A DNA stretch of 64,000 nucleotides from positions 63,798,001 through 63,862,000 of the forward strand of contig OX597820.1 in the NCBI GenBank assembly GCA_951406725.2, in the 5' to 3' direction. The position numbers and the translations under genes are program-made. Positions 1 through 64,000 of the stretch are shown here, in pieces. Position 1 is the first letter of the stretch. Every line of letters begins with the position of its first letter. The stretch comes from Octopus vulgaris. Its lineage: Eukaryota. The notes below the pieces were generated by a model. The model saw only the letters and a program-made list of their open reading frames with translations, did no database searches and had not been told where the DNA came from.

Positions 1-1526
1 CTGGTCAAGATATTCTACCTGTTTTATGTTCAAGCTGACTGAATCCTATCCCGCACACCTACTCCAAAATATCATTATGAAATCAATCAATCTTGAAGCT
101 ATAAGATAATGCATGATTAATTCCAAAACAATGTGAATGTATACGCATTTGAATGCTTAAGTGTTAATTTTCCATCTTTATTTTTATCCGGTAAGATGAG
201 AGATTCAGGTTGCTGTCAGGATGTCTTGAAAACAACTTACACATGCAAGTGCTACCAGTCGAGAACTCCGCATACCGGGACCCAGAAGTGTATGGAGTCA
301 TCAGGAGAGAATGCGCGCCATTTCAGGGCCTACTTCTCGACGACATGAATGTGCACCGGCCCCCACTTACTAATATGAGGCGCCGCTTTGCTAGATCAAC
401 TGGTTATTAAATAAAGCTCACTATTTCTCGAGCTATTGCTCTACAATCGTAGGATGGTCTTTAATTAAACAACTAGAAATTCGCTAATCGGCATACTATA
501 AAGAATAAAAAACTATGTAATGCTTTCTTTGATTCCATCAGTGAGTTTTGTTAAATATCACATGATTTTGTTATCATCAAAGATTCTCACAAATTCTCTA
601 GTTCATTAAAATTACATCAAAGTTATCACAAGTGCAAACATTGTGCATGACGTCATTGTCACTACATTATTGTCTTTGCCTCATATAATGTTTCTCTATT
701 TCCTGAACGTCGTTACGCAATGGACGGCAGAAACAATCTTCATGATTTAAGATGTTTATCAGATGTAGTCATCATCGAAAAGCACGTTAATCAATCACTG
801 GTAATTTATTGTCGTAGATGAGGATACTTTAAATATATTTACTACATACATTTTGACATCTGGAATAAACATGAATAAATTTAGAGCTCTATGCTTCTAG
901 CTCTGCATTTAGATCTGCATCAGTGTCAGTTAATTTATTCTATTATACTCAAGAAGATGTATGACTCTACACTCGCTATGTATGACAAATTGTACTGCAG
1001 AATCTCAATGAAGAAAAGTTAAGACAAAACAAAAATCGAGATAGCGATAAGGTAATATATAGCATTGGCCAGAAATGTACATATTAAGATACGTTTTAAT
1101 TACTGTAAGAAACGAAATATATTTGCACCGTAGTAGTATGTCAGTTGCCACGGAAGGAAAATTATCTTTCCAATGAAAGAATTGTTGGAAAACAAGTATA
1201 TAGCATTCACATGAAGTCTATTTGAATTTTATACATAATTCTGATGAGTCGAATTCGGTACATGTTCTTGCAATGTAATCTCATGAATCGATAGTAGCAT
1301 ATATTATGAAGAATATAACAATATTCGCAAGACCCTATTCAAATGAATCCTTCGTAATTTCTTGTAATAAAAAGATATGTTCATGTCTTACTTACAAATA
1401 TTTGTCCTTGCTTACATATGTGTGTGTGTGTGTTCGCTTGTGTGTGTATGTCTGCCTCTATGTATATATGTATGTGTGTGTTTATGCACATGCATACAAA
1501 GAGAGAGAGAAGTAAATAAATAGATA

Positions 1527-1586
<60 letters not shown>

Positions 1587-4133
1587 AAAGAAAGCTTGTG
1601 TGCAATAATATGGTTTCCATTATCAATTACAGAAATATTTTTGATTCACCTTAGATAACCCATTGCTATTTCTAATGCTCAAAGTTTGACATGTTAAACG
1701 TTATATTATCAGTTTTATCTGACATTCGATTCCTTCACTTATATTTCCCACATTTCTCAGATTATTTTCGCCCTGTAACATTTAATATTCAATTCAGTGT
1801 CATCTAGGGTAGAAGCGCCTAATATGGATTTTAATGTGCCAGCTGTGCGAATTTAATTGGCAAGGCCAAACTCAAAAGTACTATTTCGTGTTTTCCGTGA
1901 TCCCGCCACTATTTCGTGTAAATTGCCGAAGTATTATTTCTATAATTAAAGGCTCTCTCAGATTGAGAAGATCATAAAAATCTCTATGAAATTATCCTGT
2001 ATGCAAACACGTGCAAATCATTATGGCAACTGCGGTTTGTCTTTGCGCATATAACATTTTTGAGGCACCTTAATTGACAGTGAATAGAATTTAAATACGT
2101 GAAAGATAATATGAGTGACATACAACATTATCTTAATGTAACATTGGCCAATCTCTGGTAGTTTACTCTAGAGAGAAAAATGAAGAGATTGATCGTAAAA
2201 TGTAGCGATGTTTCCAATAAAAATTTCGAAGTGTTGAAAACACATTAAAGCGTTTTCTCTATTAAAATAAAGAAATAAAACTTCTACTTCTGTGGCATTT
2301 ACAATATTTCATTAAGTATTATTCAATTCATTTTATTTCAGATTAATTGGAGAATTAGCTAGGGAAAACAAAAGGGGCAACTGAAAAACCAAAAAGTAGC
2401 TGCATGTCAGGCACTAGAAGGAAAAAAGAACATCTCTCAACTGTACGATACGGAATCGTTGATAAGAGCCGTTGATAAGTAAGAATATATGGTTTACCAG
2501 AAAAGTACATGTGGTGAAAGTTTTAATTTAGAGGTCCAAGGTCTCTCTCTGTTCTTTCATCTGTTGATTATAGGGAAAGAGACAGGATCTTTTCGCTTTG
2601 ACCGGCAGATTTTTAAAATAATTTCTTTGTAAGTAAACACTTTTAAACTTCGTATACTGGTAGAATGTGTTTATAAAACATCTTTTTCACTTGGCTTTCT
2701 TGAGAAAATTCTGTAGTTTTTAAGCTATTTGTTCTTTAATTTCTTGCATTCGTTGATTCAGTTGATCTTAAGCCATATCTCTTGATTCACCGACACAACA
2801 CCCGCGGGTGATATAAATTTCTGTCTCTAGTGAGAGAGATATCTTCCTTCTAGTACCTAGCTGGCAAATCATCTTTTCCCCCAACTTAATTATGTTCCCT
2901 TCACCGTCCAATTTCCCTTTACAAGGATGTTGATCATCTCGACTTTCATTAGGGTCCAACACATCACAGTTCGAAAGGAATACTACTCAATACCTCCAGT
3001 GATTGTGATATGACGTTCTTGAAGGACGGAGAGCATTATTCCAAACGCTTCCATTACGGAACATCCGTTGCCTATTGAAGTGATCCAGCCGTTTTCCCAT
3101 TATGTTGCCAATTGCAGTAGTTCTCTGTGAAGACGGCGACAATCAAGATTGGTATTTATACGTAAAGCTAACAGAGTTGGTCATCCAAACAAAACGAATC
3201 ACCCTTGAAACTATCATTTACCACTAAATTTCCCTCCATTGCATTTTTTAACCTTTTGCAACGATCCAAAATCTATGGCGAGAACGTCGGCACAACAAGG
3301 ATATAAGCATTAAAATTCACTCCAACTTTGGTGCATCACTGCTACTTGTCTTAAAAATTTGAAGAAATTACAGCTGAGATTCTCGCACATCTGCTCGGAA
3401 TCAAGTACAACGATTCTTCCATAGTCCATTATGAAACATAAGAAAGTATAAATCATTGGTTTCCTATTTAGTCTACCATTATAATAAATGACATATACAT
3501 GGTTTGTTTCAAAGATTAGCATTTACATTATTTCAGAGGCGAAATCAGTAAAGTATTTCACCGAAACTCTACTTTGCTGTCAAGAGGTACATTTCATAAA
3601 TGGAAATGACGCAGATACAGACTTCTACAATCTGTACATTAATTAGAAATTCAAGGCCTTATATCGCTTTCACTGTAACCTTAAACCATTTAGTTGCATG
3701 CTAGTCTGGATTCTAGAGGCATTAAGACGAGTTCTCTTACATAAACCGAAAGCTTCATTTTCCCAAGGGTGTAGTTTAGTTTATGTAATGGATTTCCTAG
3801 AATTCCAGATGGAAATGTCAGAGGTTTTACAATGAGTTGCCGTTTCGATACGCAAATTAATAGACTACAGCGACACACAGAAACATACACACATGCATAC
3901 ACACACAGAAACATACACACATGCATACACACACAGACACGCATACACACACACACACACACACACACTCTCACACGCGCACAATCCTCTTTATTTGTGA
4001 GTTGATATATCTATATGTACGTACGTTTGCATGATTTTCCAATTACATTCCAATTAAACTTGCGCATGTGTATCTGAAAATTCAAGAATGTGTATTTAAA
4101 TTTTCACACATTAAGTAATGGTGATATATAACT

Positions 4134-4372
4134 TGTGGAGGCACGTAGCTTGGTGGTTAGGGGGTCAGCATCATGATCGTAAGATTGTGGTTTCGATTCC
4201 TGGACCGGGTGACGCAAAACACTTCATTTCACGTTGTTCCAGCCCAATCAGCTGGCAAAAATGAGTAACGCTGCGATGGACTGGCGTCCCGTCCAGCTTG
4301 GGAACATATACGCCAATGAAACCGGGAAACCGGGCCCATGAGCCTGGCTAGGCTTTAAAAAGGGCGCAGAAG
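4134..4372 (+). mobile_element. tRNA-derived SINE
   Basis: Pol III A/B-box-like head (TGGAGGCACGTAGCTTGGTGGTTAG...GGTTTCGATTCC) and body CTGCGATGGACTGGCGTCCCGTCCAG shared with the copy at 17941-18245. Confidence 0.75.
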
Positions 4373-5520
4373 ATATATAACTTAGTAGATATCATCAATA
4401 CAAATGAATATGGAAATGCATACACATCTAGAAGCCGCAACACACACACATACGTGCGTGTACACAAAGCTCACGCACACACATAGACACATATATGACT
4501 GTTTATATTAATCTAATTAGTGTCAATTCCTGGTTATAAGGTCATTGCATTTCTTAACTATACCATCAATCCTAACTGAGCAACACTGCATTTATTCAAC
4601 TCAATAATATTAAAACTTCTTTTCCACCTGCGCTATAAAACCACGCTCATTGTTCAGCGATTTTGAAACAATCGCTAAATCTCGCTTGAAATTACACGCT
4701 ACTGTCTTTAAAAATGGGAACGAAAACATTAGATATGGCAATCTTGTCCATTGCAGTTTCGTGCATTACAGTCTTTGATACTCCCAAATGTGAGTGGGGA
4801 ATGATTGAAAATCGGCTTCATCAAAGCTAACATGCCCTTAAACAAGACTCACAAAAGCAATAATATTGTTTTTCCACTTCTAACCCAATAAGTCGTAACA
4901 ATCACTCCTTCTCCTATTAATTATGTTTTTTTTTTGTATTTTTTTTGTAGGGTGATTTGGCTGCTGTTTTAACCAGTTAAGCTAAAATGCAGAAAAACCT
5001 TTCGTTGGCATATTGACACTTTGGTTACTGCTGCTGATGCTGCTGTTGCTGTTGTCTTCTTCTTCTTCTTCTTCTTCTTCTTCTTCTTCTTCTTCTTCTT
5101 CTTCTTCTTCTTCTTCTTCTTCTTCTTCTTCTTCTTCTTCTTCTTCTTCAAATTAGGACTTAGGCTATCAGCCTCAAAGAATACACTCTAATTCAGAATA
5201 ATATATTGTAAAAAAATGTATTACCTGGATTTAAACTAGTAGTAATTTTGAACAGATACTTTGATATGGCGACTGGCTTACTGTTTGATATAGTTCGTGT
5301 TCTGGTCACTTTGTGAGATTTTACCACTAGCTATTTTGTGTGTTGCAAATCAATGACCGATAGTCACTTTGTTTCCAATATATATTCAGTGTTAGCGGAT
5401 TCTGGCTATCGCTCTGGCGTACAGGTCCTCGCCATTGAGTTTAAGCCAAATAGCTCGAAACTGTGTCAGTTGATACCTGTTAGAGAGTGGGAGAGTTTCG
5501 CACCCCCTGCTAAATTTCTC

Positions 5521-5579
<59 letters not shown>

Positions 5580-5593
5580 CATACATACACACA

Positions 5594-5669
<76 letters not shown>

Positions 5670-5674
<5 letters not shown>

Positions 5675-6074
5675 GTGAGTCAAAAAGTAATGCCAATTTG
5701 TTTAGGACAGGTATAATTACCAAAACAGGACCATGTACCATACATCCAAATGAAGCTGGTCCTCTGGGTGGATCACATCTCTACTTCTCAACATAGTCAC
5801 CGTTTCTCTCAATAGGAATGTTCCACCTTCGAATGAGAGCATGTATCCCTGCCCCGTAAAATTCCGTTGACTGTTCTTTGAGCCACGTCTTCACTACCTC
5901 CACACTCACCAGATTTAGCGCCTTCAGACTATCATCTCTTCGGGACCACGTAGCAGGGTTTGCGAGAAAAACGTTATTGCAGTGACTAGCTTCATGTTGA
6001 TGTATAATACATGTTCTTTCGTTGGTAATTATAACTGTCCTAAACAAAATGCCATTACTTTTTGACTCACCCTC

Positions 6075-6077
<3 letters not shown>
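5670..6077 (-). mobile_element. Internally deleted mariner element (MITE-like)
   Basis: ~55-bp terminal inverted repeats (GGGTGAGTCAAAAAGTAATG...TTTAGGACAG / CTGTCCTAAA...CATTACTTTTTGACTCACCC), embedded in (TA)n. The minus strand encodes a mariner transposase C-terminus, [37 protein letters not shown]. Confidence 0.9.
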
Positions 6078-6124
<47 letters not shown>

Positions 6125-6129
<5 letters not shown>

Positions 6130-6300
6130 CGTCTTTCTGTTTGTCCTTCACCACCTCTTAACTATGAACGTTGGTGTGCTTAAGCCCCCGTAACTTAGAG
6201 GTTCTGCAAATTCGTTTCATACAATAAATATTGGGCTTCAAAAATAACAATCACTGGATTCGATTTGTTTGACTATACAATGAAGAGCAGTATTTAAATC
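6125..6300 (+). mobile_element. Decayed 3' half of the SINE family seen at 10539
   Basis: GTTGGTGTGCTTAAGCCCCCGTAACTTAGAGGTTC resembles GCTGGTATGTTTACGTCCCCGTAACCTAGCGGTTC near 10800. Confidence 0.55.
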
Positions 6301-8977
6301 ACGGATCAAATCAACCAAGACTGAAATGTGGGCTAGACAAAATCTCTGCTGCCTATTTTGGATAGCTATTCCAGTAGTAACACTACAACTGGACATACCG
6401 CGACCATATTTAATTGCTTGATAATAACCTATTGAAGCGAGACACTCTTCAGCTCCAAAAGAATTAAGGAATATTTTTATGGAAAACGCGGTGAACCGTT
6501 AGAAAGTCGGGTAACATAACTAAAGACGATATAGTACGGATCTTGAAGCCTGATTCCAAAATCCGAGCATAGTTGACATTCATTGCTGACTTTCTGGGGG
6601 GAAGTAAAAAGAAAAGAAGCGCCTGTAGAATACTGGTGTCGATATAATCGATTATCTCCCAACCAAGAAATCAATAACTTCGTTCGTCCGTTGATAATTA
6701 TTGCTGATCACTAAAAGATCAAGCAATTAACTATATTTATCCCCACTAGTGAATGGGATAAAAAATAGTAATTTTCACACACACACACACACACAACAAA
6801 ATAAACGCACACACACGCAATGCATACGTATATATATATATATATACAGGCACACATAAATAATATGATATAATATAATATACGGATGGGTGTATGTATT
6901 TACATGGTTGTTTTTATGCGTTAACACGACACATATGTATCATGTGTACGCGTGTGTTTGCGTGTGTGTATCTTTGTGTCTATATAAGTAGTCAAGAGGT
7001 TTTGTATGATTTAATCTCGATGTAGAAAAATGTAATTTCGGTGTTTTATACATACATACATATATACGTACAAATGTGTATATGTGTGTGCATGCGTGTG
7101 TATGTTTGTATATGTGTATATATATGTGTGTGTTTGTGTGTTTTCAAGAATGTATATGTATATGCATTTATGTACGCATGTATGTGTCATGTATGTATAT
7201 GTATGTATGCATGTATGGATGTATGAATGTACATACGTACGCAATATATATATATATATATGCATGTATGCGTATGTGTTTGTGTGCGTGTCCGTTTGAG
7301 TATGTGTTTGTGTGTGTGAGTGTGTGTCTATGTATGTGTGTTTTGTCTGGTGATCTCATGGTAGTAATCTGAATATCGCAAATTCTGAAGCTTTACTGGG
7401 TTTCATAAATAGAAATTCAATTATTGTGGCATTGCACATGAAACCAAAATATAGAAGACTATAAAGATTTGCTGTAGATAAGTGAGAAGATGGAAACGAA
7501 AAAATTACATTAACACATACAGCTTAGCCCAACAAAATTTGCAGGGAATTTACCGACAAAACCAATTTGACTATGAACAGGAATGCTTTTGGTATTTATC
7601 CTCAAAATATTTATCTACTATAGATGAAGCTGATGTAACAGTAGAAAATGGTGTCTGTATTTTTATTGAGAAGATGGATTCTTAACTGAGGAGCATTCAC
7701 CCTAGTTATTGTGTGTCTAGAACTGTCACGTCGATTTAAAATTCAAAGACATAGCACTTATATGAAATAAAATAATGTACAAGAAGATAGTTACAATCGT
7801 TGTTCACACAACTAAAATTGTAAAACCGAAATATAAATATAAATCTAAGGCAGAAAGAAACATAAAAAAGTAGAAGAAACAACTTTACCATGGGCTCTAT
7901 CTTTTAAAACTGGACGGGAAAACTTCATGAATGTGAAAGACAAAATTGCTGAATAGTCGTTAATTAAGGAGGTAAGGCATGTTTTTTAGCTCTACAAGAT
8001 CAAGTCTAACTACAAATAAATTACAAAAATCAATATAACATTAAATGAAGGTGAACCGTAACATATGTGAATGAAATCAAAGAAGAAAATACAAATACCT
8101 CATTTCCGGATGTCCAAAGTTACCAACAGCAGCTTATACAACCAGAGATATGATTCGGTATGTTACTATATCAATTTGACATTAGCCGCCAGCTTCTACA
8201 TGAAAAAGAAAGTTAATAAGTGGTATAAACCTTCATTAAGCCTCATAATATGTCTAATAACGCTAACGATATATTTATGACGTAATGTTATAAAAGATAC
8301 ATACCGGCGATTTCCATCAGGTATTGTTTTTTGTGGTAGTAAGCAGCATCAGATCAATACGTTGTGGAACTGATTCGAATTCGTATAACAGAAAAGAATT
8401 GGTTAGAACGCACGATAAGGTATTTGCTGAAGTTAAAGAGATTACATCTAAATTTATTGTAGAGTAGCTTTTAAATAAAATACAAAAACTTTTCTCAGCT
8501 GCCGGCAGGAATAAGATTGTTATGTAAGTAAAATAATACATACTTACATAGGTTTGAACATTAGGAATTAAATTTGCGCTAACAACCTTCATCGAAGCCA
8601 AAGGAAAGCAACGAAAAGCGTAGGGGACAGTCCCATCTTACTATTATTACATAAATTAATTTAGAACCAAATATCGATGGTATAACTTCAGTTACAAGTA
8701 TTTCTGCTAGTCTATCAAATAATCTGGATACACATATACACATATACATACATTATTGCAATCATACATACACACGGGAAAGTATATGTATACACATAAT
8801 TATATTTGCCTCTCTATGTACATACGCATACACGCAAGCTCAAATCCACGTATATATCTGCATATTTCCATGTAAATGTACATATCTATCTATGTGCTCT
8901 ATCTCACTCTCTCTCCCTCTCTCTTTCTCTCTCACTCTTTTCACTCTCTCTATATACTTACATACATACATATATAT

Positions 8978-9011
<34 letters not shown>

Positions 9012-9016
9012 AAATA

Positions 9017-9053
<37 letters not shown>

Positions 9054-10054
9054 ATATATATATATGTATGTATGTATATATATATATATGTATGTATGTA
9101 TATATATACATATATATATGTAAAAATTCATAATGTATAAGCATGTATACATATATATTTGCGTGTATACATGCTTATACATTATAGATAGATAGATTAC
9201 TTCAATATGCCCATTGCTTGTAGAGTAAAGAAGAGTAACCTAAAGATTATTTGTATAGGTATGAATTATCAAATACTGAATCATCATTACATATAGAACT
9301 GAATCCTTACACTGATATAATCATACCGGCCCTCGAATTGCATTGGAACTCTAATAATTAAATACAAACTGTTTGCGCGTATATCTTCTATTTCTCGATG
9401 TACAGCAATTTGCACATGAACATATATACACAGAAAATGAGATACATATCTTGAGAAATATCCACATATATATCGCGCACTCTTACAGATATAACCTTAC
9501 TTAGTGTACAAGACGAAACTAACGAGGAAGTATCAATCTGAAAGATATTGCAGCGAGATATTTCTCTAACACGACCATCTTGGAAATGATTAAATATAGG
9601 AGATAAGCAAATGCGGTATGCTTTGCGAGAAATTATAGTGGATAGTCACAGTGAGAATATTGGTCGAACGAGAGATATTTAAAGCGCAACGAAATTTTTA
9701 TCAGCTCTCGTGCTGATTCGAAACGAAAGCTTTCATTCCAAAGCGAAAATGTGTTTATTTGTTTATTTATTTACAGAAAATATTTGAAACTAAAATAAAG
9801 CCTCCATCAAATGATGGTATTTTAAAAGTAAATTGGAAAAAAAATGTTTTTCAAAAATATAAATTTCCAAGAAACAACCGTGTTAAAACATTTCACAATA
9901 ACAAATCTTCTAAGAAAACGGGTTTAAAATTGAAAGTATCACACAAAACTCTGTAATTGTGACGCAAAATCTCTTGCATTTATGCAATAGAGAACAAACA
10001 AGTTATACACACATGAATTTTGGCAGATATGTCACAAAGATCATAAATTAGAAC

Positions 10055-10330
10055 TGCCATTCCATCAGTTGCGAGGAAGATTGTTACAGTTGATCTGATC
10101 TGACCAGCCTACTCTGGAAATTAACGTGTAAGGTGCTGAGCACTCCACAGACACGCATAATATTAATGTAGTTGAGAAGGAGACTCAACGTGACACACAG
10201 TGCGGCAAGTGTTGGCCCCTTTGAATTCCACATACAACTCATTTTTGTAAGCTGAGTGGACTAGACAACGTAAAATAAAGTGTGTTGCTCTAGGACACAA
10301 CGACTGGTCTGGAACTCAACTCCCGACATG
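10055..10330 (-). mobile_element. SINE fragment, same family as 59530-59860
   Basis: Shared blocks CAGTTGATC-GATC, AATTAACGT, GTAGTT-(CTC)-GGAGA-TCA-CGTG-CACA and GCTGA-TGGACT. Confidence 0.65.
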
Positions 10331-10538
10331 CTTACCAGCTGATGTCTGTCAATTTCGAATCGCCTTAAACAATGTAGAAATTCGGCAAAGAAATGAATTT
10401 TCAGGATGTAGCCTGGAGGGTTTTTTCGTATTAATCGTTTGGACTTTGTGAACACATACCAATTGTGTGGCAGGTTTGGTAGCCTTCAACTAATATTCAC
10501 GTTATTAACATTGGGACTACAAATAACAGTAATAGTTA

Positions 10539-10968
10539 GGCGTAGGAGTGGCTGTGTGACTTAGTGGTTTGCTTACGAAGCATATAGTCCGGGTTCAGTC
10601 CCATTGCGTGGCACCTTGGGCAAGTGTCTTCTACTATAGCCTCGGACCGACCAAAGCCTTGTGAGTGCATTTGCTAGTCAGAAACTGAAAGAATCCCGTC
10701 GTATATATGCATATATATGTGTGTGTGTGTGCGTGTGTGTGTTTGTATATGTCTGTGTTTGCCCCCCCCCCTCCAACATCGCTTGACAACAGATGCTGGT
10801 ATGTTTACGTCCCCGTAACCTAGCGGTTCGATAAAAGAGACCGCTAGAATAAGTACTAGGCTTACAAAGAATAAGTCCTGGGGGTTGATTTGCTCGGCTA
10901 AAGGCGGTTCTCCAGCATGGCCACAGTCAAATGACTGAAACAAGTAAAAGAGTAAAAGAGTAAAGAGT
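10539..10968 (+). mobile_element. Full-length tRNA-derived SINE with internal (TG)n/(TA)n
   Basis: Head GGCGTAGGAGTGGCTGTGTG...GGGTTCAGTCCC, core CACCTTGGGCAAGTGTCTTC, 3' tail (GTAAAAGA)n. Related copies at 11844, 34500 and 6125. Confidence 0.85.
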
Positions 10969-11843
10969 ATAAATATTTCCTCTTTATCCATCATCATTAC
11001 TATTAATAAGTAAGTAATAAAATGACCACGAAGAAGTTCTCTTGATGGACACCAAAACCATCTAGCATACATTGGTGCCTGTTTCCAATCCTCTTGGCAA
11101 AAATTATTTCTCCTGCTTCTCTTTCAAACATTTAATTATGGGGAGATTATTTTGACGACTACCTGCTGTTTTCTCAATATACATAATCTGTACACCACTT
11201 CAAACACTCTATAAGTATATACATACATACATAAATACATACATACATATGTGTGTGTGTGTGTGTGTGTTTGAGTGTGCTAATGTATATATATGTATAT
11301 TTATGTATGGATGTACGGATGGCTGTATGGATATATGCATGTATGTGTATGTATGTATTTACGCATGATTGTATGAGATATTTGAAACAAGGAAAGTAGA
11401 CCTAGGGCATATATATTCATTTTCCGAGTAGGTGGTGTTATACAGCCACAAGTGCAGAAATACTTCTCAATAAATTGAGATTCGTCTCTTAGTTGCAGTT
11501 TGCTAACAACAAACCTAACTGCAATTGTTACCAACTCTCAAAATAAAGGGAGATGACCTGAACAATTTAAGAATCTATTTCACAGAAAAATTACCTTTAA
11601 TACATACGAGGAAAATAGGGCAAGTTTTTGCATGGTTATGACCTTACTCTTGGTCAACGAATAAAATATATTGCAGAATAGTCGAAGCTTAGAAATGAAT
11701 TTTACAAATGGAAAATGAGCACTGAAAATATTTGTCCATTTGCACTATTACCAAAAATAGAATACAGGAAATATTTGATATTAGATATGGCAAGGCTTTC
11801 CATGAGTCGGTTGATGGGGGGGTGGGTGCTCGGAGGTATTAAC

Positions 11844-12110
11844 AGGCGTGGCTGTGTGCTAATGAACTTGTTCTCCAACCACATGGTGTCGGGTCCAGTC
11901 TCATTGCATGGTACCTTGTCGAAGAGCCTTCCACTATAACCTCGGGACGACCAAGGCCTTGTAAGTGGATTCATTAGACGGAATCTGAAACAAGCCGGTC
12001 GTATATACATAGAATATGAGAAACAGCTTACTCGAATAAAATATTCTAAATGACCTGAGACACTCGTTTTCCCATAGTACACATTTATATATATATATAA
12101 ATGTGTACCA

Positions 12111-12157
<47 letters not shown>

Positions 12158-12395
12158 TGTGTGTGTGTGTGTGTGCATGCGTCTTTGCGTCTATGTTTGA
12201 CCACACAACTGTGTTGTGACAACGGATGTTAGTGTTTACGTCCCTGTAACCTGGTTCCCAGTGAGAGATCGATAGAATGAATACTACGCTTAAAAAAAGA
12301 CTTAGGTAAGATTATTTGGACTAGAAAAAATCATTCGAGGTTTGCTCCAGCAAGGCCCCGAGTCAAGTTACTGATACAGATAAAAAATTAAAAAA
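11844..12395 (+). mobile_element. Diverged SINE copy of the 10539 family
   Basis: AGGCGTGGCTGTGTG...GACCAAGGCCTTGTAAGTGGAT...TTTACGTCCCTGTAAC...GCTCCAGCAAGGCC is collinear with 10539-10968. Confidence 0.75.
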
Positions 12396-12449
12396 TGATA
12401 TATATATATATATATACACATACACACACACACACACAAACACACACAT

Positions 12450-12521
<72 letters not shown>

Positions 12522-12523
<2 letters not shown>

Positions 12524-13442
12524 ATTGACATTTTGAGTCAACTTCACCTGTTTACAAATTCTGGGGTTGCAGGAAACATCACCCTTCTCATCAGATGAAT
12601 ATTCCTCTGTCAGGTTTGAGACAATTTATAACCTTGTCGAGTGACCATCAATGAGGGTTACCTTCTTTGCAAATTAGTTATGGCTCCACTTACTAAATCA
12701 TCAACAAGAAGGCTGGCTACTATAAAAGTCAGAGTGAAATAAATTCCATAGGAACTTAACGAAATGCATAAACGCAATCTTGTGCAGATCTAATGACCCT
12801 TACTCGACCGTTACAACGATGAAGGTGAAAGCATTTTTAGAGACAATATTCACAGTACATGAAATCTGTGACCTGCACTTTGAGCCAGAGAATGGAGTGG
12901 AAACACTTGGAATCCCCAGCTAAAAAGAATTTCAAGACTCAGCCTTCACTAGAAACAAGTGATTGTAACCGTTATTGAGATCCAAAAGGGACTATGATGG
13001 AACATCACCGAGAAAGGTTGTGTACAGTCACTAGTGTAGGCTGCAGTAAAATGGTAGCCAAGAGAGTGAAAATGCCAACCTCTTCAGTGAAAGCAAGTGT
13101 TTTTGTTACATGACAATGCACGTCCATATATGATTGAAATCATAAAAAAGTTGGGTTTTGTGTCACTGGAACACTCTGTATTAAATTCAGATTTCGCTCC
13201 TTCTGATTATGACTTCTTTCCATCGCTCCAAGATTTTATATGATGCCGTTGATTTCCTAGGGACAAAGAAGCGCAGGAAGAGTTGCATAAATGGCTGCCC
13301 TACCGGCCCAAAGACTTTTGGGAGACGTGCATCAAAAACAAGGAGCTTCTGTCGAAAAATAATGAAATTGCCCAACCATTGCTTTAGTTTACATAAATTA
13401 CAGAAACAAGAGAACGCAAAAGTTTTGACTTACTCACATACA
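12522..13442 (+). mobile_element. Decayed mariner transposase
   Basis: Remnants of LLHDNARP (TTGTTACATGACAATGCACGTCCA, ~13104) and of the YSPDLAPSDY motif (NSDFAPSDYDFFP, ~13184), with many frameshifts. Confidence 0.8.
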
Positions 13443-14428
13443 TATATATATATATTTTGTGTGTGTTCGTGCGTGCATCCGTGTGTATACTTGTGTGTGT
13501 GTGCGTGTGTGTGTGTGTGTATGTACGTGCTTGTGTGCTCAGAATTTGCACACTAGCTTAAAGCAATTCCGAGACAGACAAAATATATTACATTGGTATA
13601 TTTTTATATATATATATGGCAGGAAAAAAACTCTCAGTATTTTGGGAAAATGTGTGTTACTTAGATCGTAGTGTTTTGGTGTTTGATAATTCTTCGTTAA
13701 CAAGAATAATAACCGATACAATGCGATCGATGAACGCTTTTGTAGATCGATTAGGGTGACTGGAGCACAATATTATTGATACTAATGGACAAAAAAATTT
13801 GAAATGAATAGCGTAGAGAAAAGATTTCATATAAGACGTTGAGTCAGCAATATACCAAAACAATGTTTATTGGGAGAATGTGTGGGTGTGATGGAGTGTA
13901 GAAAAGAAATAAGAGAAAATGGCTGAGAATTACTACTGAGTGATGTAGGGAGGGGTCTGAGAGAGTCAAGGAATTTGAAAGAGATATTAAATAGATAGAG
14001 TGAGGCTGAAAGGAATAGAATGAGCGAACAATAAAGGAGGTGAGATAAGAAAGCATGACAGAATGAAAAATACAGAGAGTTAGGAAAAGATGAGAGCCGT
14101 GGAAAGTTGTGTAGGAAATATATGAAATTAAAAACAAGAAGAGAGGGAATAAAAAGGTGGTGGGGTGGAGAGCATATAAGAAATTCAAGCAATATGGAGG
14201 ATGCAGTTACAATAAATATAATACTGGAGATATTCTAAGTGGGAAAGAGAGAAAGCGAATGAAAGAAATAGGAATAGGACGGAGATAACGATAGGAGAAA
14301 TAATGAAAAAAAGCGTTAACGATTATATAAATGTAGAATTATCTGTCTATACAAATACATACACAGACGCTTACACACATAAACACACACACGCATATAT
14401 AGACATGCATATATGCATATACATATAT

Positions 14429-14509
<81 letters not shown>

Positions 14510-14659
14510 TGTATGTATGTATGTATGTGTATACGTATGTGTGTATATATATATCCCCTTATCTATACTTACATACATGCATATATGCATATTTGTGTGT
14601 ATGGGAGCATATGTGAGTAAGTGTATCTATGCCTGTGTGTGGAAGAAAGAATATCTTTA

Positions 14660-14720
<61 letters not shown>

Positions 14721-15497
14721 AGCACGCACACACACACACACATATACTATTGTAGTCTTTCGTTCATGGAGGACTAATATTTTGATAAGACGCTAAGAGA
14801 GACCGAGTTTGTAGTAGCGGTGTACGAGATATAAAACAAAGATGAAAATGATACGTCAGAGGAAAGACAGAGAATAAAAAGAATAGAAAAAATGTCTTTT
14901 CTTCAAGACATTAGCAAAGAAATGGGAAGAAAATAAATTGAAGAAAAAATGACAAAACATAAGAAATTGATATGATTTAGGGAAGAAAAATTGGAAAAGA
15001 TTAAACGAATAACAAATATATAATTGTGTATATAACCGTTACCCCGTACTAATTATTTTCATTTTTATTAGTCGCTCATAAAACACTCGTATCCACTCAC
15101 ACAGACAAACATATATACACAAACGTGTATATATGTGTGTGCATATGCGTGTGTGTGTATGTGTGTGTTTATATTTGTATGCGCTAATTATTTCCATTTT
15201 TATTATACGTTTAATCTCCGTTTTTTTTTCTCCCCCTAAAATCATATGAAACATTGATTTTGCGATTTATATATCGCGAAATCAAAATTCCATATATTCG
15301 TGTATGTGTGCGTGTGTGTGTTTCTGTGTGTGTGGGTGTGTGTATGTTTGCGTGTGTGCCTGAGTGTATGTGTGCGTGTGTATGTATGTGTATGTGTGTG
15401 TTTGTGTGTGTGTTTGTGTGTGTGCTTGTGTGTGTGTGTTTGAGTGTATGTTAATATGTATGCAATGTATAAATGTCCCTATATGTATACACAGAAA

Positions 15498-15554
<57 letters not shown>

Positions 15555-15936
15555 GTGTATGTATATACGTATATAATGTATACAAGATATATGTATATAC
15601 CACACATATATTTGTATATTTATATAATATATAGATAGATATCGTGTAAGTACGCATACGTATCCAGAATTATGTGCATATATATATATATAAAGGGGAA
15701 AGAGGGAGATATATATATTACCTCGGTAAAAATGAGATCGATAAAAATTAAAAGAAATATATAGAAAACTCATAGAAGGATACACGTGTACATACATACA
15801 CATTTATATATATGCATATATATATGTATGTATATATATTTATAAATATATATAAATATATATATATATATATCTGTGTGCTTATATGTATGTATGTATA
15901 CACAGATATATATATATATATATATATGTACACACG

Positions 15937-15980
<44 letters not shown>

Positions 15981-16687
15981 CGTACACACGTACATACATC
16001 CATAAATAATTGCATAGAAACGTATGTGTATGATACTAGGAGAGTAAAAAAAGATGGAAGACAGTTTAGAATATAGTAACTTAGGATGAGAGTGGAGTGG
16101 AAGAGAAAGAGAAACGAAAATTACTCTGATAGAGAGTAATAGATAATGAGAGACAGACAGAGAGAGAAAAAAGAAGAGAGATCAAGTGTTTGAGCGCCAG
16201 AAGATATTTAACTAAATAAATATAGAAATATTTTAGAAGAGGAAAATATAGACAATAAAATATTAAAATATACCACTCAATTTGTTTTCGAATTTTCCAG
16301 TGAAATGAAAAGCTTTTTACTTATCATTTCCGCTTTAGTAGACATATTGTGAATGATATGTCAAAAGATGGCGGATATAACCGCTTTTAAATATTACGTT
16401 TGAACAGAATCGTAGCTCAAATGACGGAAAGAAATGCTGAAGAAAAAATTATATTATAATTTTAAAAGCGATTAGTAGTGTTAAGAATATTCTCAAATCA
16501 GAGTTAAAGACAAATGTTATATTCATTTATGCCACTTCAAAGGCACGTGACGTTCATTTCATATACGAAAGAGCGTCGTTTATGTAATAATGAGAAAAGA
16601 AACATCTAGTAAACGGCCTACCTCTATTAGCTATCTTAGAATTTAAATGATTCTGTCAGCTCGACCGTATGTTCAGTGAAGGTTTTG

Positions 16688-16771
<84 letters not shown>

Positions 16772-16966
16772 ATTACAGCTGATATAATATATTATATATA
16801 TAAATTAGAGAACAACCGTCATGTAGCAATTCAACAATGATATAATTAAACCATACCATATAGAAAAAATTAATTAATCATATATATATATATATAAGCG
16901 TGTGTGTATGAGAGTTTGTGCGTGCGTTTGTGTGTGTATATGTGTGTATGTGTGTGTGTGTGTGTG

Positions 16967-17792
16967 TAGATGGTGCTCGGACTAGGAAAAATTTTATACC
17001 TTCATTTCTCAAGAACAGCTTGCTATATTGGTGAACCAGTAACAGCGTTGGAAAGAACAAAGATGAAAGTTGTAATTGAGAAACGGTTAGCTCACATGGA
17101 GAACTGGAATCTATGTGAATATTGGAAAAAAAGTTACCTATATCATGATGCTTTTGAAGTTGCCATTATGACCGAGTTTGAAGCTGCCATCAAGACTGCT
17201 CCTTAGTCCTCTCTAAAAACACTATATTGTAAAATGTAAGAAATGCCATGGAAAGCTACATTAGAGACTATGAAGCATTTAGATATTGTTCTCACTACGG
17301 CCGCACGCCGGGATCCATCCCAATATCTTTAAACATGGACTTGGTTTCAATTCAGATGGCCATGTGTGCCAACAATATACGGTGGATTGTCATACGTCCG
17401 GAAAATCTCAGAAGTGGTTGTCGTGCAAGTCCATCAGCTTCAAATTACTGATCCCCTAATTTCTTCCGATTGGAATCTGATGAATTACTATGTATGAGGC
17501 GAGATTGAGAACGGTACCAACCGCTCTCCTTGCAACACCAAAGCCAAAACGGTGGCCAAGCCGAGAGATGTGTTTCAAGATTTTCTCTGTGACACAATGA
17601 GCAACGCATGCACCGTGTTCCGAATCAGTGTGGATGCGGTGGTGGAAGATGATTGCTACTTCTTTGAGCAAACTGTTATCTTCCAGCCATAATCTAGGTT
17701 TCAATTTTTGCAAATGCTTCTATATTTGAATGAAATGCTATGTCTCATTTTACTTTCAGGCAAACTGTCAGATTGTGGCCGAACACCCTGTA
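16967..17792 (+). mobile_element. Decayed Tc1/mariner-superfamily (maT-like) element
   Basis: Degenerate WPPNSPDLNPLDYYVWG-type motif at ~17449-17505. The right end ...GGCCGAACACCCTG|TA has a weak inverted match, TAGATGGTGCTCGGAC, at ~16967. Confidence 0.55.
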
Positions 17793-17940
17793 TTTCTAAT
17801 AACGGAAAGGTGAATAGCAAAATCTTGAGCCCAGCATGGTTTGAACTCATTTGCAGATAACTATTAAAACTTAAGTACATTACTGATTCTGCCCCACTTG
17901 TTGGTTTTGATGATAATTCTTAACATAAATTCAGAATTGT

Positions 17941-18245
17941 GTGGAGGCACATTGGCCTAGTGGTTACAGAAGCGAACTCGCGGTCGAGGGATCGCGGATT
18001 TGAATCTCAGGCCTGGGTATGTGTGTGTTTATGATCAAAACATCTAAGCTCCAAGAGCCTCCGGCAGAAGGTAATGGTGAACCTCTGCTGACTCTTTCAC
18101 CACAACTTTATTTCACTCTTTCTTCCTGCATATAGCAGCTCACCTGCGATGGATCGGGATCCCATCCAGGTGGGGAACCTATACGTCAATGAATTCAGAA
18201 AAACCGGCCCTTATGAAACACGCTTGGCTCCAGAAGAAATAAACA
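17941..18245 (+). mobile_element. tRNA-derived SINE
   Basis: Head GTGGAGGCACATTGGCCTAGTGGTTA...GGATTTGAATCTC. The body CCTGCGATGGATCGGGATCCCATCCAG is related to the 4134 copy. Confidence 0.75.
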
Positions 18246-18673
18246 GCAAACTCTGAGTTAGCTTTTGATAATAATTTTTAACATAAACAGGTCACATATT
18301 CTGCCGAATAGGCGTTCAGTTAAAACGATCCGAAATAGTTGATTCCCACTTAAGTATATCGACCTAATAATTGACATTAAAAAATTCACTATGATTTGAA
18401 CCGAATCTCTAAACATTCTTCTAATCCTAGTCCCCCGTTCTAATGTTAAATGTCATAATTAGATATTTTGAGAATATATTTGCTGTGAAATTTGCCAGAT
18501 TTAGTGTCGAGTTTCAATATGTAATTATGAAAAAAAAGTCACATGTGGAATCTTAAATTCATAATAAAAAGGAACGTCGTAATTGGTCCAAGGCCAAATG
18601 TGAGTAAATAATAACCATGATAATGATGATGATGATGATGATGAATGTGGTGATGATGATGATGATCATCATC

Positions 18674-18718
<45 letters not shown>

Positions 18719-18742
18719 GTAATAATAATAATAATAATAATA

Positions 18743-20135
<1,393 letters not shown>

Positions 20136-20200
20136 TAATAATAATGTTAATAATGATGATGACAATGATGATAATGATGATAATAATGATAATAATAATG

Positions 20201-20263
<63 letters not shown>

Positions 20264-20351
20264 TAATAATAGTAATAATAATAATGATAATAATTATAAT
20301 AAAAATAAAAACAACAACCACAATAATAATAATAATAATAACAAGAATATC

Positions 20352-20449
<98 letters not shown>

Positions 20450-20595
20450 GATGGAGGAAGAAACGACAGAAAAATTTAATTACATTATTGATATTACTTA
20501 TATTCGATGGATATTTGTCATCTTGTTTGTGTCATCCGTCGAATGTAAATAATTTAAATAATGTAAATAACGTACATATTTCCTAATCTTTTAAA

Positions 20596-21727
20596 TATAG
20601 AACAGAAAAAATTAAGGTGGAGTATTAGCGCAGACTGGGACTGCTCCTTAAGCCGAAATTAAACAGACGGAATAATATTGAAGTTATCAACAACCTGGAC
20701 GGTTTCACTCCTTAGATATGGAACAGGGGTAGTCGCATGGACAGCTTAGACAGAAAGACAAGGAAGTTGCTGATTAGATATGGGATACCCCACCCAAAAA
20801 TTGACAAAGACAGACTGTATGTACTAAGAAAAAGAGGGGGAAGAGAAATGATTGGGTGCGAACACAGCGTAAGAAAAGAAGAAAGTGACATAGCATTGTA
20901 TGTAAAAAATGCCACAAAAACGCTATTATTGAAAGTAAGATCAGGTTTGTGTAGGATGGAAGACTGCAAAGGTAAAGCACTGTACAAGCACTTGGGAACG
21001 AATGAAATTGAAAATAGGTGGATAAAGAAGAGAATGCACAGACGATATCATAGGGATGTTGAAGATAAGACAGATAGAAAAAACGATGGTTATGGAAGAC
21101 TAAAACTGATTTAAAACCGGAAACGGAGGCTCTAATCTCAGCTGCCCAAGATTAAGCATTAATAACCAATTATATCAAATACCGAATAACAACACATCAG
21201 AAAAGGATAAGTGCAGACTTAGTGGACAACATGTTGAAACCGTATGGAATATTTCCAGACAATGTACGCCACTACCCCCCTACCCCAGAAAGAATATAAG
21301 AGGTCATGACAATATAGCATGGATTGTCTATTGGACTGCAAAAATGTGGTACGAACGTAAACCCCCCAGAAAACCATTGAAAATGACAACACAATCATCC
21401 TATGGGATTTTATGAATGAGTGTGACTACGAGATAGAGAAATGGAAACAAGACATAGTCTTAATTGAGAAAGCAATCAAACAATACTGGATCACAGAAAA
21501 CAAGGTATGCGATAAGGAAGAAAGAAAATTCGATAGTTATAACAGGTTATCTTGGGAGGTTAAGCAGTAGCGGTGGCTGAAATAGGTGGTAGTAGTACGA
21601 ATAATTGTCAGAGAGAATCTCAAGAATTACATGGAATAAATAGCGGCTCCAATACGGGTGGAGCACTTGCAGAAAACAACACTGCTTGGAACTACTCGAA
21701 TACTTCGGATTGTGCTCGAAAAATTAG
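20596..21727 (+). mobile_element. Older, decayed R4/Dong-type non-LTR fragment (RT C-terminus to RLE)
   Basis: TRKLL..HPKIDKDRLYVLRKRGGR, ETEALISAAQD, IILWDF and terminal LQKTTLLGTTRILR, followed directly by (TAA)n. Many stops and frameshifts. Confidence 0.85.
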
Positions 21728-21759
21728 TAATAATAATGATAATAATAATGATAATAATG

Positions 21760-21881
<122 letters not shown>

Positions 21882-22241
21882 AAGAAGAAGAAGAAGAAGA
21901 AGAAGAAGAAGAAGAAGAAGAGGAACAACGACAACAATAATAAATACAACGACGGCCACGACCACGACAAAAGCTACGAAATTCATTGAGAATGATATGA
22001 ACATCAGTCTGGAGATTAGGATAAATAAATATGTATTTACTATCGCTTGAAGAGTTTTCGACTGCTTTGGCAACCCATTTTATTTTGAGACAGAGAGAAG
22101 TTAAGTAAGACGTTATTCAACGTGACCATTTAAAAAAAAAATATGGTGAGATTTGAAGGAGAACCGGCTGGTAATCATAGCAAGTCGGGAGACCACGTCA
22201 AAGATTTGCTGGCTCATCGACGATGATGATGATCATCATCG

Positions 22242-22283
<42 letters not shown>

Positions 22284-22286
22284 ATG

Positions 22287-22318
<32 letters not shown>

Positions 22319-22743
22319 GCCATCATCATTATCATCATAATTAATGCGATTGTCGCAATAGTAGTTGCGTTGGTTATGATGAAATATTTCTATAATTTTC
22401 CCATGAATTCTTATATCTAATTAGGCTCAGAGGATTAGTGAAAATTTGTAAACGAGAAAAAGCAAAAGGTTTATGGGGTTAACTGCTTAGAACCAGCATA
22501 TCAGATTTCGTATCAAGATAAAAAAATCGACCGTATTCGGTGCAGAATTCAAAATTACTTAAGATTTCAAATTAACACACCACATTTTTCATTTCATCCT
22601 AAGCTCACAAATACACTTTTATTATAAACGCTCACCCGTTAAAACGCGTGTGTGCATGTTTGTGTGTGTGCGTGCGTGTGCGTGTGTGTGCGGCTAAGTT
22701 ACCATGGACACATAGCTACAATCACAGAAGTCTCCAAGTGTAC

Positions 22744-22826
<83 letters not shown>

Positions 22827-23630
22827 TGTGTGTGTGTATATATATGTGTGTGTGTTTGTTTATATACATTGGTTTGTGGATATGGGCATAGGCATGGATG
22901 TGACTGCATATTTTTGTGTGTGTGTATGTGTGTGAGTGTATGTATGTGTGTGTAAGCGCGTGCGTGCGTGTATGTTTATGCGTGTGAATGAGTGTGTGTG
23001 CGTGTGTATGTGTGTTTGATGTTTGTAAATCTATTTTCTGCGAATTTGGCTTTGTCCTTTGTATGCGAAGTAGTTCTTGCTGATGCAAATATATAATGAA
23101 AATTAATCTACTGCATATACTTAGTACATTCGTTTGCTGGTAAAGAAAAAATATAAATGTAATCCTGCGGGATGTCAATTCTACTTTAGTTCACATTTTC
23201 AGACACAGAAGTTGTTTCTCGTATACTACACCACAAACAGTTGCAACACGATATGACCAGGAGTCCTTTCTTTATACACTATATTAAAAGATTACCGTTT
23301 CAGATATCTTACGTTCTTCTGGTGAATGTTTTAACCTGAAATGATTTACATTTATATGAACATTTACGCTGCATTATTCAATACAAAAAGTTCAGCAAAG
23401 ATAATTATGTCATCTTAGCGACAACATATAAATAGTATAAAATATATAATTATATAAATGCCATACAGATAGTTAACGTTGGAAGCAGCATCCCTGAAAA
23501 TATTTCCGGCTATATCGTATACTAGATATATCGTATATACTACATATATCGTATATGTAGGTATATATATATACATATTAGAATTTTCAATTGATATTAA
23601 AATTAATATTAATTTATCTCCCTCATTATT

Positions 23631-23682
<52 letters not shown>

Positions 23683-24325
23683 AAAGACAACAAACGCCAA
23701 GGCAAGTCAAACATCTCAAGTCATATACGTTATTATCTTTAAAAAAAATGTTATGTCTTACAGCTGTAATAAGAAATTATTTATAAAAAATAAAAATGAC
23801 GTATATGACTTCAGAAGTTTCTCTTACCTTAGCGGTTGTTGTCCTCTTTAACAAATATTTATCCGCTATAACAAGAAATTTATAATGGTTACATACCACC
23901 CGTCTCAACAATGAGCTTGGAGCCCCGGTGATCCGTTTCAGCTCTTACCCAGCGTACTTAGTCGTTTCACCAGCTTAATTTAATTCGTTCACAGTCGAAA
24001 CACACCTGTTATTATATCCTGTTATTATTTTTATTGTATTTGAGTAACATTGTCCGTTTTTTGCTGTCCTTGTTTTTCTATACATTCGCTGTTTCCTTCC
24101 AAAGAATCTGATGCTCTTAGCTTCGTTTTTTCTTGGGACTGGCTAGATTGGAGCAATTTCGAGTATAATCATCCGAAATTGTGAAGATAATCTGGTACTC
24201 GTCTAAGGAAAGAAAACTTCTAATGAGCAGTCCTTGTTTTCTTGGTATCGTCCATCTGGATGTTTTGTTGTCCCAGTTTGGTACCACCTAACTGTCCAGA
24301 TGTTTTGCGTTCTTGTCCCATTTTG

Positions 24326-24391
<66 letters not shown>

Positions 24392-24730
24392 GGTCTCTTT
24401 CTCTTTCTTTCCCTCCCTAATACTTTACCTTCGTCTAACTGTCAGTCTGTCCTTCTCTCGTCTCCAATCCTACAAGTTATTTTCGTTTTCTTTCGCATTA
24501 TCACATATCTGCCTGCCTTGTGGCTGGACAGCGATTTTTTCTCCTATATGTATGTTTTTTTTTTTATTTTGTCGTGGTTGTTTTCTTCATTGTCCCGTAC
24601 ATTCGTTATCTGTTCCCAGTGGCTGTTCGACACTGACGCCATCAGAAATAGCATTATAATCGTTAGAGGTGCGAAATTGTAATGATCTTTTAAACGTTGA
24701 CTGATGAAGAATAAGCTGCGAATTTTCTGT

Positions 24731-24804
<74 letters not shown>

Positions 24805-25539
24805 TGTGTGCGTATACATACATTAAATGTATTGTAAATAAACAATGACAGATAAAAAAAAATAAGCGTATCCGTACAAGACATAGCGGTCCACTAATTC
24901 TTCATCAGTTATCAACCAAAATAGTAATGCTTAGTTTCACACCTTTACTGATAAAACTGAGGGCCTTCCCATACATACATACATACATACATACATACAT
25001 ACATACATACATACATACATACATTCATACAAAAATACCCTGTTGTTGACGTTGAAATTCCAGTGAAGGAGCCTTGTATCTAGGTTCGAAACAGGTTTTT
25101 TTTCTTTATCGGCAAGAAATCGTGGAATGAGCTGAATAAAGACATACATACATACACACGCACACACGCACACAAACACACAAACACACACACACGCACA
25201 CACACACACACAAATATGTGTGTATATTTTCTTCGTACTGGTTTATGTGTACATATATATTTTTGGGGTGTGTGTTTGCGTGTGGATATGTGAATGTGTA
25301 TGCATTCGTATATATATATATATATATCAGTTCACTTTCATGAATATCCGACAACACCCTGGGGATTATTTTTTGTCAAACAATACCCTTGCGTCTTCGT
25401 AGCTCTAGGTAGATTTCGTCATGCAACACAAATTATATCAGTATGGAAGAAGCAACTTTGTCGATTTTACAGTAAAAGCATCTTGTCCATTTATTTGTTC
25501 TGGCCAAGATCTCGAGACGTACTTGCTTTTGCTATGTAG

Positions 25540-26420
25540 TATTTCAAAGAAGATACAATCAATGTTCCCAACTCTTTAAGTTGTGTTGTAAAACAGACTA
25601 TGTGAGAAGTTAGGTTCTCCCAGCTTCCATTCAAATTAATTCTATAATTTTCCTTGAGATTTATTGATATTCATTGTTAAACTATATCTGACAGAATTCG
25701 TAGCCTTTGAATTTCATACGGCAAACCTGTTTGCTTCAGTTGTTTTCTACATTAAAATTAGATGCTATAATCATGCAAGAGTTACTTGCACTTGCAAATA
25801 ACACTTGCATGATTACAGCGTCTATTTTATTACGCATAATATTTTAATGATGAGCTGTGAGCCATTACAAAGTTTTGGAGTGTCTAGTTTAAATTATAGC
25901 ATAATTAATGCTCCAAATTTAAGTATCAGATTGTGTGAACGGATTCCTGCTGTTTCGAAGTTGTTCAGAAAATCGGTTGGACGATTTATAATCTGGTCAT
26001 GCAAAGCAGCTGTATTTATAGATTTTTAACATCTTTTCTGTTTGAAGAGCATGTTTAGTAGCCTTGTGTTGGTTTCTTTGGAAGCAGCATCTTTCTGTTC
26101 TTGATTATTCATTTACAGAACCGTTAGGCGATAAAAGTGTCTGATATATGTATTAGAAAGGACGGATAGTTAGTTACCGTTTCAATGATGTGGCCCAAAG
26201 ACAACTGAATCTCTTCGCTGAAATCCTTTTCAGTGACTTTATTTTCCACTTTAACTAACTGTATTACATTCTCATAATTACCACTAGTAAAATACAGTTG
26301 TATTTGGTGGTAAATGTTTGACGGGACCAGAGTGTAAGATTTCAATCAAGATATGATCCGACCATCATTGACCAGATTTGCTTGATAAAAAATTTCATGT
26401 TTTATTAGAGGTCATGCATG
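25540..26420 (-). mobile_element. Decayed Helitron-type PIF1-family helicase fragment
   Basis: The minus strand reads PTDFLNNFETAGIRSHNLILKFGALIML..LDTPKLCNGSQLII, then MNINKSQG and FSH..RVG. This matches the order of the PIF1/Helitron motifs YPTEFLN..PPH.L.LK.G.PIMLLRNL..LCNGTRL..MTINKSQGQ..FSHGQLYV..SRV. Confidence 0.75.
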
Positions 26421-27731
26421 GATCGGTTCATGGTATCATATGGTCTTTGTGGCTGATGTTTGCTTCCTCTCAGATGACCAAATTTTATCCTTGCAAGAAC
26501 TAGATATCTGCCCTGATTTAAGGCACGACTGCGGTCTTGAGGCAGTTTAATAATGGATTTTGTACTTCTTCCATCATCCAGACACTTTACTCAAATTACA
26601 CTTAAAGTACCATGGAATACAATGTGCTGCTTTTAGCGAGCTTTTGCAAGCAAGGACTTCATACTAAATTTCTCGTCTCTGTCTTTAGTAGTATATATGA
26701 TGAATAATGCGCTGTTCTCATTTTCTATATATTTCATAATGGTGTTTTAAGCACCACTCGAAGTTAATTTTCATTCACATCAGGAATAAAGTTTGACGTT
26801 GGCCTCCTGAAAGACTTCGAAGTAAAATTTTGTTCTTCCCCTGTAATCGGTGCGTAGTTAATCAATATGTTATTCAGTGCCTGCACACGACGTGACAGAG
26901 CGAGTAAAGCATGCAATTTCCAGGGCAAAATTCCATTTACATAATGTCGTTCAGATTCTGGTTTGGCTCAGATTTGCTTCTGAAGTAATGCTTTTGTACT
27001 TATGCAAGAGTAGATGCGGATTTGCAATTTAGCATGCTTAGTAACCAACAGCTGTCTTATTTGATTTCCTGTGCTTTGCAGAGTCTTTTTCGAATGTCCA
27101 TTGTCGTGGGAGCTCATAAAATTCACATGACTCTTGTATTTTGTGCACACCACCCTTGCAAAATGCGTGTGTTCCTTAAATACATTAGGCCATTAGACAG
27201 TGTGTAGATATATCTGCAAATTAGAAACACTTTCGCTGTTAGGGTGGACAACTTAAGCAATTAATTGCATCACTTTCCGTGATGACGTTGCATCTATCTA
27301 CTGAAATAATATAATTCTTTCAATTCTATATATTCCAATTAATCCAATGTATCACAATGGATTCTATGCAACAAAAATATATAGCAAGACAATATTTACC
27401 AATACAACAACGGTATATATATTTTCTTAAAAGATAAGAGTAAGTTAGGAAGCTAAGTGTCATAACAGTTGATTGAACACATAGAAAGTTAACTGTAAAA
27501 CCTACCAGAATTAAACACCGAATCATTTTAAACTTGGGCATTCAACAAGCAAAGGGGTCACCGATACTCACATTATCATGTAAGAAGCCAAACAAAATTA
27601 CACATGCCCAAAATTGATGGTTTCATAGAATTAACAGTATAACAGATCAATACACACAGACGAAACGAAAACAAATATATATGTACCTCTGTGTTTGTGT
27701 GCGTGTGTGTCTAGCATACATATAAAAGACT

Positions 27732-27801
<70 letters not shown>

Positions 27802-27898
27802 ATATACATATATTTACATGTATATATTTGTATATATATGTATCTATATATCTTTCTATTTATCTATATGTGTGTGTATGTGTGTGTGTGTGTGTGTG

Positions 27899-29575
27899 TT
27901 AAATAAAATGAGGCAACAAACCCAAGACTGTGTGGAATTTTCAGGACGTTTATAAAGAGAAATTTAGTCTTACAGCTGTTTCTGGGATATTAGTGATATC
28001 CCTTCATCAGAGACCATGTAAGATGTTTAATTAGTGGGAAATATTAGAGTTCAATATAGGAAGTTAGCCTGGAAAAGAAAGGAAATAAGGAAAAAGGAGT
28101 GTTAGTTGGTGGTCAACATACCACAAGGGGAGATGCGGGATGGGAGAGGATTAGGGGAGAGTAGGAAGAGATAAGATTGTAAGTAATGAACATTGTGAGG
28201 TGTGTGAGGTGGGATGATATGCGAGGATGGGACTAAGAGATGGGTACAGAAAAAAGTATCGGAACGAAGTTTCTACAGAGAGTAGTAGATCTGAAAACGG
28301 AAAGGAAGAATACTAAGAATGATCAAATTTCTATAAATAGACTTGTGTGTTTATTCTACTGGCTAATGTGATAGTGTGGGTTGAGCAATCAGGGAGAAAG
28401 AAAGAAATAGTGTATATCGATATATGCACGCGCGCACACATGCACATATATGTGTGTGAGCATGCACTGTTATATAGGCTTGCGTACTTGTGTATTTAAA
28501 CCTGTACACATGCATATACACACACACACACACAAACATGTACATAGGCACATATATGCATATACTCACATATACAAATACATACATACACATATATACA
28601 CACACATACATATACATACACATATATATATATGCTTACACACGCATACCCAGAAATACATGCATATACGCATACACGTGCACACATGCACGCATACATG
28701 CACACATACACACATATTCACGCACACACATATATATATATATGCATATACATACACACATACATTCGCATACGTACATATATTCATGTCCATATGTGCA
28801 ATATTAAAGAATTAAAACAAGTTTGGAGAGTCAGAGGATTGCTGGGGATTACCTAATGGGTATTTGGGATATGTGCTGTTTGGTTATTTAGGTTGCATTT
28901 AGATTTATGGTAAAATTTGAAGGTATAACGAAAGTGGCGGCCGCATGTACCTAGGACCTCATTATATTTATTTAGTAATATTGAAGAGTTGTGTTTTAAT
29001 ATGTGGAATGCCTCTTTTAGGCATAACTTACAAGCTGAGCGTTGACGTTGGTATAGAAGACCAGAATCTATTATGGAGCCTGACAAGATTTAGGAAATAT
29101 TTCTATTTTTGATATCATGTACGTGACTGGCGAGTGTTGTGGATTTACTATTTCTCGTATCTAAAAAGAATAGGGTAACATTGTTTAAAATTTACAGTTG
29201 ACCCTATATATATGGTTATAGAATTGCATAAAGTGTTCATAACGGTGAATTTAAAAATTACATTGGGCCTTCTGCAATGTAGAGAGTAGAAGGTCCCAAG
29301 GTGGAAGTTACATGGGAGTGCATTGTGGAGATTATTCTCAGGAATGGAAGGGGTAATACCGTCAGAGGATTGGTTAGAGATGGGGGTAAGTCGGTCTATT
29401 CTATTAACATTATTATTAATATTATCATTGCTATTTCTATCATTGTTGTTATTTATCCTATCTGTAATGAAGGGATATTCCTAATATCACAGAAACAGCT
29501 ATAAGACTAACTTTCTCTCTATAAATGTCCGGAAAACTCCACACAGCCTTGGCGTTGTTGTCTCATTTTATTTAA
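27899..29575 (-). mobile_element. Penelope-like element fragment: GIY-YIG endonuclease 3' end between inverted pseudo-LTRs
   Basis: Minus strand 29290-28853 gives CRRPNVIF..YIGST..STTLASHV..CKLCLKE..LLNKYNEVLGTC (GIY-YIG region of PLEs). The ~120-bp segments 27899-28015 and ~29458-29575 are diverged inverted repeats, each containing a hammerhead-type motif. Confidence 0.8.
27966..28015 (-). ncRNA. Type I hammerhead ribozyme (PLE type)
   Basis: Minus strand: GGTCT-CTGATGA-A-GGGATAT-cacta-ATATCCC-A-GAAAC-AGCT-GTA-AGACT. Stem I GTCT/AGAC, 7-bp stem II, palindromic stem III ACAGCTGT, GUA cleavage triplet. Confidence 0.8.
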
Positions 29576-30480
29576 AATACACATGCTCATACAAGACCCG
29601 CATTAGACTCTTCACTCGTATCATTCTCGAACTGAGAGTTTAACTACAGTCCTTCCAAAGCACTTACATAGCGTTACGTGCTACCTTGGGTCATGTGGAT
29701 ACAAATACCTCTCATACCCTATACACACACACACATATCACATATATACATGTATTTATATATACATATATATGTATCAATATATACATATATATGTATC
29801 ATATATATATATATATATATATACATATAATATTTATATAACTGTATACACACACATGTATATATGTATATATATATATACACAGGGATATATACATAAA
29901 TACAGAAATATATATATGTATGTGCATATGTATGAATATGTATATATAGATATGCCTGTGTAAATATATATATATATATGTGTGTGTGTGTGTATGTAAT
30001 ACATACATATAAATATGCGTATATACATGCATAAGGTATGAATATTGTTTGCATGTCAGTGTGTGTGTGTGCGTGTGTTTGTGTGTGTGTGTACAGTCAT
30101 TTATATATGATTGCACTCAAACATGGTTCTTATGGATGTGGAAACATTTTCTAAGCATTGATTCCAACCAATCACACACGAGATGAAGTCATCGTTTCGG
30201 TTTTTATAAGCAATATCCAACGTAAGTCTTTTAGTGAAACTGAAAATTCCACACTAATTACTACAATGTGTTGACACTCAATTTTATAGCGACTTGGCGG
30301 CAAGAGTCTAAACGCATATTTCGGTTTAAGTTTTGAATTACATATCCCTGAATATTAATATCTCTAAAATATAATAATGATAATAATAACAACAATAATA
30401 ATAATAATAATAATAATGATGATGATGGTGATGATAATAACAAAATAATAATGATGATGATGATGGAGGTGATGATGATG

Positions 30481-30521
<41 letters not shown>

Positions 30522-30720
30522 GGCGGCAAGCTGGCAGAATCGTTAGCAGGCGGGGCAAAATGCTCAGCGGTATTGTTCGTCCGCCTTCACCTACTAAGTT
30601 CAAATTCCACTGAGTTGGATTTTGCCTTTCATCCTTTTGCAGTCGATAAATCAGTTACCAGTTGCGTAATCGACTGGTCCCTCCCCCAGAATTTCAGGCT
30701 CTGTGCTTAGACTAGAAAAG

Positions 30721-30722
<2 letters not shown>
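30522..30722 (+). mobile_element. tRNA-derived SINE (GGCGGCGAGCTGGCAGAA family) with (ATT)n tail
   Basis: Head GGCGGCAAGCTGGCAGAATCGTTAGC...AGTTCAAATTCC, core TTTGCCTTTCATCCTTT..GTCGATAAA. More than ten related copies occur in the window. Confidence 0.85.
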
Positions 30723-30791
<69 letters not shown>

Positions 30792-30973
30792 CGTCGTCAT
30801 CATCATCATCATCATCATCATTATCATCATAACCCTTATGATTTTTTGTGGTAATAGCACGGCAGTATTACTCGCATGGTAGTAGCAGCTGCAGCAACAA
30901 CAGCAGCGGCGGCAGTAGCAGCAGCAGTAGCAACAACAGCAGCAGCAGCAGCAGCAGCAGCAGTAACAGCAGC

Positions 30974-31028
<55 letters not shown>

Positions 31029-31067
31029 ATGCTGTTGCTTTTATTTGAATGGAAGATATATTCCCGT

Positions 31068-31692
31068 ATTCTTTACTACTCTAGGCATAAGACCCGAAAT
31101 TTTGGGGGAGTGGTGCCACTTGATTAGATTGACCCCAGTACGCAACTGCTACTTAATTTATCGACCCCGAAACGAGGAAAAGCTAAGTCGACCTCGGCGC
31201 AATTTGAACTCAGAACATAACGACAGACGAAATATGTTGTTTTTTTTTATTGCCCACAGGGTGTTAAACATGGAGAGGACAAACAAGGACGGACAAAGAG
31301 ATTAAGTCGATTACATCGACCCCAGTGCGTAACTGGTACTTAATTTATCGACCCCGAAATTATGAAAAGCAAAGTCGATTTCGGCGGAATTTGAACTCCG
31401 AACGTAACGGCTGACGAAATACCGCTAAGCATTTCGCCCGGCGTGCTAACGTTTCTGCCAGTTCGCCGCCTTAAAGAACCGTTTCTATTTTAGGCACAAT
31501 GCCCCAAATTATTAGGGTAGGGGTCCAGTCGATTACATCGACCCCAGTACGCAACTGGCACATAATTTATCGACCTCGAAATGATGAAATGTAAAGTCGA
31601 CCACGGTGGAATTTGAACTCAGAACACAAAGACAGACGAAATATCACTATGCATTTCGCCCGGTCCGCTAACGTTTCTGCCAGCTCGCCGCC
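31068..31692 (-). mobile_element. Three tandem SINE copies (GGCGGCGAGCTGGCAGAA family)
   Basis: Repeated TTAATTTATCGACCCCGAAA...AAAGTCGAC...AATTTGAACTCAGAAC, with heads ending ...TCGCCGCC at ~31470 and 31692. Confidence 0.85.
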
Positions 31693-34499
31693 TTTAGGAA
31701 CACGTAAATTGTAAATTTCACTAGTGACATTATTGCATTAGATACGTTATTGTAGTTTCTCTTGTTATTGTTTCTGGAATCGTATTTATAAGAATTCCAT
31801 TCAGTGCGTAACTTAGCACAACCGTGTCTACATTCAGTGCTAACTGAACTGTGGATTATATTTCTGATAAACGTACTCTACTTACTAATATCCCAAATAC
31901 GGATAATACCTCAGTGTGACGTACATTTTGTCTATCTTGGCCCAACGAGCGATCAAGGCTCATGAATATATATGTGTCTAATGAACACTAGCCTAGCTCT
32001 CTCTCTCTCTCTCTCTCTTTCTCCTTCTCTCTTTCTCTCTCATTCTCTCTCTCTCTCGTCTCCTTAATAATTTACCTTTACCTTTTCCACTTCTCTCTAA
32101 TTCAATTCCTAATAAACGTGAAATGCGATTTCAAACGAGAAAGTTGCTAAGTTCGTGGCTCTGTAGCTGTCATATTGGCCATACATTTATACTATTTCCC
32201 CGTCAAATTTCTCTGTGTGCGTATGCGTGTGCTCATGTGCGCGCGTATGTGTGTATTTGTACGTATGAATATGCGTTCATATCAATGTATGCTTTTAAAT
32301 ATACCCACGTTTGTTGTTAGTGTTGTAAGTGGGATTGTTTACTTGTAATAAATATTTATGTGTAATGGCGAGTTATTCATTCCTATAATTATTATAACAA
32401 TTAATTTATGTACAGAAATTGTGATTTCCATTTTAAATGTTAATATTATTGATTTGTGCACTCTTTGAAACGTCTTTTAGAGTTAAAATTCAGCGTATTC
32501 ATATTCTGGAACTTTGACCGCCTCCAAATACAGTGCAAATTCTTTCACGAACTTCGTTATGCGACTGATATTATCATGCGCCGACATATTGTTTTATAAA
32601 CGTTTCACTGTCAGATACGATGAAGTCGCAAGAAGAGATATAATCTACTCCGTATTTCTTTCAATATATATAGCTTCAATTTTTATATTTGTAGCCAGCC
32701 AAATGTCTTTTATATTTCAGGATTACTCTAAGGTGGATTGTTTTAGTTTTATTGAAGTCTTTGCTAATTGCTGTGCGCAAGGTAACTATAGATATATATA
32801 GTTTTCTTTTATAGTGAACCGTTTATTTTGATATATGTTTACATATGTCCACAGAAACATTCATATATTAGCACACACACACATACCCACACACAGATGC
32901 GCACTCGCTCCCACACACAAGCGCACACATGCACACATAAACATATCGATGTGCATTATTCCAAATATATATAATCGTATGATGATGGTGTTGATAGTGT
33001 TCCTAATAATAGTGTCTATGAGTACACTTGATCCCTCTCTCTCCCTATCTCCCACACAGTTTTGACAATCTCACAAACACATCTAGACATTTAAATCAAC
33101 ACATGCATATATGGACACACACGCACATTGTGATTATACAGAAGTGGTCAGTATGCTGGGGGGTGTGATGAATATTTCATTCTCTGAAACGGCCAGCGTG
33201 CTGATTTCTCGTGAATCGAAGTTGTAAACGTGGACGTCGTCTACTTCAAAGTTTCCTCTCACCTCCTACATCCATTATATATTTCTCCTTAATATCTCCT
33301 AACACCTATAGGTATAATTTTCTTTCTCTCTCTCTCTCTCTCTCTCTCCACACTTTCTCTTTCTCTCATTCCCTCACTTTATTCTTTTTTCATCTCCTTA
33401 TCACCTTAATACTAACAAACAGTTCATTTAGAATTACATCCTTAGTTTCAGCCTTAGATTCACGAGGTATGTAAATGTGTATGTGTGTGCTTCTGGCCCT
33501 CTTTCTCTTGCTCTCACTTTTTCCCTCTATTCCTCTCTCTCGCTCTCATTCTCTTCCTCCCTTTCTCTTTGTCTTTCTATCTGTATCTCTGCTATTCTAT
33601 ATTTACCTACTTTATTACTAATCCGTTACCTATTTTCTACTCATATCCTTTTCTGATATTTACTTCCTCTCGTCTGTTTCCCTTCCTCTTATTTACATTT
33701 TTCCCCGTTTCATGAGTCTTTTTCCGCCCCCCTATTCATACATGTAGTCACGCATATTAAAACACAAAGCCAGAACGACACATTCCCTAACTTCTAAACC
33801 AACGTACATTTACTGCCACCTCCCTATTCTCACTTGTCTTCCGTCTTTTTTTCTTTCTCTTTCCTTGTGCTCTTTCTCCAGTACTTTTCTCTTACTTTCG
33901 GTATTATCATCTATACCTCTCTTTCACTATCTCTCCCGCATATCTCTCCCAGTTGTTTATCTCTGTTAGGCACCTATGTCATCTCTCTTCTCGTCTAGCG
34001 CTCTCTGTCTGTCTGTATGTCTGTGTGTCTGTCTGCCTCTCTTTAGTCTCCTTAATAATTTATCTTTTCCTCCTTCACTGCTCTCTACGTCAATTCACAA
34101 TAAAATACATAGGAACCTATTTTCTCCAGATCAATGAAAACAAAAGTGAAAGTAAGATAAAGAAATAACAATAAACAACACTGAAAAGGATAATTTAAAA
34201 AAAAGTTATGTATAATATAAATTTAAAAAATAACAAAGAAAGACATCGATACAAAAGGCATTTCTCGAGAAGAAATATCAAATGGAATACAATGAGTTCA
34301 GAACACGCAATAAAGTCCTCAGTTTACAAATACTTTACGCATGCGTATCAAGAATCAATCATGTAACCATTTGACATTTGATTTTTTCTCGGCTGTTAAA
34401 CGAACGATCGTAGCTAAAATGTCGAAAATCATATCATGCAGTCATATGCTTGTTGTAAGCAAAGTGAGATTATAAGTTCAAAATTTTGTTAGAGTGTAG

Positions 34500-34625
34500 A
34501 CACGGCTGTATGGGGAGTAGTTTGCTTCACAAGCACATAGTTCCAGGTTCTAACTTCCTACTTGGCATTTTGAGCAAGTGTCTTCTAATAAAGCCCCTAG
34601 CCGTGAATTTCATTGACGGAAACTG

Positions 34626-34628
<3 letters not shown>
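34500..34628 (+). mobile_element. 5' part of the 10539-family SINE
   Basis: GGCTGTATGG...GCAAGTGTCTTCTA...GACGGAAACTGAA, followed by (TA)n. Confidence 0.65.
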
Positions 34629-34662
<34 letters not shown>

Positions 34663-34994
34663 TATGCGTGTGCCTGTATTAATATAGATATACATATATA
34701 CACACATATAAACACATATGCACACACACTGATTGTATTTTTCTGTAAGATCAACAAAGAAATTTCTCCATATAAGGCATTTTTGGAATAATGCTTATTT
34801 TAATAATAACATTTAGTGAGTGATTCTGGCGATTCTGGTATGAGTTTCAAGCTTCAGATAACCCTTTCAAACTGAAAAATGTATGTTTTACTGGTTGCTT
34901 AAATATCACAGATTTTTTTCTTACGAGTATACTCACGAAACAATATGCACAAGGAAGTGGAATAAATATGAATATACACAAAATCATGTGTGTA

Positions 34995-35083
<89 letters not shown>

Positions 35084-35294
35084 GTAAGAAGGAGGAGAAG
35101 AAAAAGAAGAAGAAAAAGAAGAAGAAAAAGAAGAAGAAGTAAAAGAAGAAGAAAAGAAGAAGAAGAAGACGAAGAAGAAGAAGATCAAGAAGAAGAAGAA
35201 GAAGAAGAAGAAGAAGAAGAAGAAGAAGAAGAAGAAGAAGAAGAAGAAGAAGAAGAAGATCAAGAAGAAGAGTACGAGGAGAAGGAACTTTCAT

Positions 35295-35768
35295 TTTGAT
35301 TTGAACTTTCATTTCTTCCACACCTTACATAGCAAAGAAACATACCCTTCAATATAGCAAAACGAATTTGCACTACAGTAACAGATGTAGAAAAATGGGA
35401 TAAAAGATTACAAGAATTAAAGATATTTCTAAAACAACAAAAGTATTCTGCGAGATTAATGGACACAGCAATTACCAAAGCAAAAAAACATCAGAATTAC
35501 AGACCTCAGAGGAAAACAAACACACGGACCCAAGAAATCCCGACATTATCCATATTGCAAAAAGGTCTCTCTCAGTTCTCCAACATTCAACAAAACTGAA
35601 CAAATTTATAACAGATTCAAAAATAATTTATAGCAGACGTCAAGCACCCACCCTAAAAGAGCTCTTAACTCAAGCAAGATTTACAACTTTACGAAAAAAC
35701 AAAGAGAGTTCAAAAATATGATGATCCTCGTTGTGGAACATGTGATTAAATTGATGAAGGAGAACAAA
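35295..35768 (+). mobile_element. Penelope-like element fragment (RT thumb and linker, truncated before GIY-YIG)
   Basis: RNIPFNIAKRICTTVTD..RLQELKIFLKQQKY, PRNPDI..IIYSRRQAPTLKELLTQARF and QKYDDPRCGTC, the Cys motif that precedes the PLE endonuclease. Frameshifts present. Confidence 0.8.
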
Positions 35769-36515
35769 GCGGTTCTGTGGATTTCAGTTATTTGGGTTTT
35801 CTTCATATACTTTTCGGCCGTCTTGCCACTCTTTCTAACGAAAATCAGCGTTGGTTTCGGTATAGTGACAAGTCTGATGAGCCTTCTTTTTCTGCCAACA
35901 TTTTTCGTCACTGAACTGGCCGACCCCGTCGATCCGGTGTCTCGCATTGGCCGTTCGATGCCGGATGGAGAACCTGTTGAATTGTCAGCACTTTTGAAAG
36001 TCGCCATAAAATACGACGAAGACCTTCGTTACTGCGCCAAGTGCGGCACTTACGTGTGTGGATCGTCCTACCACTGCCCGATCTGTCAGAAATGTGTCCT
36101 CCTCTTCGACCACCATTGTATTTGGCTGAACAATTGCATCGGAAGTCGCAACTACGCCTGTTTCATTATTAGTTCCAGCTCAGCCTTCATCCTGTCTGCT
36201 ACAGTTTTCACCAGCACTCTGGTTATTATGTCAGAGCGTATCCATTCTATCCTGTTAGTCGGTTGATGGAAATTTATGTGCCGTTACGCAACTGAGCGCA
36301 ATTCTTTACCCACCTTCGAAATTCTCTTTATTCGCTGTCGACCTGACGTCTCGTTAGCACTGGTATGTGCCACCTAGATCTTGGTTTTCGTTATAATGAT
36401 TCTCCTTCTGTGTTTGATTATCTTCCACTTTTATTTGATGTGCCACAACACGACCACGCTGGAGTACATACGCCAGATACGTAACTATCCGGTTCGTGCT
36501 CTTTGGAATACATGA
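35769..36515 (+). pseudogene. DHHC palmitoyltransferase, ZDHHC1/11-like, 5'-truncated, no obvious introns, two internal in-frame stops
   Basis: Two TM helices then DPVD, and a DHHC cysteine-rich domain CAKC..HCPICQKCVLLFDHHCIWLNNCIGSRNY. The same frame continues past TGA 36264 and TAG 36375 into TM4 and FHFYLMCHNTTTLEYI (TTxE motif), ending at TGA 36513-36515. Confidence 0.85.
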
Positions 36516-36982
36516 TATGGTCGAAAAGAAAATCCGGTACACAAAAGATACAAGATACAAGAATATGCCATCATCTTTTTCTTTGGCTCTGGTTTGTGTA
36601 TTTATTCCTCTCTAATATTCCACACACACTATAATTGTTGTTCCAGATAATTAAAACAATTCATCTCTTAAGAATTTACTTCTTTCGATTTAATGAGGAA
36701 CAAAATTAAAATTTATAATACGGAAACGCTAAAAACGAAATCCAGATTTAATTCCAGGAATATCTTTACTCAAACAGTAATTCTTTCTCAAATTCTTCCA
36801 TCAAATATCATTGGTTTCTAACAAGGAATTTTATAAACCAAATTACTTTGGGACATTTCTTTTCTTGCTTACATTGTTACATGATTTTGTTTTTTTTTAT
36901 TCCGAATAAAATGGCAAATATTTTCAAATCTAGAAATAGTTTAACATTTACTTAAATTCTATATACTGCCACCACCACCACC

Positions 36983-37056
<74 letters not shown>

Positions 37057-37109
37057 TATCATTATTATTATTATTATAATTATTATTATTTTTATTATTA
37101 TTATTATTA

Positions 37110-37561
37110 TTGGTATGAGAGAGCAGTAAATGCCATCAAAGTGACGTGACACTGGGTTAAAATATACGAAGCCCAGTATACCCATCATGACTATCCGTCT
37201 GATAAGCATACACTGGGCACATGCATCACTACCATATGTGCGCGACATGATGATCTCATATCTAGATAAACAGCGCATGGCCTTGCAGGTGGGGCCCACT
37301 TAAAATTTTCTTGTGGTCGGGTAACCCATCCTGCTCAAAAGGTCCCTGAATAAGGGTTGTTTGAGGATGTTGAACGAAACACCCATGTTTCCAGAGGTAA
37401 ATTATTCAAACCCCAAAGAATCCCTCTCAACACATGGCTATGATGCTCCCCAACTACTTCTGCTCGTAATCAGAGATGCACACATCCTCAGCCACCAAGG
37501 GACATGCTCAAACCGATTAAGGTCAAACAAATGACAAGCAAATCTGTGGTATTGAGCAGAA
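37110..37561 (-). mobile_element. Non-coding interspersed repeat in (TAA)n, homologous to 19783-20135
   Basis: See the 19783 entry. On the minus strand it ends ...CTGCTCTCTCATACC-AATAATAAT, with ATT repeats on both flanks. Confidence 0.75.
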
Positions 37562-37603
<42 letters not shown>

Positions 37604-37604
37604 A

Positions 37605-37816
37605 GGCGGTGAGCTGGCAGAATCGTTAGCACGCCAGGCGAAATACTTGGCGGTATTTCGTCTACCGCTACGTTCTGAGTTCAAATTCCGCCGATATCGA
37701 CTTTGCCTTTCATCCTTTCGGGGTCGATGGATTAAGTACCAGTGAAACACTGGAGTCGATGTAATCGACTAGTCCTCTCCCCCACACATTTCAGGCCTGT
37801 GCCTATAGTAGAAAGG

Positions 37817-37884
<68 letters not shown>

Positions 37885-38028
37885 GGAGGCGAGCTGGCAG
37901 AATCGTTAGCGCGCCGGGCGGAATACTTAGCGGTATTTCGTCTGCCGGTACGTTCTGAGTTCAAATTCCGCCGAGGTCGACTTTGCCTGTCATCCTTTCG
38001 GGGTCGATAAATTAATTACCAGTTGCGC
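37605..38028 (+). mobile_element. Two SINE copies (GGCGGCGAGCTGGCAGAA family) separated by (ATT)n
   Basis: Heads at 37605 and 37885, core GACTTTGCCTTTCATCCTTTCGGGGTCGAT. Confidence 0.9.
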
Positions 38029-38299
38029 AAAATAAATGCAAATATAAATTGGAAATCGAGAAACATTATTTACTGTGCCACATACCCGAATGCAAAGAAC
38101 ACCACATTGGTGAAACGGGCGTTGGACTATATGAGAAAGTAAGGGTACATAAACAACAAATCCAAGACTCCTCCATTAGAAACACAAGTGCGCATGCGTG
38201 AAATTAAAAGTATAATATGGCTATAATTTAACCCATCGCATCCTTTTCGTTTGTATGTATATATGTGTATATATGCATGGGCAGTCACCATGATAGATC

Positions 38300-38485
38300 G
38301 GTAACCAATACACATATTTTTTCTCGCCTTGTTTCTCGCCTTGTTTTTTTTTTCTGTGGCCCTTTCTGTAGAAGAGCGTAGGCTCGAAACGTAAAAGATT
38401 TTTTTAATTCCTGAGCGTTATACTATTACATCTGTTTGTTTTGCACACCGCCTCTCTTCGTCTTTTGTTTTTTTTTCGTGAACTC
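38300..38485 (+). mobile_element. Short non-autonomous repeat with a variant hammerhead motif, homologous to 49700-49900 (minus)
   Basis: 38362-38397 reads CTTT-CTGTAGA-A-GAGC-gtag-GCTC-GAAAC-GTA-AAAG. The flanks (TTCCTGAGCG..TACT..TGTTTGTTTG..CACC..CTTCGTCTTTTGTTT) match the reverse complement of ~49705-49825. Confidence 0.65.
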
Positions 38486-38506
38486 TCTCTCTCTAACTTT
38501 CTCTCT

Positions 38507-38540
<34 letters not shown>

Positions 38541-38661
38541 ACATATATATATATATATGATAAAAATAGTAAGACAACAAAAGAATGAAAGCGACTTCGA
38601 TATTATGTAAATGGGAGAATTTATTCGTAAATGTAATATGTGGCAATTATCCGGGAGCCAT

Positions 38662-38722
38662 GATAAAACTCCGAGCTTCGGATGCCGGTGTGGAAATCCA
38701 CGTCGCTATCTCTTCAGTTATC
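38662..38722 (-). ncRNA. Degenerate type I hammerhead motif
   Basis: Minus strand: GATAA-CTGAAGA-GAT...ATCC-GAAG-CTCGGAG-TT-TTATC. Stem I GATAA/TTATC; the GAAA box is mutated. Confidence 0.45.
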
Positions 38723-38773
38723 CGGCCATCGGAAAAAGAGTTTTATCATGGCTACCGAATAATTGTCACATAT

Positions 38774-38818
<45 letters not shown>

Positions 38819-38967
38819 AAATAAATATAAAGTGGTATATATGGCTCACTCTAGCACCAGTTAATCAAAAGGTTTCAACCACTAAAAATACATGTTTCCC
38901 ATGAAAGTCAGTACGATTGTTAGCTCACACGGACAGGGCAAATAAAAAATAACAAAAATACAGATTA

Positions 38968-39049
38968 TTTTGGGACAATTGTTTCGCTATTAATGAATTA
39001 AATGTAATTTTACTTACAAAAAAATCCACTTGTAGCTCGTCAGCCAAAA
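38968..39049 (-). ncRNA. Type I hammerhead ribozyme (inverted copy)
   Basis: Reverse complement of the motif at 39330-39412. Confidence 0.8.
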
Positions 39050-39329
39050 CTATCTGGATGAAATCAACTCAATCACACGCCAGATTTTACCATAACGATA
39101 AATACGCGTGTGGTTCAATTGATTACATCCGACGTTATAATTCAAATGCCCCAACTAACAGCGCGCCAAACTTTCACGGAAAACAAATACAGCATTTAGG
39201 CCACTTGGTGTTGAATGGATATACTATTAAATTAGTATCTAATTCTCTCACCCTTATTAATTAATTATAATTATGCTGCATTTATTTCTAAATGCTGTAT
39301 TTGTGATTGAGTGGATTTCATCCAGATAG

Positions 39330-39412
39330 TTTTGGCTGACGAGCTACAAGTGGATTTTTTTTGTAAGTAAAATTACATTTAATTCATTAATAGCGAAACA
39401 ATTGTCCCAAAA
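39330..39412 (+). ncRNA. Type I hammerhead ribozyme
   Basis: TTTTGG-CTGACGA-GCTA-[44 nt]-TAGC-GAAAC-AATT-GTC-CCAAAA: intact core, 6-bp stem I, palindromic stem III ACAATTGT, GUC triplet. Confidence 0.85.
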
Positions 39413-39866
39413 TAATCTGTATTTTTGTTATTTTTTATTTGCCCTGTCCGTGTGAGCTAACAATCGTACTGACTTTCATGGGAAACATGTATTTTTAGTG
39501 GTTGAAACCTTTTGGATTAACTGGTGCTAGAGTGAGCCATATAGTGACCACTCTCTTATATTTATTTTGTAAAAATATTATAATATATTATAAAATATTA
39601 TAATAATCCAGGTTTCTCGGAGCTCTAGGCCACTTGGTGTTGAATGGATATACTATTAAATTAGTATCTAATTCTCTCACCCTTATTAATTAATTATAAT
39701 TATGCTGCATTTATTTCTAAATGCTGTATTTGTTTTCCGTGAAAGTTTGGCGCGCTGTTAGTTGGGGCATTTGAATTATAACGTCGGATGTAATCAATTG
39801 AACCACACGCGTATTTATCGTTATGGTAAAATCTGGCGTGTGATTGAGTGGATTTCATCCAGATAG

Positions 39867-39948
39867 TTTTGGCTGACGAGCTACAAGTGGATTTTTTTGT
39901 AAGTAAAATTACATTTAATTCATTAATAGCGAAACAATTGTCCCAAAA
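39867..39948 (+). ncRNA. Type I hammerhead ribozyme (second direct copy)
   Basis: Same motif as 39330-39412, differing only in T-run length. Confidence 0.85.
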
Positions 39949-40230
39949 TAATCTGTATTTTTGTTATTTTTTATTTGCCCTGTCCGTGTGAGCTAACAAT
40001 CGTACTGACTTTCATGGGAAACATGTATTTTTAGTGGTTGAAACCTTTTGGATTAACTGGTGCTAGAGTGAGCCATATAGTGACCACTCTCTTATATTTA
40101 TTTTGTAAAAATATTATGATATATTATAAAATATTATAATAATCCAGGTTTCTCGGAGCACTAGGCCACTTGGTGTTGAATGGATATACTATTAAATTAG
40201 TATCTAATTCTCTCACCCTTATTAATTAAT

Positions 40231-40265
<35 letters not shown>

Positions 40266-40293
40266 ATATGTATATATGTATATATATATATAT

Positions 40294-41204
40294 ATAACAT
40301 AAGGGACATTAGCCAACTGAATATGGCTAGGGACAGGGCAGGGTGGTGGGGGTGTCACTGTTGCATTTAGCCCCAGACGAACATCAACGTCACCAGATAG
40401 GCCGACGCCATCACGGCGTCCTCTACTTTGCAAAGGGAGATCATTCCCCAAGAAGCGAATGCCACATACGGACCTAGGTTTCAAGGTGTATTGCCTATTA
40501 TCAACGTATGGTAGGCACCGCTTCTCAACGAACAACTCACCGTGCAAGATATATATAAAGATTTTCAAGTAAATACATTTACTGATTTCGAAAATCTGTT
40601 CGACAGCAATAATAATTCTCTAAATGAGATATAAACAGTGACTGCTCCATAACATAAGGGACATTAGCCAACTGAATATGGCTAGGGACAGGGCAGGGTG
40701 GTGGGGGTGTCACTGTTGCATTTAGCCCCAGGTGAACATCAACGTCACCAGATAGGCCGACGCCATCACGGCGTCCTCTATCTTGCAAAGGGAGATCATT
40801 CCCCAAGAAGCGGATGCCACATACGGACCTAGGTTTCAAGGTGTATTGCCTATTATCAACGTATGGTAGGCACCGCTTCTCGACGAACAACTCACCGTGC
40901 AAGATATATATAAAGATTTTCAAGTAAATACATTTACTGATTTCGAAAATCTGTTCGACAGCAATAATAATTCTCTAAATGAGATATAGACAGTGACTGC
41001 TCCATAACATAAGGGACATTAGCCAACTGAATATGGCTAGGGACAGGGCAGGGTGGTGGGGGTGTCACTGTTGCATTTAGCCCCAGGCGAACATCAACGT
41101 CACCAGATAGGCCGACGCCATCACGGCGTCCTCTATCTTGCAAAGGGAGATCATTCCCCAAGAAGCGGATGCCACATACGGACCTAGGTTTCAAGGTTTA
41201 TTGC
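40294..41204. repeat. 355-bp tandem repeat, ~2.6 near-identical units
   Basis: ATAACATAAGGGAC at 40294, 40649 and 41004 (period 355). Flanked by TA/CA microsatellites. Confidence 0.95.
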
Positions 41205-41287
<83 letters not shown>

Positions 41288-43339
41288 GCATGTTTATGTA
41301 TGTGTAGTTATGTGTGAGTGGGTATAGGTGGTGTAGATGTATATATGTATGTATATGCATATATTTGTATATGTGTCTGTATGTATATATGCATATATAT
41401 ATATGTGTGTGTGTGTGTATTTGTATATATATGTATATGTATATATATTTATAAGTATATATGTACATCCCTTATTCTTGATGGACTTAAGTCTCCTTCC
41501 CCCTCTGTTCTCCGTTGCCAGCGGTCTTATCTTTATTCACATCTTTATCGTATTTTTATCTTTATTTCAATTACTCATTTCTTTTTTCTTTCTTTCTTTC
41601 TTTCTTACTTTGTTTCTTTGCTTCTTTCTATCTTTCTTCTTCTTCTTTAACTTCTCTATTTTTTTTCATATATTCACCCCGTTTTTTGTGTATATGTTTT
41701 TTGTGTCTATAATTGCAGTAAAAAAAATTCTGTGCTATTTAAATAACCATTAAAACATACATTTTTCAGTTTGGAAAACGGCTATTTGAAACTTGAAACT
41801 CATACCTGAATCACACACTGTAAACATTATCAATACAAGAAAGACATCTCTACTATTTTTTTAAATACATAATACTGTACCATGAACTTTTTTTTATATG
41901 CTACTATATGTGTGTGTGTGTGTATGTGTAATGATATTGGGCGTGTGCACATGAACACATTTACATGACGTAAACAGACGGAAGCCAAGAATTGATTTGG
42001 TCAAGAAAATATTTTGTTTAGACGGCATAATAACCATTTTATCAGGTAGTTGTTAAGTCTCATAGTAGCAACAAGATTCTATTGCCGTTTGCCCCATCAA
42101 ATAGATGTTAAGTTTTATGACAGTAGTAGCGGATTTTCTTTAAACAGACATTAAATGTCTGGACACTGAGACTTATAGCGTATTTATCTAAAGTCCAAAT
42201 ATTTATCATTATATCTTTGAGCTACTCACGGATTTCTTCTTTATGTATTTTTCCTAGCTACACCCATTCCTACACACACGCACGTGCTCGCACACTCACA
42301 TCCACCTACCCAAACACACAGATACTTATTCGCAGATATCATCGTTAGTATATTTACTTTATCTTGCCTACTAAAAAGAAATTCATTTAAGATAATGGCA
42401 AATGAATCTATATACACGCACATTTTAAAGTTTAATGTTCGTATCTATACACTCATAGATAAGAGTACATCTCCAGTTGAGCTCCAACCGATACACCCAT
42501 ATACTCAAACCTAATGATTATTGATTATTCAAGTATAAATACATCTGGACAAAAGAAGTTGAATTGTTACAGCATCTACTAGGCAGCTATTTTCAAGATC
42601 CTTAAATGTTGATGTTCGTGTAAATCGAAATGTTTTGTGTTGGTGAATCCTTTCAAAAGGGTTTCAGTTATTAAGTACCATTAATCACATGAAGTCTTTC
42701 GGGGTTATAATGGACATAAATAGTTTGTACTTCCGGTGGAAATATAAAACCATTAAGAAAGTGATATCAAAATCTCCTCATTTTGTTTATGTTTTTACTT
42801 TTTGCTGATAAAGTCCGAATAATTCGAATCGTAGTAACATTCAATCCAAAACATTTTCTTTCATTCCAGCGTGAAACTAATGTGTCGACATCATGTTTCC
42901 GTTATTGGTTTGCTTGTGGTGTTCTTAAGACACACAGTTTGATTTTCCACAATATTAGAATTAAATTATATCGTATGTATATATGTATGTATACACGTAC
43001 GTATGTATGTAGCAATCTATCTATCTATCTGCCAGTCTATCTCTACGTACATATGTGTATACATATTTCTCTGTTTAGAAGTGTATGTACCTATGTGCTT
43101 CAGAAAATTGAAATAACTAGAATTTACAAAATCTATACCTACATACATATAAAGAATTGTTTGTGTGTGTGTGTCTGTGAGTGTGTAAGTGTGTGTGTAT
43201 ATGCATAAATAAATATATGAATATATATATACATATATATATACATATATATACATATATATATATACACTTGTATACACTCATACACACATATATACAC
43301 ACACATATATATATATCTGCACATATACACACACACACG

Positions 43340-43371
<32 letters not shown>

Positions 43372-44211
43372 TATATGCACATATATATATACATACATAC
43401 ATATCTATATACACATACGTACATACATACACATACATACGTACCCATTTCTGTGATTGTGAGTGTATGAACATAGTGTACTCGAGAGAAAAAGTTGAAA
43501 TAGGAGTGATTATTGTTACATATTGCTGGAGGAATAGTAGAATATATCTGTATGCATAATATATCAGTATGTTAAAATGTCAGTGCGGCGCAGCTGGAAT
43601 CACTTAAATTAAAACATTTTCCTGAGGTGGTTCAATATGTTTGAAATATATCCGTTGGTGTTGATACCCAGTTGTTCATTTTAACCGCATTTCCTATATT
43701 TATCAGTATTTCCTCTATTGTATTAATATTTTGACCAACTGATCTTATTGCAAATAATTACTTCGATTGCACTTTCTTCATTTTAGTTTTCTATTAGATT
43801 TTAAACACCAGTCGTTTGAGAATTTTTACCTCGAACAGTGAGATTTTATTCACTTGATACTGCGTTTTATATTCACTGTATAAATTACGACAGACCCTAC
43901 CTTATAGTTTTCATAAAGAGCACTCTCTTGTGTTAAAGTACTGCAATATAATTTTGCTCCTATTCCATTGTTTCCACAACTGACTACTCTACAAGAAAAG
44001 CTGAGACCATATGTTGCCACTCGAGCTTTCAGTACTAGCAGTGAAATGCCCCTCAAATCAAATTTATAGATGTATTGGATATACTGAGTATAACTAGATA
44101 TTTGAATAAAATGTTAGTTCATTTTATGTGCGTTCGATCATAGTAACTCGGATTTCAACAACGAAAACAAAAACTACTACTACTACTAATACTACTACCA
44201 ACACCAACACC

Positions 44212-44244
<33 letters not shown>

Positions 44245-44245
44245 G

Positions 44246-44306
<61 letters not shown>

Positions 44307-44784
44307 AGCAGGAGCATAAAAATGTCCATAATTTAGCAATTTTACTATCGGATTGACACCAAATTAATTATGGTAGGAAGTAATAAATTTTTATGCTTAT
44401 CACTATTAGGATACTTCAGTACAGTCGAATGACAACTGTGGAGTAGTCAATTAACTACATTAACCATACAGCAGTCTTTCCGTTGCTGCTACTGCTGTTT
44501 CAAATAATGGCGAAATGTCGTTAAAATTATAACATACAACCTTTAAAAATAAAATACACATTGGATAATGCAATACTTGCGTTAGACATTGAGTAACATT
44601 TAATTGGAATGGGTAGATTGTCATTTTGTGATTGATCCAGGCCTAAACACCCTAGTTATGGCACACCAGCAGCACAGCCTTTACGTCATCGTTTCAGCCG
44701 TTTCAAATATCATGCAAGTTACCATTGAAATACAACTTAGTATTTCAAATGAATGAATATCACACTGGTTAATGAAGGGCAATA

Positions 44785-45336
44785 TATTGGGTTGTCCGGA
44801 AAGTTCGTGCCGCTTTATAGTAGTTTACCTTTCGACTTATTTTAGAACATGGTTGAGTCCATAAAAGAGGATTTGACTACACCTCCATTTAGAGAACAGT
44901 TTAAGCTATCTTTTCGTGGAAGAAAGTTTATGTTGCTATAACCTCTTTAAAATGGAAGATAAGAAAGTTCATTTTCGTTACTTAATGCTTTCAGAACCAG
45001 ACAAAAATTGCTGCAGCTCGGCTGGGATGTGTTACCCCACCCTCTATATTCACCAGATATTACTCCTTCAGATTTCCACTTATTCAGGTCTTTGCAGAAT
45101 AGTTTTAATGGTAAAACTTTCAATTCCTTGGATGACGTAAAAAGATACCTCGATGAATTATTTGCCCTGAAACCACCTCAATTCTTGGAAGAGGGTATTT
45201 TCAAGTTAAAGGAAAGATGGAACGCATTGTGCAACAAAATGGTTCATATTTGGTTGATTAAAAATGTAATGGCAACTATTTATTGACCTTTTTCTTTCCT
45301 TTAAAAATCGGCACTAACTTTCCGGACAGCATGATA
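44785..45336 (+). mobile_element. Internally deleted mariner element
   Basis: TIRs TATTGGGTTGTCCGGAAAGTTCGTGCCG / CGGCACTAACTTTCCGGACAGCATGATA. The N-terminus MEDKKVHFRYLML is joined to the C-terminus LGWDVLPHPLYSPDITPSDFHLFRSLQN..GIFKLKERW. Confidence 0.92.
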
Positions 45337-47502
45337 CATTATTTGAATTTTAAAAAAAAGGTAATGGCAGAGAAAGTGGGAGACCCTCTATAGCTCTATT
45401 GCTCTAAACGAGGGGATCCCAACTAGGAGAAGTCCACAGAATCTTTAAGGTGGTCCACGAGTAAACAATTGTAATTTGTGGGTCCATATATAAATCTTGT
45501 TTACTAGATGTACCTGTATTTATTGAAATTTTCAAGATTCGTATTTAGAATTTATGTTATGAATATAACGAAATTGTTTCATTGTTAGTTTTTACTAGCC
45601 TACAAAAAATTTTTTATTTCAAAAATTTACACGTGATAAAATAGTTCTGAGGGAGTCCACAATTTTAGAGTCTAAACAAAGGGAGTGTAGCTAGAAAAAA
45701 CAAGATTTTAAAGCGGAAATAAAAATCGGTGCGGTTTGAGTTTTGAGGTGAGGAGTGTATAATACTATATATAAAAATGATTAGTTAAACACTGTTGTGT
45801 ATAGTCAATTTAGAATTCATTAAGATTTGCTACGGTTGAATTGAATTAAATAAAGGTGAATTAAATCAGGTGCAATAGTTAACAATTGAATTAAAGATTA
45901 GGTAAAAATAAGTCCGTGGATACAATAATATCAGATTGCTTATTAATTTCTTTAATCAGGTTGTGCAATATCCTCAATTGTTCATTGTTTATCATTATTA
46001 TCGTTTGAACTTGAAGTTGCACAAGTGGAAGAACTTCAGCAGCAATTTGATATTCTTTTAAATCCGTACAGAGTAACTTATGTAATCTTGGCATTGATTC
46101 TTACCGAACTCTACTAATAAAAGCAACAATAGAACGATTTGAAGTTAACAATATTTTTAATCTTAATAGCATTCAGTTGTTTTCCGGTAAATATCCGGTA
46201 AATATGGGTAATTCAGAGATTAGCCTCGACTAGGTACATACAAAAGAACTAAACATAGCATTAAGGAGTTTAACCATATGAGAAAAATGTAATATAATGT
46301 AATATTTCACGTAAACTCGTGGGAGTTGATATGTATATAAATTATGAATACAAAATTAAGAGAACTAGAATATGCATGTAGTATAATAATATGTGTGGAA
46401 TCCTTGTAGCAGTAGCCATTGCATGAATGTTATTGAAGTTGATAGACTGACATCCCCTCCACTTCTAGCAAAATGTTTTCAATGGACATACTGTAGTGTT
46501 TACATATTCTGTCACAGCTAATTTAGTGGATACTATAGTGACTATTAACACCTGTAAATTGAATACCATCAGGAACATGGGAAAATGCCCCTTGGATACT
46601 CAATGTTTGGAGAATACTCTAATATAGAATTGCACAGTTATTCTGTTTACTATACATATCTAGTAAAACATGCTCAAACTTCATACACACACATCATATC
46701 TAATAACGTCTTTACGTCCCACAAAAATTGGTGCCAGATTTCTCCTAATCCTTCTCTGAAATATTACATACATAACATACCAAGAACTGAATTTTCAACT
46801 AATCTTTAATCTAATCCTTAACTACTGTACCAGACATTATTTAACTTCATTCAATTTCATTAACTTCATCAAAACTTAACACTCCTTCAACATACTACAG
46901 TTGTAAGAATGTAACTCATAATTGTGCCTACATTTATTATGAACTCAGTTGGGCCTTAAACGTACCACTTTTCTCTATTTCGTTAATTTGAAATCCCTTC
47001 TCTGTTTAACTTACTACCTCTTTTGTCTTCAAGGACTAAAGATAACGTAGCAGTACCCTTAAATCTGTATTCACTGTACTAGCTAACATTTAAACTTAAT
47101 GATATCTCAGGTTTGGAAATTTAGGAAGGCTATACTAAATCGAGAAAGGAAATTAGATATGTGGCTTATCAACAATCACCACATACAATATTAACTAGAT
47201 GGAGAATTTTTGATGTTTATAATTCTCACACAGTACAAACACAGTTCCCACCACAAGATATGTGTCATGGAAAACCACACAAAGTAAGTAATAAATTTAG
47301 AGTTTGAGGAGAATGGCTCCGGGCTAGCTATTACATCAATTAATTGCTTAATTGAGTAAATAATTGATCAAATATGTTTACAAACCCATGTGTAGCGGGG
47401 AAATAGTTATTCTAACATTCCAAAACGATCTGACCAATGTCTAACATTACATAGCAAAATCACCTTCATTTGAAAGCCAAACACATACACGCGCGCGCAA
47501 TA

Positions 47503-47552
<50 letters not shown>

Positions 47553-47954
47553 AAAACACACATGTATATACAATATTTATTAATTTGAGTGTCTAACGAC
47601 TTCACTATGTCGATATATCAGCCGACCTATCTGAGTGTTTCTCAGCTAGTATACACATATATTAGCACGAACATATAATATTTAAGATAGCGTTGATTGT
47701 ACCACATCTTCGTATAGTTTATATGCATAAGTATATAGTGTATATGCAGAAGTATGGCATGCATGTGGGAGGAGTGTTTCCAAGGCATGTAACATGAAAG
47801 AATCTCGAACGTCAACAGTGGACATCATAAAATAAAGCTATAAGATGAAATGAAATTATGTTTAAATAACGTGCATTTGTAAATCAGTGAATAAATACTG
47901 CATAAATACTGCCCATAAATTTTGATATATATACATACATGCATTTAATATTGT

Positions 47955-48530
47955 TTTCTACTCTAGGCACAAGGCCCAAAATTTGGGGGCGGGGGCAGTC
48001 GAGTTGATCGACAACAGTACACAACAGGTGCTTAATTCATCGACCCCGGCGGAATTTGAACTCAGTACGTAAAGAAAGACGAAATACTTTTCTAATCTGG
48101 ACACAAGGCTCGAAATGTTGGGGTAGGCGGCCAGTCGATTAGATCGACTCTAGTACACAACTGGTACTTAATTCATCGACCCCGACAAGATGAAAGGTAA
48201 AGTCGACCTCGGCGGATTTGAACTCAGAACGTAATGACAGACGAAATACTGCGAAGTATTTCGCCCAACGTGCTAACGTTGTTGCCAGCTCGCCGCCTTG
48301 CATGTATTTAATATTTATTTCTTTATTGCACTTAGAGTGGACAAACCTGGAGAGACAAAAGGATTAAGTCCGTTACATCGAACACAAGTGCATAACTGGT
48401 ACTTATATAATCGACCCCGAAAGAAAGAAAGAAAAAGTCGACATCGGCGGAATTGGAACTCAGAATGTAATGACAGACGACATAGCGCTAAGCATTTCGT
48501 CCGGCATGCTAACGTTGCTGCCAGCTCGCC
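47955..48530 (-). mobile_element. Three tandem SINE copies (GGCGGCGAGCTGGCAGAA family)
   Basis: Same arrangement as the 31.1-31.7 kb cluster, with heads ending CCAGCTCGCCG at ~48298 and ~48531. Confidence 0.85.
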
Positions 48531-48540
48531 GACATACATA

Positions 48541-48736
48541 CACGCGGAATTCTGTTCTTGATTCGACGGTCATTCGGAATGCTCACAGCAGCCATATTCC
48601 TACCACTCTATGTCACGCTGGTGATACCCATATTGGAGTATGGGATTCAGGCCTCTTCTCCTTATCTCCTCAAAGACATACAGCATCTCGAAAGAGTCCA
48701 GAGGCTGGCTACCCGCATGGTTCATGGTCTCAAAAC
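48541..48736 (+). mobile_element. CR1/L2/Jockey-group LINE ORF2 fragment (region C-terminal to the RT core)
   Basis: RGILFLIRRSF..LPLYVTLVIPILEY..SPYLLKDIQHLERVQRLATRMV matches the LY..LVRP.LEY...WSP....DI..LERVQR.AT motif. Confidence 0.85.
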
Positions 48737-49134
48737 TCCATGTCCCCCTACATGGCCTTGCTATTTGCTTTTGAGCCAAATTAACTAACTAACTAACTAA
48801 CATGTAATATTAAAAAGCAATGTTGAGTAAACTGAGAATTATCTACTGAAAAAAAGACAATGAAATATAATCAGTAGTAATATCCGAAAATCTTTCTACA
48901 CAAAAGGCAGTGACAAACTGAAAAACGCTTAAACAAAATATCTTTAGTACTAAAGATACAGGGAGAAAAGTCACACTATTAATAATAAGAAATGTGAAAG
49001 AAAAAGGCAAGAAAAAGTTTAAACATGCAATGTGTGACAACTAGAAATGCGAATGAGTGGTTCATCATATCAAACACAAGAATACACACGCATTTACATA
49101 CACATATAAGTATATATATATCATTATATGCATA

Positions 49135-49185
<51 letters not shown>

Positions 49186-49188
<3 letters not shown>

Positions 49189-49410
49189 GTTAATCCAAAC
49201 ATAAAAACAAAAGAGAAAACACAACAACGCAAGGACGTGGAACAAGTATAGTGTTATTGGAGGCTCAGGAAAAGAAAGAAAGTAGGAGGATCTAACGTTT
49301 CGTGGGGAACTCTTCATCAGAAACATAGAAAAAGGAAAGGTCCAAGGAGGGGAAGACGGAGGAAAAAGTTGCCAACGATACACATGCGGGCACATATTGA
49401 ATGTACCAGT

Positions 49411-49448
<38 letters not shown>

Positions 49449-49905
49449 CAAAGTTAATCCAAACAAGAAAGCAAAAAGACAACAACGCGAGGATGTGGAA
49501 CAAATAAAGTATTATTGGGCGCTCAGGAAAGAAGGGAAGAAGGAGGATAAGACGTTTCGAGCGGAGCTCTTCGTCGGAAACATAGGAGAAAGAAAGATAC
49601 CGAGGTGGGAGGACAGAGGGAAAAAATGCAAGTGGTCTTCACGAGGTCACATACTGAAATACAAATATATATATACACATACATACCTATATAAATATAT
49701 ACGAAAATAAACAAAAGACGAAGGCAGGTGGAGTACAAACAAACAAATATATTAGTAAAGCGCTCAGGAATAGAAATAGAAAAAGTATTTTACGTTTCGA
49801 GCATTACGCTCTTCGACAGAAAGATACACAGAAAAAAACAAGGAGAGAAACAAGGAAAGAAAAAAATGCATGCAGGAGCTAACGATGTATCATGGCGTCC
49901 TACAT
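49186..49905 (-). mobile_element. Cluster of three short repeats carrying minimal hammerhead-like motifs (PLE pLTR-derived)
   Basis: Units begin GTTAATCCAAAC (49189, 49453; also 58315). Minus-strand motifs are CTGATGA-A-GAG..-GAAACGTT (49290-49324), CCGACGA-A-GAGC-tcc-GCTC-GAAACGTC (49547-49581) and CTGTCGA-A-GAGC-gtaat-GCTC-GAAACGTA (49787-49823). Confidence 0.7.
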
Positions 49906-50585
49906 ACACACACGCACACACACATACACAACATCTAATCTATGTATCAACGTGATAATGTAATTATCTTTAAATTGCCCATTGCGCGTGTCTTACTTTC
50001 ATAGATCCATATCTTTCTTTCTATCTTCCCAATACTAAATGATATGTGCGAGTGCGAGTGCGTTAATGTGTCTCATAATATTTCTCCACGTGAGTCTATA
50101 AACTTGGACGTCTGTGTGTATTTCTCATATGTATAATTCTCTAAATATTATTCATGCATATTTTTTCCAACGAATATTCAAACCTGATGCTATTTTTATT
50201 CCATGTGTTTGTTTTTTTTTTACTTTGATCCAAGTTATGCTTGGTTAAATTAAATGCATTATTGCTTCAGAAACGAAGGAGAGTTGCGTATATCTGTATG
50301 TGTCTATATATGCGTTCGCAAGTTTATAAAAATACATAGGGATGTTAATGTGATATTTGTATATGAATGTATACGCGCACAAAAACATATATAAAAGTAC
50401 ATGTAGATATATATATCTATATATATATCTATATATACATTCCGTGTGTTTGTATGTATGGGTATATATTTATATATATATTTATATTGACTAGGTAAAA
50501 GTACATGTGTATATACACGTATATATATATATATTACGAGTATGTGCGTTTCTATGTATGTATGTACTTATGTATATATATATAT

Positions 50586-50705
50586 GTGAACATAGACATC
50601 ACAGATATATTTATGTTCATGTGTGTTGAGAGTATGCGTATATATATATATATATATGTAAGTATATATAAATATGTACATGCATATATATGTATATGTA
50701 AATGC

Positions 50706-50784
<79 letters not shown>

Positions 50785-51115
50785 TGAATATAAGAATATA
50801 TATATATATGTGTGTAAATATATACATATATGAATATAGGAATGCATATATATCTATCTGTGTCTAAATCTGCCTGTGTGTATGTGTGCGTGCATATACA
50901 CATTTATAGATATATACATACATGCGTACGTAAAAGTGCATAACATGATAAAGCAAAAACTAAAATTATACAAATCAACAGGAACTCAGATACGAAAATA
51001 TAATGATATATTTTCTGTGTAAACACACTCACAAGCGATTCTATGCACATACATATTTATACATATGCATATGTGTGTGTGTTATATAAATAAATAAATA
51101 TGCATATTTATATAT

Positions 51116-51203
<88 letters not shown>

Positions 51204-51549
51204 TATGTTATATATATATATAAATATGCATATTTATTTATTTATATAAGCACACGCACACATATGCATATGTATAAATATGTATGTGCATAGAATCGCT
51301 TGTGAGTGTGTTTACACAGAAAATATATCATTATATTTTCGTATCTGAGTTCCTGTTGATTTGTATAATTTTAGTTTTTGCTTTATCATGTTATGCACTT
51401 TTACGTACGCATGTATGTATATATCTATAAATGTGTATATGCACGCACACATACACACAGGCAGATTTAGACACGAATAGATATATATGCATTCCTATAT
51501 TCATATATGTATATATTTACACACATATATATATATATTCTTATATTCA

Positions 51550-51633
<84 letters not shown>

Positions 51634-51750
51634 TTTACATATACATATATATGCATGTACATATTTATATATACTTACATATATATATATATATATACGC
51701 ATACTCTCAACACACATGAACATAAATATATCTGTGATGGTCTATGTTCG
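50586..51750. repeat. Large palindrome: ~530-bp inverted arms around a (TA)n centre
   Basis: For example AAATCAACAGGAACTCAGATACGAAAAT (~50972) versus ATTTTCGTATCTGAGTTCCTGTTGATTT (~51335). The arms match out to CATCACAGATATATTTATG / CATAAATATATCTGTGATG. Confidence 0.9.
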
Positions 51751-51981
51751 CATGCGTGTTTGCCTGTATATCGCAAGGAATATACATCATTATATCTTCT
51801 TACTTGTTATATTATTGATGTATAGACATTTTAGATGCGGAAACGTTTGTGTATTTAGTGTATATATACATAAATATATACATTCGATTATGTCCATACA
51901 TTTAGGAATATATAGATATACATGTGTATGTATCTCCATATGAATATATATATGTACAACTATGTTTATGTATATGTATAT

Positions 51982-52020
<39 letters not shown>

Positions 52021-52353
52021 TGTATGTGTGCGTGTGTGCGTACATTCACATGTTTGTGAATGTGTTTATGAAACTCCGAGTAATGATGTAGTCAAACAAT
52101 TGTTGCCCGAAATATATGTACACACAAACCACACATCACATGAAAATTATAACTATACACACATACACACACACACATATATATAGATATATATATATAA
52201 ATATGAATATGTATATATGTATGTAGGTATAAAAATTATGTGCGTAGATGTCGTGTGTGAACAGGCGCGTATACGTGTGTGCTTATATATATAAATATAT
52301 AAATATATACATACATATATATATATATATATACATCGAATGTTTGTGTGTGA

Positions 52354-52404
<51 letters not shown>

Positions 52405-52868
52405 CATATATACATATATAAGCATATATGTATGTATATGTATATATTTATACAAATGTCTGTATAAATATATTTTCACGTGCATGTATAAAAATATGTT
52501 GATAAATATATAATTTTTTTTGCAAAGAAACCAAAGTATAAGAGAAACAAACGAAGACAAAATCGAATTATCTGCTGGAACTAAATATCGAACACGTCCA
52601 TCCAATATCCGTTTTAAAGTATCTTGATACGTAGGTCACGCTGAAAGCGATCGAGAGGTCACATGTTTACGTGAGTTCTTGGTGAGAACGTGGAAATTTT
52701 GTTTTGACTGTTCAAGGACATCGTTTTCGAAAAACTATATTTCCATCATGAAATGCTCTTCAAATTTCCATTCGAACCAGAGAAATATAGTTTATCTTGA
52801 TATTTCAGTATATTGCTTGTTTGATTATTGTTTTTTTTTTTCCATATTTATCGAATGTTTGTATGTGA

Positions 52869-52916
<48 letters not shown>

Positions 52917-53609
52917 TTGTGTGTGTGTATGTATGTATGTATCTTTGCATACATATATATGTATATATATATTTTTTTTTTTTTATGTGTATGTACGTGT
53001 GTGATGTTTTGGCAATGCAAACAAAAATATTCAAAACATATATTATTTTTATTGTTGTTGTTGTTGTTCTTGTTTTTGTTATTATTTGGCAAGATTTACA
53101 GAGTGACTCAAGAGCGTTACTACTTATCAAAGTTTCTAAGTACTAACATACGAAACTCTCAAAGCTTAAGTCTGTGTGCTGCTTCTACCATATATACTCA
53201 CACAGACGCACGCACATACACACATATATGTGTGTGTATAATACACACACACACACATATATGTATGTGTCTGTAATACACACACATACACACACACGCA
53301 CATATAAATATGTGTGTGTGTGTGCGTGTGTGCGTGTGTGTGTGTGAGTACGTGTGTATTTTAATCGGAACCCAAACAGAAGAAAATCAAAACTTATTCT
53401 ATAGAGAAGGACATATTGAAAAAAAAAAACAATCTTAATCGACCTAAATTATGTAAGTGACTCATGGTCCGAGATTTTTCTGTGTGATATATATGAAAGC
53501 CCCCACACCCATAACTGTCGTACCTTGGATCACTTTATAACAACATATTGACGAAAAAATATGAGAAAAACTGTGTGAGTGTGTGTGTGTGTGTGTGTGT
53601 GTTTACTTG

Positions 53610-53648
<39 letters not shown>

Positions 53649-53894
53649 ACACATATGTATGTATGCATGCATGTATATAGATAAATAAATATTCGTAGCC
53701 ACTTCAACATGGCTGTCCGTTCGGACAGACTCTACTGCGATGTTTAACCCCAAGGGTACAGCTCCTCTAGCTGATTAACGATGCAGAGATGTATCTAATA
53801 AATTGCAAGTACGGGTGTGAACCTCTACCACCTTCTGCCGACGGGAGCTCTTAGAGAAATTTTAGAACCAACATTTTTGCTGATATATATACAT

Positions 53895-54002
<108 letters not shown>

Positions 54003-54069
54003 GCATATATATATATAAATAATTAAATATATCCATACACGCACAATTATATATATATACATATAAATA

Positions 54070-54105
<36 letters not shown>

Positions 54106-54739
54106 TTCAAATTTACAGTAAATACAAAACGAAGTCAGGTGAAAGAACAAGACGTAGGTGTATTAGTTTGACGCTTGTGAAGATTCGAAAAGTGAAGATT
54201 CGAAACGATTGAGAAGAAAAAAGGGGAGAGCAAAAATGGTTTAGGTATTAACAGTTCAACGTGAGCCTCAATTTTACTCCATATGGAATAGGTTGTGAAA
54301 CTCAATGAATACATTTTCATTCCCGGCGACAAAGGTTACTGTTACCCGGAGAGAAAGGCGTGTCCCGAAGAGAAAGGTTATTGTGTTGTGCATAATGACA
54401 AAATTCTCAGGGAATGGCAAGTTCTTATAAGATGATGTACGAAGTTTACAAAATCTGAAACGCTCTATGCAAATGAAGAGCAAAAGAAAAGAAGCTTGCG
54501 TTAAAATATAAAAACCAATCCCTAAACCTTCTTTAAATACGCGATAGAATTGGCTTCTATGCGTTGTGCAGGATTGGGCCACATCCCCACAAAGATGGCT
54601 CCTGTACAAGAAACCAAATGAGGATACGTGAAACAGTGAATGAATTAATCAAAAGTATCTTCATCGCACCCATCCTTGTCTGTTTGACTTTTTGTTGGCA
54701 CACCGAAGATCCTGTATTTTTATCTATTTAACTGATGCT

Positions 54740-55460
54740 GTTGATGATGATAATGATGACGATGGTGATTATGATGAGGATGAGGATGATAAGGACAACG
54801 ACGACGAAGATGACGATGATGCTGATGACGACGACGACGACGACGAGGATGATGATAATGATAATGGTGATGACAATGGTGATGACGATGAAGGCAATGA
54901 TTCAGTAGTGATGGTGGTATTACTAGTTCTCTTCGTGGCGATGATATTTCTGTTAGTGGTGGCGTTGGTGGTGATGGTGGGCGTTGCTGGTGATGGTGGG
55001 CGTTGCTGGTGATGGTGGGCGTTGCTGGTGATGGTGGGTGTTGGTGGTGATGGTGGTGATGGAAGCGTTAATGGTTGTGACTGTAGTGGTAGCGTTCGTG
55101 GTGATGTTAGTAGTGGTGGTGATGGTGATAGTAGTAGTGCTAGTGGTGGTGGGGTAGTGTTTGTTGTGGTGTTTGTTGGTGTCAGTCGTTGGTGGTGATG
55201 GTGGTGATAGCAGTGATGATGGTTGTTGGTGGTGATGGTGGTGATAGCAGTGATGATGGTTGTGGCTGTGGTGGTAGCGTCCATGATGGTGTTAGTAGTG
55301 GTGGTGATAGTGATGGTGGTATTGCTAGAGGTGGTGGTAGTGGTGGTGGTGGTGGTGGTGGGTTTAGTGTTGGTTGTGGTGTTTCTTGGTGTTAGTCGGG
55401 GCGTTAGTGGTGATGGTGCTGATGTTGTTGCTTCTGGTGGCGGCGGCGGCGATGGTGATT
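54740..55460. repeat. Degenerate GAT/GAC/GGT trinucleotide low-complexity tract
   Basis: Direct inspection, with internal short duplications (GATGGTGGGCGTTGCTGGT x3). Confidence 0.85.
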
Positions 55461-56015
55461 TATGTATTTATTTATTTATTTTTTCTTTTGTTTGGTAGTT
55501 GTCTGGTTGTTCGTGAATGTGGAGGTGGCGTTAATTACTGTTAGTGATATATTCGATATAGTTGTGCATATTTGCTTAAGAGTGATGATTATGATGACGA
55601 GCGTTTGTTTGTTCGGAGGCAGCATTGAAATGTTATCAAAACACACATGGACTGCGTGCTCACGACCAACGTTGATTCCATCTCCCATATGCGTGGTCTC
55701 TACGCTATACAAATACACCCAGTCATACATAGATGCATATGCACATACATACACGGAGAAACAAAACCTCCTATCATACCCTGCAAATACTATTTCCGTT
55801 TCATCACTGTTTACCATTATTTAATGTCAGCTAGTATTCTGTCCATTTAACGCACACCATTTTGACTTCGGCTTTTTTTTCTCTCTTCAGTATTTTCAAG
55901 TTTCGTTTGTTTTTTTTATATTTTTGTTGTATTGAGTTTTTGTTTTTTAGTTGAAGAAGAAGAGGAAAGGGCTGTAACATATCCTTATTCCAGTACTATT
56001 TTTTCTTCTTTTTCT

Positions 56016-56146
56016 CTCTACTGAAGGCACAAGACACGAAAATTTTGGGGAGGGCCTAGTCGATTAGATCGACCGCAGTACGCAACTGGTACTTAATTTA
56101 TCGACCCCGAAAGTATGAAAGCAATGTCGACCTCGGCGGAATTTGA
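56016..56146 (-). mobile_element. Partial SINE (GGCGGCGAGCTGGCAGAA family, 3' part)
   Basis: GTCGATTAGATCGAC..CAACTGGTACTTAATTTATCGACCCCGAAAG..GTCGACCTCGGCGGAATTTGA. Confidence 0.8.
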
Positions 56147-56685
56147 TTATTCATGTACTATTAAAATAACAATGTTACCGGGCCAGCCAGATAACCAGCC
56201 TTCCATTAGCCAATCAGCATGCAAGTCAACCCCTTAGCTAATCAGTTAGTCTGCCACTCATAGAGAAATGGCACCACGAATCAAAGAAAGTGTGGAGGAT
56301 TGAATTACTAGAAGTAACGAGGAGATGTTATCAAATCATCCCAGTCGCCACCATCTTACAAAATAGCATATTGGACGATGTAGTTACGGCTAGTTATGTA
56401 TATATGTGGGGTTGCTTGTGTGTGCATGTGTATGTCTAGGGCTGCTTGAGTGCGCTTGCGTGTTTCTATATATGTATGGACGTCTGTATGTATTCAATAT
56501 GTGTTTACGTTTGCATTTGTGTATGTATGTAAGTATATATGTGTGTATGCATGTATGCATGTATGTATGCATGTTTGTATATATGTATGTACATACTGGA
56601 AATTACCTGTTCATGAGAAAGAATATCCATGATTTTGGACAAGATACCGGGAAAAGAACAACCTTCTAGTGTATATCTAAATAAG

Positions 56686-57855
56686 ATTTGGTTTCGAATT
56701 TCAGGGAACGGGTTTGCATACAAGAAGCTAAGACAAACACAATAAAGTCACCTGTTCGATTATATTAGTATATAATTATTCAAATACCTCATCAGAGAAA
56801 AGCAGTTCGATACAAACAGATTCATAGGAGGAGGTGGTGAAACATTCTTGACTTTAAAGGTGTCGCGAAAGGCCTGGGGGCCCTATTTTCTGAGTTCTTT
56901 TACTGATTTTGGAAACACTGAATAACCACCTAAATAAGTGTATGAATCTGAGAGGGAAATGTGTTGAATAAAATCATAATTGTCTACCCTTTCGTATTTT
57001 CTTTTATCCAAAGCTAGGAACTGTTCAGCACCCCGTCATAATCACCTAGGAAGTAACTGATATATGGTTGATACATTCAAAGCGTGTCATAATTTATATT
57101 AATACACAACGGCACTTAATGTCTCTTTGGTAGAGATCAAATGGCAGAACGAGAAAGGAGGCGCGTTAGTTCATGTAGTTTTAAGTCTTAATTTTCATCA
57201 TTTCAGAGTCGGCCAATACGTTCAATATTATAAATTTAGCAATATATACCCATATTTATGCTAATCTGCTGTGCCACTCTAAATACTGCAATAGTATTAC
57301 TTAACCAACCATCGTACAGCGCATTTCAGAGAGAGGGGGGGTCGATAAATAAATTAAAACAGTTCAAGTCGTTATTTCTAGCTCCAACATTAAATTCAAA
57401 TATTTTTTTGTGTTGTAAATTTTAATGCATCCGTCGCTAACGATAAAGTACCGAGACAGATATATGTAATTCTATTTATAATTCTTTCATATTCTAGTGT
57501 GAGGTGTGACAGGCAGAGGTCATAAAATTTTTCTGTACATCTGAGACGAGTAGGACGAAATGAGGTTTTACTTTGAACCAAGTGAATACCCTCATCAAAA
57601 TTTGACAGTACGTAAATATAAAACAAATATCAATCTGCATAACACAATTAGTCCAACACACACACACACCTAAACAGATACACACACGCACGCATATATA
57701 TATATATATATATATATGAATCTGTTTGTATCGAACTGCTTTTCTCTGATGAGGTATTTGAATAATTATATACTAATATAATCGAACAGGTGACTTTATT
57801 GTGTTTGTCTTAGCTTCTGGTATGCAAACCCGTTCCCTGAAATTCGAAACCAAAT
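56686..57855. repeat. 141-bp near-perfect inverted repeat pair (56686-56826 / 57715-57855)
   Basis: One mismatch seen by eye. The right copy is flanked by (TA)n on both sides. Confidence 0.9.
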
Positions 57856-58223
57856 ATATATATATATATATGTATACGTGTGTGTGTATGTATGTATGTA
57901 TGTATGTATGTATGTATGTATGTATGTATGTATGTATGTATGTGTGTGTGTGTGTGTATATATATGTGTGTGTGTGTGTGTGTATCTATGTACTGCTAAT
58001 TTATAAGTGATTTCTCCAACAGTTTATCCTTTTAGTCACTGTTACAGGTATTATAACAAAGTTGCAATTTCAACCGATACAGTGGAAGGATGTTAGAAAC
58101 ACATATACTGCTAGAAATAAGAGCTAGAATGGTCTAATACTGTAGACAAAGCTCATAATTATGTACATTTATACTAACGAGGACTGTAATCGTCCGGAAA
58201 TATATCCATGTGTGTAAGTCTAC

Positions 58224-58311
<88 letters not shown>

Positions 58312-58312
<1 letters not shown>

Positions 58313-58497
58313 AAGTTAATCCAAACAAGAAAACAAAAAAGACAACAACGCAAGGAGGTGGAACAATTAAAGTATTATTAGGCGCTCAGGAAAATAGGGA
58401 AGAAGGAGGGTATGACGTTTCGAGCGGAGCTCTTCGTCGGAAACATAGGAGAAAGAAAGATCCCGAGGTGGGAGGACAGAGGGAAAAAATGCAAGTG
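58312..58497 (-). mobile_element. Copy of the 49453-family short repeat with a hammerhead-like motif
   Basis: Near-identical to 49450-49633. Motif CCGACGA-A-GAGC-tcc-GCTC-GAAACGTC at 58410-58444 (minus). Confidence 0.75.
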
Positions 58498-59403
58498 ATA
58501 TATATATATATATATATGCGTGTGTATATAAAAAACGGACGGGTCATTCGAAGCCTCTAATCTTCAGTCAAGAACCGGATCATGCTCACAATTTCGGCTG
58601 ATTAATCATGAGATCGCTCCGATCCGGCCAGCCCCAAGGAAAAACTAAGCTACGAGCATTAGATTTCTTGGAGTGTGTGTGTGTCTCTGCATGTGTTTGT
58701 GTGTGTGTGTGTGTCTGTGTGTCTGTGTATACATGTTTGTATCCATGCACATATGTCTGTGTTTCTATTAGGTTCAATCTTTCTAAGTTTGAAACAATGT
58801 ATAATGAAATACAAAATTTAAAACTGTCCAACAGTGGCAGCTTGTCCTTCAATTTATTAGATATTTCGAGTTTCGAACTTCTTCTGTGGGACACATGGAG
58901 AAATAGGAGATAGATACAGAAGAGTTTAGTGAGTGTATGCAGATAGGGTCTTTTGTAACAACCAGTCTTCTCTATGTAGTTCTTACCTGTAGCTTAATGC
59001 TTGTTTCAGCTTTGATTAGATTAGGTCCTTGATTCAGAGGTTACCTATATTGCGTTCCATGATTCTGATGGAAATAGTAGAGTCGCTGATGTTGTATTTC
59101 TGCTGGTGTTCTTTGATGTGGACATGCACTCATCTGATGGTGGCTGTAATATTTGATAGCTTGATCTTGAAACAGTGGTACAAAGGGAGATCCAGTTGCT
59201 CAGCAGAAAATTCATGATTGAAACGAAGTGATTCCAATATTACTCTTTCGTAAAACAAGGAATAAAAGAGTGGTGCAAATATTCATGGAGCTGCAGATTT
59301 ATGAGAGTTAGTGTGAGGTACAGAAATATATTTAATTTCATGCATCAATCAAACACCCAAACTCTCTTTCAGTTTTTTATAATCTCCTTTTTTCTCTCTC
59401 TTT

Positions 59404-59460
<57 letters not shown>

Positions 59461-59529
59461 CACACACACACAGAAGTCCAAATTCAAACACTTCCAGACT
59501 CCTATCTCATAAAACACACGCAGTGACAA

Positions 59530-59860
59530 CTAGCACTCCGTCAGTTGTAACGACGAGTGTTCCAGTTGATCAGATCAACGGTACAGCTTGCATGTTAAAT
59601 TAACGTACATATATCTGAGCATTCTATAGATACGCGTAACCATAGCGTAGTTCTCAGGGAGATTCAGCGTGGCACAGAATATCACAAGACTGGCTTTAAA
59701 AAAAAAAACAGTTCTGTTTCACTTTGCAAGCTGAATGGACTCGAACACCGTGGAATAAAGTGAGTGGATCAAGGACGCAACGTGCCGCCTTGTTTCAAAC
59801 TCACAAACTTAGGCTCGTGAACTTAATACCTTAACTTCCAAACCGTGAGACTTCACACGC
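59530..59860 (-). mobile_element. SINE, same family as 10055-10330
   Basis: GCACTCCGTCAGTTGTAACGACGAG..CCAGTTGATCAGATCAAC..GTAGTTCTCAGGGAGATTCAGCGTG, with a decayed tRNA-like head at the right end. Confidence 0.7.
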
Positions 59861-60315
59861 CCTCACATAAACATGCACACACACACTCATACACATACTA
59901 CAAGCACTCGCACACACACACACACACACACATATACAAATATTTATGGATATTTATACGTCAAGGTGAGCATGTGCGCGTGTATGAAGAGGGTAACAGT
60001 GTGAGGGAATGAGAGTCAGCTCTCTATAGAATATCTTCATATATAAGCCGATAAGCTGTTGCGTACGAATACACACGCATCGAACGCTCATGGAAGCGGG
60101 CGCGAGAATATGTGTACTGGATCACATCTCATCCTGGTAAACATTTACATCATATTTATTTTATTTATCAAAGAGTGCACACATTAATAGACGAAATTTT
60201 TGCTTATCTCTCTCGCACACAATAACACACACACGCGCGCACACACACACACATTCTCTGTCACGTTTTATGCTCATACAGAAACACAACACATGCATAT
60301 GTCTCTGTCTGTCCT

Positions 60316-60373
<58 letters not shown>

Positions 60374-60719
60374 TATACATATAAAACTATGTATATACAT
60401 ATCTATTATTTATATAGGTACATTATACATACGAACATACAAAAACACTTCTGTGCGTACATACAACTTTGTGTGTTGTGTGTGTGTGCGTGTGTGTGTG
60501 CGTGTGCACGCGCGTATGTTGTGTGTGTGTGTACGTTTGTATATATTGTATAGATAATGACTGATACAAGCACACTCAAATGACCATACATACATACATA
60601 CATACACGCATATATATGCATCTGTATATAAGTATGTATATATCTATACATATACGCACGCACACACACACATTCACACATGTATATATGCAGTTATGTT
60701 ATGTATGCGCGTGTGTATA

Positions 60720-60769
<50 letters not shown>

Positions 60770-61545
60770 ATTTTAAGCTGTACTTAGGCTACCTCAGAGG
60801 AAATGTCAAAGAAGTGAACGTTTTCTAAATATATCCAAAAGACACACATTGCAAGTTACGGATCTAACCGAACTCTCAACGACCGGATGTACTAAATAAC
60901 ATACAACTATAAGCCCCAAGCTTTGACGTGTGTGGCTGTCAACGGAAGACTGTCTCCATCTCCTTTCTCGCAAATACGGCCTTAAAATAAAATGTTGAAT
61001 TTCTTTCTCATACCGCTTACGATACGCATATATTATGTACGAAGTATGTTAGTTCCAGCTAAATACCCATCTTATATTTGATTAACTGCAATTATATTTA
61101 TATGTGACTTTTATGTAAGTACCAATGTATGTATGTGTGGATGGATGGATGGATATATATATATATATATACACATAGATGTATGTGTATCATGCATACG
61201 TACCTACGTACATATACACTTCATAGTTTTATATAAAGCGACCACCCAGAAAACACAGGAAGACATAAATTTGATAGAATGTAAGGAATGCTTACCTTAA
61301 AAATAATTACTAGTTTTGTCAAATTTCAATTTGAACAAACTCCTACGTGCTTTCACTGTAAATCTTTATAAATCATTCATTAATAAAATCTAGTTCTTTC
61401 ATTGTGTTGAATTTGTAATTAGCGGGGTTTTTTTTTATAGTTTTCTATTTTTTAGCCTCAGTGTATCTGACCGAAAACTAAAGGTGTTCCAACCAGCATT
61501 TTGGCATTCCTCAATTTTGTTACGTCAATATTTTCTGGCATTTAA

Positions 61546-61758
61546 GGTGGCGTGCTGGCAGAAACGTTAGCACGCCGGGCGAAATGCTTAGCGCTATTAC
61601 GTCTGTCTTTACGTTATGAATTCAAATTCCACCGAGGTCAACTTTGCCTGTTATCCTTTCTGGGTCGATAAATTAAGTACCAGTTGTGTACTGGTGTCGA
61701 TCTTATTGACTGTCTCTCTCCCCCAAAATTTCGGGCTTTATGCTTATAGTAGGAAGTT
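61546..61758 (+). mobile_element. SINE (GGCGGCGAGCTGGCAGAA family)
   Basis: GGTGGCGTGCTGGCAGAAACGTTAGCACGCCGGGCG...GGGTCGATAAATTAAGTACCAG...TAGTAGGAAG. Confidence 0.85.
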
Positions 61759-62881
61759 ATATTTTCTTGTATTTAAAAAGTGATGTGGTGCGAATTGAAA
61801 AGAGTTTGATTACTATTTCTAGAGCATCGGCCAGTCATATTAAGTCATATAAGCTGGCTCTTGTTGTCAACATTACATTTCTATGGTTTATTTGTAATAG
61901 TGAATTGAAAATTTTCTTCGCCCTGTTCATGCATTAGAGGTGAAGCTGAAAAGTTTTTTTAGCTTTCAACTTATCGCGAAAAACCTGGGGAAAGGCCCAA
62001 TCTTCCATGTTCTTTTGCATGGGTTGGAGAAACTAAAAGACCACTGAAATAAATGTGCGAAATAAATTTGTGAGAGTGGAATATTTTGAACAAAATGTGT
62101 ATGCGCGCGTGCGAGCGTGTATATATCGCTGCGATTCAATTTTAATCTATCGTATTGTGGATGGCTCCAAGAACATAGAGCAGTGCAGAATATTGAATAT
62201 CACTATAGCTTTCAAAATAAACAGTTACATCTGTGAATAACTATCACCTTGTACGTTTTGCTAGTTTTTTTTCTTTTCTTTTTCTTTTTTTTTTTCTTCA
62301 TATTCAACTCCATTTTCTCCCTTCTGCTCTGGACTTAACGAAAGATTTACATACCGAATCGTCCGTCTATCCTTCTTTTTTCTAGATAGCTTTAAATATT
62401 CTGAGTTTGTACACTCGTAGCTGGTTTTGTTATTTTTACATTTTGTCCATTTTCTCCCTTATATTTACTTGTGCATCATTTGGTTATTCTGTTACCTGGA
62501 TATAGATTTAAAATAAACACGGACCAACTGCGTAATTTAATTAATTGTTCTCTTATTTTAGACAACGAGAGATGCATATATGTTGTCTTATATAACCTGT
62601 TTCTGCATGAAGATAAAATAGTTGTGATCTATATATATGACTACAGAAATGCCGGACCTTAATCACCTTTAAGTAAAGTTCATTGCTACTATTACCTCCT
62701 ATGCAAAAAAATCAGAGAAGCAACTGCTATACTAGTGGTTCCCAAAAACTTCGGGCTGCCGCACACCTTGACTCCGGCTCTGCATTCCTAGCGCCTCCTG
62801 ACTAGCCGTCACAAACATAGACCACTTTCTAAAGCAAATTAAAAGCAACTGTATGTCACAAATAAAACTTAATAAATAAAA

Positions 62882-63285
62882 GGCGGCGAGCTGGCAGAAA
62901 CGTTAGCACGCCGGGTGAAATGCTGAGAGGTATTTCGTCTGTCGCTACGTTCTGAGTTCAAATTCCGCCGAGGTCGACTTTGCCTTTCGGGGTCGATTAA
63001 ATAAGAACCAGTTTCGCACTGGGGTCGATGTAATCGACTTATTCCCTTTGTCTATCTTTCTTTGTCCCCTATATGTTTAGCCCCTTGTGGGTAGTAAAGA
63101 AATAAGTATTTCGTCTGCCGTTACGTTCTGAGTTCAAATTTCGCCGAGGTCGACTTTGCCTTTCATCCTTTCGGAATCGATTAAATAAGCACCAGTAACG
63201 CACTGGAGTCGATATAATCGACTTAATCCGTTTGTCTGTCCTTGTTTGTCAGCTCTGTGTTTAGCCCCTTGTGGGGATTAAAGTA
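62882..63285 (+). mobile_element. Dimeric SINE (full monomer plus head-truncated monomer)
   Basis: Head at 62882. The second unit restarts at TATTTCGTCTGCCG (~63107). Both units end in TGTTTAGCCCCTTGTGGG..TAAAG. Confidence 0.85.
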
Positions 63286-63629
63286 ATAACAAATAAAATT
63301 TAACCTAATGAACCTAATCTCTTGTTGTTTTTTACATGAATCACTAACCTATTATAGTCCCTCTTTTCTTCAACGCACCCTTGGAACTTTCCACTGCCTC
63401 CATGTGGGCAATATCGCTCCCTATGTGAACCACTGTGCTATGCCATCACTCGAGGTGCTATACATAGCAGCTAAATCTACCTTACAATACAACAAAGCAC
63501 TTAAACACTAATTCTTCGATAAAAGTTTTTGTGATATGCTTCGCCGGAAAAGAATGGATTGTCGGTGGACGGATGAATTTGATTATTGGTCCGATCCATC
63601 AAGGCTGCGAGCTGCCATAATCATGAGCA

Positions 63630-63802
63630 CCCTCTATTTAGTCCGTCTTTACGTTCTGAGCTCAGATTCCTCCACAGTTGATCTTGCTTTTCATCCTTTT
63701 GTGCTCCATGAAATAAGTACCAGTTGAGCACTGGCATCGATATAAACCATTTGGCCCCCTCCAGAAAATTGCAGGCGTTGTGTCTATTGTGGATAGGATT
63801 TA
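63630..63802 (+). mobile_element. Diverged SINE copy
   Basis: TACGTTCTGAG..TTGCTTTTCATCCTTT..AATAAGTACCAG..AGGATT. Confidence 0.65.
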
Positions 63803-64000
63803 TAAGTGATCTAATCAACAACAATATTTATGCAGGTCTAACTTGAACACAAGACTCGGTGTCAGGGAACGCCCTTCATCATAAGTTCAAACGATCTAGA
63901 ATTGCCTTCGTCTAGAAAAAAAGAGAACAATGATAATTAATGTTTGTGCAAACATGAAAGATGCAGCGAGTATTTCATATTGTTTTCACATTCGCTGATC

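What the first reader, a model, noticed from the sequence alone, without database searches (positions are those of the whole stretch)
35295..36515. Penelope ORF fused to a divergent, apparently intronless ZDHHC1/11-like palmitoyltransferase
Seen: A-rich PLE coding sequence stops just after the CGTC motif, where the GIY-YIG domain should begin. At ~35769 it switches to visibly more GC/CpG-rich DNA that encodes all four TM helices, the DHHC domain and TTxE in one frame. A continuous ORF (35718-36266) starts at an ATG in an alternative PLE frame and runs into the DHHC part. No poly(A) is evident downstream. From recalled family features, the spacing xxVxW...LPL...DPxD and FHxYL..TTxEYI fits ZDHHC1/11, but the sequence seems much more diverged than a normal host orthologue. 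Inference: (a) mRNA captured by a PLE template switch, (b) horizontally acquired DNA, or (c) a chimeric join with DNA from a gene-compact parasite or symbiont, such as dicyemids or coccidians if the host is an octopus.
Basis: partly seen in the sequence, partly recalled or inferred. Interest (0 to 1): 0.75.

Follow-up and report, generated by a model that had tools for sequence, protein, structure and literature searches.

The report
Dead gene copy inside old retroelement
This is a broken, front-truncated copy of the octopus's own intron-free palmitoyltransferase gene sitting in the middle of an older jumping-gene relic, and it was likely pasted there from an RNA that ran on into a neighbouring short repeat; the copy is not foreign DNA or an assembly error, and it is an ordinary kind of event.

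Summary
The DHHC stretch is real, but it is a pseudogene. 35767-36971 is 95.5% identical to an intact single-exon host gene on contig C14, whose 281-aa protein matches annotated Octopus ZDHHC11-like records (100% and 96%). The copy lacks codons 1-33 and has two nonsense codons (36264, 36375). The Penelope element does not stop at 35768: its GIY-YIG part resumes at 38029, and in 17 of 20 sister copies the two halves lie 20-26 nt apart. So 2,260 bp were inserted into an older Penelope relic (closest sisters 87-88%). The left junction is bridged in 4 of 4 public runs. The copy runs past the parent's apparent poly(A) site into the SINE downstream of the parent, so no poly(A) is expected. Most likely a read-through RNA was reverse-transcribed from the SINE's (ATT)n tail (5' transduction); DNA-repair copying is the main rival. 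A recent foreign source and an assembly chimera are refuted, and a Penelope template switch is unlikely. The deep origin of the fast-evolving C14 parent is unresolved. The scan noted SINE-tailed gene copies before on other DNA (unchecked). Interest is low.

The parts
34780..34992 (-). Inverted piece of the Penelope-like element's downstream region (pLTR-like arrangement; the label is recalled), cut off from the rest by microsatellites
   Evidence: Matches sister copies either upstream in the same arrangement or downstream in inverted orientation
35299..35768 (+). Left half of an old, broken Penelope-like copy (end of RT region, linker, CxxC)
   Evidence: 69-77% over about 500 nt to sister loci, best 87% over the last 209 nt; sister translations run from an RT-like stretch into a GIY-YIG-like domain
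35718..36266 (+). Chance fusion ORF, 182 aa: 17 codons from another frame of the element, then DHHC codons 34-198; ends at a nonsense codon; no sign of expression
   Evidence: RNA-guess runs hold 0.22-0.26 of the words, close to the 0.30 that the parent alone would give
35767..35768 (+). 2-nt microhomology (AA) at the left junction, shared by element and parent gene
35769..36515 (+). 5'-truncated pseudogene copy of the C14 ZDHHC11-like ORF (codons 34-281 and stop); nonsense codons at 36264-36266 and 36375-36377
   Evidence: 27 substitutions in 248 codons: 10 synonymous, 17 non-synonymous, of which 14 are derived in the window copy
36516..36971 (+). Copied 3' UTR with AATAAA (36905-36910) and 39 nt beyond the parent's apparent cleavage site (about 36932), without poly(A)
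   Evidence: 17 mismatches in 449 columns; 37 of 39 identical beyond 36932; parent contigs end 5 and 22 nt after the hexamer in 2 of 4 runs
36969..37112 (.). (CAC)n(CAT)n(TAT)n microsatellite, expanded against the short (ATT)n of the parent
37113..37565 (+). Very high-copy repeat inserted into the microsatellite; absent at the parent locus, so likely added later
   Evidence: a contig of another organism label crosses the parent's microsatellite without it (X18)
37604..37883 (+). SINE1: copy of the SINE directly downstream of the parent gene, with 3' tail and (ATT)n; likely the 3' end of the copied RNA
   Evidence: 94.6-94.9% to the parent's SINE against at most 90% for the other 24 SINE heads and 75-87% for the 10 of 12 subfamily controls that aligned over 125 nt or more
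37884..38028 (+). SINE2, cut off at its 3' side and joined to the element with 1 nt of microhomology; no counterpart at the parent locus
   Evidence: (loose ends at 38029)
38029..38187 (+). Right half of the same Penelope-like copy (GIY-YIG region, frameshifted); about 26 nt of the element are missing at the insertion site
   Evidence: 74-88% to sister loci, adjacent there to the left half

Best explanation
The stretch is a 5'-truncated, dead copy of the host's single-exon ZDHHC11-like gene inserted into an older Penelope relic, and it likely arose when a read-through RNA from the gene ended in the neighbouring SINE and was reverse-transcribed from that SINE's tail by a LINE enzyme. Shown: the parent gene, the truncation at codon 34, the two nonsense codons, the split element with about 26 nt missing, and the extension of homology past the poly(A) signal into the SINE. 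Inferred: an RNA template; priming at the SINE's (ATT)n tail by a partner LINE reverse transcriptase (the LINE is not identified); joining at a 2-nt microhomology; then later events, namely a repeat inserted into the microsatellite and a deletion running from within SINE2 into the element, which would have removed the target-site duplication. The Penelope copy was a passive landing site. Rough age 5-7 million years.
For: Parent and copy. Split element: (17 of 20 sister loci with both halves have a 20-26-nt gap, 11 of 20 exactly 26). The element is older than the insert: 87-88% against 95.5%. The copy includes the parent's downstream SINE in sense orientation and ends in the window with a complete SINE tail plus (ATT)n. 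What follows at the parent locus is not SINE2 (7 of 28 mismatches, p 0.0004 against 5%), which puts the end of the copied unit at SINE1. One of 4 runs has contigs that go on through and beyond the SINE at the parent locus (X18, depth 56 against 853). The source is on another chromosome-scale contig and the unit is about 1.5 kb. Decay: 14 of 17 non-synonymous changes are in the window lineage, 2 in the parent, 1 ambiguous, not distinguishable from neutral (p 0.11-0.46). Precedent: 5' transduction from upstream promoters in SVA (PMC12593883, passages); stringent 3'-tail recognition by LINEs (PMC3747384, passages).
Against: The parent has no introns, so intron loss cannot show an RNA step. No target-site duplication of 6-15 nt was found, and the target lost about 26 nt with microhomology at both ends, which is also what DNA repair leaves. 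The parent's SINE now has a different 3' part from SINE1, so it is not shown that the donor carried that tail. SINE2 is 5.5% from a rough consensus, no younger-looking than the copying event, so the order of events on the right side is open. X18's kind is not on record and the other three runs are only guessed to be RNA. There is no A-to-G excess that would mark an RNA stage (5 A>G of 44 substitutions).
Confidence: 0.62

Rival explanations
1. DNA-level capture: a break in the Penelope relic was repaired by copying about 1.5-2 kb from the C14 locus (synthesis-dependent or microhomology-mediated repair), ending in or switching among SINE copies. The outcome is the same dead duplicate, made without a retroelement enzyme.
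For: Microhomology of 2 nt on the left and 1 nt on the right, about 26 nt of target lost, no target-site duplication, no poly(A), homology past the poly(A) site. The right end lies inside a SINE, not at a tail.
Against: The homology to the parent ends in a sense-oriented SINE that has a full tail in the window, and SINE2 has no counterpart at the parent. The copy starts inside the coding sequence and holds no DNA upstream of the transcribed unit.
Confidence: 0.27
2. One reading: a Penelope reverse transcriptase switched templates between the ZDHHC RNA and its own RNA, giving a fused element.
For: Both parts are on the same strand and the junction has a 2-nt microhomology.
Against: The same element copy continues after the insert in register, minus about 26 nt. 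It is 12-13% from its closest sisters while the insert is 4.5% from its parent. Only one such copy was found (2 matches: window and parent).
Confidence: 0.05
3. The window copy came from the host gene, but the C14 parent itself entered an octopod ancestor from a protist or parasite long ago, rather than being an old, fast-evolving retrogene of the spliced C20 gene.
For: The parent is single-exon. Beyond the Octopus cluster nothing in 1.84 billion representatives scores above E 1e-32, and full-length matches are about 28-35% identical. In a 21-row tree it joins a marine-eukaryote transcript and an unnamed sequence at 82/62 support; in a 60-row quick tree it joins another unnamed sequence outside the animal groups.
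Against: These are long-branch joins that changed between trees. A clade of C14 and C20 is not rejected (p-AU 0.075). Of the top ten further hits, 6 carry or share a cluster with animal ZDHHC1/11 names (abalone, periwinkle, sea spider, mink, tubeworm; the oyster entry is named only palmitoyltransferase), 1 is a protist Swf1-type protein and 3 are unnamed. The nearest Atlas cluster is mostly molluscan. Three other host DHHC genes are also single long ORFs.
Confidence: 0.06
4. One reading: recently acquired foreign DNA, or an assembly join with parasite or symbiont DNA.
For: Only the composition step at 35769.
Against: A host parent at 95.5% with Octopus orthologues. The junction is bridged by contigs in 4 of 4 runs (3 studies, 4 organism labels), at a depth like that of the single-copy parent in the three runs where both arms are listed. 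Host SINEs are part of the copied block.
Confidence: 0.005

Closest known systems
5'-truncated processed pseudogenes (LINE-made retrocopies); PMC3747384, passages seen
   Same: Promoterless, 5'-truncated, decaying copy of a host transcript on another chromosome-scale contig
   Different: No poly(A) and no target-site duplication; the parent has no introns to lose; the copy passes the poly(A) site and ends in a SINE
5' transduction by SVA elements in hominids; PMC12593883, passages seen
   Same: Host sequence upstream of a non-autonomous element is carried along, attributed there to transcription from an upstream promoter
   Different: Here the carrier would be an octopus SINE with an (ATT)n tail and the cargo most of a coding sequence; one copy only, no sign of further spread
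Octopus ZDHHC11-like palmitoyltransferase (XP_036364583.1, XP_014782575.1)
   Same: The C14 parent protein is identical to the first and 96% identical to the second; the window copy is 91% identical to the parent over residues 28-281
   Different: The window copy lacks codons 1-33 and has two nonsense codons
Penelope-like elements (RT plus GIY-YIG; architecture recalled)
   Same: The flanks are one copy of such a family, with at least 40 matches per half in this genome
   Different: The element is the interrupted target here, not the carrier

Membership tests
DHHC palmitoyltransferase (PF01529), ZDHHC1/11 subfamily | DHHC cysteine-rich domain above the Pfam cut-off | tested here: met
   73.6 bits (window) and 96.3 bits (parent) against a cut-off of 28.7
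DHHC palmitoyltransferase (PF01529), ZDHHC1/11 subfamily | Groups with ZDHHC1/11 proteins | tested here: met
   Inside a 48-row clade with named ZDHHC1/11 proteins, SH-aLRT 98 in a quick tree, on a long branch; position within the clade unresolved
Functional ZDHHC gene | Open frame through TM4 and TTxE, own start, expression | tested here: not met
   Two nonsense codons and 33 codons missing; no RNA-guess run holds more words than the parent explains
Processed pseudogene / retrocopy | Loss of introns against the parent | not testable with these tools
   The parent is single-exon
Processed pseudogene / retrocopy | Poly(A) tail at the parent's cleavage site | tested here: not met
   Homology continues 39 nt past about 36932 and into the SINE
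Processed pseudogene / retrocopy | Target-site duplication | tested here: not met
   None of 6-15 nt found; about 26 nt of target missing; a later deletion could have removed it
Processed pseudogene / retrocopy | 5' truncation within the transcribed unit, no promoter DNA | tested here: met
   Starts at codon 34
SINE-mediated 5' transduction | Cargo is the DNA directly upstream of a sense-oriented source SINE, and the copy includes that SINE | tested here: met
SINE-mediated 5' transduction | The copy ends at the SINE's 3' tail | tested here: inconclusive
   Tail and (ATT)n are present in the window, but the parent's SINE has another 3' part and SINE2 follows in the window
SINE-mediated 5' transduction | Read-through transcript that includes the SINE | tested here: inconclusive
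   1 of 4 runs, of unrecorded kind, has contigs through and past the SINE
SINE-mediated 5' transduction | Partner LINE shares the SINE's 3' tail | not tested
   No search for a partner LINE was run
Penelope-like element carrying captured cargo | Cargo inside a mobile unit of the same age, found at several loci | tested here: not met
   One copy; element older than the insert
Penelope-like element (flanks) | RT followed by a GIY-YIG endonuclease | tested here: inconclusive
   Sister translations show an RT-like stretch (motif recalled) followed by a GIY-YIG-like domain; Pfam GIY-YIG hit 2 of 4 pieces scanned, E 4e-4 and 0.015, both below the cut-off; no Pfam RT hit

The most novel reading that the evidence does not exclude
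Octopus SINEs lying just downstream of genes act as handles: read-through RNAs that end in a SINE tail are copied by tail-specific LINE enzymes, which makes SINE-led 5' transduction a recurring route of gene duplication in a SINE-rich genome. This locus would be one dated example, and the single-exon C14 parent, beside a spliced C20 paralogue, could be an older retrogene that survived.
Probability: 0.3. Interest if true: 0.45.

Novelty: new member of a known kind. Interest (0 to 1): 0.18.

Why it matters
As a single locus it matters little: it is a dead duplicate in a dead element, not a Penelope-host fusion gene and not foreign DNA. Its value is as a small clean case of how gene copies may arise without poly(A) in a genome where SINEs make up 11.6% of the DNA (figure for O. 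vulgaris in PMC13282606, passage seen). If many octopus gene copies end in the SINE that follows their parent, SINE-led transduction would be a measurable source of cephalopod gene duplicates. A side result is a fast-evolving, single-exon ZDHHC1/11 paralogue, seen so far only in Octopus records and one unnamed close relative, whose origin is open.

Tried and rejected
Penelope stops at CGTC: rejected, it resumes at 38029. Intronless means foreign: rejected, since 3 other host DHHC genes are single long ORFs. Composition as a sign of foreign DNA: rejected. A 30-nt SINE motif as a private marker of parent and copy: rejected, 144 exact matches in the genome; whole-head identity was used instead. 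A pattern from SINE2 matched only itself (1 match), which did not date it. ADAR-type A-to-G skew: none. Rfam scan of 34700-38600: 5 matches, all far below gathering scores. The first codon comparison was one codon out of register and its coding table was discarded; one search is the corrected run, and only the UTR, word-share and motif lines are used. Which nonsense codons the copy carries in other individuals cannot be read safely from the contigs, because the two paralogues collapse between 35984 and 36477. The right junction (38028/38029) is not among the listed bridged pieces; that table was cut, so this is no evidence either way. Trees did not resolve the parent's origin. A second homologue search with the 89%-identical unnamed relative gave 2 hits and no bridging cephalopod sequence. 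Paper searches: 'octopus, SINE, retrocopy' gave 0 papers; 'cephalopod, ZDHHC' gave 1 unrelated paper; searches listed no title on SINE-led transduction in cephalopods. Supplements were not read and could list such copies.

Full report
What is at the coordinates. The window switches at 35768/35769 from A-rich DNA (GC 33%, CpG o/e 0.55) to DNA of GC 46% and CpG o/e 1.15. The second part encodes a Pfam DHHC domain (73.6 bits). An ATG at 35718 opens a 182-aa ORF to 36266. The DHHC frame, however, holds two stops, at 36264-36266 and 36375-36377.

The source is a host gene. A DNA search of the genome with 35769-36950 gave 2 matches: the window and G000:C14:21206174-21207352(-). The alignment covers 35767-36971 at 1154 of 1209 columns (95.5%), with no gap in the coding part. 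The C14 copy has an open 281-aa frame. Its protein is identical to a record named ZDHHC11-like of Octopus sinensis and 96% identical to ZDHHC11 of O. bimaculoides; an unnamed 282-aa relative is 89% identical. In 4 of 4 runs laid on the parent locus (three guessed to be RNA, one of unrecorded kind) one contig covers the whole ORF and no joint is listed inside it, so the parent is single-exon. Three other DHHC genes of the genome are also single long ORFs. The parent ORF has the same composition as the copy.

The copy is decaying. Over 248 codons there are 10 synonymous and 17 non-synonymous differences. With the two outgroup proteins, 14 of the 17 fall on the window lineage (both stops included), 2 on the parent and 1 is ambiguous. 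Giving the window lineage 5 to 8 of the synonymous changes yields a ratio not distinguishable from neutral (p 0.11-0.46). At the rate implied by JC 0.09 = 25 million years (PMC13282606, section 7 read, there credited to an earlier study), 44 substitutions in 1198 columns or 14 in 572 non-synonymous sites give about 5-7 million years; this is rough.

The element was the target. Searches with the DNA left of the junction and with 38022-38260 each gave about 40 scored matches, best non-self identities 87% and 88%. I gave 28 fetched loci to a script; 6 were repeats of the same place, 2 held only the right half and 20 held both. In 17 of these 20 the halves are 20-26 nt apart, in 11 exactly 26; the other three gaps were 13, 298 and -11. 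In the window they are 2,260 bp apart and those 26 nt are missing. Sister copies read from an RT-like stretch through CxxC into a GIY-YIG-like domain (Pfam GIY-YIG in 2 of 4 pieces, below cut-off). The left junction has 2 nt of microhomology, the right 1 nt, and no target-site duplication was found. The element has diverged about three times as far from its sisters as the insert from its parent, so it was already old when the insert arrived.

The junction is real. Contigs of 4 of 4 DNA-type or unrecorded runs (3 studies, 4 organism labels) bridge 35768/35769 with more than 31 letters on each side; in the three runs where both paralogue arms are listed beside it, the depth is close to single copy. 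The 8 best holders have 0.60-0.72 of the stretch's words; 9 of the 10 further rows at 0.22-0.26 and above the small-share line, apart from one DNA-guess row at 0.26, include the RNA-guess runs, and their share is near the 0.30 expected from the parent alone. There is thus no sign that the copy or the fusion ORF is expressed. The right junction is not among the listed pieces.

The 3' end explains the missing poly(A). At the parent, contigs of 2 of 4 runs end 5 and 22 nt after AATAAA, a third ends earlier at low depth, and the fourth goes on through the microsatellite into the SINE and has a further contig beyond it. The window copy continues past that site (37 of 39 identical). After a microsatellite and a high-copy repeat that the parent lacks, it carries a SINE (37604 on) that is 94.6-94.9% identical to the SINE directly downstream of the parent. 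The other 24 SINE heads reach at most 90%; of 12 controls chosen for sharing a 30-nt subfamily motif (144 copies in the genome), 10 aligned at length, at 75-87%. In the window this SINE has a full tail and (ATT)n; the parent's has another 3' part. A second SINE follows in the window, cut at 38028; it does not match the remnant at the parent (7 of 28 mismatches).

How it most likely arose. A transcript from the C14 gene ran through its poly(A) signal and ended in the SINE tail. A LINE enzyme that recognises such tails copied it, stopped at codon 34 and joined the element at AA. Later a repeat entered the microsatellite, and a deletion from within SINE2 into the element removed the right boundary. 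The RNA step, the enzyme and the order of the later events are inferred (0.62). Copying at the DNA level during break repair fits the microhomologies and the target deletion and is not excluded (0.27). A Penelope template switch is unlikely (0.05). Precedents: 5' transduction from upstream promoters in SVA elements (PMC12593883, passages), stringent tail recognition by LINEs (PMC3747384, passages), and a role of 3' microsatellite-like repeats in RTE-type priming (PMC6007223, abstract only).

Why the protein looked too diverged. The genome has a normal spliced ZDHHC1/11 gene at C20:56.18-56.19 Mb, with at least 4 colinear exons matching an abalone protein; it groups with mollusc and annelid proteins. 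The C14 gene is a second, much faster paralogue, with full-length matches outside Octopus at about 28-35% identity. In trees of 60 and 21 rows (subsets of the 150 listed hits plus a few others) it lies within the ZDHHC1/11 group on a very long branch and joins different long branches each time. A clade with the C20 gene is not rejected (p-AU 0.075), nor is it shown. An old retrogene is the simpler reading; an old transfer into an octopod ancestor keeps about 0.06.

Novelty. This is a new member of known kinds (gene-copy pseudogene, probably 5' transduction). Searches found no paper on this gene or on this route in cephalopods. The scan's own notes list two similar cases on other DNA, a SINE-tailed Ku70 fragment in an octopus and SINE-tailed retrocopies in a shark; I reached my reading before seeing them and did not check them. 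Interest 0.18.

Noticed in passing
G000:C14:21206606-21207451(-) (L002:1933-2778): Intact single-exon, fast-evolving ZDHHC1/11 paralogue, conserved at 89-96% among close relatives but only about 30% identical to anything else; possibly an old retrogene of the C20 gene, origin unresolved.
   Followed up: partly
G000:C20:56179584-56190113(-) (L091-L093): Spliced canonical ZDHHC1/11 gene, at least 4 exons found by tblastn.
   Followed up: partly
L007:1270-2418(-), L009:883-2082(+), L010:1363-2076(-): Three more DHHC genes are single long ORFs in this genome (382, 399 and at least 237 aa), so intron-free DHHC genes are common here.
   Followed up: partly
P0019 (unnamed ENA protein, 292 aa): Similar in length and layout to the C14 protein and its sister in the quick tree (SH-aLRT 91, long branches meet); it could be a distant orthologue or a chance join.
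   Followed up: no
window 40294-41303: Three tandem copies of a 355-bp unit (98% and 73% over 300 nt); not examined for structure.
   Followed up: no
window 38953-40269: Nested near-perfect direct duplications (300 nt at 99%, spacing 536; 108 nt at 100%, spacing 429), either recent local rearrangement or an assembly feature.
   Followed up: no
window 35792-35966: Five substitutions of the copy in this assembly are absent from the copy allele in the public runs laid, so the pseudogene has gone on diverging between lineages; changes cluster in its first 200 nt (15 of 44).
   Followed up: partly
L002:1157-1285 and L061: A younger SINE-type segment appears to have replaced or entered the 3' part of older SINE copies at a fixed head motif, both at the parent locus and at an unrelated locus.
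   Followed up: no
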